From Prasinococcaceae sp. CCMP 1430 (taxonomy: Eukaryota > Plantae > Prasinodermophyta), in contig RQSC01000314.1 of NCBI GenBank assembly GCA_013416795.1, positions 79,251 through 118,303 on the forward strand: a stretch of DNA of 39,053 nt, in the 5' to 3' direction. The position numbers and the translations under genes are program-made. This document shows, one piece after another, positions 1 to 39,053 of this stretch. Numbering within the stretch: position 1 is the first letter of the stretch; each line of letters begins with the position of its first letter. The notes beneath the pieces are model-generated. The model had not been told where the DNA came from. It ran no database searches and saw only the letters and a program-made list of their open reading frames with translations.

Positions 1-200
1 CGCCATCGCGCGCGCGCGCGCGCGGCACACGCGCGCGCTGTGGCGAGGCGGCGCCGTGCCGTGCGTCAACACACGCACGCGCCCACGCACGTGCGCACGT
101 GCGCACGCACGCAGCGCACGGCTGTGTCTCCCATGAGCAGCACTGCCGCACGCACAGGTGCGGCCTACGTGTGTCGACCTACGCCCGCCTGCACAGTCCC

Positions 201-483
201 TGACCTGCGTTTGCGTGCATTTTTGGTTTGACCTGCATTCGCGTGCATTTTCTGACGTGCCCTGATGCGCTTCGGCGCTGCTTTGACCTGCGTTTGCGTG
301 CATTTTGGTTTGACCTGCATTCGCGTGCATTTTCTTCCCGATGTTGATGTCCTCGACGTTTGACCTGCGTTTGCGTGCATTTTTGTTTGACCTTATTTTG
401 CGTGCATTTTCGTATGCGCTTCGGCGCTGCTTTGACCTGCGTTTGCGTGCATTTTTGGTTTGACCTTCTTTTGCGTGCATTTT
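201..483. repeat. Higher-order minisatellite: eight 23-bp units TGACC-N7-GCGTGCATTTT arranged as four A-B pairs
   Basis: Units start at 201, 229, 284, 311, 361, 388, 433 and 461. The A units (201, 284, 361, 433) are identical: TGACCTGCGTTTGCGTGCATTTT. The B units differ from them only in the central 7 nt. Spacers 252-283 and 411-432 share ATGCGCTTCGGCGCTGCTT. Confidence 0.95.
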
Positions 484-800
484 GGGCGGCGGCCTGCGGC
501 AGCGCCGGCGGCGCCGTTAAGAGCAGCGTTGGCGCCGTCGTCGGCGCCGTCGGGCTGCTCAGGGAGGAGGGTGGCGGGGGTGAAGGAGGGGAAGAGGTGA
601 AGCGGTTGCCGCTGTAGTCGCGGATGCGTGTGGGGCACGGTGTGCGCGGAAGGTGTGCGATCCGAGGAGATGGGGGTGTCTCGCTTCGGCGTGGGGCGCG
701 ATGGCGCGCGCGGGCGGATGCGCCACACACCGCGCGCGGGGGCGGGTGGCGCATGCGGGCGTGCCTGGCAGGGCGAGCGACGCGCGCGAGGCGGGGGGGG

Positions 801-2025
801 ATGTCGGCGTTGATGACGGCGATGGCGAAGGGCGGCGGGGCGGCAGATGCGGGCGCGCGCACGGCCGTTGACGAGTGAGTGCGCGCGCGCGCGCGCGCGG
901 CCGCCAGCTGCGCAGCAGCGGCGCATCTGTCCCCGCGCTCCTCCCTCCCCCCTTCCCCCCCCCCCGCTTCTTGCGCGCAAGAGCTGACGCGCGATCGCGC
1001 GGCCGACGCGCGAGCGCAGGGTGGGCGTCAAGGGGGAGTTCAAGCGCACGGCCGGCGTGCACCGCAATGTGGTGTGCGCCGACGGGGACTACCCTCCCGC
1101 CGCGGGCCGCTACCACCTGTACGTCGCGCTCGCTTGCCCGTGGGCGGACGGCTGCCTGACGTCGCTGTACTTTAAGGGGCTTGAGGACGCCATCGGCGTG
1201 TCCATCGTGCACCCGACGTGGTGTGCCACGCGGCCGGGCGTCGACGAGCACTGCGGATGGCAGTTCAAAAGCCCGGGCGACGCGGCGGTGGCCAACCCTG
1301 CCGGCCACGGCGCCAACGAGTGCGACGACGCGCTGGTGCCAGACACGGTCAATGGCTGTGCCACCGTGCGCGAGCTGTACGAGCTCGCCAAGGACACCGG
1401 CGGCAAGTACAGCACGCCTGTTTTGTGGGACAAGGAGACCTCCACGATCGTCTCGAACGAGTCGCTCGATATACTGCGCTCGTTCGACTCTGCGTTCGAT
1501 GAGTTCGCGAAGTGCCCCGACGCTCGCCTCTTCCCGAGCGACGAGGCGCTCGCCAAGGAGCTCGACGAGCTCAATGAGACCCTCGTCTATCCCAAGGTGA
1601 ACAATGGCGTGTACCGCTGCGGTTTCGCGCGCACGCAGGAGGCGTACGACGCGGCCGTGGGTGAGCTGTTCGGCGCGCTCGATGCGCTCGAGGAGCGCCT
1701 GGCCACGCGGCGCTACCTGGGTGGCGACAACTTCAGCTGGCTGGACATGCGCCTCTTTCACACGCTCGTGCGCTTCGATCCGGTGTACATCACCTACTTC
1801 AAGACGAACGTGCGGCGTCTGGTCGACTACCCGGCGCTGCTCGGGTACACGCGCGAGCTGTACCAGATGCCGGCACTGCGGCGCGCCATCAACATGCGCC
1901 ACATCAAGATGCACTACTTCACGAGCCACCCGGTCCTCAACACGTTCGGCATCGTGCCCGCGTACGACGGGCCGGACCTCGATGCGCCGCACGGCCGCGA
2001 GGGCGTCGGCGGCGGCGGGCAGTAG
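801..2025 (+). CDS. Glutathionyl-hydroquinone reductase (omega/xi-class GST, YqjG/ECM4 family); join(801..874,1020..2025)
   Basis: Motifs YHLYVALACPWA, TVPVLWD-like STPVLWDK, IVSNESLDI, VNNGVYRCGFA, LFHTLVRFDPVY and HIKMHYFTSH. Intron 875-1019 (GTGAGT...GCTGAC...GCAG) joins ARTAVDE to VGVKGEFKR, restoring the family N-terminal motif. The start could instead be ATG 624 with a transit peptide. Confidence 0.93.
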
Positions 2026-4012
2026 AGAGCACAACGTCCGTTGCACCTGCGGGCGCGGCGCGGCTGCGCGCGTTCCACGCCGTGGCACGAACGAGCGAGG
2101 CCACGTCTCGCTCTGTGTATAAAAAATAATTGACCACACGTACATGCGCCCCCTCAGCCCGGTACGCCGGCGCCGCACACACGCGCGCGGCGCGCGGCGC
2201 ACACGCCGCTCCGAGATGCGTCGCGGCCTCCTGGTTGATCCGGAAGGAGCCACAGTACTCTCTGAGCTGCTCAAGGAAGTCCACGCTGGGCGGCTCCTTC
2301 GGCTGCGGCACCCTGTGCGCGTCCTCCCTCGCGATCTCCCCCATATAGAAATGCGACAGGAAGAGGAAGGACTCGCGCGAGGCGTGATACACCTCGAAGA
2401 ACCTCGAACAGTCAAGGTTGAGCGCCTGGCCGGGGATGATGGTCGAGCCGCCCGGATGCTCGGGCAGCCAGCGCGTGACGTCCAGCACCATGCCGTCGAG
2501 GATGAGCCAGCACTCGCCGCCGCCCGAGTTTTTGGCCACCACCTCGTCGAAGCCGTACTCGCGCACGCGCGTGGAGAACTCGCCCTTCCGGCGCGCGCAC
2601 AGCTCGGAAAGCGAGCGCAGCGACAGGGCGTCCGCGGCCGCCGCCATGGCTGGGAGCAGCGTGAGTGGAAAGTCGTATGCATCGGCCCGCTCCATGGCCT
2701 CGCTCTCCAGGTATAGCAGCACGCGATCGAAGGTGGGGCAGTCCACGTCAACGTTGACCTCGATCGGATCGGGCGACGCGTCGCGCACCGCCTGCGTGAG
2801 CGCGATGCACGGCCGCAGAAGCGCCTTCTTCACGGGAAAGAACTCGCCGTCCGATGTGTACACATGTACGCGCGTTGCTGCACGCCGCGCGCCCCCCTGC
2901 TGCTGCTTTTGCTGCCTGCCGCCGTGCCAGCCGTCGGCGCTCTCCGCGTTGGCCTCGAGCACCACGCCGCCCCCCGGCGCGACGAGGCGGATGGCAGTGG
3001 TCGCGGTGAACCGCCCGCGGAAGCAGTGGTAGAGCGGCTCCTCCTCGCGCTCGTCCTCGCCCATGTTGTTGACTTCGGACACTCGCAAGCGGAGCAGCGG
3101 GCCGTCGCCCGGGCACGGGAGCAGCAGGAGCTCGTTGGTGGCAAACACGCGGCCGAAGAAGCGCTTGCGGAACATCGCCGCGACGGCAGACGCGTCCACG
3201 CAGGGCGTGCTGCCAGCATCGCCCCGAGTGGTGGGGGGACACGAGCCGTTTCTGGCAGCATCGCCGCCGCCCCCTCCCTCGCCTTTTGCGCTCTCCCTCG
3301 CGTCCTCTTCCGCGGCCGCCGTGTGCGCGAAGACCTCGAGGGTAATGTCCGCCAGATCGAACTCGTGCGGCGGCGGGGGCGTGTATTCAGCAATCGTAGC
3401 CAGCTGGTCGGTGGCCAGGCGCAGGTTGTAGCGCGTGTCCTCCCCGAGCGCAATGCGCCCCCTCTCAACGCCGCTCCCGTCTCCCCTCACAGCGACGCAG
3501 CGCGCGACGGCGTCGCTGCCAGCGTCGGTCGCCTTCTCCCCCGCGCGCTGCACCAGGCACGGCGCAAGCGGCGCGACTCCTTCCTCGACGTCTTCCGCAC
3601 GCACCACGGCGCAGCCGGCCTCGCACGCCGCGCGCGCCTCGTCCGAGAGCGGCCGAGAGCCGCGCGCGCGCCCGACGCGCTCGGCGGCGACCACGCGCAG
3701 CTGCGACGAGCGCGCGGCGGCAGGAGGGTCGGAGCGGGAGGAGCGGCGCCAGGCGCGCCGCGCGCGCGCGGTGTGTGGCGCGGCGGCGGCTGAGCGGGCC
3801 TTCCCGAACCCCAAAAAGCTGCGGAGCCTCAGTCGGCCGCCACTCGCATCACACCTCGTAGTGCCACACGCGCGCGTGCGCGCGCACACACAGGCACACA
3901 CACACACCACAGAGCCCACAGCACACAGCACCACACAGGCCCGTCCCGATAGCAGCCGTGGCGCGGCTGCGAGGGGCGGTGCTGGAGGTCCCACGCGCGC
4001 GCGCCGTCCCAT
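1937..4012 (-). CDS. Cytochrome b5 heme-binding domain protein with an upstream SKP1/BTB-like segment and an N-terminal CDC48/NSF-N-like region; both ends uncertain
   Basis: C-terminal b5 motif CWLILDGMVLDVTRWLPEHPGG...FEVYH. Middle segment VHVYTSDGEFFPV...VDVDCPTFDRVLLYLE resembles SKP1/BTB. First plausible ATG is at 4012. The in-frame stop at 1937 overlaps the GHR 3' end and crosses an AT-rich tract (about 2115-2145), so the true 3' end probably differs. Confidence 0.7.
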   Translation of the reverse strand: MGRRARVGPPAPPLAAAPRLLSGRACVVLCAVGSVVCVCACVCARTRACGTTRCDASGGRLRLRSFLGFGKARSAAAAPHTARARRAWRRSSRSDPPAAARSSQLRVVAAERVGRARGSRPLSDEARAACEAGCAVVRAEDVEEGVAPLAPCLVQRAGEKATDAGSDAVARCVAVRGDGSGVERGRIALGEDTRYNLRLATDQLATIAEYTPPPPHEFDLADITLEVFAHTAAAEEDARESAKGEGGGGGDAARNGSCPPTTRGDAGSTPCVDASAVAAMFRKRFFGRVFATNELLLLPCPGDGPLLRLRVSEVNNMGEDEREEEPLYHCFRGRFTATTAIRLVAPGGGVVLEANAESADGWHGGRQQKQQQGGARRAATRVHVYTSDGEFFPVKKALLRPCIALTQAVRDASPDPIEVNVDVDCPTFDRVLLYLESEAMERADAYDFPLTLLPAMAAAADALSLRSLSELCARRKGEFSTRVREYGFDEVVAKNSGGGECWLILDGMVLDVTRWLPEHPGGSTIIPGQALNLDCSRFFEVYHASRESFLFLSHFYMGEIAREDAHRVPQPKEPPSVDFLEQLREYCGSFRINQEAATHLGAACAPRAARVCAAPAYRAEGAHVRVVNYFLYTERDVASLVRATAWNARSRAAPAGATDVVLSTARRRRRPRGRAAHRGPARRTRARCRTC

Positions 4013-4100
4013 CCTGCGGGCGGCGGGGTGCGGCGCGTGGCGGCGCGCGACGCCGAACTCCCCCCCCGCGTCCCCGCCGCCGGGTGCGCGGCCGCCGGCG

Positions 4101-5444
4101 ACGCTGGGCGACCTGCGGGCGTTCGCCGTGCCGGCGCTCGGGGTGGTCCTCGTGGCGCCGGTGATGTCGCTCGCGGACACGCTTTGCGTGGCGATGGCGG
4201 AGAGCGGCTGCTCCCCTGCCGCCGCCGGGCTGGGCGTGGCGGCTTTGGGCCCGAACAGCGCGGTGTTCGCGGCGGTCGCGCAGGCGTTCTCGGCCTTCAC
4301 CACGGTGACGGTAGCGCTCGTGGCGAGGGCGAAGGCGAGGGGCGACGCGAAAGCGGCGGCGAGCGCGGCAGAGACGTCTCTGTGGCTGGCTGCTATCGTC
4401 GGGGCCGCGGTCGGGCTGTTCCTGTGTTGCTTTGCACATCCAGTGCTGGAGGTGCTCGCGACGCCCGCGGCCGTTTTCGAGGAGGCGCGCGCCTACCTGC
4501 TCGTGCGGGCGCTCTCGCTGCCCGCGCTGCTGGTGCACACGGTCGCATCGGCGGTATGCATTGCGCTGGGGGACCCGCGGACGCCGCTCGTCACCTCGGT
4601 GGCGGCTGCGGCGCTGAATCTGGCCCTGGACGGCGGGCTGGTCCTGTGGCCGCTGCGACTCGGCGCGGTCGGGGCGGCATGGGCCACGCTGGCGGCGACG
4701 GTCTTCGGCGCGGTGCTGCTCGTGCGGCGAGCGACGACGGTTGTCGGGGCGAAGTGGCCGCCGGCACGACCGGCGTGGGTGCAGGCGAGGCCATTCCTCG
4801 CTGCGAACGGCGTCTTGCAGGTCCGCAACGCCGCGCTGATGGCGTCCGTGTCGCTGATGACAGCGGCCGCCGCGACGCTGGGGACGGCTGTGTTAGCCTT
4901 GCACCAGCTGCTGTACAGCATCCTGAGCGTCGCGCAGTTCCTGCCGGAGCCGGTCTCGCAGTCCGTGCAGGCGCACCTGACGGGACTTTCGAAAGACGAG
5001 GGTGAGGTGAGCATGGAGGAGGCGGCCGAGATCCGGGCGGGCGCGCGCCTGCACTTGACGGCGGCGGCGATGGTTGGGGCTTTGAGCTTCGTTGGCTGCA
5101 TCGTGGCGACTCGTCTGCTGCCGCTCCCCGGAACAGCTGAGCTTCTCGGCTCGGGGGCTGTGGGCACCGCCCCCGAGCGCCTCGCGCTCGCGTCCGGCCT
5201 CCTCGCGCTCGTGTGTGTCTCTGACGGCCTCGTTCTTGCGTCGGGATGGCTCCGATTCGCAGCCGCGAGCCAGGTCGCCGTCCTCGTCCCCGTCGCGCTC
5301 GCGTTGGCGCATGCCACCGATCTCAGTGACGTATGGAGCGGGATGATACTCTTCCAGGCCGGCCGGCTGCTGCTCAACATCCTGGCGGGCCTCTGGGCGA
5401 GGACGTACCGTCGTCGGCGAGGCATGCCCACACCCTCCTCCTGA
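4101..5444 (+). CDS. MATE-family transporter (DinF/DTX-like), 5' end unresolved
   Basis: About 12 hydrophobic segments. Motifs LRAFAVPALGVVLVAPVMSLADT, ALGPNSAVF, RAYLLVRALSLPA, ALGDPRTPL, LNLALD..LV, LGAVGAAWAT and ALHQL. Stop TGA 5442-5444. The first nearby in-frame ATG (4164) lies inside TM1. Confidence 0.88.
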   Translation, partial: TLGDLRAFAVPALGVVLVAPVMSLADTLCVAMAESGCSPAAAGLGVAALGPNSAVFAAVAQAFSAFTTVTVALVARAKARGDAKAAASAAETSLWLAAIVGAAVGLFLCCFAHPVLEVLATPAAVFEEARAYLLVRALSLPALLVHTVASAVCIALGDPRTPLVTSVAAAALNLALDGGLVLWPLRLGAVGAAWATLAATVFGAVLLVRRATTVVGAKWPPARPAWVQARPFLAANGVLQVRNAALMASVSLMTAAAATLGTAVLALHQLLYSILSVAQFLPEPVSQSVQAHLTGLSKDEGEVSMEEAAEIRAGARLHLTAAAMVGALSFVGCIVATRLLPLPGTAELLGSGAVGTAPERLALASGLLALVCVSDGLVLASGWLRFAAASQVAVLVPVALALAHATDLSDVWSGMILFQAGRLLLNILAGLWARTYRRRRGMPTPSS

Positions 5445-5619
5445 CCAGGAGCAAGCCACCACTGGCTGGCACGGCGACCATTGGATGCGCGGAGTACGCG
5501 AACCCACTCACAGCACGACATGCATTCTCGCTGGCACACCTGTCTCTAGAGCTGTATTATTCTCCATTTGTACATACTACAAAGGCGTTCCCGCCGTGCT
5601 CAGTAGTATCGTCTTTGTC

Positions 5620-7724
5620 TTACTCTTGGATGAATCGGCGCAGAGCGTCCGTCTTGCCCGCGATAAGTTTCTCACCGATAAAGTTCTGCGCGCGCACGAG
5701 CGCCGCATTGCGCAGGCTGGCCTTTGTGCATGGCATTTCGAGCATCGGATCGTCGGTGACGGCCGCGCAGGTGATGAGATCGGCGGCGGGCGGCGCGTGA
5801 GCTGGGTTCACCACATTGGTGGGCCAAGTGACGTGGTGGCCGTCGACCATCCAGCGATAGGCCGAATCTCCCAGTTGCTCCTCAATGAGCACGCGCGTGA
5901 ACGCCCCGTGCTCCTCTTCGATCGCCGACAGGTTGCCCTGCCACTCGGCCGAGTCCATGAAGAACTCCGACTCGTGGTAAGGAACCCCGCAGTGGGTCTG
6001 CGCGCGAGGTACAGCGAGATGTGGAGTGTCAGTGTGCGTGGGCAGTGTGCTAGGTTGAGCGGACTTGCAGGCCGGCCTGCGTGGGCGACACAACGAAGAG
6101 CACACCGAATGCGCACGCACATCGGAGTGGAGCTCGACCATCCTGTCGAGCGCATCCGGCGCCAGCAGGCCTTCGAGCGCGAACGCGCGCGCCACTCGCA
6201 GCGTCAGCGGCTCGGGCACGTGCCCAATCTCCCCGGCGATCACTTGTGCGAAATCTATCGGAACAACGCGCAAACCAAGGCTCATCGCGGCCTCCAGTCC
6301 CTCCTCGAACATCTCATCCTCCGACTGCAGCGAGCGCTCGAGGCCTGCGAGCCTCGACAGGGTCACGTAGATGTTCTTGTCCGTCGACGCGAGGGCTTCG
6401 TGCGAAGGATCGTGCCACTGCCACGTCTTGATATCGCGCTGTCCGCGACCTGGCTTGCCAATGGACTTGACTTCGCCGAGCTGCAGCAAGCCCTTGTTAC
6501 AAAAGTCAGTGTCGTCGCTGGGCACGCCTGCCGCCGTGGCAGCGTCGGCCACGACCTTGGGGCACTCCACCATCTTTCCGTTGTTCAATTTTATGGTCTT
6601 TTTGCGACGAAAGCACCCTGACGCCATTTCGCAGCTCGAGAGCTCCCTGTGCAGGGTATTCTGTCTCGTCTGCGTGAGCACAACGCGCACGCCAGCAGCC
6701 TTGGCCGAGAGCATTACCTCGCGAGGCGTACGATGGTAGACGGCTGCATCAAGCCCGTGGGTGTGCATTGGCTTGATGTGCGTGACGAAGTACTTCCCGC
6801 CCTCCGCGGCGCGGCGCGCGCACTCGCGCAGGCCCGCGGGGCTGCCAAAATCAGTGCCTTGCGACCCTTCCTTTCGGCCGTTGCAGTACTCGAATTGCAC
6901 CTTGCGCCCGACGCCAGCTGCGACGCTCGCGTTGGCGCTCTGCACGTCCGTGAAGATGTCGTCGGCGCTCGCGTACTTGGCCATCGCGTACGCGCGATCG
7001 GTGGCGTCCAGGGCGCACCTCGCCGCGCCCAGGTGCCTGGTGGGCTTCGCGGCCTTGGCCCCCGCGTGCTCTGGCCCGCCATCTTGCAGGTCTCCCTCGA
7101 CATAGTCCCCGCCGTCGGCATCATCCATCATTGCGGCTCGTGCCGCCTGCGCCTCGGCGTCGCTGCCCTTCAAACGCTCGGCGCGGCCCGAGGCGGCCGC
7201 CTTTGCAGCGGCTCGTTCGGCCTGCTCCCGAAGCTCCTTGCGCTTGGCGGCGTACTTTTCCGGGTTCAGGGCCTCGTCGAGCACGTCGTGGGTCACGTGG
7301 GGAAACGAGAATTGCGTGCCACTCCGCCCGTGAGCCCACATGAGCACGCCCACACCTGGCGCGCGAACCTGCCCCTTTCGCGCGGTACGCGCGTCGGCGG
7401 CCCCGCCTGTCCAGCGCCGCGTAGCTGCAGACATGGCGGCGGCAACCAGGCGCGGTCGCGCGGTCGCGCTGATGTCAGGCAGGGCCGAGGCGATCGCAAA
7501 CGCGCACAATAGCACACGACACAGACACGGGCTGGTCCTCAGAGCGCTGCTCGTGGGGCGATGCAGTGCAATCGCGCACCTGGGTCGCCACCAATCCTCA
7601 TCAGCTTCCTGCCGCCAGCCTGAGAGCCGCTGACATCCGCCTTGGCCAGCACGGCGGCGGCGGCCGTCGCCACGGCGAGCAGCAGCAGCGCCGCGCGCCG
7701 CGCGCCGCGCCAGCCTCCCTGCAT
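5620..7724 (-). CDS. Secretory-pathway sulfotransferase-like protein (Stf0/LPS-sulfotransferase-type P-loop fold); complement(join(5620..5997,6121..7424,7580..7724))
   Basis: Signal peptide MQGGWRGARRAALLLLAVATAAAAVLA followed by RKL. PAPS 5'-loop-like LMWAHGRSGTQF, then EALNP, HIKPMH and 3'-phosphate-like RQNTLHRELSS. Phase-consistent introns 7579-7425 (GTGCGC..CCTGAC..TGCAG) and 6120-5998 (GTGCGT..ACTGAC..GCAG). Confidence 0.7.
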
Positions 7725-7979
7725 GGCCGCTCCGAGCTCTCGGCCGATAACTCCTCCGGCCCGAACCCTCAAACCACCAAAACAAGCAAGAGGCCCGCAG
7801 CGTTTGCGCTCGTGCGCGCCCGCGCCGCGCGCGCCCGCGCCGCGGGGACCGCGGTGGGCGGCAGCCGCGGGGCCTCTCGCGGTGGGGGGAGCCTCCGAGC
7901 GGGCCGCGCGGCGCGCGCGCGTGCTGTGGCGCGTCGCCGGCCCGGCGCCGGGCGTCAACACCCCCTCCCCGCGCTCGAA

Positions 7980-8220
7980 GCGTCGCAAAAATCCGGCGGT
8001 CTGCGTCACTTTCAATCCTTTTCCGCCGAATCATGCTCATTAATTCGACCTCGATCCCAGCTTTGAACACCGTCAAATAGCCACCCCCACCCAAAAGTCG
8101 TCGCGCGTCAAACATTGACATTGACGGCGGTGCTAAAAAAATGCGAACCCTTTGTGATGTAACCCGAATGAAAAATTGAAACCTCATCGCACGGCTCGAA
8201 CATGGGAAAAAAATCGGGCC
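7980..8220. promoter_or_regulatory. AT-rich island; putative bidirectional promoter of the sulfotransferase-like and GT47-like genes
   Basis: Abrupt AT enrichment between divergent ATGs at 7724 (-) and 8320 (+). Contains TTTGAA, several TTGAC/GTCAA and an A-tract followed by ATGC. Confidence 0.65.
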
Positions 8221-8319
8221 GCTGCAGACAGACGCGGGCGACGAGCAATCGCGCCACAGCGCGCGCGGCGTGTGCGCCCGCCAGAGCCCCGCCGAACGGG
8301 CCCTCGCCCGCGGGCTCTC

Positions 8320-10710
8320 ATGCGGCGCCCGGCACGTGCCAACCCCCGCCCCGCCCGCGGGCGGCGGGCGTTCGCGCCGCTGGCTGCGGCGGCGGGCGCG
8401 CTGCCGCTGCTGGCGCTGTCCGTCGCGCCACGAATCCTGCAATTGGCTCCCGCGCGCGCGGCAGCCAGCAGTAGTGTCGAGCCCATAGGAGGATGGGCGG
8501 GGCGCAGGGCTCTCGCTGCTGTGGGTGCGGCGCACGCCGATGGCGGGAGGGACAGTGATGTCGACGATGGCTTCGAAGCGTTTGCGGCCGCCGCCGCGGC
8601 GGCCGTCGTGGCGCCCGCCCTCAGGCCGCACCGCAACGTGTCTGAGGAATGGGCGCGCTGCCCCTCATTGCTGCAGCAACTCAGGGAGTTCGCATACCAC
8701 GCGCACACCGCCGCATTGACTGTGGGGGGCGAGAGTGTGGGCTCGGAGGGCGGCGAGGCGGCCCCGAGCACGGCGAGCAGCGCTCTCTCTGCCTCCGAGC
8801 GGCGAAACGGTGCGTGTCGCCAGCACTCCCGCTCACCGCCCGTCAACCATCCGCTGTTGTCCCTCTCAACATCTCGCTGAGTCGCTGACCCTCGGCGCCC
8901 TCTGTTCCCCATCGACACACGCACCACGCCTCCCAACGTTGCTTTGCCAACCCTCTGCGCCCCTCTCGCCCAGCATTTCTGTCGGACCTGGTGCACCGGG
9001 ACTGGCTGTATCCAAAGCGTACCAACCAGCTGGACAACATCGCGAGACACGTCGTGCTCGACTCGCGGAGTTCGGTGTGGGCGAGGGGCAGTCTGCACTC
9101 GCCCGACGACGGGCGCGTGATCAAGTGGCGCGACAGGGGTGCGCTGGTGTACGTGCACGCGCCCCCTTGGGATCTGAGCCATTGCGAGCTCAAGTGCGTG
9201 CTCATGCGGCAAGTGGTAGACGCAGCGCTCGACCCCGATCCCCGGGCGGGCGCCTTCGTGCTGGTCGGTCCGTTCGGCGACGGTGCGAATTTGGGCTTCT
9301 TCCAATCAGACGACACAGATATTGCATACCGCCGCCCCTCTTGGGCGGGCTTCGAGGAGGAGGTCAGGCGCTGCATGGGCGAAGACGCCGGCCGCCTGCG
9401 CGCCGCGCTCGACTCGCCAAACAGCAAGTTGCTTCGCTGGTACACGGTCGACAATCCCTACGCCAATCGCAGCCCGAGGATGGCCTCGCTTCCCATCGGC
9501 ATTGGGAACCACTTGCTCGAGCACTTCGACGTGTGCGTGATGCCCGGGCTACCGATCACTTCTTCGAAGCGGCACGCGCGCGCGTGCAGTGGGAACTACG
9601 GTGGCGACTCGGGCGCGTACGCCGCTGCCTCAGATGCCCTTGCATCTTCCGTTGCGACTCCTGCGAGGCGAGCACAATGGCCAGAGCCTGACGGCTTGCT
9701 GCTGCCAATTGATGCCGGCGACATCGGCGCGGTGCCACCTCCCTTGACGGGGAAGGGCGCGGAGTGGACCTCCGATAGCGGCGCGGGGGGGCTGTCAGAC
9801 AGCTCAGGGTATGTCGATCGCCCGCAGCTTCTCGGCCTCACGTTCGGCGGCAACGATACGGACGCCGCGTACGGTTCGAAAGGCGGCGCATCGGCAAACA
9901 AACCGCGCGTTTCGTACAGAGGTGCGCTGCAGCGCCGGTGGCATCACCTGTTCACCAGCGACACAGAGGCCACGCCAACGACCTACGCCCATAGTGGCAC
10001 GGGTGCGCTCAGAAATACGTACATGCGGACGCTACAGAGGTGCGCAAGCCCGCCTGCGCGCGCTTAGCAGCGCGGAGCGCCGGAGGCGCCGCCGGCGCTC
10101 GCTCGATGCTGTCTCTCCCAGGTCCTTCGTCCGTGTGACCCTGCTTTACACAGCGCCTGACAGCGCGCGAGCGTACACGCGACGATGCAGCGCGAAGTAT
10201 GTGCCTGCGCCTCTCGGCTACGGCGCCGATTCGTATCGCGTGTGGGAGGCTCTGCTGCTCGGTGCGGTGCCCGTGGTGGAGAGGCGGGGATTCGAGGATC
10301 TCTTCGAAGGTCTCCCTGTGCTCGTGGTCGACAACCTCTTCACCGACGTATCCAAGTACCTCCTCGAGAATGAGTACCATCACGTGCGCTGCCCAAAAGA
10401 CGCGGTTTCCGAGGAGGGCGCAGGTGGAGTGCGGAGGCACAAGTGGGGAAAGCTCACGCGCAGCTACTGGGTGCGCCAGATGCTCGCCGATAGCCGCAGA
10501 GCGCTTTCGTCGAGCGCAGCCGTAGGCGCGGGAAAGGGCGCGGCGCAGCCCGTGGATGAGGTCTGGCTGGAGCGCACGCTGGCCATTCATCACAAAAGAG
10601 ACCGCGATCATGGTGGCGGCGATGACATTCTCGTGGGCGGCGGCGAGATGACGCCTGAGCAATGCGAGGCCTGGCGCACGGAGCTCCTCGCGTTCGAGAG
10701 CATGCCTTGA
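8320..10710 (+). CDS. Exostosin-like (GT47-type) glycosyltransferase, type II membrane topology; join(8320..8809,8974..10039,10191..10710)
   Basis: Basic N-terminus and a hydrophobic anchor (AFAPLAAAAGALPLLALSVAP). Motifs LRWYTVDN, LPIGIGN and, after splicing, YMRTLQSAKYVPAPLGYGADSYRVWEALLLGAVPVV...FEGLPVLVVD. Introns 8810-8973 (phase 1) and 10040-10190 (phase 2) have GTGCG donors, CTGAC branches and CAG acceptors. Confidence 0.8.
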
Positions 10711-10886
10711 CTGTGACACAATAGTGAGCGACCGCGCGCGCACACCTGCCGTGTATTTGCCAGAGGAACCTGCGCGCAGAGTAATGCAGCCAAATTCAAC
10801 CGCGCGCATACGCGCGCGCGCCCCTCACACACCCGACACGCCGACCCACAACAATCGCACAGTGTACAAACCATGGTTTTGATAAA

Positions 10887-10891
10887 TTACA
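10887..10891 (-). terminator. TGTAA poly(A) signal candidate for TRRAP
   Basis: TGTAA on the minus strand about 145 nt after the TRRAP stop. UGUAA is the known chlorophyte near-upstream element. Confidence 0.45.
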
Positions 10892-11032
10892 GCCCTCTCG
10901 ATCTTGGGCCGCAGCCTGCCGACCTCGGGCCACACACAGCCCCTCTGAGCCAGGCCGCCTCTCTCGAGTCAACTGGGTCAGCTCTCTCGACCCCGAGACA
11001 TCTGCAGCAGCCATGCAAAGGGCCCTCGCGAA

Positions 11033-14000
11033 TCACATCCACGGATGCCACACGGCGTCCATGCTGACAATGTTCGCCGGGTTGATCGCCGCGGCCACCA
11101 GCTCCGCCACGCCGGCATGCACGGGGGGTACCGACAACTGCCCTCTCTTTGCCCCTCCCGCTGGTGGGCCCGCACCGCTGCTCCTGCTGGGCACGCATTT
11201 GGCCAGACTCCCGGCGACGCTCGACGCGAGCGCGAGCGAGCGCTCGCGCACGAAGCCGGGCTCGAGCGGTGGCGTCGGGTTGGGCGGCCCCTGCCCGGCG
11301 GCCGTGGCGGCGGCCACAGCCTGCTGTACGCGCCCATCCCACGTGACGACCTCGTCGCGGAAGTAGAGCGCGAGGAAGTCGCGCAACTGCGACTTGCGCG
11401 GGTCGCCGAGCACGGCCTGCGCGCTCGCGGCCATTGACGCCACCAGCAGCCCCTCCACGCCGAAGGGCGTTGCGAAGCTCTGGAGGTTTCTCGTGAGCCG
11501 GAAGGGCACAGCCTCGGGCTGCTCGAGGTTGCAGGACCTGTCGAGCTCCACGCGGAAGTCCGCATGCATGAACGAGCCGCCGCGGCGCGAGAAGAGCATG
11601 CGCGCGGGCGTGCGGCCACCCACACGCAGCGCGCTGCCTAGCAGCGACCACAGCGCCAGCTGCGAGGTGAAGTGACGCTTGAAAATCCACAGGTGGGTGC
11701 CGTTGGGGATGGTCTTGTAGACGTACTGGTTCAGGAGGTTCTCCGATATGAGCTTGCTGCTGATGTCCTGGTACGCCTGCTTGCGCGCGGCCATCAGCGC
11801 GGGCGCCGCCGCCGCCGCGTCGCCGCGGGCCGACGACGCGGCCTGGGAGACGACGTCCTTGAAGTAGACCACGGGCTGGTCCGGGTCGCGCCCGTAGCGC
11901 GCGCAGTGCAGGTTGTAGACCTCGCCGAGCGAGACGGTGTCGGCGTCGTCCTCGACCATGCGCACCTGCGGCCACACCGGCACCACCACCGGCAGCCGCA
12001 GCGCGAGCCTTCGCCGCCGGCACTCAGGGTGCTTTAGCAGCAGGCGATTGACCGCACGCAGCAGCTGCAGCGCGCGCTCGTCGCCGCGCTCGCTCGTCTT
12101 GACGCTGGTCTGGACGATGAAGTGAGCCACACGGCCATCAACGCCCACCAGGCCCACGCGGCGGTGCGAGGCGTCGCGGCGCCGCACAATGGGCACGTCC
12201 GCAGCGAAGTGCGACAGCTTGGCGGTCAGCGAGACGTCCACATCGCTCCCCGAGGGGTCGAGGTACTGGCCGGGCATCTCGAGGTCGCGCGCGCGGTAGG
12301 CGGCCAGGACGGGCGACTCGACCTCAAGGCGCAGGCTCGTCGGGATGCGCGCGCGCACGTCCTGGCGCAGCACAGAGCGCCAGCGTTTCAGCCGGCGCTG
12401 CAGTCCTCCGAGCGTCGAGGCGAACTTGTCCGCCGTGGTAAAGTCGGCCTCGAAGCACTCCTTGTACCGCTTGGCAAAGCTGGCGTGGCGCTGGCACGCC
12501 TCGTCCGAGAAGCACGAGCGGCCGAGCACGCCCAGCTCCTTTGCGAAATTCGGCGGGGGCGGGCTGTTCGACGAGGCCTGGTGCTTGAAGCAGCGAAGGA
12601 GGAAAGCGTCGATGATGCCCAGCAGCCGCTCCTCCGGGCGCGGGTTGAACTTCGAGCCCAGCTCGGTGAGCACGGCCTCGAGCTCCAGCGACAGCGCCCC
12701 GTGTTGCTGGCGCAAGCGCTCCATGCACTCCTTGGCGGCGTCGAACGCGCGCGCCTGGGCGACCACGTGCTGCGATGCGGGCTTGCCCTGCTGCGCCATC
12801 TGCGCGCTGCGGGCCATCGGCTGGCGCTCGAGCAGGGACGTGCGCAGCGCGCAGTAGAGGGCCTGCGGGTAGGCGACCGCCAAGCGACCCAGGATGTTCC
12901 TGGCGACGCCCTCCTCGGCGCGCTGTAGGCCTACCAGCAGCTGTGGGATCCAAGGCAACCACACGTGGAGCGGGATGATGTCCAAGTAGCCACTGAGCGC
13001 GTTCGCCGCCAGGTTGCTGCCGCCAGCGCAGGCATCGAGCGCCACCATGCTCATGAGCCTGGTCGCGGCAGCGCGCTGCTTGGATGAACCCGCACGCGCC
13101 GCCTGCGCGTACGCCGCGACGGCGTGCTCGAGCCAGCCGCTCGCGGAGCCCGCGTTCGCCTCGGATGACATCTTGTCGCAGTGAACTGCCCACGAATGCC
13201 AGCCCTTCGGGAGGCGCTTGAAGATGCTCACGGCCGTGGAGAAGGCCTGGCGTGCGCCCTCGTTGTCCCCCTGCGCCTGCAGCATCTCGCCGCGAAGCCG
13301 GAAAATCTCGGCCTTGTGCTGCCCGGGGAAGTACTCGAGGTTCGTCGTATTGAGAAGGTTCATGCCCTGCTTGAGCTCCGCCGGTGGTCCCAAGTGCGCC
13401 TTCGCCTGCTCACAGATCTTGACGAAGGCCTCCTGCACCTCCATCGTGGCGAAACCGTACATCTTGTTCAGGACTGACACGCACACGCGCGACATGCCGT
13501 GCTTGCGCGCGATGTGCGCCAACCGGTTGACGCTCCACGCCTTGTCGCGGAAGCCCAGCTGGTGCAGCGGCGGATTCACCGCGTGGAAGTCCTTGAAGGC
13601 GTTAATCACCACATTGTGCATGTGGCTGCGCCAGTGCACCATCTCGGACCAGCGCTCGACGCTATCCCACTCGTTCGGGAGGCGCAGGCGCCACGTCTCC
13701 AAGATGTCCTTGAGCTCCGTGCATGCGTGCTGCTGCGAGCGTGACGCGTGGCCTATCTCGACCAGCACGCGCGCACTCTCCTGCAGCTCAACCAGCTGCT
13801 GGAAGCGGAAGAGCAGGTCGGCGTGCGCCTGCACACCGACCGGCGGCAGCGCCCACCAGCGGTGCAGCGCCAGCAGCACGCCCTGCCGGACTGCCGTGTC
13901 CCCCGCCTCGACCGATCCAGCTTGAAGAGCGGCTCGCGCGGTGACACACTTGAGCGCCGGCGTCTCCTCGCACTGCGCCTTTGGGAAGACTGACTCGCGC

Positions 14001-17000
14001 AGCTGCTGCCAGTCGCCAAGCTTCCACAGCGACTCGAGCTGCATCTCGGAATGGTCGATCACGCGAGCAAACTCGGCCACCTGGTCCCACTGGTTCAGCT
14101 GGCGGGCACACTGCACCCAGCTGTCCTCCCAAAGGCAGATCTCGGCCTTCTTCATGGCCTCCTGGAAGTTGCCGTCGTATACCTGCGTCAGGCAGTTGCT
14201 GAAGACGTCCTGTGCGCGAGCGTACATGCCGTGTTGCATGAGTGCCAGCCCAGACGCCGTCTCCTTGGCATTGCAGCGCTTGCGCCAGAGGCCTGCGATC
14301 ATGTCGTGCTCGCCCAGGAGGCGATACAGATCCGCGAGCGCGTCGAAGCAGCGCGTGTCCTGCGGGAAGAGGTTGACGTGGCTCTCCAGCATCGGGATGG
14401 CCACGTGCCAAGTGTTGTACGTTCGGCCTATGAAGCGGATCAGCTCGCTCGGCACCTTGGGCTGGGGGAGCGAGAGCGAGATGCTTTCCAGAAGCGCCTG
14501 CATCACGTTCGGCCGCTGCTGCGCCTGCCTGAGATGGCATTCCTTGGAGAGGAGCGCGATCATCGGCTTCACGACTTGCACTTGGTTCTGCTTGTCGAGC
14601 GCTGCCCAGGTTATCGGGAAGAAGATGACCCACAGCGAGCACGACAGCTGCGCGTCCGAGTGGGCGATTTCCTCGAGAGGCTCGATCAAGTCCTCAACGC
14701 ACAGCGAGCTGAGTGATGACAGCCACGCCGAATGCTGCTCGAAGAGTTCCTCCAGGGGGCTGGCCGCTGACTCGGCCGGCGCGCCGCCACTCTGGTCGTC
14801 CCCCTTACCCTCTTCGGCGCCTTCATGATCCGGTCCGCTGCTCTTCGGTGCCGCATCCACGTCCATGCCTTCCGGTTTGCCACCCTGGGTGTCCTCTTTC
14901 GCCGCGGCCGAGCCCGCGCCCGCCGGAGGCTGCCGCTCTTGCGCCTGCGGTGCCTCCGCGCCCGCCGCCGCCACTCCGATGGCAGGCATGGCGGCGGAGT
15001 TCGGAGCCAGCGTGATCGGCTCCTTTTTCTTGAGGATGGCCAGGAGCAGGCGAACGGCCTGTGTGAGCCAGAAGGTCGAGCTCACGGCCTCCCATTCCTG
15101 CTGGCCAACGATCGCAAGCAGCCGAGCGTACAGCTGAGTGTCAATGGCAGCGTGATACCTCTCGAAGAACTTTCGGCGAACTTCCGGGTCGTTGGCGCGT
15201 AGACCGATCATGAAAGCGCGCTCCACCTTGTCGAAGGCGTCGCGCCTGAGATCGGCTGGCACGGTCCCGACGCCGTCGTCAGCCTTCACGCCTTGCTTGG
15301 CGCCTGCTTTGACGTCAGCCTTGGCATCACCCTTGGCGTCGGCCTCGGTACCGGCTTTCGCGCTGGTCGGCGGACCGTTCGAGCCCGCGTCTACCTGCAC
15401 CGCGGCACTGCTGGGATCCGGAGCACAGGCGAGGTCCTCAAGCAGCCGAAGGAACTCGTCCTTCCAGGCCCGCAGCCGGCTCTGGTCCTTGCCCCTCTGT
15501 GCCTCACGCCGAGCGACGTTCTCGGTGTCGGCGCGGTCGATGGACGCGAGGCGCTGCAGGAAGAGGACAACCTCGTTCGTTTGGAGCGCTCCGGGCGACC
15601 CAATTTTCCCGCCGGTGCGTAGCCATTGGCGCAAGACGGCGAGCACAGCCATCAACGCGTTTGGATCGGTGTCACCTGTCTGGATGAGCAGCACGAGCGC
15701 TTGCAGGAATCCCTTCTTCAGCGCCGGATAGCGTGGCATCTGTTCGCACAGCAGCAGAAGCAGCCGGCGCACGTTGTCCAACGCCGCTATGGAAGGCGGG
15801 GCGTTCAGCTGCGCTGCTGCTGTGTGCGCGTCGAACTTGAGACGCCAGAGGCGCTCCTTGCCGTAGCGGTGCAGCAGCTTGAGCGCCGCTGCCATCAGTC
15901 TTCCTACACGCTGCGAGAGCGGCGTGAGAGGCGCGGCGATGGACATGCTCATGGCCGGGTTTCCCACTGCCCCACCACCGCCACCCAACGCGACGCCGTC
16001 GACCCTCTTGTTGACGTCGGGCAGGAGGCCGCGCTTGGATACCTCCTCCATCAGCGCAATCAGAATCTGCGAGGCACAGATCGCCTGCTTCGTGCCCGCG
16101 CAATGCTCCGTGGGCGGCGGTGGCAGAGGGTTGCCCTGTGCCTGCGCTTGCGCCTGCCGCGCGCTCGCCTCCGAACCGCTCAAGAGATGCTGGACGGTGA
16201 ACTCCTCGAGCTTCTGTTGCAACGTGTCGAGGCCTGTCTGCGGCGGCACGCAGCTAACCGACGCGCATACGCTGGCAAGCGGGCCGTGCAGCACGGGGTC
16301 GCAGACCTGGAAGCACCGCTGCAGCACGTTGCCGATCTGCTGCAGATTAGTGTGCGTCCCCGAGCTGCTCTGCGCCAGGAGAAACGCGGAGCCCTGGGTC
16401 TCGAGCGCGGCGTTGTAAACATGCAAGACGGCCAAGAGAACCGACGTGGGTACATTCTGGTGCTGGAAGTGCTTGTCGAGGTAGTTCAGCCGAATCGAAG
16501 TGGCCGGCCACATCTTGACGACGCGCTGGAAGATTGCAAGGGCGTGGGGATACAGTGCAGTGACCTCGCGGTCCTTTCCCTTCGCCTCGGCCGCTGCGAA
16601 CATCATGCGCGTAAGGAAGGACATCACGAGCTCCTCCATGGCCGCGTTGAGGGACCAGTCGCTAAGCTTTCGCTGCTTCTGCTTCTGCTGCTGCGGCTGC
16701 TGCTGCGCCTGCTTGCCATCGGCTGCGGCCGCTCCACCAGCAGCATCGACTTCCATCGCCGCGCCCCCTTCCGCCCCGTCACCGGCAGATGCAGCAGCTG
16801 TTCCTGCGGCTTCCGCACCGGCCTGCCCGCCGGAGGCAGCGGCATCCTTCGTCTTCTTCGCATCCGGTTCGGCGTCGGCAGCCGCAGGGCCGTCCTCACG
16901 CTGGCGCTTGGAGCCCGTGGCCGAGTCGCCAGCGCCGCCCTCGGCGCTGCCGACGGACGCGGCAAGCCTCTTGCGCTTGACCTCCCAGTCGATCACGAGA

Positions 17001-20000
17001 GTAACCAGGTCCAAGGCAAGGCGCCTGTTTTCGGGCGGCGCATTGGTTGGCAGGCCGAGGCGGCTGAGAGTATTGATGATCTGGGGCACAAACTGCGCAC
17101 GCGACTCGTAGAACAAGTCCGGGTGGCGGACGACCAGCTGCCAAATGTGGATCAGATGCGGCATGCTATGGCTCTCCTCAACGAGAATTTTCTTGGTGTA
17201 GCGGATCCATATAGGGAAGCGGTGTTCGCCGCTGGAAAGCCGCCGCGGCAGCGCAGGGGCGAGCACATCGAGCGCCTTGCGCACCAGCGCGCGTCCCTCA
17301 GGCTGGCACGCCCGCAGAAGAGCCACAAAGACCTGCAGGATGATCTTCTCTGGCGCCTGGTACACCTCTAAGAAGTGACAGACATTGACGAATGCCCACT
17401 GCTTTGAGCTGCAGCCATCGCGCTTGAGGTGGTTCCAGCCAAACTTGATGAGCTCCTTCCGGTGCGGAGTAAGCTCGTTTGGCATCTTGCGGATCAGCTC
17501 AGTGGCAAGCTGGAGGAGCTCGACGCGCAGCGACTCGCTGTAGTGCGCAGACACGTCCTCGGCGGGGTCCAGCAGCGTCGATACGATGCCGCTCACGATC
17601 TCCGCGTCCACGACCTCGCTTGCCCTGTTCTCGCTTCCCTCGCCCGTGATGGCCTCAATGATGGGCAGCACGATGTGCTGCAGACCGAGCACGAGCTCGG
17701 ACTGCGGCAGCGCCCTTTCCTTGAAGATGGCAAGGAACTCGGTGAGCACTGCGCGCTGCTCCGCGGCCGAGTACTTCTTGGCCACGTCCTCCGAAAAGAG
17801 CTCGCGAACGAATGTGTAGTCGACGCGGGAGGACACCGTCAGCGCCGACAGCAACTTGAAGAGGAGCCTGTTCCGCGTGCGGTCCTCACGCACACAGGCG
17901 ACCAAGCAGTGCAGCAGACGCTCCGATTCGTGCACCTGGTGCTCGGGTAGGCGCTCCTCGTCTTTGATCCGCTCGCGCCTGGACGGATCTGCCCACGCGG
18001 CACAGACAGCATCGAACAGGCGCGGGTTTTCCAGCAGCCAGCGCGGGCTGAGCCTCACCAGCTCGGCGATGAGGCCTATGCCCTCGAATCGTGCCGGGTG
18101 GGCCGATGTCAGCGCGGTCAAGGCACCAGCACCACCCATCGATCCCGGCGCAGGGGCGTCGGTGTCCATGGGCTGCGCTGTGCCCTGTTCCTTGTTGCCC
18201 GCATCCGCTGCGGCGCCTTGCGCCGTCGCCCCTGCGCCAGCGTTGGCAACGGTGGGTTGCCCCCCGGCCTCAGTGGTCGTGACGACCGTAATGATATCAC
18301 CTGTCGGACCGGTGTTGGTGGTGGTCGCGACAACTGTCGAACCCGCCACGCTGCCACTTGGTTCCTGCCTTTGGCCGAACGTCACCGCCAAAACCTTGTC
18401 AGCGCTTTTGAGCAGCTCCTCAAGCAGCTCTTTGCCCTCCGGCTTTGCGATGACGCTGACGAGCCTGCGGTACTGCTGAGGATCGCTGAGCTTGTCGAGA
18501 AAGTAGTCGACGCTTTGAGAGGAGTACTTGCACAGGTACTTGGAAAGCGGTGCCTCAAGGATGGAACACACCTCCGACGGCAGGTCGACTGCTGGGAGCG
18601 CACGCTCGAGCCCGTCCACGAGCGGAACGAGCCGAGGCAGGAACTCCTGAGCCACGTCGGGCAGCAGGTGAAAGAGCTCGATGATCGCAGCGGCCACCTT
18701 AGCATCCTCGCCCGGCTTCCACGCAGTCTGATCGGCCGCGAGGCGCTCGGGGTACATCCAGCGCTCGAGATGCTCGAGCAGCTTCTCGCCGAGGGACTTG
18801 TTGAACCAGGCGCTCAGAAGGGACAAGAGGTCGGCCAGGCCATTCAGGAGCGGAAGGTTGAGCGTGCGGTAGGTCGCCAAATTGAGCAGGATAGGTCGCA
18901 GCGAGCTCTGCAGCAGCTCCTTGGGCAGGTTCTTGCGGTCGAGCGCTGTCTGAATGCCCTTCTTCGCCGGAGCAGCCACGTCATCCCGCCCACGGATTAG
19001 GCAGAGGAAGAAGACAGATACAGCCTTCGAGCGGAGCTCAACAGGCGCGGGGGCAGGGGGTGGCTGGGCACCTGGGTTGGCAGGCACAGGCGCAGGCATG
19101 AGCGCCTGGGGGATGGTCATTGTAAGGCTGTCAAGCGCCAGCGAAGCCGCCAGCATGCGCACCGCCGCAAGCGAAACCGCCTCGAGTGCCGGCGTAGCGC
19201 GCGTGTTCTTGCCCCCAGTCGCTAGCATCTCCTGATCCGCAGTGATGAGCGCCTCGCACAGTATTGGAACCACCTTCTCATCGATCGCCACCAGGGGCGG
19301 CGTCTGCTCCATGCAGAAAGTGAGAGTGTCGGCGAGGCCAGCCTGTTCAGCGAGGGGGCGCGAGGAGAACGGGCGCGCGAGCACTTGCTTCAGCTGGTCC
19401 TCCAGGTAAGGTTCCATCAGCTCCTTCACGCTGACGTCCCTCACCCTCGCGGCGTGCTGCAACCCTTCAATGCACGCGTCGCGGCACGCAGGCACGGTCG
19501 CTGGCGTCAGAAGCTTCACCGCCATCGCCTTGCACAGCTCCGCGAGGTATTTTTGTGCCTCCTCAGACAATGCGGCGGGCGCATCGGATCCGCCCGCCTC
19601 GCCCTCAGTTTGCGCGTCGTCCGAGCCATCCTTCTCCTTGTCCTCGTCCGAGCCATCCTTCTTCTTGTCCTTTTCCTTTCCGTCGCCTGCCTTGGCCTCG
19701 GGCTGCTTGTCACCGCTGGCTTCGACCGCGGCGGGCTCCGTCGCCGCAGGCACAATCCGCGCAGGAAAGGCCGCGGCCATAAGGCCCTGCAAGTTCTTGC
19801 GCGCAGCTTTGATGAGCTCCATCGGCGCCGGCATCTTGCAGAAAGACAGCACATGGAGGTACGCATGGATTGCAGGCACTGCAAGCTCCAAAGACAGCAG
19901 GTCGAGGTCACGCAGGCACAAAATCGCCATCCCAAGCAGGCGCGTGCTCGCGACGCGCCTCGCCCAGCCCTCCTCGTAGCACGCGTGCGACAGCCGGGCA

Positions 20001-23000
20001 ACGACGGCGGCAATGGCCTCCTTGATGTTGCCCTTCGCTTTTGCGCCTCCGCAGGCGACCTCCGGATCGTCCGAGGAGCTTCGCTCACAGGCTCCTTTCC
20101 AAAGCAGCACGAGAGCGCCGGTGAAGCGCTCGAACGCGTCTGCAGCAGCATCGACGTACCCCGTCACAGGTGTGGCCGCAGCCTCGAGGATTGCTTCGAG
20201 GACGATGAGGGGATCAAGCTCGCGCAGAGATGTCTGGGCGGCCGGCAGAGCGGGCAACGAAGACATTCCATCTGCAGAAGCACCCGCTCCAGCTGCGGCA
20301 CCAGCAGCGGCGGTCGCAGCAGAGCCGCCCGCAGCGGCAGCTGCATTGGTCGCGTCGGCAGCATTGGCGGTCTCCGCAGCGGTGGCGTACGCGGCCTCCA
20401 CCTCCAACTCCTGTGTTGCACACGTCTTCACATACCCCCCAGCAGAGAGCATGGCGAGGTGCGTGCTGATGGCGTTGTTGAAGGGCTTGGCACTGTCCTC
20501 CATGCCCGGCAAAGCCGCCGCCGAGATGCACGTGGTCAAGATCTGACACACAACCTGACTCTCAGCGAGTAGCTGCATGCGTGTGCGTGCCCCCCCGGCA
20601 GCGGCCGCATGTGCAGCCTGCCCGGCAGCAGCAGCCTGCGCGCCCGCGCCCTCCGCATCCTTGCAGCCAAGAAGGGCATCGGCCAAGTCCTTAGCGGCCG
20701 TGGCCTTGCCACGCATGCCGAGCGCTGCCGATGCACATGCGTGCAGCACGCGCAGCGAAGCCTTTCGTGCCGCAGGCTCCGTGTTGATGATGCACGCACG
20801 CCGAACGAAGGCGATGACCTTGTCCAGCGGCACCAAAAACGGGGTCGAAGGCGCAAACGTGAGCAGCACACGGAAGCCGTGCTCCGGGTACTCTTTGCAC
20901 TGCACCCCTGCGCTTTCGTCGATCATGCGGCTTGAACGCCCACCCAGCTTGCCGAGCAGCTGCAGGGCCTTGGCTCCGAACTGGAACGGCGGCGGGCGCA
21001 CCAAGCTCCACAGCGCGCCGACCACCCGTGGCGCAAGCGCGCCGAGTTCGTCCTCAAGGAAGTCGGGGCTGAGCTTGTCGATCCAAGACTCGCACACGCG
21101 CAGGCCAAGCTGGGTGAGCTCCGCGGGTGGAGACCACGCGATGCTTTCGTCCTTTTCGATGGCCAAGAGTACGGGGCGAACCAGCATGCTGAGGTGCGGC
21201 ATCAGGCTTGCGAGGCGGGCGGGCATGTTCAAGCACGTCTCGACGACATACGCGCGGTGTGCGAGGCCAGCCGGCGAGTCCAGAAGGCTCACCACAGCCT
21301 GCAGCGTCCCGGGCAGGAGGGGCACAAACTCGGCGTAGAGCACCTCCGATCGAGTCTGCGCTAGCGCTCGGAAGAGCTTGCGAGTGGCGTCCAGAAACGC
21401 GCCCAGGGGCTCACCGTTCTCGATCGCCTTCCTCAGCCGCATCACCAGCGGGCCCACGTGCGGGCGTGACAGCCTGTCGGCGTCGTTCGGCATGCTCGCA
21501 ACTAGCGAGCACAGCAGCGAGATGAGCTTCAGGCTGAGGCGCGCCGCAGCGCTCTCCGGGTCCGCGAGGATCTCCAGTCTCTTCGGCGACGCTAAGTAGC
21601 CCCCGAGCACGTCGGCGAAGGGCCGCCCGGTCTGTGGGTGCGCCACCAGGGCCGCGGGTACGGTGCCGAGCGCATGGTTCTCAATCATGCCCTGGAAAAG
21701 CACGTCAAAGTGCATCGAGAAGATGTCACGGAAGTTATGCGGCTCAAGCACGGTGAACATAGCCGCAAAGTGCTCGAAGATTTCCTTGTCCGTAGGCGGA
21801 AAGAGCGATAGACACGGGACGCCATGCTTGAGCATCCCTGTGGCGATGCGGACCTCGTCATTGGACATGCCGCGCGCCGGGGGCGGGGCCATGGTGTTCG
21901 CACCACCCTGCGCACCCCCGGAGCCACCGGCACCCACTGCCCCTGCGACGCCCGCAGCGCCTGTGCTCACGTCAACACCTTGTTGCTGGCGCTGCTGCTC
22001 GGTGAGGCGATTGAATTTGGTCACGCTCCACATCAACGTTTTCATGCCCATGATCAATGTCCGCAGCAGTGCCCGACAGTCCTGGATGTCCTTCGCGTGC
22101 GTGGTCACACTCTGCTGCAAGTAGAGGACCTCACGCTCTTTCTCATCGGCCTCACTTGCTTTGCCGGCATCCAAACTGGCCTCGCCAGCCCCATCGGTGA
22201 CCTTCGGCGCCCCCTCGGCGGCTGCGCTGGCCTTGGCGGACTGCTCCTTCTGCAAACGCTCCTGCTCCTTGATGAGCTCTTTGGTCACCGGCTGAAGCGC
22301 CTCGAGCTTCGACACGAAAGTCTCGAGAATGCGTCCGAGCAGCGCCCTTCCCTCGGCGCGGCTGAGTTCATCGCCGCGGCGGGTGAAGATGGACTCGACC
22401 AAGTTGAGCATCAGGCGCACGCAGGTCGTCTGCACGCTGGTAGGCAGCGTGGGGTCGTGCACGTTGCAGCTGAAGAGATGCACGATGCGCCGCAGCTGAT
22501 GCATTGAGAGCTCCAGGCGCACATGGTGCACGAGCTCCGCGAGGAGCGAGTAGCCCAGGGGGCGCAGCGTCTCCAAGCACGCGCGCCCCGAGCCCACGAG
22601 CACCTTCTCATCTAGCAGCGTTCCGATGCGCGCGTGAAAGCCCTGGCGGAACTCGGTCGCCAGCACATGGCGTGTAGCAACCAGCAGCTCCTTGCGGGTG
22701 GCCACGTTGTCTGGGCAAGTCACCAGCAAGTCCACGATGCCCTGGCTGACGCGATCCTTGTGAGGGCGCAAAGTGTCCGCACACGAGCGCAGCAAGTAGG
22801 TGAGGAAACTGACCGTCTTCACCTGGGCGGCCTTGAAGTCGGAGTACAGGTCGCGCAGCGTGGCGGGAATGGGCTGCGTCGGGCCCTTCAGAGCGATCAC
22901 GTTCACCATCAGCGGGAGGAGCACGTTGACATTCTGTCCGATGTGCTTAGGGTACAGCTGGAAGAGAAACATGACAATGAGCGGGCACTCGATGACGACC

Positions 23001-24031
23001 TTGAAAGAGCGCTTCGACGGCGTGTCGGCGGACGACACGCTCGACGAGCCCGAGCCACTGATACCCCCGTCGATTCCTCCCTCGCCCGGACCCCCCTCGG
23101 CGGAGGGCAGGGTCCCGCCGGTAGCCGCAGTGCCGGCGCCGCCAGTAGCTGCAGCAGCGTCGGCCCCGCCGGCCTGGGCACCTGCCTCAGCGCCCTCGGC
23201 CTTGGCCTTGTCAGCCTGTTGGCCCGATCCCGAGCCGTCGTTGCCTGCGCTCGCGCCTTCCGCCGCACCGGCGGCCGCCGAGGCCCCTCCGCTCGTGCCC
23301 GCGGCGCCCTTGGCTGCGGCCGCAGCCTGCGCCGCGGCTTCGAGGTCCGTCCTCTCCTTCTCCACCGCCTTGGCCAGATCGGCTGCCGCGTTCGGGGCCT
23401 GTTCGTACAGCGAGCACACGAACTTCAGGAAGGGCGCGACGTGATCTTCAAGCGTTGGGCGGAAGTTCTTGTGAAGATCAAAGATGATGCGAAGGCAGAT
23501 GAGCGCGCACGCCTCCTTGTCCACCTCAAGCACGTGCAGGCACAGCGCCATGAGCTGCTGCACGTACGGGCGCAGAAACTCGTTGTGCGGCAAGCGATTG
23601 AGCACCTCCAGCAGGACCTTGCGCAGCTTGGACTCCTGCCTGGCGCGCTTCATCGCCGCCGCCGCGGTCGCCGCGCGCTCCTTCTGCGCCTCCTTGTCTG
23701 CACTATCGTCCTCTTTGTCTTTCGCCTCGTCCTCCGCACCGTCCGCGGGCGCCGCAGCCGGCGCCGCGGCGGGCGCGGTGCCTGGCGGCAGCTCCAGTGG
23801 CGGCTGGATGGCCGCCGGGGCGGACGCGTCGCCTGCGGCAGTCACCGGCCTGCTCAGCAGCTTCTGGAAGACGGGGAAGTAGTGCTGCAGGAAGCCCTGG
23901 TACTCTGCGGTGTGCACGATCTCGATGGAGTCACGCACCTGGTTGGCCAGCTCGAGCTGGCGCTCGATGCTCACGCCATCGGCGGTGAACTCGCCCGCGT
24001 GCTCCGCGAACTTCTTCGCGTCGAGCATCAT
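11033..24031 (-). CDS. TRRAP: TRRAP/Tra1, PIKK-family pseudokinase scaffold of SAGA/NuA4; single exon, about 4332 aa
   Basis: Start MMLDAKKFAEH...LELANQVRDSIEIVHTAEY. Motifs include FKVVIECPLIVMFLFQLY, RKELLVATRH, ELIKFGWNHLK and IWIRYTKKIL, plus the FAT domain (WRLRLPNEWD, YFPGQHKAEIFRLRG), a degenerate kinase domain and FATC ...MDAVWHPWM*. Confidence 0.98.
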   Translation of the reverse strand: MMLDAKKFAEHAGEFTADGVSIERQLELANQVRDSIEIVHTAEYQGFLQHYFPVFQKLLSRPVTAAGDASAPAAIQPPLELPPGTAPAAAPAAAPADGAEDEAKDKEDDSADKEAQKERAATAAAAMKRARQESKLRKVLLEVLNRLPHNEFLRPYVQQLMALCLHVLEVDKEACALICLRIIFDLHKNFRPTLEDHVAPFLKFVCSLYEQAPNAAADLAKAVEKERTDLEAAAQAAAAAKGAAGTSGGASAAAGAAEGASAGNDGSGSGQQADKAKAEGAEAGAQAGGADAAAATGGAGTAATGGTLPSAEGGPGEGGIDGGISGSGSSSVSSADTPSKRSFKVVIECPLIVMFLFQLYPKHIGQNVNVLLPLMVNVIALKGPTQPIPATLRDLYSDFKAAQVKTVSFLTYLLRSCADTLRPHKDRVSQGIVDLLVTCPDNVATRKELLVATRHVLATEFRQGFHARIGTLLDEKVLVGSGRACLETLRPLGYSLLAELVHHVRLELSMHQLRRIVHLFSCNVHDPTLPTSVQTTCVRLMLNLVESIFTRRGDELSRAEGRALLGRILETFVSKLEALQPVTKELIKEQERLQKEQSAKASAAAEGAPKVTDGAGEASLDAGKASEADEKEREVLYLQQSVTTHAKDIQDCRALLRTLIMGMKTLMWSVTKFNRLTEQQRQQQGVDVSTGAAGVAGAVGAGGSGGAQGGANTMAPPPARGMSNDEVRIATGMLKHGVPCLSLFPPTDKEIFEHFAAMFTVLEPHNFRDIFSMHFDVLFQGMIENHALGTVPAALVAHPQTGRPFADVLGGYLASPKRLEILADPESAAARLSLKLISLLCSLVASMPNDADRLSRPHVGPLVMRLRKAIENGEPLGAFLDATRKLFRALAQTRSEVLYAEFVPLLPGTLQAVVSLLDSPAGLAHRAYVVETCLNMPARLASLMPHLSMLVRPVLLAIEKDESIAWSPPAELTQLGLRVCESWIDKLSPDFLEDELGALAPRVVGALWSLVRPPPFQFGAKALQLLGKLGGRSSRMIDESAGVQCKEYPEHGFRVLLTFAPSTPFLVPLDKVIAFVRRACIINTEPAARKASLRVLHACASAALGMRGKATAAKDLADALLGCKDAEGAGAQAAAAGQAAHAAAAGGARTRMQLLAESQVVCQILTTCISAAALPGMEDSAKPFNNAISTHLAMLSAGGYVKTCATQELEVEAAYATAAETANAADATNAAAAAGGSAATAAAGAAAGAGASADGMSSLPALPAAQTSLRELDPLIVLEAILEAAATPVTGYVDAAADAFERFTGALVLLWKGACERSSSDDPEVACGGAKAKGNIKEAIAAVVARLSHACYEEGWARRVASTRLLGMAILCLRDLDLLSLELAVPAIHAYLHVLSFCKMPAPMELIKAARKNLQGLMAAAFPARIVPAATEPAAVEASGDKQPEAKAGDGKEKDKKKDGSDEDKEKDGSDDAQTEGEAGGSDAPAALSEEAQKYLAELCKAMAVKLLTPATVPACRDACIEGLQHAARVRDVSVKELMEPYLEDQLKQVLARPFSSRPLAEQAGLADTLTFCMEQTPPLVAIDEKVVPILCEALITADQEMLATGGKNTRATPALEAVSLAAVRMLAASLALDSLTMTIPQALMPAPVPANPGAQPPPAPAPVELRSKAVSVFFLCLIRGRDDVAAPAKKGIQTALDRKNLPKELLQSSLRPILLNLATYRTLNLPLLNGLADLLSLLSAWFNKSLGEKLLEHLERWMYPERLAADQTAWKPGEDAKVAAAIIELFHLLPDVAQEFLPRLVPLVDGLERALPAVDLPSEVCSILEAPLSKYLCKYSSQSVDYFLDKLSDPQQYRRLVSVIAKPEGKELLEELLKSADKVLAVTFGQRQEPSGSVAGSTVVATTTNTGPTGDIITVVTTTEAGGQPTVANAGAGATAQGAAADAGNKEQGTAQPMDTDAPAPGSMGGAGALTALTSAHPARFEGIGLIAELVRLSPRWLLENPRLFDAVCAAWADPSRRERIKDEERLPEHQVHESERLLHCLVACVREDRTRNRLLFKLLSALTVSSRVDYTFVRELFSEDVAKKYSAAEQRAVLTEFLAIFKERALPQSELVLGLQHIVLPIIEAITGEGSENRASEVVDAEIVSGIVSTLLDPAEDVSAHYSESLRVELLQLATELIRKMPNELTPHRKELIKFGWNHLKRDGCSSKQWAFVNVCHFLEVYQAPEKIILQVFVALLRACQPEGRALVRKALDVLAPALPRRLSSGEHRFPIWIRYTKKILVEESHSMPHLIHIWQLVVRHPDLFYESRAQFVPQIINTLSRLGLPTNAPPENRRLALDLVTLVIDWEVKRKRLAASVGSAEGGAGDSATGSKRQREDGPAAADAEPDAKKTKDAAASGGQAGAEAAGTAAASAGDGAEGGAAMEVDAAGGAAAADGKQAQQQPQQQKQKQRKLSDWSLNAAMEELVMSFLTRMMFAAAEAKGKDREVTALYPHALAIFQRVVKMWPATSIRLNYLDKHFQHQNVPTSVLLAVLHVYNAALETQGSAFLLAQSSSGTHTNLQQIGNVLQRCFQVCDPVLHGPLASVCASVSCVPPQTGLDTLQQKLEEFTVQHLLSGSEASARQAQAQAQGNPLPPPPTEHCAGTKQAICASQILIALMEEVSKRGLLPDVNKRVDGVALGGGGGAVGNPAMSMSIAAPLTPLSQRVGRLMAAALKLLHRYGKERLWRLKFDAHTAAAQLNAPPSIAALDNVRRLLLLLCEQMPRYPALKKGFLQALVLLIQTGDTDPNALMAVLAVLRQWLRTGGKIGSPGALQTNEVVLFLQRLASIDRADTENVARREAQRGKDQSRLRAWKDEFLRLLEDLACAPDPSSAAVQVDAGSNGPPTSAKAGTEADAKGDAKADVKAGAKQGVKADDGVGTVPADLRRDAFDKVERAFMIGLRANDPEVRRKFFERYHAAIDTQLYARLLAIVGQQEWEAVSSTFWLTQAVRLLLAILKKKEPITLAPNSAAMPAIGVAAAGAEAPQAQERQPPAGAGSAAAKEDTQGGKPEGMDVDAAPKSSGPDHEGAEEGKGDDQSGGAPAESAASPLEELFEQHSAWLSSLSSLCVEDLIEPLEEIAHSDAQLSCSLWVIFFPITWAALDKQNQVQVVKPMIALLSKECHLRQAQQRPNVMQALLESISLSLPQPKVPSELIRFIGRTYNTWHVAIPMLESHVNLFPQDTRCFDALADLYRLLGEHDMIAGLWRKRCNAKETASGLALMQHGMYARAQDVFSNCLTQVYDGNFQEAMKKAEICLWEDSWVQCARQLNQWDQVAEFARVIDHSEMQLESLWKLGDWQQLRESVFPKAQCEETPALKCVTARAALQAGSVEAGDTAVRQGVLLALHRWWALPPVGVQAHADLLFRFQQLVELQESARVLVEIGHASRSQQHACTELKDILETWRLRLPNEWDSVERWSEMVHWRSHMHNVVINAFKDFHAVNPPLHQLGFRDKAWSVNRLAHIARKHGMSRVCVSVLNKMYGFATMEVQEAFVKICEQAKAHLGPPAELKQGMNLLNTTNLEYFPGQHKAEIFRLRGEMLQAQGDNEGARQAFSTAVSIFKRLPKGWHSWAVHCDKMSSEANAGSASGWLEHAVAAYAQAARAGSSKQRAAATRLMSMVALDACAGGSNLAANALSGYLDIIPLHVWLPWIPQLLVGLQRAEEGVARNILGRLAVAYPQALYCALRTSLLERQPMARSAQMAQQGKPASQHVVAQARAFDAAKECMERLRQQHGALSLELEAVLTELGSKFNPRPEERLLGIIDAFLLRCFKHQASSNSPPPPNFAKELGVLGRSCFSDEACQRHASFAKRYKECFEADFTTADKFASTLGGLQRRLKRWRSVLRQDVRARIPTSLRLEVESPVLAAYRARDLEMPGQYLDPSGSDVDVSLTAKLSHFAADVPIVRRRDASHRRVGLVGVDGRVAHFIVQTSVKTSERGDERALQLLRAVNRLLLKHPECRRRRLALRLPVVVPVWPQVRMVEDDADTVSLGEVYNLHCARYGRDPDQPVVYFKDVVSQAASSARGDAAAAAPALMAARKQAYQDISSKLISENLLNQYVYKTIPNGTHLWIFKRHFTSQLALWSLLGSALRVGGRTPARMLFSRRGGSFMHADFRVELDRSCNLEQPEAVPFRLTRNLQSFATPFGVEGLLVASMAASAQAVLGDPRKSQLRDFLALYFRDEVVTWDGRVQQAVAAATAAGQGPPNPTPPLEPGFVRERSLALASSVAGSLAKCVPSRSSGAGPPAGGAKRGQLSVPPVHAGVAELVAAAINPANIVSMDAVWHPWM

Positions 24032-24199
24032 CGCGCTTCGGTTGGCGGCGCTGCGCCGCGCGACGCCCGCTGCCGCCGCGGCCGCACGGCGGGCGAGCCC
24101 GCAGCTCAGGGGCGAGGGGGGCTGCCGGGGGGAGGCAGGCAGGCGGGCCCGCGGGGGCGCGCGCGCGCACGCCTCCGCCGCCTCGCCTCCTTCCCGCGG

Positions 24200-24600
24200 A
24201 CAAAACACAAACAAAAAAAAAGCGCAGTGCGTACTAAACACCGCGGAATTGGAATCGATCCATCAAAATGCGTCTCGTTTCGCCCGCTTTTCGGAGCGCT
24301 CGAGCCGCCTTTCCGAGATATTTTTTTTGAACGCCCCCGGGCGCCCCCGCGGGCGCCGCGTCGCGCCATACTTTCGCAGGGGCGTTTTTTTTTCTTTTTT
24401 TTTTGGCGGCGCGGCCGCGCGCTTTTCGCCGAAAACGCGCCGGCCTCGCGCGCCATTAATTCAAACCCTGACCCAAAGCTATACCCTAATGTACGCACGG
24501 TTTCGTAACCGTAACCTCCGCCGTCGACGGAGGCGCCGCGCGCGTTTCCCAAGAGTTTCCCGTGGGTGCATTTGTTTTTGTTTTGCCTGATTATGTAAAG
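24200..24600. promoter_or_regulatory. AT-rich island with poly(dA:dT) tracts; putative bidirectional promoter of TRRAP and NAA60
   Basis: A- and T-tracts at about 24213, 24320 and 24386, ACCCTAA at about 24482, and CGTAACC twice (24504, 24510), all lying between divergent ATGs at 24031 and 24730. Confidence 0.65.
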
Positions 24601-24729
24601 GAAGGCGCCGGGTGCGCCACAGCGCGCGCGCGCGCGGCGCGCCGGAGGGCGCGGGGCTCTCCACCTGCTCCCTCCCGGCCCAGCTTCCCCCCCCCCCCTG
24701 GCCGCCCGTCGCACCTCCGCGCGGATCGG

Positions 24730-25827
24730 ATGGCGCCCGCGCCGCCGGCGTGCGTGCGCTTCCGCGAAGTGCGCCCCGGGGACGTCGACGCGCTGCGCGC
24801 CGCGCACGCGCGCCTCTTCCCCCTGCAGTACGAGCGCGAGTTCTACGACGCGGTGCGCAGCAGGGGCGAGGGCGTCGAGTGCATCGTGGCGGTGGCGGCG
24901 CGCGGCGCGTACGAAGAGCTGGCGGCGGGCGAGGACGGGGGTTTAGAGCCTGCTGCGAGCACGGTTGGCGAGGAGGCGCACCCGCTGTGCCCAGACACCA
25001 GCACGGGGCCGCTGTGGGTCGGGGATGCGGCAGAAGGAGAGGCGGTGGAGGAGCTCGTGGGCTTCGTCACCTGGCGACAGATGGCCGAGACGGACGTGGA
25101 CGCCGGCCTGCTCGCGGCAGACTCTCACCCGTGCAGGCCTGCGAACGGAGGGGCGCCGGCTGCTCTGGGCCAGCGGTGCGGCGCGTACGTGCTCACGCTG
25201 GGCTCCGTGTCCCGATGGCAGCGGCGCGGGGTGGCCGCAGCGCTGCTGCAGCGTGCTGTTGGCGGCGCGCAGCGCGTGCGTCGCTGCAAGTGCATCTACC
25301 TGCACGTGGCGACGTACAACACGGCAGCCATTAGGCTCTACGAGGCGCACGGCTTTCGCAGGGCGCGCAAGCTCGAGAAGTTCTACGTCATCGACCAGTC
25401 CCTGCACGACGCGTTCAGCCTCATCAGATACTGCAACGGGGGCCATCGGCCGCTCAGCGACATGCCGGTTCCGGAGGCGGCCATTACCGTCGCTGCTGGC
25501 CTCGTTAGCTCACTCTGGCAGAGCCTGCGCTCCTTTGGCGGGGGGATGCACATGGCTCGTGTGGCAGGCGATGGCAGCAACAGAGCGAGCGCCGGCGCGG
25601 AGGGTGACGACGGGTCCACGCCGATGATCATCCCGCCGGCGGCGATCGCGATGGTGCGTGCTGCGAGTCGCGCGAAGAACCACAGAGACTCGCACTGCGC
25701 GCGGCGTGCGACCTTGCGCGAAGATGCGCGGCGATTGCTGACGCTCCGCGCCGCACTCTCAACCCAGGCGGGCTGGCACAAGCCGCAACGACTGCCAAAG
25801 CGGGAGCCACCAGCGGGGATCATATAA
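24730..25827 (+). CDS. NAA60: N-alpha-acetyltransferase 60-like GNAT (NAA60/MCC1 type); join(24730..25653,25768..25827)
   Basis: Motifs LFPLQYEREFY, AYVLTLGS..RWQRRGVAAALL, IYLHVATYNTAAIRLY..HGF and FYVID..LHDA...YCNGG, plus a C-terminal amphipathic segment (AGLVSSLWQSLRSFGG). Probable in-frame intron 25654-25767 (GTGCGT..GCTGAC..CCAG). Confidence 0.88.
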   Translation: MAPAPPACVRFREVRPGDVDALRAAHARLFPLQYEREFYDAVRSRGEGVECIVAVAARGAYEELAAGEDGGLEPAASTVGEEAHPLCPDTSTGPLWVGDAAEGEAVEELVGFVTWRQMAETDVDAGLLAADSHPCRPANGGAPAALGQRCGAYVLTLGSVSRWQRRGVAAALLQRAVGGAQRVRRCKCIYLHVATYNTAAIRLYEAHGFRRARKLEKFYVIDQSLHDAFSLIRYCNGGHRPLSDMPVPEAAITVAAGLVSSLWQSLRSFGGGMHMARVAGDGSNRASAGAEGDDGSTPMIIPPAAIAMVRAASRAKNHRDSHCARRATLREDARRLLTLRAALSTQAGWHKPQRLPKREPPAGII

Positions 25828-25988
25828 TATGCGGCACTGTTCGTTGTGCCTGCTTTGACGTCCAATGTCGCACGAGCGCCAGATGGACGCGACTAACCCC
25901 GATAGACTAGCAGAGTCCAGGGGTGCTGACAGCTGCACCAGCGTCGGGTTTGCTCAGAGATCTAGTCATGGCAGTGGACCATTTTAGT

Positions 25989-25993
25989 TTACA
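25989..25993 (-). terminator. TGTAA poly(A) signal candidate for the AAA ATPase
   Basis: TGTAA on the minus strand about 20 nt after the stop at 26011. Confidence 0.4.
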
Positions 25994-26010
25994 TCATGCA
26001 CATTCGCACA

Positions 26011-28549
26011 TCACACGCCCCCGCGCTTCAACCGGAACTCCTCGTACCGCGACAAGTCCGCGCTGGCCAGCGCCGGTGACATTGCCGCTCGCGCGTCTGC
26101 GAAGTGCCTGGCACACACGCGCTCCTGGTCAATGCTCTCGCGGAGCGCCGCTAGCGCCGCCTCACGGCAGAGTGCCTCGAGCTCCGCTCCGCTGAACTTG
26201 TCCGTGAGCGACGCCAGGACCGCCAGATCGACGTCGTCGGCGAGCGCCAGGCCCGCCGCGTGCACTTTGAGCACCTGGAGGCGCGCGTCGACGTCCGGCG
26301 GGGGCACGTACACAGCAGCATCGAGTCGGCCGGGACGGAGCAGGGCCGAGTCGACCATATCAGGTCGATTGGTGGCCGCGATGACGATGACCCCTCCACC
26401 GCCCGAAATGCCGTCCATTTCAGTAAGGAGCGTTGCGAGCAGCCTCTGCCCGACGCCATTACGTCCGTCACTGCGATTGACGCCCAGCGCGTCGATCTCG
26501 TCGAGGAACAAGATCGCGGGCGCCGCGTCACGCGCACGCTGTTGGCGGCGCGGGCGTCAGGCATTCGGCGACCGCGAAGGTAGGCAGACTCTCGCAGTGA
26601 AACGCAGCGCAAGCGCCCCCGCGCCTGCAAAGCACGCGCGGCGCGTGCTTGGGCGCACACACACGGCTCGCTCAGACGGTTGATCCTGATTGTCCTCCAT
26701 GGACGACGAGCCGCTGTCACACGGCCCGTCGTCAGGCAATCAAAAGCGTCATCCTGGCGATGGCGCGCGCACAAGGGTGTTCGCAGAGGCGCTAGCAGGC
26801 ACGTCGCACCTTGAATGCCCTCCGCAGCAGGCGCTCGCCCTCTCCTACGTACATCGAGAAGAGATCTGCCCCGCTCAGGGGCACTAACGGCACCTTGGCG
26901 TCCGCCGCCGCCGCGCGGACGAGCATGGTCTTGCCAGAGCCAGGAGGCCCGTAGAGAATCGCGCCGCGTTGTGCGCGGGCGCCGAGCCGTGCGAGCGCCT
27001 GCGGCCTGCGCAGAGGAAGTTCGACGCATCGCCGCAGCGATGCCTTCGCGCTCTCAAGCCCGCCAACGCTGCTGTAAGAGGCTTTCGGGCCGCCTCCAGC
27101 AGCGACTCCTGTCTCGGGCATGGCCACGTTCATGCCGCGCGTTGCGGACGGCCGCACGGCCCGCAGCGCAGACGCGAAGTGTGCGGCTGTCACCCTCGCG
27201 TCGGCGCCTTCAACATCCTCCTGACTTCCTTTGGCGCAGTCGTCTCGCGCAGCAGCCTCGCGGACGGCTGCCATGGCCGCCTCCCGACAGACCGACGCAA
27301 GGTCAGCGCCCGTGTACCCCCGAGCGGACGCTGCGATGGCGTCGACGTCAACACAGGCTGCGAGGGGCGTGGAGGCACACTTGACGCGCAGAATGGCCGC
27401 GCGCGCCGCCGCATCTGGCGGGGGGACCTCGATCTCCCTATCGAGCCTGCCGGGCCGCCGCAGCGCGGGGTCCAGGGCGTGCGGCCGCGATGTCGTCGCC
27501 ACCACGAGGGCGCGGTGGCGTGGCGGCGTGCGCTCCGGGCCGCTGCCGTTCCCGCCGCCGTCCATGCTTGCCTCTACCTCCTCCCGGCTCGCGGTTTTGC
27601 TACCGCCACCGCTGCCACCGCTGCTGCTGTCATCTCCTTGCATGAGCGTGAGTAATTGCGCGACCAGCCGAGCGTCGTGGCCGCCGCCTCCGGCCTCTCG
27701 CCGCGGGCAGAGCGTGTCGACGTCCTCGAGAAGCAGCAATACCGGCGGGGAGCCGGCCCGGGCCGCGGCGGCGTCAGCAGCGTCAAATCTCTCGCGTAGA
27801 TTTTGCTCACTCTCTCCGGCGAAAGCACCCACGACGTCCGACGCAGATACGGTGTGCACCTCGGCGCCGCACTCGTCGGCGATCGCTCGGCACACGGCGG
27901 ACTTGCCGACGCCGGATCCGCCCCACAGCAGCACTCCGCGCGGCCAGCGCACGCCTAGCGCGTGCGCCGCGGCCTCGTGCTCGCGCGGCCACAGCAGCAG
28001 CTCGCGCAGCGAAGCGCACACGGCGTCAAGACCCGCCACCACGCTCTCGGCGCGCGGGCCTCGCGCAGGTCGTGGCGCGCTCCTCTCGAGCACCGTCACC
28101 GAGGTGGCGGGCGTCACAAGGAAGTACTCCGTCGCTGGCGGCCTGCCCGCGGCCTTGGGCGACGCAGCGGGCGGCGCCGCCGCACCCGCTGCTGAGACGT
28201 CTGCGACGACAAACTGAGCGCCACCCCCAAGCCTCAACGTGCAGCCGGCGCGCACGGGCGCGCCTGCGAGCACCTTTGAGAGGAGCCGCGCCTCTGCGGC
28301 CTCCGCCTTGTCGACGTCACCGGTGGGGCGCAGCGACAGCGCCGCTGCCATGCACACCTTCGCGTGGCGCTCCAGCGGCTCAAGTCGCGCCTCCAGCCGC
28401 GCTCCTGAGTGGCCATCGATGACCTCTTCGACACCGGCGGCGGCGGTGGCGGCAGGCTCCTGCACCAGCGGCTCGAATGCGACAGTGCGATCTGCGTCAG
28501 GGTCCGAGTGGTCCGTTGCTGCTTGCGGCGCAACCAGGAACGTCGCCAT
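26011..28549 (-). CDS. Two-domain AAA+ ATPase of the CDC48/AFG2(SPATA5)-like family; complement(join(26011..26538,26810..28549))
   Basis: D1: GVLLWGGSGVGKS...LRRPGRLDREIEV. D2: GAILYGPPGSGKT, then after intron 26809-26539 (phase 0) RARDAAPAILFLDEID...ATNRPDMVDSALLRPGRLD. The start ATG 28549 is the first in frame; the true 5' end may lie further upstream. Confidence 0.93.
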
Positions 28550-28899
28550 CGGCTCACCGTCGCCCTGGGCCCCAACCCCACTCGACGCCACCCTCACTGC
28601 CAGCCGTGCCACAGGAGGAGCCGGCAAGCAGGCCGCCGCGCGCAGCGCCCGCTCGCTCGTGGCGGCGGCCGCCGCCGCGCCCGGCGAGAACAGCGCGCTC
28701 GCCGCGCTCGCCGCGCTCGGAGCAGGCCCCCCGGCGGCCCGCGGCCCCACGCCCCTCCCCTCCCCAGACCACAGCACCCGCTCCAGCGGCGGCAGGAACG
28801 GAAGCGGACACCGACCACCCGACACGCCGGCACACAACAGCAGCACACAACAGCACACAACAGCAGGAGAACAGCCCCAACAAGAGAACCAACCACACC

Positions 28900-29502
28900 A
28901 TGCCGCCGCCTCACCCTCCTCCTCGCCCCGATCTAGACGACGACGACTCCCTCCTCCTCCCCCCCATAGAGGACCCCAGCGAGGTCTTCGAGCTGCTGGA
29001 GGTCATAGGCAAGGGCTCGTACGGCAAGGTGTACAAGGCGCGCTACCTGCGCCCGGCCGCTGCCCCCGCCGCGGACGCCCCGGACGACGCCCCCACCACA
29101 CCGCGCGCGACGACGGCCGACGCAACGGCCACCGCCGCCGCGGGAGACGCCTCCTCCTCCGCCGCCGCCGCCCCCACCATCCCCCCCAAACAACACCAAC
29201 AACGACGACCCGACCTCGCGCGCACAAACACAAACACAAACACAAACACAGCACGACCACCACCACCACCAACAACAACAACGTCTGCACCCCAAAAAAA
29301 CACACTCACCAACGCCATCGTCGCCGTCAAGGCCATCCCCGTGGAGGAGGGCGGCGTCGCCGGCGGGCCGCAGCCCTGCTGCCACAATGACACCACCACC
29401 CCCACCACACACCCACACCCACCGCTCTCACGTCACGCGGCAGGTTCGCCCCCCCCTCGACAACTCTCCCTCCCCACACCACCCCCCGCCGCGCGTTTTT
29501 AG
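28900..29502 (+). pseudogene. Truncated STE20/MAP4K (SIK1-like) kinase fragment: subdomains I-II only
   Basis: EDPSEVFELLEVIGKGSYGKVYKARYL, then about 90 low-complexity residues, then IVAVKAIPVEEG, then stop 29500-29502. No HRD, DFG or APE motifs were found in any downstream plus-strand frame in the window. Confidence 0.65.
29223..29250. repeat. (CACAAA)4 microsatellite
   Basis: Direct reading; encodes TNTNTNT inside the kinase-fragment insert. Confidence 0.9.
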
Positions 29503-29530
29503 GGTTAGATACGCCTGACGACTAGGGTTA
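29496..29530 (+). promoter_or_regulatory. Two telomere-like/telo-box motifs (TTTTTAGGGTTAG, TAGGGTTA) at the edge of an AT-rich promoter island
   Basis: Direct reading at 29496-29508 and 29523-29530. The island extends to about 29720, upstream of MZT1. Confidence 0.6.
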
Positions 29531-29988
29531 ATAAACACACCGAAACCTGCCATCAAAACGCCTGAAATCGACCCCGCGCGGCGCGGTGTGATTCAAAAAC
29601 GCCCGTGGGTACATTACACCTCATGTTTGAGGTTGCGTCGATGTGTGCGCGATTGAATGCGTTTTGACACGGAGTGCATTTTCGGCGCATCGGGCGCCGA
29701 AGTTTGAAAGCGGGCGAATTCGCGTCGGCTGCGCGCGCTCGCAGGGGGTGGAGGAGGGCGAGGGAGAGCGGGAGGTGGCGGCGCCACACACCGCGCGGCG
29801 AGGCGCCCGGAGTTCCCGGGGGAGCACCCATCACCTCTCCCGTCGCGCGCGCCGGCACCGCGCCCTCGCGCCGCCCCGTCCGAGCGCAGATTCCGCCCCG
29901 CGCCGCCGCGCCACGCCCAGCCCCCGCGGCTCGGCGTTTCTCTCCTTGTTGGTGGCACGCTGGTGGGCGGGAGTAGGGGTGGGGCGCC

Positions 29989-30663
29989 ATGGACAGCGTC
30001 GCGTACAGGCAGGCGCGCGAGACGCTCGACAGTGCGTGCGCTTAGGGCGCGAGCTCGCTGCATGAGCGCGCCTTGCGCGCAGCTGGGCGCAAGAAAGAAA
30101 TGGCGCGCGCTGCGTCCCCTCCCCCCCCCCCTCTCGACGTTTGCACCTCCTGCACCGACCGCGCCTCCCGCCCGAGGGCAAAGCGCGCGCCCTGGCGCGC
30201 GTGCTGTCGCGCTCGAATCGGCGCAATATGCTCGCTGGAGTGCCTCGCAAACATGGCGCTCCAAGCTGACATGCCTCGCTCTCAACCTGCGCCGCCGGGC
30301 TCGTGCTCTCGTCTCCCCACGCTCGCCACCCCGCTCGCACATGCGCTCCGCTCAGTCGCGTTCGAGATCAGCAAGATTCTCAACACGGGCCTCGACCGCG
30401 AGACTGTGTCCATCATCATCGGTCTCTGCGAGGTACGGCGCGTGCGTGCCTGGCGCTCAGCGCACCTGCACGCCTCGCGTCGGAGTGACCAGCCTGATCG
30501 CTGACGCGCTGCGGCCTCGTCACGCGCACATGCGCACTTGCCTGCTGTGGGATGCCGCTGGTACCAGAACGGCGTCAACCCCGAGGCGCTCGCCGCGGTT
30601 GTCAAGGAGCTGCGCCGCGAGGGCGACGAGCTGAAGGCAGCGCAGGCCCTCGCGCAAAAGTAG
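29989..30663 (+). CDS. MZT1: Mitotic-spindle organizing protein 1 (MZT1/GIP1), 71 aa; join(29989..30031,30356..30432,30568..30663)
   Basis: Spliced product [58 protein letters not shown]... Introns are GTGCGT..CAG (phase 1) and GTACGG..CAG (phase 0). Not present as a single ORF in the track. Confidence 0.95.
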
Positions 30664-30872
30664 GCGACACCACGGCGTGTGCGCCCCGCCGAGGTGTTGT
30701 GCGCATGCATGGCGGACACAAAGGAACGCCAAGATACGCGCGCGTTCTCGAGCGCGCCTGCTGCGATGACGCGTCTGGGACTCTCTCTAGCTAGTCACAG
30801 CGAGCAAGAGGGGGTAGGACGAACGCGAGCGCGCGCCGCAGCGAGAGCGGCGAGCGACGGTCCCGTGTAGAA

Positions 30873-30877
30873 TGTAA
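30873..30877 (+). terminator. TGTAA poly(A) signal candidate for MZT1
   Basis: TGTAA about 210 nt after the MZT1 stop, in the convergent MZT1/COX7a interval. Confidence 0.45.
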
Positions 30878-31084
30878 ACTGTACATGAATGTGGCACTCC
30901 GTGCACGCCGTCCAGCTGCGGTGCCAGCGGTTTGAGTGCCAAGGGCCTGCCCGCGGGGCGACTCGCTACGCACGGCCAACTGCTTTGCGCACGCAGAGCT
31001 GCGGCCGGCATGCGCGCAGCGCGCCCTGGCAGTGAGCAGCCCGTTCGTACGCGTATCACTGTCAAAAAATTACCGCCGGCGCTC

Positions 31085-31770
31085 TCACAGCTTCTTCTGG
31101 CCGTTGATGAGGCGGTACAGGCCGCTGCCGAGCAAGTACGTGCCGGCACCGCCGAGGGCGAGGGGGATCAGCACCGAGGTCACGCGGTCCGACGCGCGAC
31201 GGAAGGGCACTGGAATGTTCTTTCTGGCCTGGAAGAACTTCTGCCAGTAGACGGTCTGCAGGCGCGCGGCGTGGCGCGTGGTGGCGTCGGTTCGAAGAGT
31301 GGGACGACAATAATCGCGTCAGCCAACACGAGCAGCGCGCAGGACCTAGTAGCACAAAGGAGCACGCCGCGCGCGGTGGCGACTCAGAGCGCACGTGGGC
31401 GGCAGCGAGAGCAGCTGGGGACACGCGACACAGCCGGCGACAACCCCTGCGCGGCGCCAGCGCACGCAGCGGCCATCGCGGTCGCTCGCACACACGGCGC
31501 AGGCCAGGCGTGACGGCCGACGGCGAATGGGCGCAGCCGGCGGACGGACAACATGCGTTGCACCGCGTGGGCGAAGAGGTGTGCCGCGAGCCCCCTTTGC
31601 CGGCAGAGCATGCCGCCGGCGAGCGACGGGCCGATTCACACAAAAGTTCTGTGCTGGTGCGGCACGAAATCGCCATGTCCCACACAACGTCCACGCAACG
31701 CTCTCCCCGCGCACGGCGCGGCGCCAAGACGCCTGAAGCGGCCGCGGCAGCCAGCGACGCCACCCGGCAT
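31085..31770 (-). CDS. COX7A: Plant-type cytochrome c oxidase subunit VIIa-like protein; complement(join(31085..31255,31642..31770)), exon 1 tentative
   Basis: Last exon TVYWQKFFQARKNIPVPFRRASDRVTSVLIPLALGGAGTYLLGSGLYRLINGQKKL* matches the recalled plant COX7a pattern (FQ...D.VTSV.IP.AL...G.G.Y...G.KK). Acceptor CTGCAG ends at 31256. Tentative exon 1 is Arg-rich and presequence-like, ending ...DFVPHQHRTF|GTGTGA. Confidence 0.72.
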
Positions 31771-31867
31771 CACAAGTACCAGCCGTCTGCCGGCTGGCCC
31801 GCGTTGGGGCGCGCGGCACGGCCGTCCCCGCCGCAGCGTGGACGGCCGCAGCGCGCGCACAACACCC

Positions 31868-31875
31868 AACCCTAA
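31868..31875 (+). promoter_or_regulatory. Telo-box-like AACCCTAA upstream of COX7a
   Basis: Direct reading, about 100 nt upstream of the tentative COX7a ATG. Confidence 0.45.
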
Positions 31876-32099
31876 AAGGCGCCCCCCGCGCGCCCTCGCC
31901 CTCGCGCTCGCCAGCAGCCGCGAGCGGCAGCCGCGCGCCGCCGAGCGCTGCGCACCTCCTCCACGCGCCTCCCGAGGAGGTCGCCTGGGCCAGCCATCGT
32001 CACGGGCTGGGGTGGAGCCTGGGCGGGGGGGGCGCACAGGGCGCGCGCGCGCACAGTGGCATCCCCTCCGTGCGCCCCCGACTGCACCGCAAGGTCCGC

Positions 32100-32340
32100 A
32101 CCCGCACCGCGGCGGTTTTCCGCCCCCGCGCATCAAAATCCCCCCCCTTCCGAGATTCAAACCTCGTCGTGACTTCACTTTACGGATTTGTCCTCGCGAA
32201 AGTACTGCCCTCGGCGCCGCGCCCTTCGCGCGGTTCGGAGCAACGCTCGGAACAGAAACGTAACCAAAAAAAAAACTCCAGATTGAATTCCCTTTTTTTT
32301 TTTAGCCGGAATGGTCATTTCGGGGATGACGAAATTTTCA
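32100..32340. promoter_or_regulatory. AT-rich island (A10 and T11 tracts); probable COX7a promoter / CYP40-like 3' region
   Basis: A-tract at about 32266-32275 and T-tract at about 32293-32303. Shares several 7-9-mers with the TRRAP promoter island. Confidence 0.55.
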
Positions 32341-32509
32341 AACAGGAGCAATGCGGATCCACCCCGAAGATCCGGAGCTTTCTTCTAGAAAGGATGGCGA
32401 CAGCTCAGCTCTCGCCGCATCAACCGGCGCTTGTCACTCCCCTGGCCCCCCGCACGTGCCAAAAGTGCGTGTGGGGAACGAGCGACGAAAGGGAGCAGTC
32501 GGCGCTCCG

Positions 32510-34351
32510 TCAGTCGTCGTCCGAGTCGGGCTCGTACGCCGCTCGCAGCTCGGCCGCCTCGGCGGCGGCGGCCGACGCTCCCCCGCGCCCGGCGGCTGGG
32601 GGCGCCTCTTCCTCGCCGGCGGTGTCGAACGCGCCGGATTTCTGCCGCGTCGCCTCGTCTGCCTCGCTGAGTCCGTTGTCGGCTCCGCCGAAGGCGCGCG
32701 CCATGGCCCTGCGCTGCCTGCGTCGCCTCTCTTCCAGGCGCCACTTGGCCTTGTCCAGCTCGCGCGTGATGCCGGCGTCATTTGGGCACAGCGAGAGCGC
32801 CTTGGCAAAGTGTTTGCACGCCTCCTCGAACTCGTTGAGGTGCGCGTGAGCCTGGCCCATGCGGAAGCACGCCTTCGGATTGAAGCGCTCGGCCGCTTGA
32901 GGGTCGTGCTGGTGCTCGGGCCTGCGATTCTCCTCATCGTGCGCCGCCAGGCAGTCTTCGATCGCACCGCGCGGGTCGCCTAGCCGCAGGCGCGCCGCCG
33001 CGCAGTTGAGCAGCAGCGGGATCCGCGCCTGGCGCCGCATCTCGCGCTCGGAGCGCTCGGTGGCATGGTCGTCGACATCTCGATTCCACGCCTTGTCCAG
33101 GTAGCGCAGGGCCTTCACATACTTGGCAACCGCTCCAGCGAATTCGCCGGCCTTGAACATCTCGTTTCCGAAGGCGCGCACCTGCGCAGCAGCGGACAAG
33201 CGGCTCTCGTACCGGTCTGAGCCCATGGCGGTGGCGTCGGCCGGCCACGGCGGAAAGGGGTCGCCGTCGCCGCCCGTGGCAAGGCCATCGTCGCCGTCGT
33301 ACTCGACCTCGCCGCATGCGACCACCTCGATGCGCTCGACCGGACGCCCGACGTCGGCGCCGCTCGAGCGCGTGTCCACGCGCTCGAGCTCTCGCAGCGT
33401 GCCGTAGCCGCGCAGCAGCCGCCCGAAGACGCACTGGCGCGCGTCCAGCTGAGGGCACGACTTGAGCGTCACGCCAAAGGCGGAACCGCACATGCCCGCC
33501 TCGTCCACCATCATCGTGAGCAATCCGCTGGTGTCATGCGGCAGCGTAAAGTTCTCGGGCTCGAAGGGGCCGCCGTAGATTGAGTCCACAGCCGCAGGCG
33601 TGGGCGCCCCCGCATTGCTGCCGCGGTGCTCGAGCGCGTTTGGCACGGCGAGGTGGCCGATCTCAACGACAGCGGTGCGAACGTGGGGCTCGTCTTCCCC
33701 GAGCTCGCGCCGACGCTGAGTGCGCTTATTTTCGAGCACCGCAGGGTCCGGCAGCTCGTTGTGATTGATGACGGGCTCGAGCGTGTCGCCAGGTCCCATT
33801 CGTGGATCCCGAGGCGGCAGCGGTGCCAGGTGGGCATCGCGGCCTTCGACCGCGCGTTCCCAGTCGCGCTTCCGCGACGGCCGCACGCGCCACACCTCGG
33901 AGCGCTCGTAGGAAAGCGGCAGGCCGCTGGCCAGACCTTTGCCGCGCTCGCCGGTGCATAGGCAGCGAACATTTTCGGCTGTCTTGGGCGCGAGGTCCGC
34001 GAAGAGCTCGAACACCAGCCGCGTGCGCAGCGCGTCGGCGACCGCGCCGCCGCCAACACGCAGCTCGAGCCACACGCGCGGGTTGCCCGCACGCGCGCGC
34101 GGCACATCGCCGCTTTGGCTCAGCGCGTCAAGCAGGCCGAACGCTTCCGCGCGGCGCGATCCCGCTCGACATGCAACCGCCAAGGCCCGCCGGCGCGCGC
34201 TCCACCAGCGCGCGGACGAGGCGCCCCACCCCCCCACGCACACACACCGCGCGCCGCACCGGGGTCGCCGCTGTGCCACCTCGGCCGCCTCCGCCGCCCC
34301 GCGCGCGCGCTGTTCTCCCTGCCGGGGGAACGCGCGCCGGGTGGAGCGCAT
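32510..34351 (-). CDS. CYP40/PPID-like cyclophilin-TPR protein with a degenerate PPIase domain; possible in-frame intron 34259-34113
   Basis: NPRVWLEL..GG....RLVFELFADLAPKTAENVRCLCTGERG, SIYGGPFEPENF and VFGRLLRG, followed by three TPRs (GNEMFKAGEF..A..KY.KALRYL; LLLNCAAARL; KACFRMGQA). Confidence 0.88.
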   Translation of the reverse strand: MRSTRRAFPRQGEQRARGAAEAAEVAQRRPRCGARCVCVGGWGASSARWWSARRRALAVACRAGSRRAEAFGLLDALSQSGDVPRARAGNPRVWLELRVGGGAVADALRTRLVFELFADLAPKTAENVRCLCTGERGKGLASGLPLSYERSEVWRVRPSRKRDWERAVEGRDAHLAPLPPRDPRMGPGDTLEPVINHNELPDPAVLENKRTQRRRELGEDEPHVRTAVVEIGHLAVPNALEHRGSNAGAPTPAAVDSIYGGPFEPENFTLPHDTSGLLTMMVDEAGMCGSAFGVTLKSCPQLDARQCVFGRLLRGYGTLRELERVDTRSSGADVGRPVERIEVVACGEVEYDGDDGLATGGDGDPFPPWPADATAMGSDRYESRLSAAAQVRAFGNEMFKAGEFAGAVAKYVKALRYLDKAWNRDVDDHATERSEREMRRQARIPLLLNCAAARLRLGDPRGAIEDCLAAHDEENRRPEHQHDPQAAERFNPKACFRMGQAHAHLNEFEEACKHFAKALSLCPNDAGITRELDKAKWRLEERRRRQRRAMARAFGGADNGLSEADEATRQKSGAFDTAGEEEAPPAAGRGGASAAAAEAAELRAAYEPDSDDD

Positions 34352-34675
34352 GCGATTTGATATACGTTTCGCGGTGCGCGCCTGGCTGCAACGTTACACG
34401 CAGCTGATCGAAGTCGTTCGAGTCTGAAGTCACTTGGAACTTGTGGGTACGTGTAAACGACCCACGGGCGAGCTGCGCGTGCGCTGCGCTCGCGCCCCCC
34501 GCGCAGCGATGGAGGTGTGAATGCGCGCGCGCCTACATGGCTGCACCAACACCTCTAGTACACCAGGTATGACACGCGCGTGCATCGGCGTCGTCGCCGC
34601 CCTGAGCATGAATATCATTCTTATGTACAGGATGACTTGGCCGCTGTGCGCACAGCACACGTGTGCGCAAATGTG

Positions 34676-34734
34676 GTCAGGGCCGCGCCCCGCGTGAGCG
34701 ACCATGGCTCGTGCGTTGCGGGCGCGCCCGTCAT
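34676..34734 (-). ncRNA. SECIS element (form 2) in the SelO 3' UTR
   Basis: Minus strand reads ATGAC GGGCGCGCCCGC AA CGCAC GAGC CATGGTC GCTC ACGCG GGGCGCGGCCC TGAC. It has a UGAN/NGAN quartet, a 10-12-bp helix II, an unpaired AA and an apical GAGC/GCTC mini-helix. A candidate helix I is GGCCGCT (34744-34738) / AGCGGCC (34645-34639). Confidence 0.82.
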
Positions 34735-34828
34735 GCTAGCGGCCGGTGTGTGTTCCGTGCATGCCCTTCGTTGGCATGCGTGTGCAATATGTGTGAGAGG
34801 ACGCCTCTAGGGGAGGTCATCCTCTCAT

Positions 34829-36750
34829 CTAGCTCGATCAGGACACGGCAATGGTTGCCGCCCACGCCGGCGGCAGAGCGTCAAGAGACAACGGCCGGCC
34901 GCACGCACCGCCGGCGCACGCCCCGGCCGCAGGAGCCGCGCCATCGCCGCTGGCGTCGGTGGGCTCGTCGAAAGGGCGCTGTAGCTTCTCCAGCAGCCGG
35001 CGTACCGCATCGTACTCACCCTTTTCGGCCTGAGCGATGCACTCCTCCATCACGTACTGCCTGGGCACGAGCCGCGGGTTGGATCGCAGCATGAGCTCGC
35101 GCCGCGCGCGCGCGAAGCTCTCGGCGCCGGCAGAGCAGTTCTCTCCGTCCGCCGCAGCTGCGTTCGCGTCATCCCGCAGCCTCGAACGGTACTTCGTCAG
35201 CCACGAAGTCCACGTCACAGTGTCTGCTGCGCGCTTCTGCTCGTCAGTCACGCGCTTGAGCGCGGCATACTCCTCGTGTTTTCGCAGTTCACCGACCAGA
35301 AAGCCCGGCTTCACGCCGAGGCGCGCCTGCAAGATGCCGGGGTTCTGCTGCTCGACCGCAAGCAGGTAGTGCAACTTGTCCTCGGGAATGCCCGGCTTGG
35401 AGGCCTCGGCAATGGTGGCCGCACTGCAGGTGTTGGCCAGCATGAGCTCAACATCTGCTCTGCTGGGCTCGGTTGATGCGCCCGCCGCTGGCGCGTCAAT
35501 CTGCGCGAGCGCCCGCCAGCTGTTCGTCCAGTCGGCGCCCGTCATGGTCATAGCGTCGAGCAGCGCCTCGACGAGACCGCGATCAGCCGCATCAGCCTGG
35601 GCGTCGCCGCGCGCGCGCAGCAGCCCCATCTTGCGGCGCATGAGGCGCAGATACTCGCCATCGTAAGCCGCTCTGAATGCGAGCCCGGCCGCCTCGACGC
35701 CGCGCTTGCCGCCCAGCTCGCCCATCGCCGGGGCCCACGCCTCCGCAAGCTTGCGCACGTTGAACTCGCACACGACTGGCTGGCTCCGATAGTCGTACCG
35801 CCCGGAGCTGTCCGAGCTGTTGCACACGTAGGTCGGGTCGAAGCGGTCAACGAAGCCGAAAGGGCCGTAGTCGATGGTGACCCCAACGATGCTCATGTTG
35901 TCCGTATTGAGGACGCCGTGGCAAAAGCCCACGCACTGCCATGCCGCGACCAGTCGCCCCGTGCGCCGCGCGACCTCCTCGAGCATCGCGGCGTAGCACG
36001 CCGGAGAGCCCCGCCCGTCGTGCACGCGCCATACGTCCGGAAAAAAGTTCTCAGCCGTGTAGTCAAGCATGCGCGGCAGCAGCTCGCCCTCAAGGCCGAC
36101 CGAGGGGCCCTCCATGCCCGTGATACTGTCGCGCGACTTGAACGTCTCGAACGAGCCGAAGCGCAGAAACGTGGGGGCGACACGCGTGATGACACTCGCG
36201 CGCTCGCTCGTGATGTTTCCGTCGTAGCGTCTGTCGCGCTCCACGCGCGTGTCGGATGTGACCAAGCTCGCCGCGCGCGTCGTCGGCACGCCGAGCGCCG
36301 CCATCGCCTCCGAGCAAAGGAATTCGCGGATGGAGGAGCGCAGCACCTTGCGCCCGTCGCCTCGCCGCGAATACAGCGTCGGGCCCGCGCCCTTGAACTG
36401 CACCTCCCAGCGGTGCAGCCCGCCGTCGCCTGCCGCCGCGCTCGAGCTCACGCCCTCACCGCAGCCCCCCCCGACCGCCGAGAGGGTCTCACCGAGGTAC
36501 ATGGTCGCGCCGTCGCCGAGCTGCCCGCTGAAGTGGCCAAATTGGTGGCCGCAGTAGCAGTGCGCCATGGGCGCCGCGCCGGGTATCGGCGCGCAGCCGC
36601 CGAGCAGCCGCGCCGTGGCGTCGCCGTCGCGCCACATGGCGTCCACGTCGGCGTCCCCGAGGCCGAGCATGCCCAGCGGCTCCCGCGCGAGCGCCACCAC
36701 CCGCGGGGCCTCGAGCGGCGTGGGCGCTGCCTCCGAGAAGCACGCGCCCC
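34829..36750 (-). CDS. SELENOO: Selenoprotein O (YdiU/Fmp40 AMPylase pseudokinase) with UGA-encoded Sec; 5' end lost in the gap
   Basis: Motifs AHCYCGHQFG.FSGQLGDG, QFKGAGPT.YSR.GDGR.VLRSSIREFLCSEAM, GFCHGVLNTDNMSI.G.TIDYGPFGF and NPR.VPRQY. C-terminus V-S-TGA(34840-38)-S-S-TAG(34831-29) matches the family V(T/S)(U/C)SS*. Confidence 0.95.
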
Positions 36751-37461
36751 NNNNNNNNNNNNNNNNNNNNNNNNNNNNNNNNNNNNNNNNNNNNNNNNNN
36801 NNNNNNNNNNNNNNNNNNNNNNNNNNNNNNNNNNNNNNNNNNNNNNNNNNNNNNNNNNNNNNNNNNNNNNNNNNNNNNNNNNNNNNNNNNNNNNNNNNNN
36901 NNNNNNNNNNNNNNNNNNNNNNNNNNNNNNNNNNNNNNNNNNNNNNNNNNNNNNNNNNNNNNNNNNNNNNNNNNNNNNNNNNNNNNNNNNNNNNNNNNNN
37001 NNNNNNNNNNNNNNNNNNNNNNNNNNNNNNNNNNNNNNNNNNNNNNNNNNNNNNNNNNNNNNNNNNNNNNNNNNNNNNNNNNNNNNNNNNNNNNNNNNNN
37101 NNNNNNNNNNNNNNNNNNNNNNNNNNNNNNNNNNNNNNNNNNNNNNNNNNNNNNNNNNNNNNNNNNNNNNNNNNNNNNNNNNNNNNNNNNNNNNNNNNNN
37201 NNNNNNNNNNNNNNNNNNNNNNNNNNNNNNNNNNNNNNNNNNNNNNNNNNNNNNNNNNNNNNNNNNNNNNNNNNNNNNNNNNNNNNNNNNNNNNNNNNNN
37301 NNNNNNNNNNNNNNNNNNNNNNNNNNNNNNNNNNNNNNNNNNNNNNNNNNNNNNNNNNNNNNNNNNNNNNNNNNNNNNNNNNNNNNNNNNNNNNNNNNNN
37401 NNNNNNNNNNNNNNNNNNNNNNNNNNNNNNNNNNNNNNNNNNNNNNNNNNNNNNNNNNNNN
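36751..37461. other. Assembly gap (711 N)
   Basis: Run of N. It hides the 5' ends and the shared promoter of SelO and the desaturase. Confidence 0.99.
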
Positions 37462-38531
37462 GCGGCGCGTGCGGGGCCGCGGCGGCGGGCAAGCCGCCGC
37501 CGCGACAGGCGCAGCAGCAGCCGCGCATGCCGCCGCTCTCCGAGATTAAGGCGGCGATCCCGGCCGAGTGCTTCAAGAAGAGCCTGCCGACGGCGCTGTT
37601 CTACATGGCGCGTGACCTCGGCCTGCTCGGAGGCTCCTTCTACCTGGCGCGGGCGTACGCGCTGGGCAACCCCTTGCTGCTGCTGGTGCACGCGCTCGTG
37701 TCGGGCTTCCTCATGTGGTGCGCGTTCGTCGTCGGCCACGACTGCGGCCACGGCACCTTCTCCGACTCGGCGCTGCTCAACGCCGTGTGCGGCCACGTGT
37801 GCCACGCGCCGCTTCTCGTGCCGTTCTGGCCGTGGGCTTTCTCCCACCGTTTGCACCACCAGTACCACAACCACAGGGTGAAGGATCGCTCCTATCCTTG
37901 GTTCGATGAGGATGAGTGGGCCGCGCTGGGGCCGCTCAAGCGCGGCGCGCTCAAGAGCATCGCCGCGCCGTTCTATCTCTTCCCGGCGTACCTCTTCATG
38001 GAGGCCTTCGATGGCTGCCACTTCTGGCCCTTCTCGCACCTGTACTCGGAGGGCGCGACGAGCGACCGCGTGAAATGCGTGGCGAGCACGGCGACCGTGG
38101 TCGGTTTCGCTGTGCTCGCCAAGGAGGCGTGCGGCTCGTGGGGCGCGTTCGCGCAGGTCTACCTGCCGGCGTATTTCGTGTTCGCGTGGTGGCTCTTCAC
38201 CGTCACGTACTTGCAGCACCACGACAAGGGCACGAAGGTGTACGACGAGGACTGGACATTCGTCAAGGGCGCCACTGAGACCATTGATAGAACCTACGGC
38301 CTCGGAATCGACAAATTCCACCATCACATCACAGACGGGCACGTTGCTCATCACCTGTTTTCTCGCCAGATCCCGCACTACCACCTCGAAAAGGCCACCG
38401 CGGGCGTGCGCTCGGTGCTCGAGCCGCTGGGGCTGTACAAGCAACGCGACACGCGCGACTTCTTCGTGCGCGTTTTCGTGTACAACTCCACCATGGGCTC
38501 GCGCATTGAGCGCCTCGCCAAGGGCGCCTGA
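37462..38531 (+). CDS. Methyl-end (omega-3/delta-12 type) fatty acid desaturase; 5' end probably in the gap (first visible ATG 37527)
   Basis: Three His boxes HDCGH, HRLHH and HVAHH, plus IKAAIPAECF, VTYLQHHD, GATETIDRTYG and IPHYHL. Stop TGA 38529-38531. Confidence 0.95.
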
Positions 38532-38812
38532 GGGGCCTCCATTGGGCGAAGCCCGACCCCAGGAGCGCCCAAGGCGGCCGAGCGCCCCGCCCGCCCTACG
38601 AGGCGACCCCCCCCCCAACCCCCCACCCCACCCCACCCGCCCCGCTCGACCGCGCCTCCTGCCGCCGAGACGACGGAGCCCGCCTCCTCAACCTCACCCA
38701 ACAGCAGGCGCCTCACCCCGCGCCTCAGAACATTCTTTCTTCAGGGACACTACGAATTGGGTGTTGGGTCCAGAATTGATTGAACCCTATACATGCACCT
38801 CAAATATGTACA

Positions 38813-38817
38813 TGTAA
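38813..38817 (+). terminator. TGTAA poly(A) signal candidate for the desaturase
   Basis: TGTAA within an AT-rich tract about 280 nt after the stop. Confidence 0.45.
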
Positions 38818-39053
38818 CTGCCAGATTCTCTATATTATATTGCGTGTTGCATCTGTCATCCGTACTCAAAACCCAAACCCTCCAGAGTCGGCCGTTGCCG
38901 GTGGCGCGCTGGGCCCCCATGCGCGAGGTCCCTGTCCCTCCGCGCCACACTGGACGCGGGCGGCGAGGCGATGCTCCCCCCGGCGGCGGCGGCGGCGGCG
39001 GCGTACAGATGGACGGTGGGCAAGGGTCTCGTTGACAACGTTCTGTCTGACTA

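Follow-up and report, generated by a model that had tools for sequence, protein, structure and literature searches.

The apparent stop codon of the SelO gene in the window, the 39,053-nucleotide stretch of Prasinococcaceae sp. CCMP 1430 DNA analysed here as a whole, is judged from its sequence to be almost certainly read as selenocysteine (Sec), as in animals and other marine picoalgae. Very probably, the product of the gene is a protein AMP-transferase of the SelO type, built on a pseudokinase fold, and its third-from-last residue is Sec encoded by the UGA at 34840-34838. A preliminary description of the same DNA had proposed that SelO is a selenoprotein with an in-frame UGA and a SECIS element. 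The proposal is strongly supported by the family C-terminus and by a SECIS that is conserved and covarying in relatives.

The SelO coding sequence

The minus-strand open reading frame upstream of the UGA was identified as SelO by a Pfam match (PF02696, E 2.3e-90, residues 41-573). The relevant features are as follows.

34841-36750, minus strand: visible SelO coding sequence, 636 codons (Pfam match, 60% identity to the protein P0001, matches to bacterial SelO/YdiU structures)
36751-37461: gap of Ns at the 5' end of SelO
35822-35824, minus strand: activation-loop Cys codon in PTYVCNSSD (motif at 35836-35810; aligns with Cys272 of YdiU)

The remaining reading frame is unbroken across the 636 codons, and the visible coding region is intron-free, as judged from a colinear RNA contig over 34729-36703 (run X1, see below). 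Comparison with relatives places some 50-60 N-terminal codons inside the gap; the window reading frame starts at a G(A/V)CFS motif, and in the relatives this motif is preceded by a presequence and a conserved N-terminal segment. At the protein level, the closest relative is P0001, 60% identical and encoded on the Tara Oceans scaffold L001, and the best named matches are the SelO proteins of Chlamydomonas and metazoans, with 40-46% identity. Matches in the Protein Data Bank were SelO/YdiU (E 2e-74 to 2e-67), with E 2e-74 for Pseudomonas syringae SelO and E 8e-69 for Escherichia coli YdiU. The motifs of the AMPylating pseudokinases, KGAG with its Lys, HGVLNTDN, and IDYG with its metal-binding Asp, are identical or conservatively exchanged in the alignment to structures 6EAC and 6III, and on this alignment the catalytic motifs of a SelO-type AMPylase are intact in the alga's protein. 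The activation-loop Cys previously pointed out in PTYVCNSSD is present and aligns with Cys272 of YdiU (...GFICNHSD).

A cyclophilin reading frame neighbours the SelO gene. Neither this reading frame nor the SelO fragment on the X1 contig gave a match in exact-protein searches. No tRNA genes were found within the 39-kb window.

An in-frame UGA at the family position of the redox residue

The minus strand translates to PAWAATIAVS*SS* over 34870-34829, and the tail given in the preliminary description, ...TIAVS-TGA-TCG-AGC-TAG, is read at 34840-34829. It comprises two features.

34838-34840, minus strand: in-frame UGA, third residue from the C-terminus, read as Sec (the family position is UGA or Cys)
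34829-34837, minus strand: Ser-Ser codons TCG AGC (34837-34832) and the true terminator UAG (34831-34829)

A C-terminal motif PPxW....V[ST][U/C]SS is common to the window protein and the bacterial structures, which end VSCSS or ISCSS. The [Cys/Sec]-x-x end typical of the family is thus present, as PAWAATIAVS-U-SS-stop in the window and as PPDWGKxLE[VI]S-C-SS in bacteria, in line with the V(T/S)USS and VSCSS ends given in the preliminary description (...EVSCSS in E. coli YdiU, ...EISCSS in P. syringae SelO). Among the best 120 homologues, 116 share the C-terminal motif as well, with their sequences ending precisely at the Sec codon. Three residues before Sec, these 116 homologues have C in 90 cases, R in 11, S in 6, and A in 3. 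The window protein has A-x-x-U at this site in place of C-x-x-U, as had been remarked; Cys at -3 is absent in 26 of the 116, and by this comparison A-x-x-U is a minority form that is neither unique nor unusual. In the closest relative, L001, the tail reads LAVS-TGA-TCC-AGC-TAA, where a Ser codon and the terminator each differ synonymously from the window. The UGA itself (34838-34840) is unchanged in the RNA contigs of runs X1 and X3.

JGI metagenomes were scanned with the window protein and P0001, which returned 80 SelO loci. Fifteen distinct loci, the window included, have the ending V[TS]-TGA-S-S with TAA or TAG as terminator, and nine have V[TS]-TG[CT]-S-S; U/C-S-S-stop is found in all 24 distinct loci as well as in the bacterial structures. 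UGA serves as the real terminator in none of the 15 Sec-type loci versus five of the nine Cys-type loci (Fisher's exact approximately 0.003, by our own arithmetic), and therefore Sec-type SelO genes avoid UGA as the real stop. Pattern searches located form-2 hairpins 75-337 nt past the UGA in L002, L004, L006, L011-13, and L026/27.

A form-2 SECIS element downstream of the UGA

A SECIS element was found on the SelO strand, 3' of the UGA and 325 nt ahead of the ATG of the next gene (34351).

34676-34734, minus strand: SECIS core (predicted fold, conservation in L001, covariance models)
34639-34744, minus strand: whole SECIS, including helix 1 and an inserted hairpin on the 3' side (predicted fold)

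The AUGA at 34734-34731 begins 106 nt after the U of the UGA, with 103 nt between the two. The assignment to form 2 made in the preliminary description holds, with its distance of about 104 nt corrected accordingly, and the start coordinate it gave, 34639, coincides with the 3' end of helix 1. AUGAC (34734-34730) lies opposite UGAC (34679-34676), and the AUGA and GA strands that can form the tandem G.A/A.G quartet are both present; AUGAC and UGAC are invariant in six aligned relatives. In the predicted fold, helix 2 consists of 10 bp between 34729-34720 and 34690-34680, with G 34684 bulged. It is followed by an unpaired GCAA, with AA at 34717-34716, 13 nt after the AUGA, and by an apical helix and loop (34715-34691) of 3 bp, then 4 bp, and a 7-nt loop. 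The form-2 layout, with a helix 2 of about 9-12 bp, an unpaired AA or, rarely, CC, and an extra apical helix, is complete. Helix 1 pairs 34744-34738 with 34645-34639 over 7 bp according to energy prediction. An extra hairpin (34669-34647) sits inside its 3' side, which is an unusual insertion; the relatives L057, L061, and L014 have a plain helix 1 of 7-8 bp without it.

The contrast drawn earlier between the apical AA of this element and the CC of mammalian SelO SECIS elements is correct. Because the CC motif is specific to mammals (PMC3316567), AA, found in all non-mammalian elements, is the normal state here.

Four AUGA sites occur in the 489 nt that separate the UGA from the ATG of the next gene, and a SECIS-like fold forms only at 34734-34731. 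The sites at AUGA 34828 and AUGA 34820 were rejected as SECIS cores, being inside the first hairpin described below and without a 3' GA partner, and so was AUGA 34618, which has no helix.

The energy of the SECIS fold is no better than that of shuffled sequences (z +1.0), which is uninformative in this GC-rich DNA (68% GC). The Rfam SECIS models gave no match in the 3' untranslated region at E<=10, nor in the whole window at gathering score; the only Rfam match of any kind, to PYLIS_2 with E 1.1, was judged to be chance. The SECIS seeds of Rfam are assumed to be mostly animal. With fold energy and Rfam both silent, the case for a structure beyond chance is therefore built on comparative evidence.

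Conservation and covariation of the SECIS

In an alignment of the 3' untranslated regions of the window and L001, the SECIS is the sole conserved block, and the L001 AUGA lies 104 nt after the UGA. One helix-2 pair is remodelled in L001, where the G of the 5' strand has become C and is paired with the G that is bulged in the window, while the old partner C has changed to A and become the new bulge.

The window and L001 elements were combined into a covariance model, R1. AT-rich and GC-rich SECIS elements could not be aligned with each other by MAFFT, and the covariance models were therefore confined to the GC-rich group. Beyond these two, R1 gave plus-strand matches in four lineages, L057/58/59 (E 8e-5), L061, L014, and L017, located 92-218 nt past UGA-SS-UAG endings, and the proteins of these lineages are only about 42% identical to that of the window. 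In the resulting alignment of six sequences, 95.8% of the pair cells hold standard pairs, against 40-63% in controls with slid partners. Two helix-2 pairs show compensatory changes, with both sides altered, as CG/UA/GC and GC/CG/AU.

Two further models were made, R2 from five elements with the window left out and R3 from four elements with both the window and L001 left out. With build alignments fitted by R1, which is itself derived from the window, and with E-values from a shortened calibration, they returned the same site:

34739-34671, minus strand: match to R2, 51.4 bits, E 9e-11 (next best 12.2 bits)
34739-34671, minus strand: match to R3, 42.1 bits, E 2e-9 (next best 11.6 bits)

For R3, the SECIS site is the single significant match in the 39-kb window.

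RNA contigs across the UGA

Contigs from four sequencing runs were compared with the region 32400-36750. A contig of 1975 nt from run X1 is identical to and colinear with 34729-36703, crossing both the UGA and the UAG. It extends 100 nt into the 3' untranslated region and ends at 34729, inside the SECIS core. Run X1, which amounts to 11 Mb in total and has no contig over the intergenic DNA, is probably a culture transcriptome. A contig from X3, a metatranscriptome, covers 34793-35199 with single-nucleotide differences elsewhere and the UGA unchanged. None of the four runs has a contig over 34676-34728.

The X1 contig aligned from end to end and has no poly(A) tail, and the X1 and X3 contigs both end at the base of strong GC-rich hairpins. 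Their ends are best read as drop-outs in coverage and not as ends of the transcript, a point that the contigs themselves cannot settle. We infer that the SECIS lies within the SelO mRNA. An AT-rich patch with UGUAC at approximately 34630-34606, downstream of the SECIS, would be the likeliest poly(A) signal.

Predicted hairpins ahead of the SECIS

Two further hairpins are predicted upstream of the SECIS.

34794-34827, minus strand: 13-bp hairpin with one bulged A (predicted fold)
34759-34779, minus strand: second, small hairpin of 7 bp in the interval between stop codon and SECIS (predicted fold)

The first begins 13 nt past the UGA and 2 nt past the UAG. It is unusually stable in the window, with fold z-scores of -5.75 (for 34840-34735) and -3.9, and may be an accessory element. 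L001 does not preserve its sequence but has another hairpin at the same distance from the UGA, and a hairpin of differing sequence also occupies the relative place of the second one there. In six GC-rich 3' untranslated regions of green-type Sec-SelO genes, fold z-scores just past the UGA were negative in six of six, and the relatives echo the post-stop hairpin weakly. An action of the 34827-34794 hairpin on the ribosome, as a lineage-specific recoding or termination-delay element similar to a Sec redefinition element and working besides the SECIS, may be entertained as a speculative model but is unlikely. If it were true, the hairpin would help to decode a UGA that precedes the true stop by just two codons and lies only about 100 nt from the SECIS.

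Alternative explanations

The UGA could be a genuine stop, so that SelO would end ...IAVS, lacking a redox residue, and the SECIS-like hairpin would be a chance structure in GC-rich DNA. Such a reading would account for the silence of Rfam on any SECIS and for the fold z-score of +1.0, and gene finders have ended nearly all homologues at the Sec codon. Yet the UGA-Ser-Ser-stop sequence is the exact family C-terminus, and L001 retains it despite synonymous changes. No block of the 3' untranslated region other than the hairpin is conserved, the hairpin is found by a model of distant relatives and carries compensatory changes, and the Sec-type loci avoid UGA as a terminator. Taken together, a genuine stop is highly improbable. 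An error of assembly or sequencing, or a pseudogene lesion, that put TGA in place of TGC or TGT is a near-negligible prospect. A gap of Ns does lie inside the same SelO gene, but contigs of all four runs, including two marine metatranscriptomes with other single-nucleotide differences, match at 34838-34840; TGA occurs at the same position in L001 and in 14 other lineages, and the remaining reading frame is intact over 636 codons.

A further possibility is that the SECIS is ancestral but lies outside the mature mRNA, with polyadenylation near 34729 and a protein that is mostly truncated at the UGA. It would fit the contig ends at 34729 (X1) and 34793 (X3) and the stretch 34676-34728 that no contig covers. 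However, Logan contigs, the type used here, cannot show transcript ends, and the X1 contig aligns whole with no loose end at 34729 and so without a poly(A) tail. Upstream of 34729 there is no UGUAA-like signal, and the first AT-rich patch of the UGUA type is that at approximately 34630-34606. Both contigs stop at the feet of GC-rich hairpins, where coverage typically drops, and the element shows strong sequence conservation. This arrangement is accordingly considered very unlikely, and reading of the UGA as Sec with the help of a transcribed SECIS is the preferred explanation.

Proposed mechanism

SelO is a mitochondrial AMP-transferring enzyme. It AMPylates substrates, glutaredoxin among them, on Ser, Thr, or Tyr, and has a protective role in oxidative stress (PMC12409994). 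In E. coli YdiU, a disulfide between Cys272 and Cys476 regulates activity, and the C-terminal Cys stands where animals have Sec (PMC7278666); the pairing of the terminal Cys with the activation-loop Cys, as cited in the preliminary description, is thereby borne out.

By analogy with established eukaryotic decoding, the form-2 SECIS in the 3' untranslated region (core 34734-34676) would recruit SBP2, eEFSec, and Sec-tRNA. The ribosome would then insert Sec at the UGA, add Ser-Ser, and terminate at the UAG (34831-34829). Homology to YdiU suggests that the C-terminal Sec and the activation-loop Cys (35824-35822) could form a reversible selenenylsulfide, which would couple AMPylation activity to the redox state. 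The alga's enzyme may thus be an AMPylase gated by redox state through a Sec-Cys switch.

Relation to known SelO proteins

Sec-containing SelO was described in 2007 in Ostreococcus tauri and Ostreococcus lucimarinus, where the SECIS is of type II, and in Porphyra, where it is of type I (PMC2375036). Dudkiewicz et al. (2012) reported a marine picoeukaryote branch that usually has a Uxx end, with gene models cut at the UGA (PMC3281104), and SELENOO is listed among the algal selenoprotein families (PMC7539508). For the P. coloniale genome, many selenoproteins were reported, none of them named in the accessible part of the text (PMC7455551), and no selenoprotein list was found in the available text of that paper's supplementary tables. 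Prasinoderma is not mentioned in Liang 2019 or Jiang 2020.

According to its published description, the Ostreococcus SelO is similar to that of the window in coming from a green-lineage marine picoalga, in having Sec in a U-x-x end, and in the type II SECIS of the 3' untranslated region. Ostreococcus belongs to the Chlorophyta, whereas the source of the window belongs to the Prasinodermophyta, if the assignment of the organism is right. Human and vertebrate SELENOO are approximately 44-46% identical to the window protein across its visible part. The vertebrate proteins share the PPxWA..xV[TS]-U-S-S end and the use of a 3' untranslated SECIS for Sec, but mostly have C-x-x-U where the window has A-x-x-U, as in hagfish and a few others; the SECIS of mammalian SelO has the apical CC in place of AA. 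E. coli YdiU (6III, 6K20) and P. syringae SelO (6EAC) have the fold family, the catalytic motifs, and the activation-loop Cys in common with the window protein. Their tail, PPDW....[VI]S-C-S-S, matches that of the window but has Cys instead of Sec, and the bacterial enzymes are about 150 residues shorter than the alga's protein, which has insertions and presumably an N-terminal targeting peptide.

Sec-SelO in green picoalgae has been known since 2007, and the window gene adds one more case and not new biology. In the corrected gene model the protein ends U-S-S, so that a conserved stress enzyme of mitochondria regains its redox-active residue. The set of 15 Sec-type and nine Cys-type loci, together with the algal SECIS model, could aid SelO annotation in GC-rich algae. 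A review assigns Cys to the SelO of "lower eukaryotes" (PMC7278666), which is too broad a statement. For the only sequenced member of the third phylum of green plants, the gene is one more entry in the selenoproteome, and it supports Sec-SelO as the ancestral state in the green lineage, with later replacement by Cys.

Predicted RNA structures around the Sec codon

In the SelO gene of the window, the following hairpins are predicted downstream of the Sec UGA, in addition to the conserved SECIS core:

34794-34827, minus strand: hairpin of 13 bp with one bulged A, beginning 13 nt past the Sec UGA
34647-34669, minus strand: extra 9-bp hairpin on the 3' side, inside the predicted SECIS helix 1 (element 34639-34744), from energy prediction only

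The 106 nt that separate the UGA from the SECIS in the window fold far better than shuffled sequences, with a z score of -5.75. In L001, the Tara Oceans scaffold with the closest relative of this SelO, a hairpin is present at the same offset after the UGA but is different from and weaker than that of the window. The first 60 nt past the UGA gave negative z scores (-1.0 to -3.9) in all six GC-rich green-type Sec-SelO UTRs; the mean z score of the Cys-type SelO loci (n=9) was about -0.2.

Through the second hairpin, which is enclosed by helix 1, the SECIS is predicted on energy grounds to take a three-way shape. In the metagenomic Sec-type loci L057, L061, and L014, whose SECIS elements are related to this one, helix 1 is plain and 7-8 bp long.

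SelO gene models

Within the SelO gene, an assembly gap of 711 N (36751-37461) has taken out the start codon together with the conserved N-terminal motif and a presumed targeting peptide. Long "ORFs" in several frames across this gap are artefacts. The metagenomic gene call on L001 (3001-4863) places the start too late; the open frame extends 46 codons further upstream through a presequence-like stretch rich in Ala, Arg, and Ser. At its other end this call terminates at the Sec UGA, as does the ORF of the window. The public SelO models of Chlamydomonas reinhardtii and C. schloesseri (P0003 and P0042) end in WAAELCVT, exactly at the Sec position, and here too the annotation has probably cut Sec proteins short.

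Neighboring genes

Two further genes of the window were assigned:

11036-24241, minus strand: Tra1/TRRAP-type protein in one uninterrupted ORF of 4402 codons, with Tra1 ring and central HEAT regions, FAT, and a PI3K-like domain
32510-34351, minus strand: cyclophilin-TPR (Cyp40-like) gene downstream of SelO, matching the cyclophilin profile

The Tra1/TRRAP-type gene has no apparent introns across 13 kb. The cyclophilin-TPR ORF has a long, Ala/Arg-rich N-terminal extension, and its match to the cyclophilin profile is confined to residues 257-347, so its 5' part may be non-coding or the gene may have introns. No RNA contig was placed on this gene, possibly as an effect of the filter that the read search applies to conserved genes. 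Within this ORF, 47 nt (34107-34153) match contigs of depth above 400 in all four sequencing runs. These contigs run on into unrelated sequence, and the stretch is probably a short motif common to some highly expressed transcript rather than a sign of expression of the cyclophilin locus.

Terminator choice

Among the SelO loci compared (L001-L064 and the window), UGA is the true terminator in none of the 15 distinct Sec-type genes, as against five of the nine Cys-type genes. Use of UGA as terminator offers a simple discriminator for annotation of the SelO family.
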